From: Octopus vulgaris
Lineage: Eukaryota
Direction of reading: 5' to 3'
Length of the DNA: 64,000 nt
Assembly (NCBI GenBank): GCA_951406725.2
Contig: OX597825.1
Coordinates: 45,818,001-45,882,000 of the forward strand
A program made the position numbers and the translations under genes. Each line of letters begins with the position of its first letter. Position 1 is the first letter of the stretch. The notes beneath the pieces were generated by a model. It saw only the letters and a program-made list of their open reading frames with translations, made no database searches and was not told where the DNA came from. Shown here piece after piece: positions 1 through 64,000 of the stretch.

Positions 1-123
1 GTCTAATTTGTGTTGATGATCCGAAAGCACATTGGTAAAATGGAAAGATTAAAAATTGTGGTTGTAGTTGCTTTGCGCATTTCTCAATGTGCTCACTAAA
101 AGGTATCATTCTATATTCTGGGA

Positions 124-516
124 ATGCAATCTGTTGTCGAGGGACAGAAATTTAAAGAGGGACAGAAATTCAAGATCAAATCTAACTTTACTTGTGCCTC
201 TGAAAACATAATTTATGTGATAAAATGCTCGGGCTGCCACCAAGACTACGTGGGGTCCACGGGACTATCACTCAGACGTAGATGCACACTGCATCGACAA
301 CAGATTGCATTCCCAGAATATAGAATGATACCTTTTAGTGAGCACATTGAGAAATGCGCAAAGCAACTACAACCACAATTTTTAATCTTTCCATTTTACC
401 AATGTGCTTTCGGATCATCAACACAAATTAGACTATACAAGGAAACATTCTTCATTGAAAAGTACAAACCCAGACTCAACTATCCAAACATAATAATACA
501 GAGAAATTCACACTAA
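124..516 (+). pseudogene. GIY-YIG endonuclease C-terminus of a Penelope-like element (5' truncated)
   Basis: ORF has FTCASENIIYVIKCSGC..YVGSTG..LRRR...H...E.FFIEKYKPRLN, the Penelope GIY-YIG layout. Confidence 0.85.
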
Positions 517-667
517 GAGAAAAAGAAAAAAAAATTTTTTTAAGTGATTATCTCCCTTACACCGGAAGAAATCACGCACTACCTTCCCTTATTTAGAACT
601 CTCCGTAGCAAAAACACAAGGATAACGCTATTAAAGATAAACATTACATCGCAAGAAATTTGAAGAG

Positions 668-1131
668 CTCTTCCGGACAATTTTTACTTAAAAAAGGCAG
701 CCCCATCATTTGCTCTCTCATTCATTCATCTAGCACCCGAGCGCAGATAAGTTTGAATGCTTATTTATTTTCACTTCTCGATCGATCATACATGCTTTCT
801 TATCTATCTAACTATTTTTATCTAATTTCTCTATCTAATTATTTTAACTAATTTATCCATTTCTCCTCTCGACTATTTAACTAATTTATCCATTTCTCCT
901 CTCGACTATAATCCGCCATCTTGAAGCCTGTTCCTTTAATACACTTCCGCCTTGTCCAAAAATTCCTCTTCCGGACAATTTTTACTTAAAAAAGGCAGCC
1001 CCATCATTTGCTCTCTCATTCATTCATCTAGCACCCGAGCGCAGATAAGTTTGAATGCTTATTTATTTCACTTCTCGATCGATCATACATGCTTTCTTAT
1101 CTATCTAACTATTTTTATCTAATTTCTCTAT
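668..1131 (+). repeat. Direct duplication of ~166 bp (668-834 / 966-1131) in the Penelope 3' region
   Basis: Near-identical copies starting ctcttccggacaatttttacttaaaaaaggcagcccc. Confidence 0.85.
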
Positions 1132-1399
1132 AATCAACCATCGTGTATTCGCGGTGCACCCGCCCTGCCCACCCCCACCACCAATACCGGATATCTCTAT
1201 ATTTTTGCTCCATCTATACCGGATGTCGCTTCTCCCACCACCATTATAGGTGTCTACTCTTCGAACCCCTCTTCAATACGCTATTTCACCATGCATTACC
1301 CCTCTCTTGATATCCTACGTTCTACTTGCCTAGAACCTGTCATCATTTCTCTGAACCACCCCTCCCCACTGGTGCTCCCCAATATTTCTGCACCCCCCC

Positions 1400-1634
1400 C
1401 CACATAAAAAGCACCATCTGAACGTGGCCGATGCCAGACCCCTCTGGCACCTGTGCAGGTGGCACGTAAAAAACACCCACTACACTCGCAGAGTGGTTGG
1501 CGTTAGGAAGGGCATCCAGCTGTAGAAACACTGCCAGACTAGACTGGAGCCTGGGGCAGTCCCTAGCTCCCCAGACCCCGGTCGAAACCGTCCGGAAAAC
1601 GGACGTTAAACGATGATGATGATGATGATGATGA
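1400..1634 (+). mobile_element. 3' terminal fragment of an RTE-type LINE with (GAT)n tail
   Basis: ggcgttaggaagggcatccagctgtagaaac...ggacgttaaacgatgatgat matches the reverse complement of the RTE 3' end at 41806-41990. Confidence 0.75.
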
Positions 1635-1789
1635 AATGCGAAACCGGTCTTTCTTTAAAAATTATAAAATTATGTCATTATAAGGAGGGAAAAAAAAATT
1701 TTCCAATATTCTCCAGACATATTGACGCAAATATATATATTCTTTAACATTTAAGCCTTCTGTCGTTTTTTCACTCTTTACTATTTTCT

Positions 1790-2749
1790 TAGCTGTGGCT
1801 TCTAGCTCGCTCTGATACTGAGTTGAGTTGGTGCCTTCTAGTATCTCAAAATTCAATATTCAATCATTCATGATTGTTTGTATCGTGCGCTGATGAGAGA
1901 AGAAGTCTGGGTAAGGTAGAATTATCTAATTCTTATGCTTTCCTAAGACTTGATCTCGAAACGTACGTCCGTAGGTGACTTAAAACTGTATGATAGATTG
2001 CCGTTAATTCATTCTCTCTTACCTGTTTGTGTTTGCCTTTCAAATGCTGTGTCTTTACTGTGATCTCCCTTTTAGTAGAAGAAATAGCTATAATCTCTTT
2101 GACTGCTATTTCTAAATTCGGTGTGCGGTAAGGCAATTCGTTGCTAAACCCTTAATTGCTTAGTATTACTTAAATTTTCCTCGAATGAGGCTTTTACATG
2201 CCGAAGACTACTTGGTGTAATTGATAATTATTCCAAATTAATTAATTTCACCCTTCATTGTTACTCATAACCATATTCATCCCAGTAAATGACCACAGCA
2301 CTTTGTCTTGGCTACACGCGGGTGGGAAGGGACTGGTGACACAAGCTTTCATTCATACTTTGAATTTGGTGATACTAGCTGTGGCTTCTAGCTCGCTCTG
2401 ATACTGAGTTGAGTTGGTGCCTTCTAGTATCTCAAAATTCAATATTCAATCATTCATGATTGTTTGTATCGTGCGCTGATGAGAGAAGAAGTCTGGGTAA
2501 GGTAGAATTATCTAATTCTTATGCTTTCCTAAGACTTGATCTCGAAACGTACGTCCGTAGGTGACTTAAAACTGTATGATAGATTGCCGTTAATTCATTC
2601 TCTCTTACCTGTTTGTGTTTGCCTTTCAAATGCTGTGTCTTTACTGTGATCTCCCTTTTAGTAGAAGAAATAGCTATAATCTCTTTGACTGCTATTTCTA
2701 AATTCGGTGTGCGGTAAGGCAATTTGTTGCTAAACCCTTAATAGTATTA

Positions 2750-2753
<4 letters not shown>
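1790..2753. repeat. Direct repeat of ~370-380 bp, period 586 (1790-2172 / 2376-2753), pLTR-like
   Basis: Near-identical copies; the ORF track shows identical 67-aa ORFs 586 bp apart; ends in (TA)n. Confidence 0.85.
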
Positions 2754-2816
<63 letters not shown>

Positions 2817-2820
<4 letters not shown>

Positions 2821-3072
2821 AGATGTACTCGCATAGCAAGTAATTTGATCTGAGATCGTGTGCTGAAACGAAAACAATTGCAGTGTGGAAGGTGTTTGTA
2901 AGCCATTTAAGAAACACACAAAAGCCGTTCGATTCACTTCAACATTTAAGTTTAATTTGTCAAAATATTTTCATCGCTAAAATCCGCGACCTGTTCACTG
3001 ACAAAAATCCGTGAATCGAACGGCTTTTGTGTGTTTCTTAAATGGCTTACAAACACCTTCCACGCTGCAATT
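2817..3072 (-). mobile_element. Non-autonomous Penelope-like unit with 62-bp inverted arms (2876-2937 / 3011-3072), between (TA)n tracts
   Basis: Arms are reverse complements with 1 mismatch; a hammerhead motif lies between them. Confidence 0.7.
2956..3005 (-). ncRNA. Minimal type I hammerhead ribozyme, G3-C8 core variant
   Basis: Minus strand: tttgtca GTGAACA g gtcgc-ggatttta-gcgat GAAA atat TT tgacaaa; 7-bp helix I, 5-bp helix II, palindromic AATATT helix III. Confidence 0.75.
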
Positions 3073-4487
3073 ATATATATATATATTTATATATAACACC
3101 CTAATGGGGGCCTTAAGTCCCAAATTTTAGTAATTTCTTTTATGATCCAAAACTAGGTCAAAAGTATTGAATGGATCTTAATGAAATTTGGAAATTATAT
3201 TCTATGCATAAAGGCCATAACCCCCATGACAATTCATATATTTTTGCTGTTGATGAAATTTTAACCATAGATATTACACACAAATGCAGTAATATTTATA
3301 AAATTTCATCTTCTTACAAGTTAGAAAGACCCCCTCCATGGGGACTTAACACCCACAATTTTGTCATTTTCTCTAAGCAAAAACGAATACAGTTGTGCTC
3401 TTGTAAGCTGTAGGGTTCCCCGAGCGTAAAAGTTGAGCATTATTTGTAATTCAATGGTACAACAGTGTAACAGTTTGCTTTGACATACACTTACATTGTG
3501 ATTTCTGCAATGTGGTGCATAAATTGTCAAGTAAATGAGAGGCATCTTTGCCTCCACTGATTCAGTTGCAAAGTGTTGAGTAAAGTTATTTGATTGCAGA
3601 CCTCCTTTCAGTCTTTTTATTATCACTGGGTTACACATAGTCCCCAGATGGTAACATTGATTTCAAGGCCTTCCCAGATGAGTGACTGGTTATTCAAAGA
3701 CATTTATAGATTGTAAATTTATTCTGTCCAGTTACGTATCAGTATAGTGGTCATTTGCAAACTCCAGAGGTGACATTTTCATTTCTCCTTAGCCCTCATG
3801 TCACACAGTTGTTAATGTTGATATCAGTTGGGTCACGCCCTTCCAATTGCTATAGATTCATAATGCATCTCACAGCTGTGCCTGTCACCTGGATGGTGAG
3901 GAATCCTACATTGGGGGTGGTAACGACTAGGGTAACTGACTGCTCATTATGATCATTTGTCTTTTGGTTTCCTGAAGCTTTACTCTCTTTTACAAACCCA
4001 GTGAACATATATTTCCTATTTCAAAGAAATTCAAACAATAGATATAAGACCCAAGTTAAAAAGATTCTCAACAATTCAACTTCTCTGGTTGACATTAGGA
4101 CACCAACCCCCAACAGGGGCCTTAACTCTCACATTTTAGAGTTCCATGACTTTCATTTTTCAGGAGCAAAATCTTTTTAACAGGTTCAATAAGACTGGAA
4201 TTTTGGAATATGCGCATAAAAATCAGTAGTATGGGATACATGTGGCATGATTACAATTTTTTTAGGGTGTGTAAAGCGAGAAATAACCCTCATCTGCAAT
4301 TTTGATGAAATTCGAAACATAGATATTCCAGTTCATTACAGAAAATATAACAGAAAAGTTATCTCTGTTAGCATGTATGTGTGTATGTACATATTTGTGT
4401 ATATAATATATATCTGTATCAAATATCACATATATTTGTTCATAATTGTTCTCATATTTTCATAAATTATATATTCTCTTACCATTG

Positions 4488-4845
4488 AGGTTCAATGGCC
4501 TAGTGGTTAGGGCCGCAGACTCACAGTCCTACGATTGTGGTTTCAATTCCCAGACCGGGCGTTGTGAGTGTTTATTGAGCAAAAACCCTCAAAGCTCCAT
4601 GTGGCTCCGGCAGGGGGTGGTAGCAAACTCTGTTGTACTCTTTCACCACAACTTTCTCACACTCTTTCTTCCTGTTTCTGTTGTACCTGTATTTTAAAGC
4701 CAGCCTTGTCACACTCTGTCATGCTGAATCTCTCTATGTTAAGGGTACACGTGTCTGTGGAGTGTTCAGCCACTTGCACGTTAATTTCACGAGCAGGCTG
4801 TTCCATTGATTGGATCAACTGCAACCCTCATTGTTATGCAACCAT
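4488..4845 (+). mobile_element. tRNA-derived SINE
   Basis: A box tggcctagtgg, B-box-like ggtttcaattccc; body contains ccacttgcacgttaa (Deu/Nin-domain-like). Confidence 0.7.
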
Positions 4846-5173
4846 GCTAAATGAGGTCAGCACTCAGTGTGAGATAGCATAGTTGAAATTTTACACATGA
4901 AAAAATGCAAAAGCTGCAGGAAAAATAACATCATTATGGAAATTTCCATTCAAACACCCGATTGAGCTCACAAAAATAGATGCCATTGTTGAGTTTTCGG
5001 AAAATTCTGGCCATATTTGAACTTCAGGGCATGTGATCTACTGATGTGCCAAAAATCATTAGAATCAGTTCGACGGTGTGGGAGGAGTTAGAGTAACCCC
5101 AAATACACAGAGAGACAGACACCATTATATATTTATGTATATATATATATATCTATATATATATATATATATA

Positions 5174-5540
5174 CTAGCAGTATCGCCTGGCGTTGCTCAG
5201 GTTTGTAAGGGAAATAACTATAAAGCATTTTTAGAGAGTTATAGCCAAAAAATGGAAAAAAATATGGTAAATTTTTTTTTGAGAGTTAAAAAAGGATGGA
5301 GTTGCGTCCCCTAGACAGTTTGTGGTTCGTGTTTCTGATTCTCGACCCCATGTCGAATTTATCGATTTTTTTCAGAATTGGGGGAACTTTTCAAAATTTT
5401 GGCTGCGTTAGTTTTGAATTATGACATTGGGCTATGTGTGTGTCAAGTTTCATCAGAATCGGTTGAAAGCCGTGGTCAGGGTGAGGGTACAAGCAAACAG
5501 ACACACAGAAACACGCACAGACAAACTGCCGTTTATATAT

Positions 5541-5543
<3 letters not shown>
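5174..5543 (-). mobile_element. Non-autonomous mini-Helitron (370 bp)
   Basis: Minus strand starts TCtatatataaa and ends with hairpin cctgagcaacgccagg + CTAG; inserted between A and T with no TSD. Confidence 0.8.
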
Positions 5544-5588
<45 letters not shown>

Positions 5589-5593
5589 ACACA

Positions 5594-5754
5594 AGTGCAG
5601 TGTGACTGTGTGGTAAGAAGCTTGCTTCTGAACCACATGGCTGTGGGTTCAGCCCCACTGCATGGGACCTTGGGCAAGTGTCTTCTGCTACAGCCTCAGG
5701 CTGACCAAAGCCTTGTGAGTGGATTTGGTAGACGGAAACTGAGAGAAGCCCATC

Positions 5755-5812
<58 letters not shown>

Positions 5813-6020
5813 TGACATATGTGTCTTTGTTTGACCCCCCCCACCATCATTTGGAAACCGACGTTGGTATATTTACATCCCCATAATCTAGTGGTTCGGC
5901 AAAAGAGACTGATAGAATAAGTGCCAGGCTTACAGAGAATTTGTCCTGGGGTTGATTTCTTTGACTAAAAGGCAGTGCTCCGGCATGGCCACAGTCAAAC
6001 AACTGAAACTAATAAAAGTA
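5594..6020 (+). mobile_element. tRNA-derived SINE with internal (TA)n; family recurs in the window
   Basis: tRNA-like head, accttgggcaagtgtcttct..ccaaagccttgtgagtggatttggtagacgg core, tail also at 41642-41790. Confidence 0.75.
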
Positions 6021-6244
6021 AATATTGGAGGATAAGCATATCAAAAGGGGTCGATGGGACAACTCATTTAAAGAAAAGGGTTTGGAACAACTGTTGAGAA
6101 CCACTGGGAAAAGTTTAGGTACCACTGATCTAGACAGTGACTTACGAACCAGCAAGCTGGGAGACATATAGAGGGAGAACAGCATGTTTTCTTCAAAAGA
6201 TGACCACTCTAGGCATGTATGTGTATAATAATACATAGCTATGT

Positions 6245-7134
6245 TAGAACAGACTCCACTATTGCCAGAAACAACATCATTTTCAATTTCCTTGCTAACT
6301 TTGAGCTCCACACTTTTCTCAATTTATGGCATGCACGCCAGGCAAGAGCTTGCCTTGCTACAATATCTTTTTCAGTACTTTGTGTCCACACACCAAGGTA
6401 TTTGAAATTTTCAACTATCTTGAGTGACTTGCCGTCTCCCACTTTCACTGACAGGCATTTCGTAGTTGAATACTTGCAGCTCTGTTTTCTTTGCATTACA
6501 GTACAATCCTACCTTCCCTGATTCCTGTTCTAATCTGCTCAGCACCTCCTGTGACTGATCTGTCCTCTCAGTTAGTAATACCAGGTCATCAGCATAGTCT
6601 AGGTCAGTTACTGTTACTGCTTGATGTTGTCTACTTCTTTGCCTATGCAGTTTGAATGCCAGTTCTTCTTCCTCGCCCTTGTATGTTTTACGCTTTACAT
6701 AGCTCAGAACTATGGTGAAGAGGTAAGGTACTATACGGGGCTGAAACATGGGTGCTAACTAAAGCATTGAAGAAGCAATTGGACGGTTGTTATACAAGGA
6801 TGCTTAGAATAGCACTCAGTGTCTCCTGGAAGAGTAATACAACAAATGCTGACTTATAGCAGGGATTACCGAAAGTAACATAGAAGATACAACATAGAAG
6901 GATGAGGCTATCTGGACACTGTATCAGACATACCAATGAAATTGCTAACAAGTTAGTGCTCTGACAACCAACAGAAGGAAGAATCAGGAGAGGAAGGAAG
7001 AAGGCGACCTATATTGACAACTTGCTGGAGGATACTGGTATGGAAGGGTTACTGGAGCTGAGGACCATTATGGAAGATTGAGATGAGTGGGGAAAATGTG
7101 TGGAAACAGTCTTGGGGTGTCCTGAGGGACAACC

Positions 7135-7204
<70 letters not shown>
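6245..7204. mobile_element. 5'-inverted, truncated LINE (RTE/RTEX-like RT): minus 6245-6730, plus 6729-7135, (TAGA)n tail
   Basis: Minus: PYLF..DLDYADD..FKYLG..VESVL; plus continues LYGAETW..LDGCYTRMLR; TSD tatgttag at 6240-6247 / 7203-7210. Confidence 0.8.
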
Positions 7205-7625
7205 TGTTAGTAAAAAGAATACATTTTGCAGATGGAAAAGGGCAAGCTTACTATTGAAAAGTTTCAAAGTCTGTCAGGGTAACAATAAAGAGAGGGAGAA
7301 GGAGAGTGATAGAGAAAGCAGGTGAGAGTGGGATGGAGGGGCATAAAACTATCTAGAGAGTGACTTACAAACCAGCCAGCTGGAAGATATAGTTCTCTGG
7401 GCAGTGAATTGAAGAAAAAAGAGAAAATAGCATGTTTTCTTCAAAAGATGACCACACTAGACTGCAAGAAACATCTTAGGCACGTATGTGTATAATAATG
7501 ATACATTGTTGTGTTAGAAAAAAGAATGAATATAGCGGAGGAAAACTGGCTAGCTTACTGGTGAAAAGTTTCAATGTCTGTCAGGGCAACGACAGAGAGA
7601 GGGAGAAGGAGAGGGATGGTGAAAG

Positions 7626-7700
<75 letters not shown>

Positions 7701-9687
7701 CAGAGGAGTATAAAGCTATGTAGACCAGTGGTTCCCATGGTCCTCCATAAAGGAGCTGCAAGTATTCAACTACGAAATGCCTGTCAGTGAAAGTGGGAGA
7801 CGGCAAGTCGCTCAAGATAGTTGAAAATTCAGAATTTCAGATATATATATATACTGAATGTTAAACATATTAAATGGGGCACATGGCACAACCAGTGCCA
7901 GATTAACTATAAAGTAAAATAAGCATGTGCTTGGGGCATCAAATCAAGTAACAGCACCACAAAAATGGTAAAAAGTGATGATCTTGTAGCAGAAGTGATA
8001 TGCACTGTCATTGTGTGAGACGTTTTGATTTTGACTCATCTAGGTTTAAATACCCCAATATCGGCTCCACAAGGCCTTTTCATTCCATTGGTTACATGAC
8101 CTCGTGATTAAGTGAATTATGCGGTAAATTAATCACCAGCTTCTGGGAGCCCAATATTCCCTATAAGTACAGCAGTTCTTTACTGTTCTAGGTCTTTGGC
8201 ACATGCCACTGATCACATGCAACTCGTCTCCAGCAACGATGTTCTGACACCAGTCAGTCTCTGCTTTCATCTCCACCAGACACCTGCTTACATCAATGCT
8301 GCATGAAGACCACACACCAACGGTTGCCTCTACAAACCACCAACAGTACGTCAAATATGTCCACAACATCAACAGTCCAGCTTAACCACAAAGTTCTCTC
8401 ACAGATCTTTGTAATAACCTGTTATGTTAATTCATATTTGGCAATCATTGTATTTTATAATGGAGAATAAAACGTTGCTTACCAGTTCTGTTTCAATCTC
8501 AAGTTGTAATATGTCTCATTTACACATTTCTTGGAGCTTTTCAATCTCAGTAACAGATTTTTCAATTATTTTTTTAACTAAACAGTTTGAAACTTCGGAT
8601 ACTAGTTGAAACTCTTATGATAAAAGGCAGATTTTCTCTGCCTGTTCCCATGTTTCTTTTTAAAACAATTCTACAATATAGAATTTCTTCAATTGGAATT
8701 TACCTATGATTTTTGCAAGTAGATTCGATTGGGTCATGGCATGTAAAGTTTTTTCAATTTGACCCCCAATTAAGCAAAAATTCGAGAAAACTCAATATTT
8801 TACGATTTGCCTCTCTCATTTCAAGTGCTTCACTCCTTCCATTACCACCACACTTTCTCCCACTTTCTCTTTGCAAGTGTGCAACAATTAAAGTGAAAGT
8901 ATTTATATAAAAGGGATGAGCAATTAATACTGGTCATCCTTTTTGCTAGAGGAAGATCCGCTATGGTCTTATATGCTACACCACTGGTTTTCAATTCATA
9001 TTAATCAAATTAATATTAAATTTTTCACCCTTATTATGTGTGTGTGTGTATTAGCAATTCGTATAAAATTTGATCAATGACTTCAACTTGAATAAATGGT
9101 TTCACATAAATGGGAATAAATTAAAAAGGTTTGTTGTTATTATTATTACTGTTTGACTATTGTAATCACGTTTGTTGGTTCCTCGTCAATGAAACGTTGT
9201 TGTGTTGCATTTCTTAAATAATTGTAAACCGTAACCTTCCCCTTTGCTTATTGTTTAAAAATTGAATTGTGTCCCTGTTTGGGGAAATTGACTATATTTT
9301 CACCGTCTTTACGGAAGCATTTTTGTTTAAATGCCTTCGATAGAAGAAAGTCCAAAAATGAATTTCGCTGCAGCCGTACACTTCTATACAAGAGGGAGAA
9401 CAAGATCCAATTGGTCGAAATTGCAAGAGACGGGCTTACAATTCCAGTCTGTTATATATTTTGAGTATTGTTATCACTAGCGATATCAAGATATAACTTT
9501 GTATTTTGTATTTTATGTGTAGATGTATATATATAGATGTACATGTAATATGTATACATATATATATACACATATATACATGCATAATATATCTACCCAT
9601 ACACACACACACACACACACACATACATACATAGGGGCAGGTGTGGCTCTGTGGTAACAAACTACGTTCGAAGATACTGTACTTGAT

Positions 9688-10328
9688 ATGGGCGGTTGTG
9701 CCTTGCCGGTCTATGGCCTACCTTCAACAAACCGGGAAGGCACAAAAACTCTGTCTTCACATTTGTTGCGTGAGACATGTTTTAATGTTGACGAGCTTGC
9801 CGAGTACATAGCCGACAATGAGCCAAAGCTCCTTCCAGAACAGAAGTTCGCTTACAACTCCGTCGTTAATTCAGTCCGGGCCAAAGCTGGGGGGATTTTT
9901 TTCCTGGACGCTCCTGGGGGCACTGGGAAAACTTTTGTTAACAAATTAATATTGGCTGAGATTAGGCGAACACAAGGCATTGCCCTAGCTGTGGAATCAT
10001 CTGGAATTGCGGCTACTTTGTTGCCAGGCGGCAGGACAGCTCACTCCACTTTCAAGCTCCCGCTTGACTTAGCGAAGACTGAGACACCAGCTTGCAACAC
10101 CAGTAACAGCTCCGATCAGGCAGAAGTCTTCAGACGATGCAAACTTATCGTTTGGGATGAATGCACGATGGCCCATAGAGGTGCTCTTGAGGCACTAGAT
10201 AGATCTCTCAGAGACATAAAACACTCTTCAGCTCCCATGGGAGGCATAACACTTCTTCTTTCAGGGGACTTCCGACAAACACTTCCCGTTATTTCCAAAG
10301 GGACAAGAACTGATGCAGTAAGTGCGTG
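9688..10328 (+). pseudogene. Helitron Pif1-family helicase, N-terminal part
   Basis: FFLDAPGGTGKT (Walker A), GRTAHSTFKLP, IVWDECTM, GDFRQTLPV. Confidence 0.9.
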
Positions 10329-10911
10329 TGTAGTGGATGCGTGGATGTATTAATAAATACATAAGTGTTTTGTAATAAATTAAAGATTTATTTTCACTAC
10401 ATCAATTTGTAAGCAATGCTATACATCGCTTGTACAAAATGCATATTCAATAGTGGTTGCAAATAATACATATTAAAGGAATGCATAATACATGATACAC
10501 ATTAAAGCAGAATATGTTTGATGGTGTGTGTGTGTGTGTGTGTAAATCATGCAGGACAGAGTCACCTTTCTGAATATTCTCTCGTCGTCCTCATAAATGC
10601 GTGGCGTTCTCTTAAGCGTTGGTTCGGGTTCTCTGCAGATACCTATTTCTCCGTTCTATTTATAACATCTCAAATAGCCAGAAAAATAGATATACCGCAA
10701 GAGTGTTATCGCGTACAGTAGGTCGCTGGTCGTTCTGTTAAACTTCGTCTGACCTGCTCGGGTCAGAGGTCGAAGGGAGACGATCCATCATTTTTTGTCA
10801 GAACAAAGAGATTCTGATTTCGCGCCTTTTTGTGCATTGGTATTTTACGACCAATGATTCTTGGGTCTGATTTCGAATCCAAGCTTAGAGAAGGAAGTGC
10901 TAATTCTTACA
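10329..10911 (-). repeat. 3' LTR of the Gypsy element (583 bp)
   Basis: tgtagtgg...ttcttaca; adjacent PPT (minus actagaaggggggtag) at 10912-10927. Confidence 0.95.
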
Positions 10912-10961
10912 CTACCCCCCTTCTAGTGAGAAATCCACAGAGATCGAACGATATTGGAAAT

Positions 10962-10999
<38 letters not shown>

Positions 11000-11504
11000 T
11001 TTTTTTTTTTTTTGATTGTGTGCATGTTGAAAAAAAATTAAAAAAAAATTTTTTTTTTACACATTGAACGATAAAAATATGCATGAAAGGTTTACAATTT
11101 GTATGTGCTATATGGTGGGCAATATGTATATGTGCCCAGGCAGAATTATGTTGGCGCGTTGAAAGAGATGTGCGTCTATTGATTACTCGACCTACTAGGT
11201 CTAATAGAGGCAAGGTGTCTTTCAGTGGCGAAAAAAATCGAGTGATAGCACGCATGAGAACAAGATTTGTAAATGTGTGTGGATATACAGTTAGCAAAAA
11301 TATACTTATGAGAAAGCAAAACATTTTGAAGAGAAAACAAAAAATATGTACATGCAAAAATGAAAGAAATGTTCATCGGCAAAGTTCGATTTTGAAATGT
11401 TCCGTAAAAGTTCATACAGACAGTTTTTGTTTTCATTTTTTTTTTTCTTTACGTACACAAATGTTCTTTGATTTCTCTGGGTGGGTGATGCAGTTATGTG
11501 TTCA

Positions 11505-14500
11505 TTAGGAAGATGGATACGTTAGGAGTTCAGAACTTACCCGAAAAACTTGCACAAACCTTGCTGGCCATCGAACTGTTCTTCCTGATTTGGTGTGTCG
11601 GGGTTGTGCAGAATCTGTGGTGTTCGCTGGAGTTGCCGAGTCTGTTTGAGGAAAAGAGGGGACTGAATGTAAGTCCTCCTCGATGAAAGCTTTTTTTAAA
11701 CGATCAATCGAGACCGTATTTCGTTTACCTCCAATATCGAGGACGAAATACTTGGGTTCTCTTTTGATGACCTTGTAGGGCCCGGAATATGGTGGTCGAA
11801 GTTGAGAGGGTATCCCATCATTCCTCACGAAGACATGAGTCCATGTGTTGATATCTTTTGGGACACGTGAAACGACGTTCTGTTGTCTGGGGCCTGAAGG
11901 TGATAACTGCGACATAGATGTTCGTAATCGGTGCACATATTGTTGTGGGTCAGGGAAGTTTTGTGAAACAGGTTCGATCATCTGCCCAGGTAAGGTGAGT
12001 GTTGTGCCATAAACGAGTTCGGCCGGAGTATATCCCAGTTCTTCCTTAATCGTGGATCGAATTCCAAGGAGGATGAGAGGGAGATGTTCCAACCAGTGAG
12101 AACTGTCTGGAGCTGCTTTTATAGATGCCTTGAGTTGGCGGTGAAAGCGTTCCACCATGCCATTTGCTGCAGGGTGGTAAGCTGTAGTGCGGGTGTGTTT
12201 ACACCCGAGGAGACGAGTCAGCTCGGTGAAAAGGTGGGAATCGAACTGACGTCCTCTGTCGGTGGTAATTGTTGCGGGTGTGCCAAAACGCGAAACCCAT
12301 TGTGATATCAGCGTTTTAGCGACCGTTTCTGCTGATATATCAGATAGGGGCCAGGCTTCGGGCCATCGCGAGAACCTATCTACGCAAGTTAGCAAATATG
12401 AATAGTTCTGCGAAGGTGGCAGGGGTCCAACGATGTCAATGTGAACGTGCTGAAATCGTGCATCGGGCTGCGAAAATGAACCGATTGGTGATTTTATGTG
12501 CCGGTGGATTTTCGCTTTTTGGCACGCAACACAGCACTTGGTCCATTCTCTGATATCCTTGTTGATACTGGTCCACACAAAACGGGTCGATATTAGCTTT
12601 TGAGTGGAGCGAATACCAGGATGTGACAGAGAATGTAGAGCGGAGAAAACTTCTCGACGATATTTCTGTGGTACATAAGGGCGTTGGTAACCAGTGGAAA
12701 TATCACACCAAATATGGGCTGTGGATGATGGTAGCGGAACATGCTGAAATTTCAGAGATGACGAATTCCGGAGCTTTAGAAGTTCTTCGTCATTCTCCTG
12801 GTCAGCTGCTATACGTGCCAGATCAATTGTAGACGTGGTGTGGATAGCATTGATCTGCGCACGTGAAAGTGCATCGGCTGCCACGTTGGTCGTCCCTTTG
12901 ATGTGGCGTATATCCGTCGTGTACTGCGATATGAAGTCGAGGTGGCGTATTTCTCTTGGCGAATGGCGATCCGGTTTGGTGTTAAATGCGTATACTAATG
13001 GCTTGTGGTCGGTGTATATGGCAAAATTGGTACCTTCTAGCATATGACGGAAATGCTTAACGGCCAGGTATGCCGCCAATAATTCCCGACTGAATGTGCT
13101 GTATTTGGTTTCCGCGGGTTTTAACCGCTTAGAAAAGAAAGACAACGGTTGCCATATACCGTCAACAAGCTGTTGTAGCACACCTCCGATTCCGGAATCG
13201 GATGCATCAACGAGTAAACATCGTGGGGCGTCTGGTTTTGGATAAACCAACATGGTAGCGCTAGATAACGCTTTTTTCAGGGCAGCGAAAGAAACGAGTT
13301 GATCTTCGGTCAGAGCTATATCTGCATTTTTGCAGGTTCGCTGACGTAGCAAATCCGTGAGCGGTTGCGCTATTTCAGCGAGGTGGGGCACGAACCGTCG
13401 ATAGAAATTCGCTAGACCGAGATATTCCCTTAATTTGCGGAGAGATGTGGGTGGTGGAAAATCCACGATGGCCTTGACTTTCTCGGGAAGAGGACGAATT
13501 CCATTTTTATCGACTATATGCCCGAGAAAATGAAGGGAAGCAACTCCGAACAAACATTTAGTAGGGTTGATAACAATTCCAAATCGACGTAGACGTCCGA
13601 ATAGCAGGTGAAGGTGTTGATTATGCTCTTCGTCCGAGTTACTGGCCACGAGTATGTCGTCTATGTAGGCATAGACGAAAGGCAAACCTCTAGTCACCAT
13701 GTCGATAAACCTTTGGAATGTCTGTGCTGCGTTTCGTAAACCGAAAGGCATACGCAGGAATTCAAACATTCCGAAAGGTGTAGTAACTGCTGTCTTTGAG
13801 ATGTCTGCAGGTTCGACTGGGATTTGGTTGTATGCTCGCACCAGGTCGATTTTTGAAAAGATGCGAGCTCCATGCAGCGAGCTCGAAAAGTCCTGAAGAA
13901 AAGGCACCGGATAGGCATCACTGATAGTGCTTTTATTCAGTGATCGATAATCGCCGCAAACCCGCCAATCGGTCGATGATTTTTTTGGGACGCAGTGTAT
14001 CGGCGAGGACCAGTTGCTGCTGGAAACGCGGATGATTCCGAGGTCGAGCATGTGCTGGAATTCCCGCTTGACGGCCTGGAGATGATCAGGTGGTAACCTT
14101 CTGGGCCTTGCAGCAACAGGTGGACCGCTGGTTTTGATGTGGTGGGTAACGTCGTGCTTTATCGGCTGGTTATGAAAAACTGGCCGGGCGACATCTGGAT
14201 AATCATTCAGGATGGAACTGTGACGAGTCGTTGTCGTAAGCATTACAGTTGGGCTGACTGTGTCCATTCGAGCGGCTATACCGCGCACAGTAAGCTTGGT
14301 GGTGGTGTCGACAAGTCGTCTGTTCTTTATGTCTACCAGGAGACCGAAATGATGCAGGAAATCGGCTCCTAAGATAGGGGTCGGCAGTTTAGCGACGACG
14401 AATACCCACTGAAATGTGCGGCGTAGTCCTATGTTTAATGTTAGGGACTGTTCACCGTAGGTTGGAATGGGTGAATGGTTGACTGCCTGAAGACAGACTG

Positions 14501-14795
14501 ATGTCTCTTTTCTTTTTCCAGAAGTGTTGGAGACTGGGATGATGCTGACTTCCGCACCTGTGTCAACCAGGAAACGCGTGCCTGTTACACGATCGCAAAC
14601 GAAAAACAGGCGACTGTGTGGGTGCGAACCAGGAACTTCCGTCGCGTTCAATTTCCTGGCTGTGCCGTTTCCCGAACTGGGTGAGGAAAACGAGCACGGT
14701 ACCGTACATTTTTGTGCCCGTGTTCCGAATGTTCGGTGGTACCAACACGTGTCATGTGAGTTGCGGGTAGCACGGGCTTCGGGACCGTCTGCCAT
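11505..14795 (-). CDS. pol: Gypsy Pol: CWYH zinc motif, aspartic protease, RT, RNase H, integrase
   Basis: [54 protein letters not shown]; open for 1096 aa. Confidence 0.95.
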
Positions 14796-15522
14796 CTCGT
14801 CGAGATCGGCTGGTGCTTCGACGCTGGGGACTAAACTTTAGGGCTTGTATTTGGGCTGTGAGAATTTGTATTTGCGCAGCTTGCTGCGTCATTAATGCAC
14901 GCAAATCCGAAATCTCGGAAAAACTGGTTTGTGCACGGAAAGGATTGGTACTGGGAGCGGCTGGCGTCACCGTCGATACCGTTGGATATCTGTGCGGTAC
15001 TTCGGCTATTTTGTCAGCTAGCTCCGCCAGTTCTTCAAGGGATGTGTTTTCTCTGGTGGACGCGAGAACAACCTGGGTATTGGAGGGCAGACGCTGGAGA
15101 AAAAGTTGCTTGAAGATTTTTTCTGGGAGCGTCTCATCTCCGAGAAGCTGTTTCATTCTCCGAAGAAGCTGGGACGGCGTTTTGTCACCCAATTCTTCCG
15201 ATATCAGAAGCTGGTGAAGTCTTTTTTGTTGGGATTCTGAGGTTCTGTTTATTAACGTGGTTTTAAAAACTTCATATGAAACAGAACCGGGTGGTGCCAT
15301 GATAAGGTCGCGTATTACGTTCGTTATTTCTGGTGACAGAGAACTGATAACGTGAGAAAGTCGAGCCGCATCGCTCGATATTCTGTGAGAGGCAAACTGT
15401 GCCTCTATATGGTGAAACCACAATGTCGGGTCGTGGGTCCAGAATGGTGGAATTTTTAACGAGATCGCCGCTTGGAATGCCATGTCGATGTTGGCCGCTG
15501 GAATTTGTTCCGGGAGATTCAT
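14752..15522 (-). CDS. gag: Gypsy Gag
   Basis: [40 protein letters not shown]; lies just downstream of the PBS. Confidence 0.9.
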
Positions 15523-15627
15523 TGTTTTCGTCGGAATTTTCAGTTGCTTCGTTGCTGGTGATGTGCAAACTGTAATTCTTCGACGCGGTTGATGAAGCTG
15601 ATTCCGGGGAAGGCGCGATTCGTTTTA

Positions 15628-15638
15628 CGGGGTCACCA
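15628..15638 (-). other. Primer binding site, tRNA-Trp-type
   Basis: TGGTGACCCCG 2 nt after the 5' LTR; complementary to the ...CGGGGTCACCA 3' end of tRNA-Trp. Confidence 0.75.
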
Positions 15639-15640
15639 AA

Positions 15641-16215
15641 TGTAGTGGATGCGTGGATGTATTAATAAATACATAAGTGTTTTGTAATAAATTAAAGATT
15701 TATTTTCACTACATCAATTTGTAAGCAATGCTACACATCGCTTGTACAAAATGCATATTCAATAGTGGTTGCAAATAATACATATTAAAGGAATGCATAA
15801 TACATGATACACATTAAAGCAGAATATGTTTGATGGTGTGTGTGTGTGTGTGTAAATCATGCAGGACAGAGTCACCTTTCTGAATATTCTTTCGTCGTCC
15901 TCATAAATGCGTGGCGTTCTCTTAAGCGTTGGTTCTCTGCAGATACCTATTTCTCCGTTCTATTTATAACATCTCAAATAGCCAGAAAAATAGATATACC
16001 GCAAGAGTGTTATCGCGTACAGTAGGTCGCTGGTCGTCCTGTTAAACTTCGTCTGACCTGCTCGGGTCAGAGGTCGAAGGGAGACGATCCATCATTTTTT
16101 GTCAGAACAAAGAGATTCTGATTTCGCGCCTTTTTGTGCATTGGTATTTTACGACCAATGATTCTTGGGTCTGATTTCGAATCCAAGCTTAGAGAAGGAA
16201 GTGCTAATTCTTACA
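15641..16215 (-). repeat. 5' LTR of the Gypsy element (575 bp)
   Basis: Near-identical to 10329-10911. Confidence 0.95.
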
Positions 16216-17080
16216 CGTGTCTTAAGTCATCCACATTGTGGCCACTGGTGAAGACTCTCAAACTTCACACCAATATGCGTGCTCATATGCGACGTGATAT
16301 CACATCAGCAGCATTTTCTCACACCCTCCTTGCACTTGGCGAAGGCAAAATACCAGCGGATGAAAATGGTAATATTGCATTCGATTCCATTTGTACCATT
16401 GTTAAAACGCATTCTGATCTCAGAGATGCAGTGTTCCCAGATCTACAAGCTAATTATCAGAATATGGATTGGATTGGCCAAAGGGCTATTCTGGCCCCGA
16501 GGAATAAAACTGTTCACCATATTAATGATGAAATGCTAAAACTCATTCCTGGGGATGTCTATGTATATAAGTCTATCGATACAACTCCCGACCCAGAGGA
16601 CGTCATCAACTATCCAATATTCCTTTGAGCCCCCCTGACTACCACCACACATTCTCAAACTTAAAGTTGGTGCCCCTATAATGCTCATTAGAAATTTGGT
16701 TCCCCCAAAACAATGCAATGGCACACGTTTGATCGTTAAGTCCTTATCTCCCAATCCGATTGAGGCCACCAATATCACAGGGTGCGGTCGAGGCAACGTT
16801 GTGCTCATACCTATGATGCATCTTTTCCCATCAGGAGCAGACCTACCTTTCATATTTCGGAGGTCCCAGTTCCCAGTTCCCAGTAAGGCCATGTTTCGCA
16901 ATGTCAATTAACAAAGTGCAGGGTCAAACACTGTCTGTGGCGGGAATACATTTGGGAGAGCCATGTTTCTCTCATGGTCAGCTTTATGTTGCCTGCTCGC
17001 GTGTCGGCAGCAACAGTGATGCTTTCGCATTCGTTCCACAACGAAAAACAAAAAACATTGTGTACAAGGAGGTTTTATAG
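16216..17080 (+). pseudogene. Helitron Pif1 helicase, C-terminal part (frameshifted)
   Basis: CLKSSTLW..L.LHTNMR, RAILAPRN, LKVGAPIMLIRNL..CNGTRL, INKVQGQTL, FSHGQLYVACSRV across frames. Confidence 0.9.
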
Positions 17081-18049
17081 GATTACTACGTTTCATCATT
17101 TTCGAACACGTTAGTATTTCACTTACATACGACTCTCTTTTATGATGGCATTTACATTTTTAGGCGTTTCATGACATTAATTCACACTTAACCAACACCT
17201 GTCCTTCGCTCACCTCTATTTCTATCCATTCATCATCAAACCACCAGCCTCATCTTCTATATCCAACGTACATGACACATCTACCCCCTACATCTACACT
17301 CTCACTGTTAAAGTTTACATAAGCGACAACACGATCGCAACATACACTTTGGAAACTAAGCAAAAGATCATTTTATACAACAAATTTAATCATAACGCCC
17401 ATCAATGAAAACATCTCCACCACTATGTTGTGATTCATCTATTCAGTACCACTACAGTCTTGCCGGTCTGACATATGGTGAGTAGATGCTATTGTTCTAT
17501 ATTTTATAAATTACCCATATTTACTTACCCATGCTTCATTCCCCTCTTGCCTACATAGGGCATCCATTCTCTTTTAACACAGCATGAAGTTTTGTAACAG
17601 CACATCCGCTGCCGTTCGTGGAAAACGAAGAAACCCTATTCACCTGCGAACGTTTTACACCGCCTTCAACGACGATCAAATTCTTACAATTATGAGAACA
17701 ATAACATGGCTCTTTTCAAGGCAACCTCGCATTAAATTCTTACACCATTCTACGAGGGGGTAGGAACCCCTTTACACGGCTTTCTACACACTTACAAATA
17801 CATTCATTCGCCGTAAACTTATATCAATATTTGCCTGAATAATCATCATAATTCAGTACAATCATTAACAGTACTTTCATGCAATTCAGCCCCGAGCATC
17901 GCCGGGCAATTCTGCTAGTGTGTCACATAAAACACGGTTAACTCTTAACGTCTTTAACAAAATTTTGCATTTAAGAAGTTATTTCGTGTTAAAGTTGTCA
18001 TATTTGGGTAATTTTAACCAATCAATGGCATGTATTCAGCTGAAGAAAG

Positions 18050-18480
18050 TTACTGCTGTTTGCGAAAGCATGGTTTTCTATGGTTGGATGCCCTTCCTAA
18101 TGCCAACCAGTCTAAGAGTGTAATGGGTGCTTTTATGTGCCACTGGCATGGGTGCCATTTGTGTGACACCGGGGTGTTTTTGCATGCCGGCAGCACAAGT
18201 GCCATTTGCATGACACTGGTATCTGCCACAACTGCAATTTTGCTCAGTTTGATGGGTCTTCTTCTCAAGCACAACATAATGCCAAATGTCTCAGTCTTTG
18301 CTTATGTAAAATCCAACATTCGAAAGGAACTCGGCCACTTTGTCTCCTTGAGGCCCAATGCTCAAAAGGAATTCAGCCACTTTGCCTCCATGAAGCTCAA
18401 CACTTGAAAGGAACTCAGCCACTTTGCCTCTATGAGGCCCAGTGCTTGAAAGGTGTTCTTTACATGCCACCAGCAGTGTA
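18050..18480 (-). mobile_element. Degenerate RTE LINE 3' region with ~41-bp tandem subrepeats
   Basis: ggatgcccttcctaatgccaacc motif as at 41944; aaggaactc.gccacttt repeated at 18320-18450. Confidence 0.55.
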
Positions 18481-18554
18481 TACTCTTCAGTAACAATTAA
18501 TTGTATGAAATAAACCAGGATCTGCTATAAAACGAACATGCAAATTGACTAAAT

Positions 18555-19023
18555 ATGCCCATGGGTATATGGCATAGTAGTTAAGAGTGTGGGTTACTAA
18601 CTCCAAGATTCTGAGTTCAATTCCAGGCAGTGACCTGAATAATAATAATAGTTGTAGTGTGATGGAGGAAAAGGACAACAGAAAAAGAAGCAAATGGGAG
18701 AAAGAAATGCAAACGGCCTTACCTGTTGACCTTGGCGAAATCAGCGGTCACTCTCACGAATTAAACACATCTTGTCTCGCTGCCGTCTCTGCTCGAACTG
18801 ACCACACGTGCTTCCTGTCCACGCATGCCCTCTGCCTGTGTTACCGGCCCCTGCAATCCTTACTTCCGTCCATCTCATGCAATCCCCTCCACCAACACCA
18901 CATAGCTCCATCACAGCCCATAACACCACTAACACCACAATAGTAACAACAACAACATCATAGAAAAATACCTTAGGAATGAGAACCCATGTTCAAAATT
19001 TCCCCAAGACACCTGAGGAAGGC
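18555..19023 (+). mobile_element. tRNA-derived SINE split by a solo LTR
   Basis: A box tggcatagtag, B box gagttcaattcc; continues after 18944. Confidence 0.6.
18653..18939. mobile_element. Solo LTR (287 bp)
   Basis: TGtagtgt...acaccaCA termini; 5-bp TSD atagt at 18648-18652 / 18940-18944. Confidence 0.75.
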
Positions 19024-19882
19024 AAGCAATAAAATTTGTGCTTTTCTTTACCTTTCTCTCTTTGACCTCCTACTCTTTTGTTTTGCCTCTCTTTTTCATG
19101 CTCCCTTCTCAAAGGGAATAATTGAATAAGGAAAAAACAAATCTAACACTACTGTTTTTTCTTACTATGACTGAAAGTAGGAAAAATTCTAATTTATGTT
19201 CTTTTCTCTCTTTGACCGCCCACTCTTTTGTTTTTTTGTTCAAAGAGAATAGAATTAGAATGCAAGTAATTCACTGCTTCCCCTCTCCTTGATAAGAAAA
19301 CAGCTTTCCCTACTTACACTTCTCAAATAATATCAATTTATACTAAGAAATTAAGGAATGGGAAATACAAAACATATCGTAAGTCAGTGAAATTTATCAA
19401 TAATTAATTTAATATTACACAAATTATTTATCCTGGAAAGAAAGACATGCAGTGCATGCATTGTATACTTGTATAAATAGATCCTTTATCCCTGATATGT
19501 ATGTGCGCGCGTGTGCATGTGAGTGTGTATACGTGTGTGTACACACATGCACACACGGAGGAAGAGAGAGATACATGCATATACACATATCCAAATATAT
19601 TCACATACAATTTCCTGTATGTATGTTCTACTTTCAATTATTTGAAAGCTTCCTGTAAGGAAGAAGCTGGTTTCTAACAATGGTACGAATCTATTTTCCA
19701 TGCTGGCACAGGACATGGTAGGCTACAGAGCTATGCTGAGCTCCAGTGTCAGTTTTGACATACGTTTCTATGGTTGGATGCTCTTCTTTACATCTGTCAT
19801 TTTAAGTGTGTACTGGGTGCTTTTTTCATATTACCAGCACTAGTGAGGTTACCAAGTAACCTCAAGATAGGGAGAGAGAGAA

Positions 19883-19917
<35 letters not shown>

Positions 19918-20627
19918 GTGAGAGAGAGAATAGGGTAAAAGGGAAAAGTGGGGAGTTGGTTTTATGCCAAGGCTAAATATGATGGACAAGAAAGGATCTC
20001 TTGCTTTAGTGATACATGGCTACCATACATTATATAGGGGTGGATGAGAGTAGTTGGCAGTGTATAGAGATGAAAATGATAGCAATTTCTCAAGGTACAG
20101 AAGGGTGAGTATTCAAGCGGATACAGTGGATCAGGAGAGGGGAGGTGGGAGTGGGTTCTATTACAGTTGTAAGAGAAAGAGTAACAGATGCTTAGAGATG
20201 TAGGCAGATGTGGGAAATATCTATATGGTAAGGTGAAAGATAGAAATGGCTCAGGAAGGATAGAGCAGAAGGTTGGGGAATGATGTTCTACATCTCCCTT
20301 TATATGAAAGATGGGAAATGTTGGAATACGTGAGGGTGGCTATAATGAGTGGGGTATGATAGCAGATATGAGAGAGTGCTGAGAATGAAAGCTGATATGT
20401 AAGATGTTTAATGGAGTGTGACAAAAGAAAGAAATAATTGAAGGTACAGAAAGGTGGTTAGTGAAATAGCATGGGTAGAGGGGAACGGATAATAGGATGA
20501 GGTAACTTGTAGTGCAAAGAAACAGGGAGGTGTAATATATGATGATACTGTCCTCAACTGATTTTAGCCACTAAGTAGTCCCTTTTGAAGAGACTTAGCA
20601 TGGCATCATAGCTACAACTTCTACACG

Positions 20628-20960
20628 TGTAGTAACCGGCCTTTGCCACGTGATCCCCAACATCTTGTTATAGAACTCTTACTATTGTGTACCTCCTGAA
20701 CTGGTAAACAAATTCTATCTTAACTCAATATGCTGAGACATTCATCTTATGCTCTGTATTTCTGTTTTATATGCATACACCTTTGTCTGTACTTTCTGTT
20801 GCACACACGAACACACAGACACAAATTCTATGTGCACGCATTCATACACAACACTTTGCTAGCACTCACACACTTTCTCTTTGTAAACATTGTGAATAAA
20901 GACTTCTCTCTCAAACAGTAGAACGGTTTGTTGTCCTTCATTTATTCTTTTGGCACTACA
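20628..20960 (+). mobile_element. Possible solo LTR
   Basis: TGTAGT...ACTACA termini and internal aataaa; no TSD found. Confidence 0.4.
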
Positions 20961-21199
20961 TTTTATATCATGTATTGTGGCCTTCATATTATTGTTAGGG
21001 ACGACCATGCGGCGTTCAAAAGGAGACATTTGTCACCAACTCCTTACGTACAATCATATATTCCTACAGTTTTGTTACTCTTGCTTTACTCACAGTACCA
21101 ATATATGTGATATTCATGTTACTGTCAGTGGCTTAATGGCATTAACTATAATAGCTGGAATCTTAAATTATAGTGCATCCACAATTTATGAGTGAGAAA

Positions 21200-21720
21200 C
21201 TGAGTCAAATGCCTTCTTATAGTCTAGCCATACAGTCAGCAGGTTTCAACATTGCAGCTTTGCTTCCATGAGTAAAAGCTTATTATTGAGATGTTGTTTG
21301 GCATAGCTCCAGACTCCTTTATTTGTTTGTTCTTGCTCTTCAGTCACAACATAGTGTGTTTTGCACTGATTCTGGAGGAGTGCATTCAAGCAACTTGTAT
21401 ATAATATATCACATCCAAACGTGCTTTGATCCTATAGATTTTGGCCACATGTGACTGGTAGTTTTTAGCTACTAGTATTGTACATGCAGCTATTAACCAG
21501 TCTGGCATATCAAATTCAGTGTTCATTGTTCTTTTGAATATGCTAACAAGGGTTGTCTTGTAGAACGTGAGCTTCCTATCCAAATAACTGACTATCAAGT
21601 CCCACTCAGGAAATTTTTCAGGAGAGTTTCACTGTTGATACATTTTGGGAGAATTGTTTAGCACAGTACTTACTCTATAGCCCATCTGACCACATTGGCT
21701 TTTTATTTATTCTTGAATAT
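21200..21720 (-). pseudogene. Highly degenerate RLE-type LINE RT fragment
   Basis: PDWLIAACTILVAKN resembles PEWLASGITYLLPKN of the Dong-like element; a WLDY.KAFDSV-like remnant lies near 21200-21235. Confidence 0.5.
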
Positions 21721-21815
21721 ATCTTTCAGAGCAAAATTGTTTGCTTACTACTTGCAGTGCATGTTTATCGGTGTGTGTGTGTGTGTGTGTGTGTGTATGC
21801 ATGTATGTGTGCGTG

Positions 21816-21878
<63 letters not shown>

Positions 21879-22565
21879 GAATGAATGAATGAATGATTTT
21901 TCTTTGAGTTTTATTTAAATTCTTCTTAAGAGAGTTCAGGTTGGTTGTTAACAAAGCAACAAGACTTTTTGAGTCAAGAGAGTTTCAAGTGGCTGAGTTG
22001 GTGAGCTGTCAAGAATAGGAGAAAGCTACTGAATACCTGATAAACAAGAGAAACAAAGATACCACCCAACATCCATGTTGTGATAAAAAAATGTCAGCTC
22101 TGTTATATCAGTGTGAATAATATCATTATATCAGTAAATCTTCCTCAAAATGTTTACAAAATACTACCTGCCCCCTGAGGCATGATAGAGTTGCCCTGCT
22201 GTAATACATCAATGATATGCCAGGTGAACTTGGGTAAAAGTTTGGAATGTCTTACAAATCTTCGCTGTGCCACATAAATTGGATTTGGAGAGTCTGCATC
22301 AGTTTCTTTTGCTTTTTCTTAAAAAAACCTGATATTTCTAGGCTTTTGTGTAAATTTGTAGGTACATAGCCTCATGCACCTATGATGATAGACACAAATG
22401 AGAATTTATAGTCTGTAAGTTCTGCATTAATTCACGATAAATGTTCTATTTTTCCTGGACTTCTGATGGTGTGTTCACAGCTAACCACTACAACAGTGCA
22501 TGACATTTGTTTCCTGTCTTACAGAAGAATATCAAGTCTGTTATGTTTGTACTGAATTATTGTTT

Positions 22566-25228
22566 TTATTTGAGTGTACCAATGTCCGTTAAGGACGTTA
22601 ACCTCGGAAGGTAGAACCGGACGTATGGTGACCACACCTGTTCTCCATCCAGGTAAAGCCAGAGGTGCCTCAAACATAACACGAATTTTCGCATCCTCAG
22701 CCAAGGCATCCCAAGCCCACCCTTTAGTGGCTTCTGGCAGCAGACAGAGCGCTTCACAAGAGGTTTTCCTCCTTTCCATAGAAAGCGGAAAAGGATTCTC
22801 TCCAACTTGTTCAGCCACAAATCAGGGCAAGGCCCCACGGTCAGACGGTAGGTGATAGCAGATGCTATAAACATCTGCAAGGATAATGCCCGCCCAGACC
22901 AGATCTGGGCAGTCAGCAGACTGGCTACCTCACTCCAATATTTCTCTATCTGGAGGTCTGGCCCAAACCAGACCCCAAGCAGTTTAACAGGACCTTTCGT
23001 CCAACGCCCTACGACGTTATTGGACGTCATCAGCTTGCCTCTCCAGGTGCCGAGTTGCAAACCGACTGACTTGTCCTTGTTAACCTTTGCTCCTGCCACC
23101 ACCTCGTAACTTTTGATGGCCTCTTCCACCACTAGAAGCTGGCTCTCATCCGCCACGATGATGGAGATGTCATCCGCATACGCCGTAGCTCCACCTCCGC
23201 ACCACAGATCATTCGGTGCGCCTCCTAGTGCTTCCAACTTCCGCAGCAGTGGCTCAACAGTCAGTACATACAAAAGCGGAAACAGGGGGAATCCCTGATG
23301 CACTGAGCGTTCGATCCTGAATGGTTTTGAGAAAAATCCATTTATTTTGACTGCAGACTCGATGTCGCTGTACAAAGCAGCAATCCAACCGCGGAAGGTC
23401 GGGCCTAGGCCAGCCTTTTCGAGGACTGTTGCCAAGTACCGGTGGTCGACCCTATCAAACGCTTTAGACTGGTCTAAATCTATCAGTGCCCCTCCTGTAC
23501 CAGAAAGATTCCCTACCCTCTCTAAGGTGTAGCGTAGAAGATGGAGATTTTCTTGGATCGACCTGCCTGGGATGGCACAAGTTTGCGCCTTCCCTACAAG
23601 TCTGTCCACGACCCATGCCAACCTTTTTGCTAACACTTTGGCCAAAATCTTTAACTCTGTGTTTAGCAGAGTTAGGGGCCGGAAGTTGCTAATCTCGCCC
23701 CACTTGCTCGGGTCCTTTCTGATCAGCGTCACCACTCCTCGGCTCACAGATTTGGGAATTCTCCCATTCTGCGGCCAATTGGCGTAAACACTGGCCAGCA
23801 GGTGCCCGAACAAGTCTGGCATATTCTTATAAAATTCATAGGGTAGACCATCGAGACCCGGCGACTTCTCTCCGGGGCATTCGCCCAGCACCTCGATCAC
23901 ATCCTCGGCTGTGATTGGCCCTTCACATCACTCAGCCTCACGCACAGAGAGACACGGGCGCCAGACAGGAAGTCCCTAAGGGCCTCACCATGATCCAGCC
24001 TCCCGCTCCTCCCGAACAACTCGGCGAAGTGTTTGTAAAGCGCCTCACACATCTCGTCCTGTCCTTCGACCGAACTCCCACTATCGTCAGTCAGAGACCT
24101 AATTGTGGCATCATTGCCACGCTGGGTTTCTACCGTACGGGCCCATCCGGCGACATTAATTCCCTCACGGCCCAATGCTCGCATTTTAGCCCGGACTCTA
24201 CATCCCTCATGTTTGGCTTTGATGTGACGGTCCAAGGCCGTTCTCGTTGCCAAAATGTGGGATGCAGAGCCCAACCCCAACGCCTCCTCTAAGTCCTTAA
24301 CTAGTTTCCCTTCTATTCTCGCCTTGTCTAGTCTTAGCTGATGGCTAAACCTAACAGACTCGAAACGAATGGCTCTTTTGAGGGCGAACCACCACCGGTT
24401 ATTAACCACGAAGCCTTAATCCGGCTACGGTATGCCTTAATGCCTTAATCCGGCTACGGTATGCCTCACAAGTCAAAATAGACTTGTTCAGCTTCCAGTA
24501 ACTGGATCCTCTCTTAACTGCACTATCTACGTTCAGCCTACACTTAACCATTCTATAGTCCGTGTAGGATACCTGAACAAGCTGTGGACAACTAAAGCTA
24601 GCCTTATCTCTAGCTCTTATTACTATCCTAAGTAAGACTTGAACCTTCCGTCGCCATTCATCCAGGTCCACTCTGGGACTTTCGGATGGTCAAGTCTGTA
24701 ACGATCTGCTAGCTGAAATCGCTTAAGCAGATCTATGAAATGTGAGTTCGTTTTCCTATCAATCGAGCCAACACTATCGATGCGTGCGTCAACGATAGCG
24801 TTATAGGCACCTAACACCACTAATTTCTTCGACGTTACGAGAAAGTTCTCTAGGCACCGATAAAAATCAGTTTGTAATCCTCTAGCATAGGGTGCATACA
24901 TTCCGATCAACCTGAAGGCTCTACCACTGTACATCATGTCAAGGACGACCAGCCCACCTTCAGGGTCCACATAGACTGTACTTGTCTGCAGAGTCAAGCC
25001 TTTTCAGACGAGTACTACTACACTCCCTCGGCCTCCGGTCTGGCTAGGAGACATGATTTTCTCATAGCCATTCAGGAGGGGCGAGAAGGCTTGTAAACTG
25101 TCCAGCTTGGTCTCTGTAGCAACCATCACATGTATATCATGTGATCTGAGGTCGTCGAAGAGGCAAGCTTGCTTCTACTTCGAGCTCAGACCACGTAAAT
25201 TTAAGCACCCCAAGTTAAGTGAAGCCAT
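22566..25228 (-). pseudogene. Tx1 ORF2 (APE endonuclease + RT), fragmented
   Basis: MASLNLGCLNLRGL start, YWKLN, SPGLDGLPYEFY, NFRPLTLLN, DQSKAFDRV, AYADDI. Confidence 0.9.
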
Positions 25229-25379
25229 AAACCTGGGGGAAAAAAAACAAAGGCTCTATTTGTCCTTACTCGGAGATGCTGGGGCCAACCTCACCAAACG
25301 TGAGTCGGCCTCCTCCTTTCTGTCCTTCTCCGGGCATTCGGGCGAGTCTGTGGCCCTCTTGATGCCTCTCGGACGCCTA

Positions 25380-26676
25380 TCTTTCATCTGCCTGTATAGG
25401 CCTCCCCCCATCCAGGCACGTCTCATGTGTGTCATTTAGATTCAACAGTTTCACCGTATGGTGTTGTGGAATTTGTCCTTCCAAATAATTATCTTTAGAG
25501 TCATATTCAATTAAAATTGTTTCTTCATTCTTTTGTGATTTTTTTCTGGGGTGGTGGAGCGGGATCTTTTTTGTTATCTGTGGTGTATGGTTGTCTGTTT
25601 TTCCTGTGGGGGATGTGGGTGGGGAAGGTGCGTGTAAACGTTTGTGCACTGTCGTGAATTCCCCTTCGGACACCTCCATGGTGTCGTCTGGGGATGTTGT
25701 GTTTGAAACACAAGGTGCCTCAGAAAACAGGTGGGCGGGCTTTTTATTAACGTGGGGGTTTGTGTATGCTGGGGTTGGGTCTTTTCTTTACTTTGTTTGG
25801 GGGTGGCACCACAACAGGGAGGGAGCATTTGTTTTTGTGGGGGCTAGTGTATGTTTTGAATAGTTGTGGGGACTGGTGTCTGTAACAACTTTTTCTCTTT
25901 TTTCTTGTTTTCCTCTTCTTTCTTCTTTTTTGTTTCACAATCGCTTCGAATGTGGCCTTTCCCCCATATTTGAAGCAAGTAACCTCTTTACCCTCCGCTT
26001 GAACTCTGAGGGTAACTTTCTCACCCACGTATACCCGGTCCGGAAGGTTTTCAATGTCTTCCGGTTTCCCTTGGATGATGGCTGAAATGGTCTGTCCTGT
26101 CCAGTATTGGTAGGCAGAGCATGAAATCTGGAGAAATTGTATTTTGTCTGTCCTGTTATACAACAGGGCAGCCATCACCTCCCGAGGGTCTATTTCCGGC
26201 GGCACATCCGTCACCCTCACACGAGAAGTACGTCTTCCCTTGTAAGAGGGTAGAAGTGCCACCTCCTTTGTCTTCAAGGGGCTAACCGAGTACTCCTGTG
26301 CCAACTTCTCCGTCTTGAAACGGACTTCAATGGTTGCATAAACTTCGACCCTTGCAATATGAGTAATATCGTTCCACACCGGGGCGAGGCATTTTTCAAA
26401 AATATTTTCTTTGAAATATTTAAAACGTCTTCCTTCCATACAGAAGGATCTGAAGACCACAGTTCTCTTCTCTATTTCTTCAGTATCAAACCCGGGCGTT
26501 ATTTTGATATCCTCGTCTTCCTCCTTCATCCTGGAAAAATAATCTTTCAAATCTACATTGTTCAACACAATGGTCTTTGTTTCCACGGCGGCAACGTCAG
26601 CAAATTTTTTTTTATTAACATAACTCTCATTGAGAGTGCTTTCAGAATTTTTTTCTTTTAAAATTTCCATCGACAT
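25380..26676 (-). pseudogene. Tx1 ORF1, frameshifted near the zinc knuckle
   Basis: Homologous to 36579-37479 (YATIEVR, LLPSYKGRRTSR, EGK..CFK). Confidence 0.75.
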
Positions 26677-27324
26677 GCTTGGTCAAAATTATAGATGCAC
26701 AAAAACAATCTTGTAAAGTGTTCACCAAATTAGTTTCAATCTTGCCCCACCCCCTTTACGGGGTGAGGCACAAGAAAAAACTTACGACGGCTTCAAGAAG
26801 GTTTCAATTGCACGAAAAAAAGTTTTTTGCCTTACCTTCCCGATAGAGAAGCAGAAAAAACCCAAAGTACACGTAATCCACGCAATAACAACGAATCTTG
26901 CCCCCCTTGGGGGGCGTGGCACAAAAAAGCTTACAACGGCTTGAAAAAAAGTTTCAATGCCCAATTGAAGTTAAAAAGGTCTTTACACCTTATCTTCCCG
27001 AAAGGGAAACATAAAAATCCAAAAATCATGTATATCCACAAGAACTGCACTCCAACGAACACAAACAGTTAATCCACAAGTTACGTCTTACTTGCTCCAA
27101 AATGGCGACTACAGTAAGCGGAAGCACTCTCCAAAATGGAGGTAAGCAAACTACTTACCACACAGCCACTCCTGCGTCTATACACAGAGCCACCTTTGCG
27201 CCTATATGTGTATATATATGCACACACATATACATACATGCATGCATGCATGCATACATACATACATACATACATACATACATACATACATACATACATA
27301 CATACATACATACATACATACATA

Positions 27325-27410
27325 CAAGTGTCTTCTACTATAGCCTCGGGTCGACCAAAGCCTTGTGAGTGGATTTGGTAGACGGAGACTGAAATATGCC
27401 CGTCGTATAT
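27325..27410 (+). mobile_element. SINE core fragment (family of 5594-6020)
   Basis: caagtgtcttctactatagcc..ccaaagccttgtgagtggatttggtagacgg. Confidence 0.7.
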
Positions 27411-28622
27411 ATGTATATGACACACACACATATGTGTATATATATATATATTGTTACGGAATCCCCCGTCGTCGCTCGCCCGAACGGCCCACAAGTTCCG
27501 CCACGGAACCCAAAGAGGAGGAGAGAGGAGAGATACAGATACACAACCCGAGATACAACCCAAAGAGGCAAGGCAACAACTGGCAACACTGGCTTATATT
27601 CAAACAACAGTTTATACGACAATTACAATTGTTACAACATCAAGATACATCAAAGCATGCACGTGACTACTCAATACATAATACAACAGCATTTCAAGAG
27701 TACAACTCAAAGCATAATACAACATCATGTAACAATTCAAGAGTACACGTCCCAAGACAACAGTTCTTTAAAGTCTCTTCCTAAACATCACAATCAACAA
27801 GTCCTTTACTCTTCTTCTTCACAATGTCCTTTATCGACCACATCGACAGAGTCCTTGACTGTTCTTTTCTACTAGACAATACACCGTGACACATATCAAT
27901 GCACAAACACATACCTCAATTCCTAATTGAGTCTGCCAGTGTCCCATTCCTCTCAATACTGCTAATTCCTCTGAATACTGCTAATTCCCTTCTGTGCCGC
28001 CAAGCTTTCTCGCATCCAACTTGCTCCTAAGAATTCCAAGGTCCGTCTGTCTTCTTCGACGACCGCTCACCGACTGCCCTTCTTGACGACCAGCTACCAA
28101 CTACCCAGATCCGTCCTTCCTGACGACCAACTGCGAACTGCCCAAAACCTCACCTCCTCGTCCTGACCTCCACTACCTCATCTCCCTCTGTCTATATCGC
28201 TCATACCCTTTCTAACTGCTCTCTTAGCCTTATACTCTATCTCTATTCTCAATCTGTCCCTTACTGCTTATAGCCTTTCTATCTGCTCTCTGATCTTACT
28301 GCCTATCTCTATCACCTGCTGCCTATTACCCTCTCTATCTGTCCCTTTTCTCTTACTGCCTATCTCTATCGCCTGCTGCCTATTACCCTCTCTTGACAGC
28401 TCTACCATACTCTCTGCCTGTCCCTCTCTGCCCCCTCATCCTCTCTCACGACATATTCAAGGGGTGTCCAGAGCGACCCCTAATTCACCCGCACAAGGTC
28501 ACAGGTCATTCCAAAACCCATTAGTCCTCCATTAAACAAAAGACTGTCACTTTTCTACTAGACATGCCGGAACCATAATTCCAATGTGGGTCACCGGGAA
28601 ATGCACCAGCTAAACCGTAACA

Positions 28623-30518
28623 CTACCCCCTACCTAAGCTTTGTCGACCCGACAAAAAGCATAACAAACCCGCACCTCCGAGGGCGAGCTCCAGCAGACG
28701 CTCCCTGGGTGGTTTCTCCTCCGGGGGTCTCACCTCCCACGGCCACCACCTCAGCACCAGCCACAGGTTGGCACCTTCCCTCTGCGGCTTGGGTAATACC
28801 TCCGCCAAGGCCGCCAGGCTTCCTACTAGCCGCCCACAATAGGCGCACTGTCCGAGGAAGTTCCTCAAATCCCTTCCACAGGCAGGGTCCGGCCAATCCT
28901 TCACAGTGGCCACCTTCCTCAGGGCTCTATATCCCACGTAGCACCTCGCTGTGCCATCCCCATTCCGTGCAACTATCGCCGACGACCAGGGGCCATTCCG
29001 CTTTTCCACTGTTCCCCGTCGCCGATATCTCCTCTTGCGCTGCCGTACTGGGACTTTCCTCCGGCCTCGCTGCTTCCTCAAGCAACGACCGCCTTGGTCG
29101 ACGAAACGTTCTGCCAGGTCCGTGCGACCAGCATCCAACAACCCTCGCGACCAACGTCCTGCACTTTTCACCAACGGTTGCTTCTTCCGCAACTGCATCA
29201 GCGGACCACGATCTCCCTTAACTTCATCACTGCACCGGCAGAACTGACCCCGCCGCTGGTTTACCGTCCGGCGCAGTTCCACGATTTGCCCTCTGCAAAT
29301 CGCCTGCGCAGCCTTCAATAACTCGGCCGACCCAACCAGCGCTCTGTCAACTTCTGCCTCCACCAGGGTCCAGCCGACCCTCAATTGAGCTCTTACTCCG
29401 CACTGCATGTCGGGCTCCACCAGCCCCACGCAACCATCGAACACAGAGCTCCCCCAAGTGCCAACAAAGCACCAGCGACTCCTTGCGGACTGCTTCCTCA
29501 ACTGCATCCGTGGGCCACCACCTCCTTCAACTGCGTTGCCGTATCGGCAGAACTGGCCCCACCACTGGTTCGCCATCTGGCACGATTCCTCGATTTGCCT
29601 TCTGCAAATCGCCTGTGCCACTTCCAAAAGATCGGCCAACCCAGCCAGCGCTCCACCAGCTTCTGCTTCCACTAGGGTCCACCCGACCCTCAATCGGGCT
29701 TTCACTAGGCACTGCCTGTCGGGCTCCACCGGCCCCAAGCAACCATCAACCACAAAGCTCACCCAACGCTGAAGCAGTCTTCCTGGACTCGGTGGACCCA
29801 CCACCGTTCGCAGCCGTCTCGCCTCGTCAACGGGCCTGGTCCTTTTCCTCACCAGCTTCCGTACCGCAGGCCTCACAACACGCACGCTCGGCCGCCAGTC
29901 CATCCACGCCTGTGGCCTCTCCACAGTGGGAACCATACAGTCCTTCTGGGCCCCAAGAGACAGGGGTCCAGACACCAAAGGACCCGCACACGGCATAGCA
30001 CCTGCCGCGACCATCACACACAGAGCCGGAACCTCGGATTCAGCGACATTCGCCCCAGACCTCGCCAGCTCTTCGTCCCGAGCTCCGACAGATAGGGGTC
30101 GAGATGCCAAGGGCCCCAGACACGGAACAACAGCATCAGCCATAACACCTTCAACAAGCCTTTCAGTTTCCTTAACATCTACGGATTCCAAATCACAAGA
30201 TTTCTTGGGTACAGCGTCACAAATTTCGGCAACCAACCCAGGTTCCGCAACACTTCCTTCACTATCTGTTTCACTCGATGCTTCGTTCGACGGGCAATCT
30301 CTGCCCACAGGACCGTCGCTATCCCCGGTCCAACACCGATCCTCCAAAGCTGACCCATCCGCAACCTCAAGCTCCTGCTGATCTGCCCACAGGCCCCGTC
30401 GCCTCTTGTCCATTCTTTCCATGAACGCGTCCGTCTGCGCCATCTGGCCCCTCAACATCTCCACAATCAGAGCAAGCGAAATCTCCTCGTCTCCGGTCTG
30501 ACAACCAGACAAATCCAT
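28623..30518 (-). CDS. Single ORF (631 aa from ATG 30518): pol-derived protein with a duplicated ~103-aa unit and no RT catalytic core
   Basis: DAGRTDL..KQR.RR.P, GPWSSAIV..DGTARCYVGYRAL and VKDWP...LRNFLGQCAY resemble Gypsy RT segments; no YxDD; stop codon abuts the 3' LTR. Confidence 0.65.
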   Translation of the reverse strand: MDLSGCQTGDEEISLALIVEMLRGQMAQTDAFMERMDKRRRGLWADQQELEVADGSALEDRCWTGDSDGPVGRDCPSNEASSETDSEGSVAEPGLVAEICDAVPKKSCDLESVDVKETERLVEGVMADAVVPCLGPLASRPLSVGARDEELARSGANVAESEVPALCVMVAAGAMPCAGPLVSGPLSLGAQKDCMVPTVERPQAWMDWRPSVRVVRPAVRKLVRKRTRPVDEARRLRTVVGPPSPGRLLQRWVSFVVDGCLGPVEPDRQCLVKARLRVGWTLVEAEAGGALAGLADLLEVAQAICRRQIEESCQMANQWWGQFCRYGNAVEGGGGPRMQLRKQSARSRWCFVGTWGSSVFDGCVGLVEPDMQCGVRAQLRVGWTLVEAEVDRALVGSAELLKAAQAICRGQIVELRRTVNQRRGQFCRCSDEVKGDRGPLMQLRKKQPLVKSAGRWSRGLLDAGRTDLAERFVDQGGRCLRKQRGRRKVPVRQRKRRYRRRGTVEKRNGPWSSAIVARNGDGTARCYVGYRALRKVATVKDWPDPACGRDLRNFLGQCAYCGRLVGSLAALAEVLPKPQREGANLWLVLRWWPWEVRPPEEKPPRERLLELALGGAGLLCFLSGRQSLGRG

Positions 30519-30556
30519 AGCGAAAAAGAACCGATCGAAACGCAGCAATCAGGACA

Positions 30557-30574
30557 ATCCCACTTCTGACACCA
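30557..30574 (-). other. Primer binding site, tRNA-Leu-type (18 nt)
   Basis: TGGTGTCAGAAGTGGGAT 2 nt after the 5' LTR. Confidence 0.85.
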
Positions 30575-31769
30575 GTTGTTACGGAATCCCCCGTCGTCGC
30601 TCGCCCGAACGGCCCACAAGTTCCGCCACGGAACCCAAAGAGGAGGAGAGAGGAGAGATACAGATACACAACCCGAGATACAACCCAAAGAGGCAAGGCA
30701 ACAACTGGCAACACTGGCTTATATTCAAACAACAGTTTATACGACAATTACAATTGTTACAACATCAAGATACATCAAAGCATGCACGTGACTACTCAAT
30801 ACATAATACAACAGCATTTCAAGAGTACAACTCAAAGCATAATACAACATCATGTAACAATTCAAGAGTACACGTCCCAAGACAACAGTTCTTTAAAGTC
30901 TCTTCCTAAACATCACAATCAACAAGTCCTTTACTCTTCTTCTTCACAATGTCCTTTATCGACCACATCGGCAGAGTCCTTGACTGTTCTTTTCTACTAG
31001 ACAATACACCGTGACACATATCAATGCACAAACACATACCTCAATTCCTAATTGAGTCTGCCAGTGTCCCATTCCTCTCAATACTGCTAATTCCTCTGAA
31101 TACTGCTAATTCCCTTCTGTGCCGCCAAGCTTTCTCGCATCCAACTTGCTCCTAAGAATTCCAAGGTCCGTCTGTCTTCTTCGACGACCGCTCACCGACT
31201 GCCCTTCTTGACGACCAGCTACCAACTACCCAGATCCGTCCTTCCTGACGACCAACTGCGAACTGCCCAAAACCTCACCTCCTCGTCCTGACCTCCACTA
31301 CCTCATCTCCCTCTGTCTATATCGCTCATACCCTTTCTAACTGCTCTCTTAGCCTTATACTCTATCTCTATTCTCAATCTGTCCCTTACTGCTTATAGCC
31401 TTTCTATCTGCTCTCTGATCTTACTGCCTATCTCTATCACCTGCTGCCTATTACCCTCTCTATCTGTCCCTTTTCTCTTACTGCCTATCTCTATCGCCTG
31501 CTGCCTATTACCCTCTCTTGACAGCTCTACCATACTCTCTGCCTGTCCCTCTCTGCCCCCTCATCCTCTCTCACGACATATTCAAGGGGTGTCCAGAGCG
31601 ACCCCTAATTCACCCGCACAAGGTCACAGGTCATTCCAAAACCCATTAGTCCTCCATTAAACAAAAGACTGTCACTTTTCTACTAGACATGCCGGAACCA
31701 TAATTCCAATGTGGGTCACCGGGAAATGCACCAGCTAAACCGTAACAATATATATATATATATATATTA

Positions 31770-32697
31770 GAAGAAATGAGGTACTCAGAAGATCGGATGG
31801 TTTATATTTACAGATATTTATTTGTATATTACATTTTTTATATATATATCATATCACTTAGATCATTAGCGCTTTCTCCCATTCTAGTGGGGTTTTCAAA
31901 TCAAACTAAGTTCCTGTGTGAGGAGATTCGACCATTTTATAGAGTTTTGTAGTGGTAGGGAGGAATATAGGACAGTACAAGAGGGTGATGGATGAGGAGG
32001 AAGTGAGAGAGAGAACATGTGTGTATGTGTGTGTGCGTGTGTGTGTGTGTTTGTATCTGGGATGAGTGCTAAAGAGAAAGAGGGGAAGAAGAAGAAAATA
32101 ATTTTTTTTGGTCTGCTGGACAGAATATTGACTCCAAGGAAAAAAAGAAAGAATTTCAGTTTTTACCACTTCACAGTGTCACTGAGTGTGTGGTGGCGGG
32201 GAGGCAGGCCATAAATTATATTTCCTTCTATCATTGTGAGAGAGTGTGTGTGTTTAATGGTCAAATGCTTTTTTGGGTTTAAGAATTCTTTCCACTTTTT
32301 ATGATAGTTTTGTGGAGGTGTGTGTGTGTGTGTGTGCGTGTGTGGGTGTCTGTGAGTTTGGAGAAGGGAAGAGAGAAAAAAAGGGGAAGGGGGAAAAATT
32401 ATGTTGATATTTATACCACTATATATATATACATGCTTATACATGAAATATTAGAAAAAAAAACACTTTTTATCGATTCAAAATGAACAATTAAATTACA
32501 CCATCTTGAAAATTGCATATCATAGGAAAGTTAAAATTAAAATGACAATTAAAAAGTAAAGATTAAGTATATTACAAAAATAATATAATGTATATAACAG
32601 GCAATATATATATATATACACACATATATACATATACATACATATACGAAATGTTCTACTATATTAAATTGTAAATCGAAAGATGTGTCCTTCAATG

Positions 32698-32741
<44 letters not shown>

Positions 32742-33750
32742 TGCTTATACATGAAATATTAGAAAAAAACACCTTTTATCGATTCAGTGGAGAAACTGAG
32801 TAATTACACCATCTTGAAAATTGCATATCATAGGCAAGTTAAAATTAAAATGACAATTAAAAAGTAAAGATTAAGTAAATTACAAAAATAATATAATGTA
32901 TATAACAGGAAATATATATACACACACACATATATATATACACACATATACTAAATGTTCTACTATATTATATTGTAAATCGAAAGATGTGTCCTTCAAT
33001 GTATGATGAGTAAAATTTCAGCCATTTAATTTGGGGGAGAACTTAGCTATGAAATATTTTTCCATATTCCTCCTGAAAGAGGTGTCGTTCTTCGGACATT
33101 TGTGGAAGGGAAAGATCTTAAATTTTCCTTCTCCACACGTAGCTAGGTGTGTACTTAGTGGTATCTTGCGTAGTTCTTCCTGCCGAACATGTTCGGTGAA
33201 TCCTGGCTCGCTGGCACAAAGAATTACCAGTTTCCCCTATGTAATCCTCCTTGCACGTGGGGTAGGTTATGCAGTATATAACGTTCTGCGTCTTGCAGTT
33301 CATATCTGCATTTACTTTGAATACGTAACCACTTTTAAATCTCATCTCTCTGTTTCCCTCTATGTATTTGTAGGTGGGATTGCTGCAGATCCTACATCTA
33401 CCATCTCCGCACTCTTTTGCAAAGAATTCCGTTTTAGTTTCTGAAGAGAATTTCGCTCTTGTTAGGTGTTTCTTTAGGTTTTTGTCCTGTCGTCTACTGT
33501 TTTTTAATGCTATATTTGTTTAATATGTTTTTCATTTTGGGGCTTTGTAAGGCTATTGGTAGGTTTGAATGTATGGTTTGGAACATGTTGGTAACTCCAG
33601 GGTTGTGCGTGTTTATAAAAGGGATAATGTTTTCTTTGTTTTTTGTTTTGGGTGTCTTGAGTTGTGCGATGTCTAGTTTCAATGCTCTTGTGATTCCATT
33701 TTCTATTAGTTTAAGGGGGTATTTTTGCTCTAGGAGGAAGTTTTTAAGTT

Positions 33751-33755
<5 letters not shown>
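31770..33755 (-). mobile_element. 5'-truncated Penelope-like element (RT C-terminus, GIY-YIG, 3' repeat region)
   Basis: FLLEQKYP..IPFINTHNP (33494-33755); MNCKTQNVIYCITYPTCKEDYIGETG (33118-33345); direct repeat 32431-32698 / 32739-33002. Confidence 0.8.
31861..31906 (-). ncRNA. Degenerate minimal hammerhead motif, U3-A8 core variant
   Basis: gat TTGAAAA cccca-ctagaa-tggga GAAA gcgc TA atg; palindromic AGCGCT helix III; weak helix I. Confidence 0.45.
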
Positions 33756-33814
<59 letters not shown>

Positions 33815-33816
33815 GA

Positions 33817-33902
<86 letters not shown>

Positions 33903-34757
33903 TCCCCCCATCATCGCTTGACAACCGAAATACAAACAACTGTGAGAGACTTGAAGATACATCAGGGAAAGACTTGTGAGAAGAGAACAGAGCAGTGTGA
34001 TTCATCAGATCGTAAAACACGTGGTAAATCATCTCCGGACTCAAACCACAGCGGATCGATAAATGCTACAGCAGAGACCTCTTCACGTGATGAAACTACA
34101 AGTCATGAAACTGGTGCATCGGATAATACTCAAAGGAAACCGTGGGTTTTGTGGCCTGCTTGCTAATGAGAAAGTGAAATATAAAGAGTTTGAAAACAAG
34201 GTTTGTCGGGCTCTTTATAAAATGACAGGCTCTACAGTGGAGAAACTGGGTAAATTATCAAGCTCAATATACGATATAGGAAAAGATTTATTTGGAATAA
34301 AAGAGAATATCCGACTAGAGAAAGGAAAGTGTGGACCAAGCAGGAGGATCAGAAAAATGCAGCAGTTGAGGAAGGAAAAGTCCAACTTAAGAAAGCGATG
34401 GAGATGTGCTGCACTAGATGAGAAACCTGACCTTGCGCTGCTGTATAACGATTTGAAGAGGAAATGTCGTTATGTGCAACGACATATCCGCCGATATGAG
34501 CGTCGAAAGGAGAGTAAAAGGACTCGGGGGCAGTTTCTGAAGGACCCGTACGGGTTTACTAAGGAGCTGTTCACTGAACCGAAGAGTGGTACTTTATCGT
34601 GCACTAAAGAAGAATTGGATGCTCATATCAAGGAAACCTACAGCGATCCGCACCGTAACCAGCCGCTGCCACCTCTACATGGGCTAAATCATCTCTCATC
34701 TGTTTTTCGATTTGGAAAGCAATCCAGGACGCCAAACAGAACAAGAAAAGTCTGAAC

Positions 34758-36578
34758 GTGGTATGGCTCGACCTAGCTAACGCGTATGGTTCAGTGCCAC
34801 ACGAATTACTAATAACAGCCATGGACCACTTCCACATTCCTGACAAAGTGATCAAAATAATGAGGATGTACTATGACAGTTTCGAAATGAGGTTTACAAC
34901 TGGAAATTTTACAACAGATTGGCACCGATTGGAGGTTGGCATTGCTGCTGGCTGTACAATATCTGTCACGTGGTTTATCTTAGTCATGGAGTTGATTTTG
35001 AAAGGTGTAGATTTTTCGGAACAAATCGCCCATGTACAATCGCCTAAGAAAGCCTTCATGGATGACGTGACACTTCTAGCTACAGATAAACAAATCATGC
35101 AGAATGCCCTCTTGAGATTAGACGAACTTGTAAGATGGTCAAGGATGCGATTTAGAGCAAAAAAGTCGCGTAGTCTGATATTTGTTAAGGGAGTGCAGAA
35201 AGAATTTAAGTTTCGAATATCTGAAGAAAGCATTCCAACAGTCAAGGAAGAGCCCGTCAAGAGCTTGGGACGAGTATACGCTGGAACATTGTCAGACAGA
35301 AGTCGTGGGATTGAAATTATGAAACAGGCCGAGGCTGGGTTATCAGCGATTGATAATTCGAAGTTACCAGGTAACTATAAAATTTGGTGCTTGCAGTTCG
35401 GCTTGTACCCGCGACTTGCGTGGCCACTTTTAATATACGAAGTAGCATTGTCACGACTTGAAATCATTGAACAAAAATGTAATGTGTTCATTAGAAAGTG
35501 GCTAGGCCTACCTCGTATGTTGAACAGTTCAGCTCTTTATCGTAAACGAGGCTCTTTGCAGCTACCAATAGCATCAATAGTCGAGATATATAAGCTGGGG
35601 AAGATACGGACGGTCATGATGCTGAAAGAATCGAAGGATATGGAAATCAGGTGTAACCCACCAGAGGTGAAAACAGCCAGGAAGTGGAAAGCAGAAGCAG
35701 AAGCTGACGAGATCTTGTCTTCTCTTATACACAGAGATATGGTGGGAGCAACGCAGAACCATCGGAAAGGACTTGGTTTTGGCGCAGATCAGTTCAGACC
35801 GTTTGCAAGCATGATGCGGAGTGAACGCAGATCTGTTGTTAGCAACAGCGTCAAAACAAGAGAAGCAGAGAGAAGAGAGCTTCATTTGATCCGATGTTGT
35901 CATCAAGGTCAAATGACGAGATGGGAAGAACACGTTGTTGAGTGGAAGATAAGTTGGGATGAGATGTGGAAGTGGACGACATCTCGGCTGAGTTTCCTGA
36001 TTCGTTCATCTTATGATGTTTTGCCATCACCTACGAATCTAGTAAGATGGAACGTCTCAGAGAATGACATCTGCAAATGTGGAAAGGTCGGTGCACTAAA
36101 ACATATTCTTTCCAACTGTTCATTAGCATTGAACAGGTATACATGGAGGCACAACTTGGTCCTTAAGGTTATCTTCAATGCTATAAAGAACCAAATTCAT
36201 CTCAACAACACTGAGAAAAAACCGTTGAAAGTACCATCTAGAGATTTCATTACCTTCGTGCGATCAGGTCAGCAGATCCGTTTCAAGAAGAAGATCAAGA
36301 AACTTCCTGAGAGAAACGAAAAGTGGAACGGCTATTGGGAGGTAACTGCAGATTTACCTGGGTGCCAGGTTTTCTTTCCCATCCCAGTTACGAAAAAACC
36401 AAATATTTTGATGTGATGTGTAAGAAAGTAAGTTGTAAATATAGTCGAGCTAACGGTTCCTCATGAAGATAATATGGACGCCGCCCGGGCTCGAAAATTG
36501 AACCGTTATGTAAACCTCCTCGAGGAATGTGAAGACGCAGGCTGGAAAGCGGAACATTTTCCTATCGAAGTTGGATGT
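34758..36578 (+). pseudogene. HERO-like RT, CCHC and restriction-like endonuclease (5' part)
   Basis: 552-aa ORF plus downstream ELTVP/EVGC motifs; the RT N-terminus is deleted near 34700. Confidence 0.85.
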
Positions 36579-37771
36579 GGACGCATGGAAAATTGATACA
36601 AACAATTTGAAGACACACCGAGAGCTGTTAACAAAAGAAGGGACCGAAATAAAGGTGGTCCCTCTTCATAGCATCATTAAAGATGCACTCGAAAGGACTG
36701 TAATTTTCAAAACATATAATGTTGAAAAGAAAAAAATTAACTATGTCAATGACAAAAGTGTAGAAAAATGCTTAAGGCCAATTTGGAATAACATCAAATA
36801 TTTGGCCAGAGGAAAAAGATATGCAACTGTTGAAGTGAGGATGTCAACAGTGGAACAGGCGCAAAAGTATTCTGTGGAGCCGCTGCGAACAGATGAGGTG
36901 GTACTGTTGCCATTTTATATGGGGAGGAGAACCTCCCGAATAAAGATAAGCTGTGTACCACCGGAGGCGGACGCCAAATGGCTAGTAGCGGCAGTACTGT
37001 ATGACCTAGAAGAAGAAACCACACTGCTTTCTGCGGAAGTAACAGAAGACACAGTCTGGCTTGGCCAGACAATAAAAATGCTGATCCAAGCAGAGCCTAT
37101 GACCCTAGAAAAAATTCCAGAGGTCATAGATACAATGGGTACGAAGTTAGTAGTCATGGTGGAAGGTAGAAAACCCAGATGTTTTAAATGTGGAAAGAAG
37201 GGCCATGTTAGGTCCGAATGCAAGAGTGGTGAAGAAAAAGAAAAAGAGGAGAACAACATTGAAGAAGACTCGGAAGATGAAACTACAGAGAATGGAAAAA
37301 CAGAAGAAGAAAGCACAGAAGAAGAAAATGAGAGCGGAAATAAAGAAGAGACGGAATGGAAGAGAGCTGGTAGCAAAAGGAAATTAAAGAGAAATGTTAA
37401 ATCATTGGCAAAAATGCAAACTCAAAGAAGGCATGAAAAAGCCAAAAGAATCAAAAACAAAAGAAATACGAGAAAATGAAGTTCTGTATATGGCGGTTCG
37501 AACCTCAAACTCGAGATTAATGAGCCAAATACAAATTAAAAAACTAAAAAGAACTGGATGCAAAAACGTTAAAGACGGTTTCGAAGTCTACCACGTAGAC
37601 AGAACATCTTACAACGTTCTAGCAAATGACTATCGGAGTGATGTTGGCCCGATGAGGTGGGATATTTCAGATCATTTGTACGAAGGCTTAATTAAAACGA
37701 CTCCACGAGCCCGAGAAAAAGAAAAAGAGGCGGACCCACCTCCGCCTTTTAGCGAAGACACAAGAAATTGA
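36579..37771 (+). pseudogene. Tx1 ORF1 with CCHC zinc knuckle, 5' clipped and frameshifted
   Basis: CFKCGKKGHVRSEC followed by an acidic tract. Confidence 0.8.
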
Positions 37772-37781
37772 GGTAAGACTT

Positions 37782-40700
37782 ATGGCAGTTCACGTTGGAT
37801 GTTTAAATGTGCGTGGCCTGACGGCGGGATAGAAGCAAGGTCGCTTCTTAAACGACGTCAGGTCACATAATTTGGATGTCATTGTTGCTACTGAAACCCG
37901 GTTAAAGGGGTCAAGAGGACTGCTCCCACTCCTGGACGGATACGAGAAATTTGTTTCTCCAGGTCCGCCGGCAGGTTGGGATGGGGTGTTGGTCCTACTA
38001 AAAAGAAACCGGGTTTCAGAGAAGAAGTTAATTTTTTTGGACCCAGAAGGTAGGCTGGTTGTCTTGGACTTGACTTTCAGTTGCGGTAAGAAAATCAGAC
38101 TGGTGGCAATTTACGCCCCCCCCCCACAATGGTCAGTCTGAGTATTTCCGAGACCTAGAGAAGTTTCTTGGTACGGCGTACCCATTAGTTTTATTAGGGG
38201 ACTTTAATGTTATTCAAGATGCGCGCGTGGATAATGTTGGCTCGAACCCAAATAGGATACCTATTGCCGGCTTCCGGGATCTACTAAGTCGCTTTCAGTT
38301 AGTAGATCCATACAGACTTGAATTCCCGAACACCCCAATGTGGACATGGTTAAGTGGTGACAGGTCTTTTAAGTCCTATATAGATAGCATTCTAATTAGA
38401 GAAACAGATAGATCCATAGCTAAATGTCCACAGTTCCACTTGGTCAGCTACAGTGTTCATAAATTGGTCCCTTGTAAGCTGAACCTAGATAAGTTACAGA
38501 GTAGAGGATCCGGTTACTGGAAGCTCAATAAGTCCCATTTGGCGAACGAAGAGTACAAAAGCCGGATTAAGTTACTGATACAGAGGGTTTTAACAGGTAC
38601 CATCATTAATAATAAATGGTGGTACGTCCTCAAAAGAGCCATTAAATTTGAGTTTGTTAGATATAGCATAGGTTTAGTGGCTAGAGAGCGTAAGAGGGAA
38701 CTAGAACTGGTTAAGGAATTAGAAGAATTTGACTGGTAGTGCTGCTCAGGCGAAGGCTAAGAGACTGGAATTAAACCAGCACCTCGAGGCCAAACACATG
38801 GGATGCATTATCAGGGCTAGACTTCGTGCAATGGGGAGTGAGGGGATCAATGCCGCTGGATGGGCTCGGGTGGTGGAAACCCAACGTGGAAATGATTCCA
38901 CAATTCGATCTGTGGCGAGATTGTGAACGAACCCGATGAGATGTGTCAGGCTTTTCAGGAGCACTTTGCACAGCTTTTCGGGAGGGGCGATGGACCGGAT
39001 GATAGGTTGGACCTTTCGGACTTCCTTACCGGGCTGCCGCATCTCTCGGGGCAGGATGCTGAGTGCTGTGAAGGTCCGATAACACCTCAGGAGGTGAGAG
39101 AGGCTATAACGGACTGTAAAGCTGGTAGGGCACCGGGACTTGATGGTTTGCCTTATGAATTGTACAAAAGTATGCCAGACTTGTTTGGGCAAATTCTGGC
39201 CGGGGTTTACGCTAACTGGCAGCAGAATGGGTCGATTCCCAGATCTGTACGCAGGGGAGTGGTGACTCTGGTCAGGAAGGACCCAAACAAGGGAGATAAG
39301 ATAGATAACTTTAGGCCCATCACTCTGTTAAATGCAGAGGGGAAGATTTTGGCCAAGGTACTAGCAAAAAGATTGGGGCGGGTCACGAATACTCTGATCG
39401 GCAAGGCACAAACCTGTGCCGTCTCCGGCAGAAGCATTCAGGACAATCTCCATCTTATACGCTATACCATAGAAGGGTTTGGTAGTGACTCTGGCAAAGG
39501 TGGGGCTTTGGTCCATTTAGACCAGTCAAAAGCATTCGATAGGGTTGACCATCGATACCTGGTGTCCATGCTGGCACAGTTCGGGCTGGGTCTTGGCTTC
39601 CTTAGGTGGATAATCCAATTATACGATAACATCGATTCGATCGTTCGGGTGAACGGCTTTCTTTCTAGGCCGTTCTCTATTAAGCGCTCGGTTCGCCAAG
39701 GATGTCCACTCTCGCCACTTTTGTATGTGATGGCCCTAGAGCCGTTACTGCGAAAGTTGAGCGGCATCCCGAGGGGGCCGGCTGTTGGAGAGTCGGTTTC
39801 AGCATATGCGGATGACATCACCATTATTGTAACCAAGATGGAACACCTACAGAGGATAAGTGAAACCATTAAGGTTTACGAGACGGTGGCAGGAGCAAAG
39901 ATTAACCGGGAAAAGTCAGTCGGCTTGCAACTCGGCACCTGGAGGGGTAAGTCGATGCCTTTGGATAACGTCGTGGGACGTTGGACGGAGGGCCCGGTTA
40001 AGCTGCTAGGGGTATGGTTTGGACCAGACCTCCAGGTAGAAAAGAACTGGGCAGAGGTATTGAGCAAGGTGACCTGCATAGTCAAGACCTGGTCTTGGCG
40101 GTGGCTATCCTTGAAAGGGAGGGCGGAGGTGGCCAATGTGTTTATCGCATCGGTCATCATTTACCGCCTAACCGTCGTGCCCTGTCCCGGTTCGTGTTTG
40201 AGCAAGCTGGAGAGGCAGATCTTCCGCTTTTTGTGGAAGGGCACCACTCCCCTCGTGAGGCGTTCTATCTGCTGCCAGAAGCCGTTGAATGGAGGACTGG
40301 GGATACCTTGGCTGTTGATGCGCAAACATGCGCTGAGGTTGAGGCATCTCTGGCTACTCCTGAATGGTGAACAGGTGTGGTCTCCGCTCGCGAAATTGAT
40401 GTTTCCCAGGTTCATTAGTTTTAGTGGACAAGAAAGCTGGTTCCTTCGTAGATCGAGGTTGGGTACATGGTTTACGGAGTGCCGTAAAGCACTCCCACAG
40501 TTCCATCGCTCGGGTAATGCTAGCGGTTTTGGTACCACCACATTTTTCTATAGCAGGTTGGTAGAGGCTGGGAACGACGATACCCTAGAGGAAACCCTAG
40601 GTCTCGGAGATAACCAGTTACACAGTCTGTTCCGAAGGATATTCGGGCCGGGGTGTTTGGATAATTTCCAAAAATCCCTGGCCTGGCAATGTTACCGAGG

Positions 40701-41115
40701 AGCCTTACCCGTTCGGGATAAGCTCGCACGACACGGTCGAACCACCACTGCCGACTGTCCAATATGCGGGCGGGATAGGGAAACTGTCCTGCACGCTATT
40801 GTTCAGTGTTCGGGAGTGTCTGAAGTGTGGCTTTATGCAGAACATCTGCTGTCAGGTCCGGGAAGAGTACAGCTGTCGTTTGAGTCAATCGTAAAAATTG
40901 ACCCGCCGGATTTCCTCACGAAAGAAGGTAAGCAATGTTTTCTCGCAGTAGTAGCAATAGCGAAAGAGGTGGTATGGAAGTCGCGAATGAAAGGTTTGGC
41001 GACAGGCAACCTCATCTCCGGTCTCGGGTTGGTGAGATATTTTATCTTTCACCTTAAAAGGAAATTGAGGCTGGAAAGAAGATGCCTGTCAAAGAAAATG
41101 TTCAAAGAAAGATGA
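37782..41115 (+). pseudogene. Tx1 ORF2 (APE, RT, zinc finger); 5' part frameshifted, 730-aa RT part open
   Basis: MAVHVGCLNVRGL, LGDFN, RQGCPLSPLLY, AYADDI, CPICG..ETVLHAIVQC. Confidence 0.92.
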
Positions 41116-41641
41116 TTGCATGTTGCGAGGGTGCTGGGAATGAAAGATTCCTCGTGAACATGTCATAAGTCTGCATACAAAAGTTTCAGTAGGAGAATGG
41201 GGCTCATGAGGTCATAGCGTAAGCCATCTCTCTGCTTCATCTCATGTTTGTATTTCGTCCTTGTTGTATCTCATTCGATTTCATTCGATTTCATTATATT
41301 TTGTAAAATTTTACAAGTCATATAATCATTGTGTCTCTGACCCCAATCAGGCTGTATTTTCCCCCTCTATGTTTGGGCCCTTGTGGCTAATAAAGAAATT
41401 AGATGTAGAGGGTTTGTGGACACAGCGTGAGATGACTGTTGTTATCGCTAGGCCTAACTCATCGTAAAGTCAATACCACCATGACTGATATCCAATCTAC
41501 AGTGGAGAAGGCTAGCCACTGGATTTGGTTAAAAAGAGACGCGCGCATTCTCTCCTGATGACCCCATACACTTGCTGGCTTCCGGTATACGGAGCTTTAG
41601 ACTGGTAGCACCTGCATGTGCAAGTTGTTTGCAAGACATGG

Positions 41642-41790
41642 TTACGTCCTCGTAACCTAGCGGTTGGACAAAAGAGAATGATAGAATAAGTACTAGGCTT
41701 ACAAAGAATAAGTCCTGGGGTCGATTTGCTCGGCTAAAGGCGGTGCTCCAGCATGGCCACAGTCAAATGACTGAAACAAGTAAAAGAGTA
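41642..41790 (+). mobile_element. 3' tail of a SINE whose upstream part ends at 33928
   Basis: Matches 5872-6020 of the intact SINE; 33895-33928 matches the preceding segment. Confidence 0.75.
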
Positions 41791-41805
41791 GACGAACATA
41801 CATAC

Positions 41806-44800
41806 ATCATCATCATCATCATCATCATCATCGCCGCTTAACGTCCATTTTCCAAGCTAGCATGGGTTGGATAGTTCAATTGAGGTCTGGGAAGCCAGCA
41901 GCTGCACCTGGCTCAAATCTGATCTGGCAATGTTTCTACAGCTGGATGCCCTTCCTAATGCCAACCCTTCCGAGAGTGTAGTGTGGTATTTTTACGTGCC
42001 ACCAGCATAGGAGTCAGTCAGGTGACCCTGGCATTGATCACGTTCAGATAATGCTTTTTACGTGCCACTTGCATGAGAATCAGTCATGGTGTATTGGCAT
42101 TGGCCACATTTGGAAAGTGCATTTTACGTCCCACCAGCAGAAGAGCCAGTCTGGGGGCACTGGCATTGGCCCTATTTGCATGGTGCCTTTAATGTGCCAC
42201 TAGCATGGGAGACAGCCAGGGGGCGCTGGCATCAATCACGTTTGGATGGTACCTTTTATGTGCCACCAGAACAGGAGCCAGTCAGGGGGAACTGGCCACA
42301 GCTACGATTTTGGTTTTACTTGACTCAACAAGCCTTCTCAAACATATCACATTGCCCGACACATCAAGAGTACTTTTAAATGGGCTGGACATGCAACACT
42401 GGCATCGGCCATGACTGCGATCTCACTTCAGTTGCCAAGTTTTCTCAAACACAGCATATCTCCAAACGTCTTGGTCTCATGTCATTGTCTCTGTAAGGCC
42501 CAACGTTTGAAGGTCATGCTTCACCACCTCATCCCATGTCTTCCTGGGTTTGCCTCTTCCAAAGGTTCCTTCCACAGTCCATACGTAACACATGACCATA
42601 CCAGCACAGTCATCTCTCTTGCACAACACATTTGATGCTTTATATGTCCAACTTTTCTCACAGGGTGCTCACACTCTGCCGTGTATGCACACTGATATTA
42701 CACATCCAGCGGATTATACTAGCTTCATTTCTTTCAAGCCTACGCATATCCTTAGCTCATGTTTTACTACCTTGTAGCATGGCAGTTCACACACAAGCAT
42801 CATACAGTCTACCTTTCATCCTGAGCGAGAGGCCCTTAGTTGCCAGTAGAAGTAGGAGCTCCCTGAACTTTGCCCAGGCTATTCTTATTCTAGTCAATAC
42901 ACTCCCAGATTAACACCACCCCACTACAGATTCAGTTGTCTAGCTAGCAGAAGCTATTAACTACTTCTAATTTTTTCCTCTGGCATGTGATGGAATCTGT
43001 TTTCTATACATATTCAGTGTTTATTGCCCCTGTGCATCTTCCACACACAAAAAATATCTTCCTGATTAATCTTCCTTTGATATTGCTGCACCTTTTATGT
43101 GTCCCTAGCTTACACTGGGTACATCGTATGGAGTTTCTACCCATGCCTTTTCTACATATCGAGCAGGGCCATCTACTTGAAGGGGTTTGTGATTTGTCTG
43201 CTTTCCCACTTACTAAGAATTTGGTTTTTGCTAGGTTAACCCTAAGGCCCTTCGATTCTAGACCTTGCATCCACACCCTAGACTTCATCTCTAGTTCTGG
43301 CAGTGACTTTGCTATTGGAGCAAGGTCATCAGCATAGAGGAGCTCCCAGAGGCAGTCTGTCTTGAATTCCTTTGTTGTTGCCTGGAGGACTATAAGAGGG
43401 AGCTGAGGACTGATCCTTGGTGAACCCCTACTTCTACCTGGAATTTTTCACTATACTCATTGCCAACCCTCACCTTACTGACAGCATCCCTGTACTGGGC
43501 TTGTACAGCTCTTACCAGCCACTCGTTTATCCTCATTGTCTGTATTGGCCACCAGATAAGGGATTGGGCAACCCTGTCAAAGGCTTTCTCCAAGTGAACA
43601 AAAGCCAAGTACAGAGGTTTATCTTTGACTAGATATTTCTCCTGCAGTTGCCTAACCAGAAATATAGCATCAGTGGTGCTTCTACATTGCACCAAATCAA
43701 ATCAAACCAAACTACGTCTCATCTAGGCTAACTCTCTCCTTAATTAGTTGGGCTATGAGCCTCTCTGTAACTTACCTTCATCACCTGATCCAATAATTTG
43801 ATATCCCTGTAGTTATTTCTATCTAAAGCATCACTTTTACCCTTGTAGCAGTTGCCTATGGTGCTGTTACACCAGTCGTTGGGTATGACTCCTTCATGAA
43901 CTACCTAATTTACGATGTGGGTAACAAGACCATAACTCACACCGCCTGATATTTTAAGCATCTCAGCCGTGATTCCTGATGGGCCAGGTGCTTTCCCTGT
44001 CTTTATATCCTTAATTGCTTTATCTACCAGGGTACTGTCGATTCGGGTAGCTGGTTCCTCAATTGGGTCAACCTTTGGCAGACTCTCCTCCTCCCATTCA
44101 TTCTCCACATTCAGCAGTCTTTCATAATGGCATCTCCAAGCCTCTTTCTTTGCAGACTCATTAAATGCAAGGGCACCATCATCCATGCGGACACATTTCT
44201 CTCCTATGCCATCACGGTTTTCTTTTACACACTATCTTGCAATCCGGAATACTTCAGTTCTTTGGTCCTCACATCGCTGAACATAGGCAAACTTCCTTTC
44301 TGCTACTCACTTGGCTATATATACCTGTCTCCTAGCTTCCCTCCTGGCTATCTGATACAATGCCCTGCTATCCCAACTCTTCATGGCCTGTTTCGTTGCT
44401 CTTATGACCTTGTCTACATTATTGTTCCACCACCATGCTACCCAAGGTCTGAAAGGAACTTTGCACCAGCCAGATTTGGTCTGTGGCACTCAGTAGCTGT
44501 CTCGCAGGAATTCCCAGCTGCATTCTATGTCACAGGACTGTAGATCCTCCTCCCTCTCATCAAATTTCTCGGTAAGGATATCCCTAAATCTCTGACCATG
44601 GACTTAAGCTTCCAAGTCCTTCTTTTCCAGATTGGTCTGCTTTTTGGCATCCTTCTGGCCTCTAGTATAAAGTCACTAATAACTAGTTTACGCTGGGGGT
44701 TACATTCTTCACCAGGGAAAGCCTTTGTATTTAAAAGCAACCATGCATCCTGCTGTCTAGTGAGAATGAAATCAATTTGGCTAGCAGAGTCACCAGTTTG

Positions 44801-45265
44801 ATAGGTTATCAGGTGGCTAGCTGGCTTCCTGAAGTTGGTGTTGCAGATCAATAGGCTATTTGCTTCACAGAACTCCAGGAACCTAGTTCTCTCTTCATTT
44901 CTGGTACCAATTCCATAGCCCCCATGTACAGCATGGAAAATACCAGGTTGTAGTCTGACATGCCCATTAAAATCTCCTGCCACAAAGATGAGATCATTGT
45001 CACTCATCCTTGAGGTAGCCTGCAGAAGAATATCATAAAAGTGGTCCTTCTGTACATTTGGTAAGCCTGCTTATGGGGTGTAGGCAGAGATAATTCCTAC
45101 ACCCCCTATTCCATCACTGTTACCTTCCCAGAAGACACTGGCTGAAGCTCCTCTCCATCTTTGTACGTAACAAACATCAACACATCTCCATTCAAGCATC
45201 TCTATAATCTTGCTAGACCTACCTTTCAATGTGCCTACATTTACAGTGCCAACTCTGAAAACTGG
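41806..45265 (-). mobile_element. RTE-clade LINE, degenerate, near full ORF, (GAT)n tail
   Basis: GTVNVGTLKG, AGDFNGHV, QIDFIL, GKAPGPSGI, LEKAFDRV, VHQGSVLS, Cys-rich WPCSIC..C..C...HKRC..CGRC. Confidence 0.88.
41991..42300. repeat. 66-bp degenerate tandem repeat (~4.7 units) in the RTE 3' UTR
   Basis: ttta(c/t)gtgccac units at 41991, 42057, 42123, 42189 and 42255. Confidence 0.8.
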
Positions 45266-47850
45266 GAAAAAGATATGAGAGGTAACACAGGAAGAAGAGA
45301 TGTTATTCAGCACCTGAAAAGAAGGTTCCCATGATCTTTTGGTAACAGACGTCATAATAGTTGTTCTTGCTTTTAACCTACTGTCATTCAAACATGTTAG
45401 AATTAAGGCTGTTGCCTCTACTGGGAGTGGGAGTAAGTAAGCATTGTATAAGAAAGTGTTTGGGGGTGTTGTAAATATAAGCATTATGAGCATTGTGGAT
45501 GTAAGCATTACTGATGGTGCAGATATAAATGTGGGAAAAAAAGGTAGAAGTATAAATATGCCAATGTTAAATAGGGTAAGTGGGCTGCTAACTGGTTTGG
45601 TTAGTTCAGAGAGGAGGAGAGAAAGGAAGGGCAGTGAGATTACCAATATAAGAAAGGGAGAGAGGAGAAGAGCAACTGGATGTCCGGTAAGAGAAACGAG
45701 GTTTCCGGTATTGGTGATAGGGCGGGAGAAGGTGGGCACAGCCATGAACAAGAGAGAGTCATTTTAGGGAGCAGAGCAAACAAGAAAGAATTATTTTAGA
45801 GAATAGTACGAAATATGTATATATATGTAGCCAAGAAACAAGGTTAGTAATGTTGTGAGCTAGGTGGGTTTGAATTGAATCAATGAGGTGATATGTGTGT
45901 GTATATATATATATGCTAGCGTTGCCGGGTCATAGTGCTAGTTTGGTATAAATTTGTTAAATTAAAAATTTGGGGTAATAAAACATACAATGACATATTA
46001 AAAAGACGAATTTCCAGAGAAAAATACATAGACGATAAATATACAAATTTACAAAAATACATAAAAGTTCATCTACCTTTCAATGTGCCTACATTTACAG
46101 GAGATGCGCCAATTAATATGAAACATATCATATATTTAAAATTGACACTCCCCTCGTCAGGATGTTTTTTACACACAACACATAGTACACGGAAACAAAT
46201 GCACAATTACATACCGGCTACATGCGAAAAACCAGACATTACGTACTCCCCAAAATTCTCATAAATACTGAATGCTACTTTATAAGCATATAATTCAATC
46301 TAGCAGCTATAGTAAATGGTATGCGCACAGCTCCATCTGGACTAATTCACTTCTGCACTCAATTAAATTTTTAATCTTTTAATTTCTCCCATTCATGCAA
46401 AGCCACATATTCGAGTTCAAGTCCTTGATACATTTTATACTAATTGCTATTTTTTCTTTTAATTGTTATATTACGATTTAATTACCATGCTTTAGTTTTA
46501 ATTACTACTTACTATATTTACTATATTTAATTCAATTGTTATTATTACCTCTAACTTTTATTGCTATTTTTATTTCTAAATTTCTTATGGAACGTCGAAT
46601 GGATCTTATGCGTATAATATATTTTTATATGATGTTTATATATTTATATATTACTATATATTTCTAAACGTCGGGCTTTATGTCTGTTCTGTAGATATAA
46701 ATGAATATATGAATATATGTATGTGTTTGATCTTTCTGTGGATTTTGTAGTGCTCTTGTAGTTGCTGCTCACATTGCCTCCCCTCGGATTAAAAAGTGTA
46801 TACAGCTCATTTGAGCACAACTATTCCAGTCTGTTATATATTTTGAGCGCTGTTGTCACTAACGATCTCAAGATATAACTTTATATTTTGTAATATATAT
46901 ATATACATATATACATCCATATACATACAATAGAGAGATGTTTTTGTTTCACTTTTAACACGTAATACTGAAATAGTGGAGAAGATATGATATTGCTGTG
47001 GGCTCGCTCTAGGCAAGAAGTTAAACATTTTTTTGTCCATGATACTACATGGACCCTAAGTAAGGCATATGTAAAATTTGAATGAAATTGGTTTTGTAGT
47101 TCTCAAGTTTTAGGGAAACACACAGACAGACACACATTCTCAGTTTTATATATATAGATATATATATATTTAACGGTTGAAATTATTTTGTAAACAATAT
47201 AATACGATATGTCGGTGACGAAAAGGATTTGTTTAACAAATACTGTGAGATGTGAAAGATAGACAATGCATGAAGTTTTAAGGAAATGTTTATTTACCGT
47301 TACGTCTTGACGGGCAGGTTTTGATACATCCAAAAGCATGCGAAGTAAAGTTTGTGTATGTGTCCTCTTCATTATTTAGTAGTAGTAATTACAGAGAGAG
47401 ATAGAATGATGTTGTAAGAGAACAGAATTGGAGCTAGTGAGAATTGTAGGGTGTTGTCTGACAGTAAACTTAATTTCTCCATCTGACCAAGGTCAGTCAG
47501 CCAGACTACGTTCTTACTGAGTTTGTCACCGACTGGTGACTAACTGCGTTGAGTCGTCAGAACTGTGACGAACTGATTTTTGCTTGGAGTGTGTTTGCTT
47601 ATATAAAGATGCAGCAGGATAGATATATCATTGAGAACAATAGTTGGTGGTCTTGTTATCTCTATTATAGCTTTTGGTGAAGTAGAAGAGGTTAGAAAGG
47701 GTCAAGTAGCGAAGACATTATTTCGGCCTAGCTAAAGACATCTGGAAAATGTAAAACTGCTGTTAGAGAAAAACCATTGTTCTACCATGGGAACAGTTCT
47801 GGTGCAGCGTTAATTTAAATTTGGCTATGGTGGATCCACTACATATATAC

Positions 47851-47928
<78 letters not shown>

Positions 47929-48252
47929 CGGGAAGGTTTACGAAAATAAACAAAAGACGAAGGCAGGTTTGCGAAAACAAGAGACGAAGGCAGGTGGAGT
48001 ACAAACAAACAATGTATTAGTATGGCAATATATATATATATAATTAATATAGGATAAAATTTTTTTCGGGAAAAAAATTTTATCAATGGCCAGCATATCA
48101 AAAAATGCCTTTAAGGGTAAAATTTATACATAATTTACAAGATAAGGGCAGAAGAAAAATTCTAATGCCAAATATGCTGAAACAAAAAAAATTGTCGATA
48201 ACCATTATAATTTATGCGTCTCGAAACAAACCGATAGAAATCTCTAAAAAAT

Positions 48253-48327
48253 TCGTTATTACCGTATTGGTCCAATTTCAGGGTTAATTCATAAGAAATT
48301 TTCCCCTCTTCAGCGGCAAATACGCGA
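48253..48327 (-). ncRNA. Type I hammerhead ribozyme (array copy 1)
   Basis: gccg CTGAAGA gggg..ccct GAAA ttgg-a-ccaa TA cggt. Confidence 0.8.
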
Positions 48328-48625
48328 GATATAAATGAAATACTTACTCATACCCAAGGAAAAAGCAAGCACTAAGTCCCGAGCAGACTTAAGTACCCCA
48401 AATATATCCAAAATAGAAAAATCTTCGGCGCACCTCGAGACACGTGTGATTCGAACTAGAAACTTTCACAGTGATAGAATCCGGAAGTGAACACTAATCT
48501 ATTTATAATTAATATAGGATAAAATTTTTTTCGGGAAAAATTTTTTATCAATGGCCAGCATATCAAAAAATGCCTTTAAAGTGCTTGCTTTTTTCATGGG
48601 TATGAGTAAGTATTTCATTTATATC

Positions 48626-48700
48626 TCGCGTATTTGCCGCTGAAGAGGGGGAAATTTCTTATGAATTAACCCCGAAATTGGACCAATACGGTAATAACGA
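48626..48700 (+). ncRNA. Type I hammerhead ribozyme (array copy 2)
   Basis: CTGAAGA 48640-48646, helix II gggg/cccc, GAAA 48674-48677, helix III ATTGG/CCAAT; predicted cut after A48688. Confidence 0.85.
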
Positions 48701-49073
48701 ATTTTTTAGAGATTTCTATCGGTTTGTTTCGAGACGCATAAATTATAATGGTTATCGACAATTTTTTGTTTCGGCATATTTGGCATTAGAATTTTTCTTC
48801 TGCCCTTATCTTGTAAATTATGTATAAATTTTACCTTTAAAGGCATTTTTTGATATGCTGTCCATTGATAAAATTTTTATCGTATATTAATTATAAATAG
48901 ATTAGTGTTCACTTCAGGATTCTATCACTCTGTGAAAGTTTCTAGTTCGAATCACATGTGTCTCGAGATGTACCGAAGATTTTTCTATTTTGGATATATT
49001 TGGGGTACTTAAGTCTGCTCGGGACTTAGTGCTTGCTTTTTCCTTGGGTATGAGTAAGTATTTCATTTATATC

Positions 49074-49148
49074 TCGCGTATTTGCCGCTGAAGAGGGGAA
49101 AATTTCTTATGAATTAACCCCGAAATTGGACCAATACGGTAATAACGA
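49074..49148 (+). ncRNA. Type I hammerhead ribozyme (array copy 3)
   Basis: CTGAAGA 49088-49094, GAAA 49122-49125; predicted cut after A49136. Confidence 0.85.
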
Positions 49149-49264
49149 ATTTTTTAGAGATTTCTATCGGTTTGTTTTCGAGACGCATAAATTATAATGG
49201 TTATCGACAATTTTTTGTTTCGGCATATTTGGCATTAGAATTTTTTCTTCTGCCCTTATCTTGT

Positions 49265-49328
<64 letters not shown>

Positions 49329-49854
49329 GTATGAGCAAAACGCTCCCCCCGGCCAATGGATGGTGCTGAATCATATCTGCTGAATAAAAAGCAATCAGTG
49401 GTTTCTTTTCATTAAAAAATAATTAAACATGCCTTTATTTCAATAAAATTTTGGGTTTTGTTAATCGAAGTTAAAGCAAAAAAAAAAACTTCTTGAAAAA
49501 CTAAATAGTCTTCATGCCAAGTTTGAAGAAAATATCTCTTTTGCATCTTACTTTTTTGGTCTCTTAAATATACTGCATTTTGTGGCATTATTTCAAGCCA
49601 GCCGGCCTTTTTTGCGCAAACTGCATGTGCATTTTTCTCACGTACACGTAGTATCTATCGCAACAGCTGATGTACTTGCACGTACAAATGCACGTTCCCA
49701 CGGGTTTATCGATCGCATTCTCACCTGGAATCGATTTTTGTAATTTTTTCAAGATACCGTCGTATCTACATATCAAATTTGAGCACAATCGGATGGAGGA
49801 TGCCTGAGATCCTAGAAGACACACACACAGACAGACAGAACGGATTTTATATAG

Positions 49855-49911
<57 letters not shown>

Positions 49912-50099
49912 GAAATAGGTTTCAAAGAGAAAAACTATATGTGGTAGATATATTGGGAAAGTAAGAAGAAAAAGCGAAAATGTACATTGGAGATAAAAAA
50001 TAAAGGCTTTTTAATGAAAAGTAATGATAAACATATACAATTAGATGAAATGAGGTAGAATTAAGAGGAATAAAAGTCATTATTTTGAATTGTTAAAGA

Positions 50100-53000
50100 G
50101 AATCAAAGTCATACCAGTTTCATCAATTGCTTTTCACTGGCTTTGAATGTGCACTGATTACCAAACTGTGTCGGGTCTACTAGTCCCTGAGTAAAATGAT
50201 TATATACAAGGGAGGTAAGTAGTCCTGGGACTGGTGCAATTAGGGTAGATGTAATATTGTAATATGAATGGTGTATGGAATGTATAGGAATTAGTGATAT
50301 TAATGGTAAGGTTAGTAGTGTTCTATATTATGTTATGTGTTCATGTTGAGTTGTGGATGATATTTATTGATGAAAGTTGCTTCTTTATTCATTCCTTGCT
50401 GAACTAAGGTGATATAAAGGGAAATTTGGAAGTTAGGATTAAGGTTCCTAGCACACCTTTCTATGTGTTCACTGACCTGTAACTGTCTGTATTGTGGATA
50501 GCGGATTTGTTCTTTGGGAAGAATTGTTCTTCGACGGAGTGACATTCCTGTTTGGCCAATATAATGATTACACACACCCTAAGCAGGTAATGGCATAGAT
50601 TAGGTTTTCCGAGGCACAGGTGAAATTTGATTTTATCTTAAATATTTCACCTTGTTTAAAGTGAACTATGTACCCTCCAAAAGGTGGGGGCATGTGCCAC
50701 AGTTAGGCTGACCGCATTTTTTCACTTTTGGTTCCCTTGCGTTGGTTAATATTTTTTTCAATGATTTCGGTTGCATTTTACTCTTGATAATTTTCTGTGA
50801 GCCTAAAATTCTGTTCATTGTTTTATCTCCTGTGAGGATGGGTAGATTTTGGATGATAATTTTGAAAGACTTGTTGTTTCTAGGGTTGTTGTGGAGATGT
50901 ATGGGAGTATTTTTAAGTCTGGTGCAGTAGTTTGGTTTACTTCCCTTAATGTTCATATGTCTATTTCCTTTGCTCGTTTAATCCCATCATTTATTAATGA
51001 TGTTGGGTAATGTCCCTTGATTAGTATTGATCTGAGTTCAAGGAGTCTTCATTCCTGAGTATTGGTGTCCAAAACTATGGTACATACTCTTTTCGCTAGA
51101 TTATAAGGTATATTAATTTTTATGTGTTTGGGATGGCATGAGTTGAACAATAGGTATGGTTTTGAATCTGTGGGTTTATAGATGCCCGTTTCGATGTGAT
51201 TATTGACTATTTCAATTAGGATGTCAAAAAGTTTATTGCTGTGTTCCATGGTGAATTGTATGTTGCTATTGATATTGTTGAGCATTATTTTGAAATCGAG
51301 GAGTTTGTCCATGCTATCTTTCCCGAGCATAAAGCAATCATCTAAATACCTCTTCCAGTTCTCCTTTAAATAGCAATGAAATGAGGTGCCATATTTTTGT
51401 AGTGATGATTGGTATATTTTAAGTTCTAGGTAACCCATTACAAGGTTCGCAATCACTGGGGCAGCTCGACTTCCTATTGCAATTCCACATTTGTCGATAG
51501 TAAACTGTATCGAACAGGAAATAGTTGTTCAGTAGGATGAATTTCAGTTCTGCAATTATGAATCTATGATTGATACACCCTGGGATTTCTTCTGGGTATT
51601 TTTGTAGCCAGAAGGTGATTGCTTCTATACCATAATCGCATGGGCTGTTGGTGTACAAGTTCACCACATCGAATGATACTAACAGGGTTCTTGCATTTAT
51701 TGTCTTTGGGAAGTGGTTGAGCATGTCTAAGTCATCCCTGATGAAGCTTTTCACATATTTTAGAAATGGTTTGAGTAAGATGTCGGGGAAATTGCTCAAA
51801 TGGTGGGTTTCACAAGCAGGGCCAGCAATGATGAGTCTTAGTTTGAAGTCAGTAAGGGGAGGAACATTAATGCATAGGCTTGGAGAATCTTTGCAAGCTT
51901 TACAATTATGTGAATTTTTGCGTTTTAGGTAATCCATAAAAAAGACTTGGTCTGTATTTAAAATTGGATAAATAGTCAATTTCTTTTTCAGTGAGGTCCT
52001 TTCCATGTACTTGAGATAAGTAGGATAAGTTTTTAAGTGTCTTCTGTGGGTTGTATTGTATTATCTACTCATAGTAAATATTGCTTTCCAACATGGAGAG
52101 TATTACATTTTTATAGCACTTAGTGTCCATCATTACTACCGCACTTCCTTTATTGGTTTTCTTAATGGTCAAGTTTATATCATTGTTTAACTAGATTCAG
52201 TTTTTCCATTCATTTGTGTTAAGGGTGGATTTAATTCGTTGATTTTGTGGGGCATTGAAAGGAAAATTTGTAATGTGTTCACAAAAATCATCAAATGCTT
52301 TATTTCTGCCTTTTGTCTATTTCGCTTTTGTTTTTTACTATTGAGTCATCTTCATAGGTGTAGTTTCTGTGAGGTGCAATTTTTTTGCAAAAATCCATTG
52401 TGTTATCCTTGATTTCATTCAGGTCCTATCTGCGAGGGGTTGGTCTAAAATTTAAACCTCTTGCCAGAATTTTAGTTTGTGTAGTACTTAGGATTTTCTT
52501 TGATAAGTTGATTATTTTCAGTTGTTCTTGTACATTTTGTTCCATTTCACATCTCTGTTTCTCTGATTTAGGTCTAAAAAATGGTTGTAGTAGGTGGATT
52601 GTTGTGGGAAGTCTGTGTTGTGTTTGGCTTGATGAGGAGAAAATGGCTGTAAAGCGTGTCTGTGGTAGTATGCTTGTTGTGGAATGACTGTAGTGGACTA
52701 AATTATGGCTGTACTGAGGGTTGTTATATTGTCTATGGTTGATGAGGTTTGGGTTAAATTTATTTTTAATTTTGTAATGTGGGTGGAGGGAGAAGTTATG
52801 TTGTCGAGTTAGGTTGTGTCTAGTTGAATGCTAGAAGTATTCATGTTGAGGGTTAAGTCTCGGAGGTAGGTTTTTCCATTGTTTGTGAGATGATGGGAGT
52901 AGATTGGTTGGTAGTGGTTTCAGGAAGTTTAGGTTAGTCTGGAGGCTTGGATGGGTCTTTTGATTTGTATGTAGGGAGCCTTGAAAATTACGTCCGGATT

Positions 53001-53850
53001 TTCTATAACGAACGGAATTCCTATTTGTTGTTTGGAAGTTAATTTTGGGCAGAAGTGAGATTAGTTCGGTGGAGTTGTGTCCCCTAGATTGTTTGTCGTT
53101 TGAGTTTGATAAATGTGAGGTCCTTTCTGCGTGGGCTTTTGGTTTCTTTTTCTTCAGGAAAGTGTTATCCGATATGTCTTCTATGTTGAACTGTGTTTCA
53201 ATTAGCTTGTCTTTCCCAGTGTTGTAGGGAATTGGTTTCTTCAGTTTCACATGTTGTTTTCCATAGTTTAAAACCATTCTCCAAGAGTTGACCATCTGAA
53301 TGTTTCTTTAATTTGGTATATATTTCCTCATCTATGTTTTTAAATTTTGTTCATTGCTTAACACTCTAAGTTTAAGGAGTTCACTTTCCATCTTAATTTT
53401 TTCCAATGCTAGTTTCTTCATTAATTGTCTTTGTTGGTCCTGCTCGTTTGGTATTAGTTTAATTTGAAATATATGAGGTAAGATTATTGGAGTAGAATTT
53501 AACCAGTGTTCATAAATTTCTGCCTTGTAGTTATTTTTCGTCATATTCCAGAAAGAAAAATTTTCTGGCTTTAAGTTTCTCATTTCAGATATGGATAATA
53601 CGGTTTTTCTTTGATTGCATTAACGTGGAGGGGTTCTATCCTGTGTATCGTCTGTAGGGGGATTTCCATCTATATAACTATTATGAGTTAACGCTTGTAG
53701 AGTGGTGCATAATTCAGTCAAATGTTGATTGAGTTGTTCCAGAGATTGTCCCTTCTTTTCTTTTTCCTTTGCCTCTTGTGTAAATTGATTAAGTTCATCA
53801 ATCTTGTTAATTAGGAGTCTCAAATTCGAGTTAATCTATGTTATATTGAG
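50100..53850 (-). mobile_element. Degenerate near-full-length Penelope-like element
   Basis: RLIIAGPACET, SFDVVNLYT, ANLVMG, KRYLDDCF, SCHPKH, CGQPNCGTC, HYIGQTG; long N-terminal region; hammerhead remnant at 50104-50145. Confidence 0.88.
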
Positions 53851-54059
53851 ACATGTGTAGTGTTTATTAAATCAGTGTCTAACCGTACTCCTTGTTGACT
53901 CTATTTTTCAATTTTATTTTCATACAGAAAGATATAAACGCACTCAAGAAAGTATTTAAATCCCCAGGAATCCACCAACAAATCAACACATAACACCATT
54001 TGAGAAAGAGCTACACAAAATAATATGAAATCTCAAATTCAGGAAGTATCTGGCAATGA

Positions 54060-55290
54060 AAAATGAGCACCAGCAGAAACTGGATAAAATATTGAAGATC
54101 TTTTAAGAAGTAAGTGCACCCAAAAACACTTCAGATAATATAAACAAAAAGGGATTAGAAATAGTAAAATATCTTGGGTTAGATGATAGGAATGAACCAT
54201 ATACCCCCCACCAAAAAAAACAACCTAGTATAAACCTATAGGACCACAAAGATAACTTTGATAGTGACCCTAAAATGAGATTAATATGTCCGTCGAAATT
54301 GAACATTAGACATATAAGTAAAAACATCATAGAGAGAGTAATGCCCGTAGTAAAAACTAAGATTGGACGTTCATTGTGGTCCTGCACTCAGGAGGTTATA
54401 GGATGGTTTATGAGAACAGAGGAAACTAAAAAGTCTAAATTTATACAATTAGATATAGATAGTTACTATTCCACGATTAATCCTATAGTACTAAATAAGG
54501 CTCTTATTTTCACAATGAAGATCTCTAGTTTATCTAGGACAGACGTGGACATAAGTTTAACAGCTTGTCAAACTGTCATTATTTACGATAACAAACTATG
54601 GACAAGATCAGATAGGGCTAATTCCTTTGATATAATAATGGGATCGAGTGGCTCAGCTCAAGTAATGGATATCATTAGAATCTACCTCTTACCCCAGGTC
54701 AAATCTGAATTTCCACAGATAATGGGAGATGTCAATAAAATTGAATTTGAAATGATTCATCAAAAAAGATCCAACAAAAAAGATTGCCGATTCCTCAATG
54801 CTTCAGACACTAACAATCAAATGGAAGCTCATGAAAACAGAATCAAAAGGCCACCAGATAAGCATAAAAGTAATAATAGTACAAATAACTGCACATGCCG
54901 TAGAAAATCTACGTGTCCGAAAAAACATGGTATACAAATGCACAATCTCCACATTCCAACATAAATACGTGTACATAGGTGCCACGGAAAACCAGCTCAA
55001 AGTCCATTATTGCAACCACATCTTGTCATTCCAAAAAATAAACGGATGACATGCAACTTCACTGATAGACCTCATATGGGGACTGAAATAATCAAAAATT
55101 AAATACAAAATGAAATGAAATGGTCAATAATATAAAATGCACACCCATGTAATACGCTATTTGTAAAATGTGACTTTTGCATTGAGGAAGCATTGAGTAT
55201 ACTGCTGAGTAATGAGAACCTGGTAAGCAAGCATGAAAATTCCAAGGTGTAACCACTGAGTAAAATATATATTTTCAAGATTATTCTGTT
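54060..55290 (+). mobile_element. Degenerate Naiad-like Penelope element fragment (RT + GIY-YIG)
   Basis: RLICPSK..ISK, W..T.EVI.WF, FIQLDIDSYYSTI, CTCR...CP, YIGATEN..K..Y.NH..SF. Confidence 0.65.
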
Positions 55291-56005
55291 TCACCACACC
55301 CATTCTTCCTGTTTCACGTCTGTATATGCGTGTGCATATATGATAGAGGGCCCAAGGATATACCTATGTGCGTGCATATGGGTAGGTAAATGCATGTGCG
55401 TGTATGTATGGATGTGAATGTGTTTGTTGATCGGTGTGTGTGTGTGTGTGTATGTATATACAGGATTATTCAAAAAGAATGAACCGATTTCATTATGCAA
55501 TACAATATTGTGATAAGGAAAAGCAATAGAAAACTCCAGCTAAGTCACAAGTATTTACTCACAATCACATGTCTAAATTCAAGAACTGAACTTTTCAGTT
55601 CATGTCCACATTTTAACACATTTTCTGTATTTTGCCTTTAGCCCTGTTTTTTCTTGTGCATGTGCTTATATAGACGTGTACATGAGCCTATTTTGTGCGC
55701 GTGTGTGTGCGAGCGTGTATGCGGGTATGTATATATTTTTTGGTGAATGTATGGGTGAGCATGTGTGTATTTCAAGTAAGGGTGAATGAGGATATACTTA
55801 TAGGTGCATGTACGCTGGTGTGCGGGCGTGCATGTGTATGTATGGACATGCACGCTTACGCGAATACTATGAAGATTTTTACTCCCTTACCTTTACTCAC
55901 TCCCCTCACTTAGCGGTCATTCTAATAGCTCTTTTGTCTTAATAACGGTCAATTACACAGTAATTTCCCTTTGTTTCACGGTCATTTTCATAACATTTTT
56001 TCGAT

Positions 56006-56077
56006 GGCCGGATAACTGAAGAGATGGCGGCGTGGGTTTCCGGCTCGACATCTGAAACTCGGAGTTTTATCATGGTT
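56006..56077 (+). ncRNA. Type I hammerhead ribozyme motif
   Basis: gataa CTGAAGA gatg...catc t GAAA ctc-g-gag TT ttatc. Confidence 0.7.
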
Positions 56078-56111
56078 ACCGAATAATTGTCACATATTAT
56101 GTTTACAGATA

Positions 56112-56145
<34 letters not shown>

Positions 56146-56196
56146 CCTCGTGAGCACCGCCAGCGATTTTTTTTCCTCTGTCTTCCCTTCTTCTAT

Positions 56197-56231
56197 GTTT
56201 CCGACGAAGAGCTCCGCTCGAAACGTTAAAC
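56197..56231 (+). ncRNA. Minimal hammerhead motif, U4C variant
   Basis: gttt CCGACGA a gagc-tcc-gctc GAAA cg TT aaac; ACGT palindromic helix III. Confidence 0.6.
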
Positions 56232-56377
56232 CCTCCTTCTTCCCTTCTTTCCTGAGCGTCCAATAATACTTTATTTGTTCCACGTCTTCGCCTTGCTGTG
56301 TTTTTTTTTGTGTTTTCTTGTTTGGATTAACTATATCATCATCATCGTTTAGCGTCCGTTTTCCATGCTAGCATGGG

Positions 56378-56429
<52 letters not shown>

Positions 56430-56614
56430 TTGATATTTAGCAGAAGCAACAGAGTGACTCAAGGGCCGAGAGATTTGTCCATTAACATTTATCAAACTTT
56501 TGATGACCTGTATATAGAAGGCAAAGATAATCAACATAAAACATAAAACTTGAAACAGTTATATATATATAAAAAGGAATTAAAGGTAATGCTAATGTTA
56601 GTTCATAATTATCC

Positions 56615-56615
<1 letters not shown>

Positions 56616-56664
<49 letters not shown>

Positions 56665-59600
56665 TCTTCTTCTTTCAAATTTGCTTCCATTTCTTGCCGA
56701 GTGTCTTCCCGACTCCTAGGGCAAAGAAACTCATAGTATACATTGGTAGGCCATTAAACCAAACTCAGTAGTTCGTTCATTTTTTTTATTTTTTAAATTT
56801 TTTTTTAAAGTTAAATTAAAATACATGAGCAGCAACAGTTCTCACATCGACAATGCTCTTCTCAATACGTGTGATGTACCAGTTAAGACAATCTTTTGCA
56901 CTTCTTGCAGGGATGGTAAGCCAGGGATCATTCTCATATAATTTTCGGTTCCCTTCTTGATAATTCCTAGTGCTCCTACGATCACTGGTATTGTAACCAC
57001 CTTGAGATGCCACATTTTCTCAATTTCAATGAGTAGGTCTTTATATTTTCTGAGCTTGTCAAACTCTTTCGCTGAGATATTATGATCACAGGGGATGCTC
57101 ATGTCGATCAATAAGCAAACTTTATTGTTTTGGTCTTTCACAACAATATCTGGTTTATTGGCCTTGATGGTTCGGTCTGTATGTACTGGAAAGTCCCACA
57201 GAATGGTTACATTTTCTCCTTCAGTTACAGCCTCAGGGTGGTGATTATACCACTTGTCGGCAGTTTTGATATTGTAATGCCGACTTATTAGCCAGTGGAG
57301 ATATTGGCCAACTCTGTCATGTCTTAATTTATACTCCACTGGTGCTAAGACTTTACATCCAGAGATTAGGTGGTCCACTGTTTCAATCATGTTGCAGAAT
57401 CGGCATTTTGGGTCTGCTCCATTTTTCATCACATTGGCCTGGTAGTTCCGGGTTAATAGGCTTTGATCTTGAGCAGTCAGGATGAAACCTTCGCTCTCTG
57501 CTTTTAGCCCTGAGCTCCGTAGCCACTGATGGGTTTGCTTCTGGTCAACATCAGCTTGTTTGCTGCGGGTCACATATTTGCCGTGCAGAGGTTTCTCCTC
57601 CCACCTATCAGCCAATTGCTCGTGCGCTTTTTTTGTTGCCATCAATTTCACCTTCTTTGCAACAATAGTTGCCGTACTTCCCTCGGGTTGTTCAGTTTGG
57701 GAATCCTGCACGAGATCAATAGCAAATTTTTTGCTTTCCTTTATGATAGAATGAAGCTTCTTTCGTCTGTCGTGATTTTCCACGAGCTTTAGCATCTAGT
57801 CATTCGATATTTCGAGATATTTGGCCAGTCCAATTGTGGTTGTTTTGTAAGCTAGTTCAAATTGGATCAGGCCTCGACCTCCTTGGGCTCTGGGAAGGTA
57901 AAGGCGATCTACGTCTGCCTTTGGGTGGTGCATCCTATTACAACTCAGCAGCCTGCGTATTTTCCTATCTATATTCTTTACTTCACTCATATTCCAGTTC
58001 AACACATTGTAGCTATAAGTAACAACTGGAACTGCTAAGGAATTTATAGCTAACACCTTGTTACGTGCATTTAGTTCAGATTTCAGGACTGCACGAACTC
58101 TCCTATAACATTCCTTCCTGATTTTCTCTTTCATGCTTGTATGCTGAATACCAGAGCCTTCATTTATCCCTAAATATTTGTATGTTTGTTCTTGCTCAAG
58201 CTCTCTTATGACTGTGTCAACATCTAACACGACTGAATTTGTGGTCTTCACTTTCCCTTTCTGGAAAGTGGCCTTGGCACACTTCTCAAGTCCAAACTCC
58301 ATCCCGATGTCATCGCTGAATGCTTTCACGGTGCGCAATAGGCCTTCAAGTTCATTATTGTCTTTACCATAAAGTTTTAAGTCATCCATATAAAATAGAT
58401 GGCTTATTTTTTTATTGGCAATTTTATACCCATACCCTGTTCTGTTTAATTCACTTGTAATGGGTATTAGGGCTATGCAGAATATTAAAGGTGAAAGTGA
58501 GTCACCTTGAAAAATTCCACAGTTGATGTTTATATTTTCTGAGGCAAGTACTCCATTAGAGTGGTATAATTGGAGATTCGTATTCCACAACGACATATTG
58601 TGCTTCAGGAAGTTTGAAATCACAGGGGAAATTTTGAAGATGTCCAGCGATCTCAAGATCCATGGATGCGGTATACTGTCGAAGGCCTTTTTATAGTCAA
58701 TCCATGCGGTGCTGAGATTTCTGCGCTAGTTGTGACAGTTCTCAAGGATCATACGATTGATTAGCAGTTGATCTTTGCATCCGTAAGAGCCTCGGTGGCA
58801 CCCTTTTTGTTCAATGGGGAAAATATCGTTCTTCTCCATGAATGCATATGTTTTCTCCGCCAGGATAGATGTTAGGATTTTATACGTGGTGGATAGACAG
58901 GTTATAGGCCGATAGTTTTTTGGAAGGTTGGTTTCGTTATTCTTTGGGAGTAGGTAAGTAATGCCACTTGCTAACCATTCAGGTGTTTTCTTTGGGTCTC
59001 TCATAATTCCATTGAGCAGCTGAACTAGCTTACCGTGTGTGCATGGGAGCGATGCGAGCCAGAAATTCGGCACCCTATCTTTACCGGGGGATTTCCAATT
59101 ATGGGCCTTCGTGAGTGCTTTTCTTAGGTCTGCTATTGTGATGTCTTCCCATGCTTGTTGTAAATTTTGGTAGGATCCTTCAGTTTGTATAATCCAGTCT
59201 GCATTTATGTTGTACGTCTTCTTGTCACTCCAAATCCTTTTCCAAAAGTTTTGAACTTCTTCCATGGGAGGGGGGTCTTTAACGGTTACTTTCTCCTTCC
59301 CTATTTCTCTGTAGAATTTTTTGGCATTGGATGTGAACAGCTTATTTTGCTTGTAAAACTTGTTTCTCTTCTCAAATCTTCATATTCTTTGGGCTTTTGC
59401 TTGGACTTTTTGTTTCAGCGTATCTTTTATTGATATCAGTTCTTCTCTTGGTGAGAATCCAAATTTTCTCTTCATCTTTCTTCCTGTTCTGGATCTTACA
59501 TCATTTCCACATATTAGTTCATTTAATATTGATATTTCTCCTCTCATAAATTCAATCTCTTTTTCAATTTTACTTCTCCAGGTTTGATTTCTTCCCAGGT

Positions 59601-60590
59601 TTTGTTTTCTTTGTTTTTTCGGGGGCATACAGCTGATTTCAATTGCCCTAGCAGAAGCGTAAATAATTTCATTTAACTCAGTAAAATCAGGTTTTAATTC
59701 TCGTATTATTTCATTTGTTACATAGTTGCCAATTTGGATTTGTTTTTTATTTTGGTTTGTATTTGAGAGTTTATGAAGTGGTTCTCTATCATTCATACTT
59801 GTATGTCTTACAACTTCAAGCGTATTCAGGATTTTCTGCCTCATTTCTGCCATAGACTCTCTGTGTTCTTCAGCAAATGCGAGATCTACAGTTACCGTTG
59901 TTTTTTCGTTTTCCTGGCTATCTTTAACAGGTACAATAGAATTTCTTGTATCTTCAGGCCTTTGCATACTTTGGTCAGATGGCAGTCTTTCAATTAAGCC
60001 TCATGGCGGGCTATACTGTTCATCTGATTCTTCATTTCCTTTGTGTCTTATATTTATGTCATTTTCCGTTGCGTGCTTGATCGCGCTTATTTCACTGTCT
60101 GTGAGTCTGTTATTTCTAAGGATATCCCTCGTCACATTTGCTAATTTGTTCTCGTCCAAATAGGGCCTACTGTCTTGATTCCGTGTTCTCCATATACTGT
60201 AAGAGTTTGCGGTGTGTCTCTCTTTAGATGGCCTACCTAATGCATAGTAATAAGCGTATATTACTTCTTTATACTCTTCTCGGGTCCATTTGTTCCGCTT
60301 ACATTTTTCTTTCGGTGGTGGTTGTGGTGGTGAACTTGGAGGGCTCGAGTTGGGGGATTTCCCGTTCAAGTGACCATCCATGTCCGTATTCGGACAAGAG
60401 TTTGTGCCAGTTGATGACTTTTCGATCCCAGGCTGGCTCTTCCCTGGGGGACGCGCTTCCAGATTAACCATAGGACAAGCGATTTGGTATACTGATTTAG
60501 TTTTCCTTTTAGTTTCCAAAAACATTTTGGTGCTACGATAATGTTATCATTTTTTAGCTTTGATTGGCTCGTGAGGAGACGGCCATCATT
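56616..60590 (-). mobile_element. R4/Dong-like RLE LINE, near full length, (TAA)n 3' tail
   Basis: One ORF broken by a few stops/frameshifts; (TTA)n at 56616-56663. Confidence 0.88.
56842..60525 (-). pseudogene. R4/Dong ORF: Myb-like, RT, CCHC, PD-(D/E)xK endonuclease
   Basis: KWTREE, NWKSPGKD, NYRPITCL, IFQGDSLSP, LFYMDD, CRFC..ETVDHLISGC, RHD, KPDIVV..IDMSIP..KY. Confidence 0.9.
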
Positions 60591-61626
60591 GTCGTTACAA
60601 TTATAATTGTACCATTATAGCAGCCGTAGTCGGCTTATTATTGTTATTATCATCACCATTATTATCACTATCATCATTATCACCACCATTACCATCATCA
60701 TTATCATCATCACCATCACCACCGTCATCATCAATGATATTGTTTTATGTGTAGTCACAGCAGTATCTTATTATTGTTATTTTTTTTTTTTATCATTATC
60801 ACCATCACAGTAGTGTCTGTCTGTCTCGTTGGCTGGCTTGGTGGTTGGTTGGCTGACTGTCTTCAACGCCAGAGTTCTTGCCTGTCAAATAATACTTTCA
60901 TATTTGGTTAACAATAGAGCCGAGGTGAGGTTTGTGTTGGTTGAACTCTTTGAGTGTGTGTGTGTGTGTGTGTAGATAGATAGATAGATTATCAGCACTA
61001 TTACTATCATTATTATCATCATCACCATCATCACCATCACCATCAGTGAAATTTTTTTTTTTTTTTTTTAGGTGGGGTCCTATCGGTCAAAAAAAGTTCA
61101 GATGTTTACTACTATTAGGCTTAAGAAAAATTAAGGAAGGGCTGTTCTGTATTGTTTGTGAATAGAGAAGTTGTGTTCGACCAGAGAGAATCTTAGCATC
61201 ATCATTTTTTTTTTTCCATATGCGTTTGTGTTATTGCAATAAAAAGTGTTTGTATATTTCGTTTAAGGTAATATTGTGGAGGTTGAAGTTGACTTTTCTA
61301 GAGATGTTTGTATGTCCAGTTAGAAGAACAGGTGTGTTTTACAATAAAAAGTATATGTTTACATTTATATTTGAGTATTCAGGGAGGAAGCAAAGAAAAG
61401 TCAGATTTTCATAGAAAGTTTTAGGGTTTTGTAAGTCCACAAAAAGAAAAGCGTGATGTTTTTAGAGAGAAGAAAATAAAAAAGGATGTTTACAGAGGCA
61501 ATTGTGGGTATCAAAGTTTTTAAAGCTGGTCGAATGTATGATTGAAAACTGTAGATATGTAAATTTGTAAATTTTCTTAACTTATTTTGAAGGGCTGTTC
61601 TGTATTATTTGTGAATAGAGAAGCTG

Positions 61627-61698
<72 letters not shown>

Positions 61699-61699
<1 letters not shown>

Positions 61700-62245
61700 G
61701 AGTGAGAGAGCAGTGCATGCCATCAAAGTGACATTGGGGTAAAATATACCCAGTATACCCATCATGACTACTTGTCTGATAAAGGTACACCAAGCACATG
61801 CATCACAACCATATGTGCATGACAGGGTGGTCTCATATCAAGATAAACAGTACATGACTTTGCAGGTGAGGCCCTGTTTGAATTTTCTTCAGATCGAGTA
61901 GCCCATCCTGCTCAAAAGGTCCCAGAATAAGGGCTGTTTAAGGATAATGAATAAAACACCCATGTTTCCAAAGGTGAATTATCCAAACCCCAAAGTATTC
62001 CTCTCAACACATGGCTATGATGCTTCCCAACTACTTCTGCTTGTGATCAGAGATGCACATATTATCAGCCACTAAGGGACATGCTCAACTGGTTAAGTTC
62101 CAGCAACTGACAAGCAAATTTGTGGTATTGAGCAGAATATTTGCTGTAGCCCATCTTTTATACCAAGACAAAACAATGTACATTATCTTACAATCAGTTA
62201 AGATCAGAAACCATGAGAGCCACTGCTTGGTACTGCGTCAGGGCA

Positions 62246-62246
<1 letters not shown>
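61699..62246. mobile_element. Non-coding ~550-bp insertion between (TTA)n tracts
   Basis: Non-simple sequence sharply bounded by (TTA)n at 61629-61699 and 62247-62290. Confidence 0.5.
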
Positions 62247-62336
<90 letters not shown>

Positions 62337-62337
<1 letters not shown>

Positions 62338-63625
62338 CCCTCATTGTTTGTTTTCTTGTTTGTTTTTATTTCTTGTACTATATTTTTTTGTAATTGTATT
62401 TTTATTTTGTATTTTATTTAGTAATTTTATTTGCATCGTTTTTACGTCCTGTTTTTGTCCCATTTTTTTTCTTTCCTTGTTTTTACCCCTCTGCGAAGGA
62501 ATTTTATTTAATTCTTTCGCAGGAAGGGCTAGTTCGACGAGTTGTGTTCTGTCCTCACCTTCGAAACACGCATGGAGTCGTACTAGGGACAGCTGATGAA
62601 GGGGAATTTTCCTTGTGTTGTTTGTCTTGTACTCTGTTTTTTCGTTGTTAAAATTAAGGTCCGTTTCCTCGTTTGTTTTTACGTTTTCGTTTCTCGTTGA
62701 GTTCTACGTCTATTTGTGGTGTCCTGTACTCACGTATATATATTTAAATATGCATGTATATATACATGTAGATGTAGGTAGTACATATATGTATGTATGT
62801 ATGCATATATTTTATTTATTACACTATTGTATGACTGAGCGCCCTCGCGTCGTTTCGTTTCGTTTCCTCCAAGTAAGTTTTTATATATAATTATGACGCG
62901 AAACTCTATAACCCTTTGCTTGACCTTCCTTTCCTTCCTTGTCTTCCTCTCTCTCTCTCTCTCTCTCTCACTCCTCCTCATCTCTCTCACAGCCGCTTGT
63001 CTTCCTCTATTTCTCTCTCTCTCACAGCCGGGCGACTACTTCCTTTTGCTTGCGGCCTCCTAACAGTGAACACACTTTCTTCCTGCGCTCTTAAGAATCT
63101 TTTCTCGTCTAGGCCTAAAAGCCCTCATTGTTTGTTTTCTTGTTTGTTTTTATTTCTTGTACTGTATTTTTTTGTAATTGTGTTTTTATTTTTTATTTTA
63201 TTTTGTAATTTTATTTGTATCGTTTTTACGTCCTGTTTTTGTCACATTTTTTTTCTTTCCTTGTTTTTACCCCTCTGCGAAGGAATTTTATTTAATTCTT
63301 TCGCAGGAAGGGCTAGTTCGACGAGTCGTGTTCTGTCCTCACCTTCGAAATACGCATGGAGTCGTACTAGGGACAGCTGATGAAGGGGAATTTTCCTTGT
63401 GTTGTTTGTCTTGTACTCTGTTTTTTCGTTGTTAAAATTAAGGTCCATTTCCATGTTTGCTTTTACGTTTTCGTTTCTCGTTAAGTTCTACGTCTATTTG
63501 TGGTGTCCTGTACTCACGTATATATATTTATATATGCATGTATATATACATGTAGATGTAGGTACGTACATATATGTATGTATGTATGCATATATTTTAT
63601 TTATTACACTATATATATATATATA
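62337..63625 (+). repeat. Tandem duplication with period 784 (62337-62830 / 63121-63615), pLTR-like, in (TA)n
   Basis: Copies start gccctcattgtttg and carry strong hairpins. Confidence 0.85.
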
Positions 63626-64000
63626 TGTAAAGTTTTTTCATGTAAACATATGATAAAATTCCTTTTTATTAATCTTAAATAATACTTTTCTCCGCACTTA
63701 TTTGGATTTTTAATAACATTTCCTTTTATTCTAATATCTTTTTTAAAATATCTCTATATATTAACCTATATATTTCTATGGAATTCGATTGCTCATCAAA
63801 TGCTCTGCACATCACTTTAGCTTACACTCTGTTGATATATATTTATTATTATGGTGTTCTTTCCTTCATGTACACCATCCAATAAAACAACTTGAAAAAA
63901 CAATTATGTATACTATTTTGCAGATATGTTCTCTACTAACGTATTAGTATACACTAAAGCTTTTTTTGCCAAATAAGATTTTTTTTATATGACACTAGCT

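Follow-up and report, generated by a model that had tools for sequence, protein, structure and literature searches.

Between positions 48039 and 49271 of the 64,000-nt stretch of Octopus vulgaris DNA analysed here (hereafter, the window), short non-coding units, each with a hammerhead ribozyme motif, stand both in tandem and in inverted orientation within a (TA)n microsatellite. What kind of element is this, which enzyme could have placed it there, and from what sort of RNA was it copied?

Anatomy of the insertion and its ribozymes

The sequence itself, repeat analysis, self-BLAST and alignment all bear out the layout described in the initial annotation, i.e. approximately 1.15 units on the minus strand and approximately 1.5 units on the plus strand, inverted and tandem, in (TA)n. 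The minus arm (48039 to 48579, minus strand) is 541 nt long and comprises 1.16 units of 465 nt; its 5' end lies at the central junction (48579), and its 3' end, denoted site S2, runs into (TA)n on the left side with TATA microhomology. The plus arm (48580 to 49271, plus strand) covers 692 nt or 1.5 units, with a period of 448 nt instead of 465 nt owing to the deletion of 17 nt from an A/U hairpin, and its 3' end, site S1, runs into (TA)n on the right side with TAT microhomology. The microhomology is therefore 3-4 nt long at both (TA)n-facing 3' ends, and it is at most 2 nt long at the central 5'-to-5' junction (48579 to 48581). In unit coordinates, S1 is 91 nt upstream of S2 and, since S2 lies that much further downstream, the insertion carries a one-sided extension, a tail-like stretch of 91 nt between the two sites (48039 to 48129, minus strand) that is found only at the 3' end of the minus arm. 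This tail includes a 32-nt A/U palindromic hairpin (48053 to 48084), a second copy of which is located at 48518 to 48549. The arms differ from each other by 1-5%, and they start and end at different positions of the unit. The GC content of the unit is 33%, and a six-frame check revealed no ATG-led ORF of note, in line with its earlier description as free of ORFs.

Both flanks were inspected for a target-site duplication of more than 4 bp, and both consist of (TA)n: a remnant of the target at 48028 to 48042 on the left, and a tract at 49269 to 49332 on the right. A longer left (TA)n tract, at 47843 to 47927, is separated from the remnant by an unrelated fragment of 99 nt (47928 to 48027). This fragment, embedded in the left (TA)n tract, contains an internal 21-nt duplication, is unrelated to the retrozyme unit and has no second copy within the window; it is likely a second TA-targeting element.

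Sequence, self-BLAST, motif scan and alignment identify three complete type I hammerhead cores, and the full core that had been claimed for each unit is indeed there. Hammerhead A (48634 to 48694, plus strand) has its C3 at 48640 and a predicted cut after 48688, and consists of helix I (48634-48639 with 48689-48694), CUGAAGA (48640-48646), helix II (48647-48650 with 48670-48673), GAAA (48674-48677) and the helix III palindrome (48677-48687). Hammerhead B (49082 to 49142, plus strand) has the same layout, with C3 at 49088 and a predicted cut after 49136, and hammerhead C (48259 to 48319, minus strand) has C3 at 48313 and a predicted cut after 48265. Each core combines CUGAAGA, a 4-bp helix II, GAAA, the near-palindrome AUUGGACCAAU, a UA site and a 6-bp proximal helix I; helix II continues into an interrupted extension, and helix I is further extended as well. 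The core nucleotides C3-U4-G5-A6-N7-G8-A9, G12-A13-A14, A15.1-U16.1 and H17 are present in all three copies, and three-helix pairing with an open helix I is possible in each of them. The pair G10.1-C11.1 occurs in two of the three; in hammerhead C it is G10.1-U11.1 (48280), which is the G-U pair previously remarked upon in the minus-strand helix II, and the family majority at this pair is G-C.

A motif scan of the 64-kb window in which helix III was required returned these three cores as its only matches. When the unit was shuffled, 1 of 5000 shuffles gave a match at loose criteria and none of 5000 did so at the observed helix lengths, and 30 shuffles of the whole window gave none; the three cores are far above chance. 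The Rfam check proposed at the outset returned no hammerhead among its 18 matches up to an E-value of 10 and, given that no hammerhead covariance model matches, the element is not filed under any Rfam family. Nor do these hammerheads count as "minimal" by the usage of Cervera and de la Pena (2014), as had been assumed: they possess a helix III, and A9 is not followed by an additional base. As for the variants found within the family, conservation of the core is not significant, since none of the 39 listed variant sites falls within the 13 core bases where 1.1 would be expected, and helix sites account for 3 of the 39 as opposed to 2.4 expected. Four of the seven varying helix sites keep or restore pairing, yet this is no sign of selection, because transitions alone give that result. 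One family variant, at 48271 (minus strand), has an extra G in the helix III palindrome and was found in 4 contigs of runs X10 and X15; in a dimer, it would replace the single A-A mismatch with tandem G-A mismatches.

A dispersed family and its probable mobiliser

The unit or a part of it occurs in 20 of the 24 listed sequencing runs (10 studies, 4 organism labels). The four DNA-type runs contain 4296, 4108, 2415 and 3480 matching contigs, respectively, and the identity bands of matching contigs extend from 99% and above to under 90%. Such figures imply a copy number of many hundreds or more, where summed contig depth should not be taken as a count of copies. The family is multicopy and dispersed, as seen from the many different flanks in the DNA-type runs, and a head-to-tail joint leading from 48579 to 48116 is found in all four of these. 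Metagenome contigs and viral contigs, scanned for the pattern, yielded 0 matches each.

The (TA)n seen at the ends of the insertion recurs in other family copies. In the DNA-type runs, where the loose-end figures are based on 24 of 713 rows, clear (TA)n loose ends at the S2-equivalent positions 48500 and 48510 make up three rows with 20-22 contigs each, in runs X2 and X3, and two further S2-type rows are mixed with a unit variant. Ends of the S2 type in (TA)n are also present in three of the four runs guessed as RNA (24 of 72 rows). One contig from the RNA-guess runs ends 5 nt from S1 with a TA/CA flank, and depth at the left edge is 0.18-0.31 of that in the next bin, compared with 0.56-0.68 at the right edge, a fall which weakly hints that many copies end at S1; the proposed fixed start at S1 is thus drawn from the window, one contig and one drop in depth. 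What is more, opposite-strand joints are found in runs X1 (2 of 15 rows) and X10, and a head-to-head joint at 48339 in X15 and X18; another head-to-head joint, on a single low-depth X18 contig, may be a fold-back artefact.

Most copies of the family diverge strongly in the 5' part of the unit, 48420 to 48500, where depth drops and loose ends cluster at 48419, and this divergence amounts to at least two subfamilies. We considered the loose ends at 48419 as a junction with an ORF and rejected the idea, since some 20 of 30 bases align to the unit by eye, as in a diverged subfamily. Contigs ending 2-3 nt from a predicted cut were likewise rejected as a sign of cleavage, since the DNA-type runs have them too.

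At the level of sequence, the features of a retrozyme are all found, i.e. head-to-tail units of a few hundred bp, a GC content below 50%, no protein and multiple copies. The initial view of the unit as retrozyme-like and non-coding is thereby supported, and so is its candidacy for a cephalopod retrozyme family, the best named relative of one RT in the window being from Argonauta hians (59%) among the 120 matches listed, most of which are without a name. We conclude that this is a new family of non-LTR retrozymes, with an octopod as its probable host.

Which enzyme could have moved such a protein-free unit? The anatomy of the insertion, with a partial tandem, an inverted 5'-truncated copy at the 5' end, a one-sided extension and (TA)n at both ends, supports the previously suggested mobilisation by Penelope-like elements (PLEs). 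The window as a whole is rich in transposons, with Gypsy and LINE reverse transcriptases (RTs) and a Helitron helicase. Broken, 5'-truncated remnants of Neptune-like PLEs, with a C-terminal GIY-YIG domain and a CxxxxCxxC-type linker, are located at 1 to 515 (plus strand), about 50330 to 51300 (minus strand) and about 33000 to 33750 (minus strand), and one of them ends about 1 kb to the right of the insertion. They have open-frame relatives at 90% and 68% identity (two matches among 92 candidates), and in the latter RT and GIY-YIG share a single frame. By the clade description given in Craig et al. 2021 (PMC8557442), the PLE remnants of the window are of the Neptune or Nematis type, and the CxxxxCxxC-type linker is hypothesised there to direct the targeting of microsatellites. 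A comparison of the unit with the four PLE remnants in the window gave no convincing match (best E 0.007 over 31 AT-rich nt), and it is for this reason that we can only infer a Neptune-type partner. In O. vulgaris, 31 recently active Penelope-like families have been described (PMC13282606), and the word ribozyme does not appear in the text and supplement of this repeat annotation, as consulted, although its repeat library may already include the present family under no name.

Several neighbours deserve a brief mention. A different broken PLE-like RT/endonuclease remnant is found at about 54300 to 55200 (plus strand). A Gypsy-type LTR element at 11505 to 15624 (minus strand) retains an open pol frame of 1109 amino acids (protease, RT, RNase H, integrase) along with a gag-like frame. 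Finally, a degenerate minimal hammerhead at 56193 to 56235 (plus strand), with a CCGACGA core and a short palindromic helix III region, lies beside (TA)n at 56110 to 56145 and probably represents the pLTR of another PLE family.

Predicted cleavage, template and fate of the RNA

The proposal that the ribozymes cleave as dimers is supported by the predicted folds. In the model, the unconstrained fold of the plus-arm RNA is the inner half of a double hammerhead, with the predicted cut after 48688: the crossed helix III has a probability of 0.76-0.87, the inner helix I of 0.82-0.89 and helix II of 0.84-0.97, as compared with at most 0.01 for the monomeric helix III on the same RNA. For the outer half, with the predicted cut after 49136, the 1.5-unit RNA that is still uncut gives a probability of 0.04 and a cost of 3 kcal/mol. 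In the 448-nt ring, the probability of helix III is 0.07-0.08; the active fold of the monomer lies 1-2 kcal/mol above the free fold, and a single hammerhead motif folds no better than its shuffles (z between -0.2 and -1.4). The ring on the ribozyme strand is predicted to be 62-63% paired (z of -4.5 and -4.8, 40 shuffles each), and the antisense ring has a z of -1.8 (40 shuffles). Cleavage is, accordingly to these models, predicted to proceed as a double hammerhead only, and not as a monomer or a ring.

Would the locus itself be productive? Five transcript starts were folded, and for the three of them that lie to the left of the central junction (48038, 48400 and 48520) the probability of the double hammerhead is 0.0 in each case. 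In other words, fold prediction has the double hammerhead lost once a transcript starts at least 60 nt to the left of the central junction; transcripts that begin within the plus arm retain a single ribozyme, and the active fold is kept only if the transcript starts at the central junction. The full read-through RNA is predicted to form 423 inter-arm pairs, so that the long duplex between the arms which had been proposed is upheld, and its length in the model is about 420 bp rather than the approximately 500 bp initially given. Because the read-through RNA folds into this long duplex and buries the ribozymes, the finished insertion at 48039 to 49271 is predicted to be a dead end, and probably is one. 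The initial annotation also had the locus release a 448-nt monomer, and this inference is weakened, in that the read-through hairpin abolishes the fold and the second cut has a probability of 0.04; with the fold lost here and the G-U pair in the minus copy, such a monomer would more likely come from head-to-tail arrays elsewhere.

The reading that we favour, with moderate confidence, is that of a protein-free retrozyme of approximately 465 nt, with a ribozyme predicted to act in dimers only, which was likely pasted into (TA)n by a Penelope-like and probably Neptune-type RT-endonuclease, at both ends of a break and from more than one RNA unit. The process would set out from ORF-free head-to-tail units such as those observed at the locus and across the family. 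Source arrays without the inverted arm would be transcribed as multimers, in which adjacent ribozymes are predicted to pair through the helix III palindrome and then cut, a lone monomer or ring being mostly inactive. A PLE protein would then nick (TA)n on both strands, and the pair of 3'-OH ends would prime at two UAU/UAUA sites separated by 91 nt, with more than one unit copied from each end. This would leave the two 5'-truncated copies joined head to head that are seen here, and the finished insertion would be a dead end. In Frangieh et al. 2024 (PMC11167929), a PLE protein is reported to nick AT-rich DNA on both strands and to extend each of them, starting at two internal sites, and therefore the chemistry for making two arms would be available.

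The alleles within the insertion bear on the template. Window units were compared with the family at 40 of 57 variant rows, the shares given being summed contig depths and not allele counts. At 8 sites, all covering window units keep the reference base where another base accounts for more than half of the depth, and since these 8 family-minority alleles are common to all of them, both arms come from one subfamily. Other sites distinguish the units: at 48433, a non-CpG site, the arms differ, and the other base makes up 61% of depth; at 48469, they differ by a 2-nt insertion found in 9-14 contigs per run; and at 48357, a base of approximately 3% of depth is common to the minus arm and the second plus unit, with the majority base in the first plus unit, which is the junction-proximal unit in this comparison. 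Three other differences between units are of the CpG type. Repeated copying of a single ring would yield units that do not differ, and for this reason the allele patterns disfavour a single ring; that the units carry both alleles of family polymorphisms appears to fit a mixed multimer or two RNAs better than one ring, and we regard this as moderate evidence. It should be noted that the insertion at 48469 could possibly recur by slippage, and that the arms could possibly have come to look like products of mixed templates through mutations acquired afterwards or through gene conversion between them. Copying from a single circle, as originally envisaged, is in any case doubtful for the insertion at 48039 to 49271, given these differences.

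One can also carry the argument further, and we do so tentatively. Namely, the halves of a dimeric Neptune-type RT-endonuclease might prime from both (TA)n break ends, each half on a multimeric RNA of its own that is still uncut, with two fixed priming sites separated by 91 nt. In that case rings would be side products and not the template, the ribozyme would cut multi-unit transcripts and spare monomers, and insertions would act as a self-silencing source of dsRNA. If this were true, each two-armed insertion would silence its own family via dsRNA.

We consider it unlikely that the same element and enzyme used one monomeric RNA ring, copied for more than one round from both primers, with the differences between units arising later. 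Such a ring would explain why both arms are longer than one unit and why all window units, with their 8 common minority alleles, belong to one subfamily; the ring is predicted to be stable and its ribozyme mostly inactive, circles have been shown for coral, mussel and axolotl retrozymes (PMC7229834), and a ring template was proposed by Cervera and de la Pena in 2014 (PMC4209133). What it does not readily explain is the presence of both alleles within one insertion, at the non-CpG site 48433 and at the 48469 insertion, or the majority base of the junction-proximal unit at 48357 next to a rare one in the other two units, a pattern that would need back-mutation or gene conversion.

Relation to known elements

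Retrozymes as a kind are already known, from a publication in 2020 and from a preprint in 2026. Like the metazoan non-LTR retrozymes described in PMC7229834, the present unit is an ORF-free, low-GC tandem repeat with one type I hammerhead, with a ring predicted to be highly self-paired, and coexists with PLEs; cleavage favoured in dimers, here by prediction, is shared with the axolotl retrozyme of the same paper. The differences are that the 465-nt unit exceeds the circles of 170-400 nt reported there, and that helix III is longer, with 4 bp in the monomer and 10 bp when crossed. The main text of that paper, as consulted, does not mention octopus, cephalopod, inverted or microsatellite, and we found no paper on cephalopod hammerheads or retrozymes in the open-access literature.

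Animal retrozymes have been proposed to be non-autonomous derivatives of PLEs (Li, Clavereau, Pollet 2026, bioRxiv 10.64898/2026.07.22.740005). The unit studied here is of the same class, with the same proposed mobiliser, a length inside their range of 51-972 bp and two consecutive complete hammerheads. As far as the preprint describes them, the 35 genomes of that study include no mollusc, its argument is built on co-occurrence and pLTR homology rather than on the anatomy of an insertion, as is the case here, and its pipeline starts from TRF, which misses the 1.5-unit array.

Insertions of endonuclease-bearing (EN+) PLEs of the Neptune/Naiad type, as described in Craig et al. 2021 (PMC8557442), resemble the present one in their partial tandem, inverted 5'-truncated copy, one-sided extension, (TA)n target and hammerhead in the repeat, and two internal start sites are shared with the PLE of Frangieh et al. 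2024 (PMC11167929). Unlike in EN+ PLE insertions, here there is no RT-EN ORF, both arms exceed one unit, and the extension is 91 nt long, as opposed to a published tail of 30-40 nt (PMC8557442). The minimal PLE hammerheads of Cervera and de la Pena 2014 (PMC4209133) have in common with ours a palindromic helix III region, a dimer design and G10.1-C11.1; they differ in that our copies possess a helix III, have A9 directly followed by G10.1, contain a helix II of 4 bp and not 7-8 bp, and extend the 6-bp helix I. In Schistosoma, hammerhead pairs on opposite strands lie 100-700 bp apart (PMC4209133). As the units abut with no ORF for RT and GIY-YIG between the repeats, such as would mark an autonomous PLE, the element is neither an autonomous PLE nor a minimal PLE hammerhead.

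Could the unit instead be the detached pLTR of an autonomous PLE, turned into a local tandem repeat that is copied passively, its hammerhead an inert relic? We find this quite improbable. Xenopus retrozymes have been traced to pLTRs, and in the same preprint 8 of 9 tested dimers remained uncleaved and 1 of 9 was cleaved (Li et al. 2026); moreover, the core shows no excess conservation in the family, and many copies exhibit CpG-type decay, all of which such an origin would accommodate. Yet ORF-free head-to-tail joints are present at two places in the window and in all four DNA-type runs, none of the 24 loose ends inspected (24 of 713 rows) continues consistently into additional coding sequence, the main divergent loose end, that at 48419, is homologous to the unit and represents a diverged form of it, and the double-hammerhead fold is, by prediction, intact. 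A DNA-level event (fold-back, MITE- or Helitron-like copying) or mis-assembly as the source of the inverted and tandem shape is very improbable since, even though inverted PLE-type structures trouble assemblies (PMC8557442), the central junction is known from the assembly alone and a Helitron helicase remnant lies elsewhere in the window, the arms differ in their start and end positions in the unit and by 1-5%, both 3' ends (in the polarity of the ribozyme) meet (TA)n with microhomology, and independent data sets contain (TA)n ends at the same position as well as other head-to-head joints.

Returning to copying by a Penelope-like enzyme from more than one RNA unit, the reading that we prefer, it is worth stressing that the mobilising enzyme of animal retrozymes and the role of the circle as template are still open in both the 2020 paper and the 2026 preprint. 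With a PLE footprint on a protein-free unit, the arm ends and allele patterns of many copies can therefore test both questions in a single genome. In addition, the unit could be used directly as a substrate in the in vitro PLE assay already established, where insertion could do without the PLE hammerhead, which itself needed the protein (Frangieh et al. 2024, PMC11167929).

A number of other candidates were tried and rejected. A Pol III promoter as the source of multimers is contradicted by the lack of an A-box and of a tRNA gene and by seven runs of at least 5 T in the unit; a B-box-like word at 48456 (minus strand) is matched in 141 of 5000 shuffles. For A-to-I editing, the RNA-guess runs do not exceed the DNA runs in the frequency of A>G and T>C sites. 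A spliceosomal intron around the ribozyme (donor 48606, acceptor 48709) is not supported: 99 of 5000 shuffles have both sites, and none of the four joints in the RNA-guess runs skips the ribozyme. The sequence that follows the unit on one X18 contig (depth 8, RNA-guess run) matches the 64-kb window at chance level; on this contig the unit breaks off no more than one base from a GTAAGT donor-like site at 48347 (minus strand), equivalent to 48606 and 49054 (plus strand), and the junction may reflect either the unit being spliced onto an exon further downstream or a genomic junction that arose by chance.
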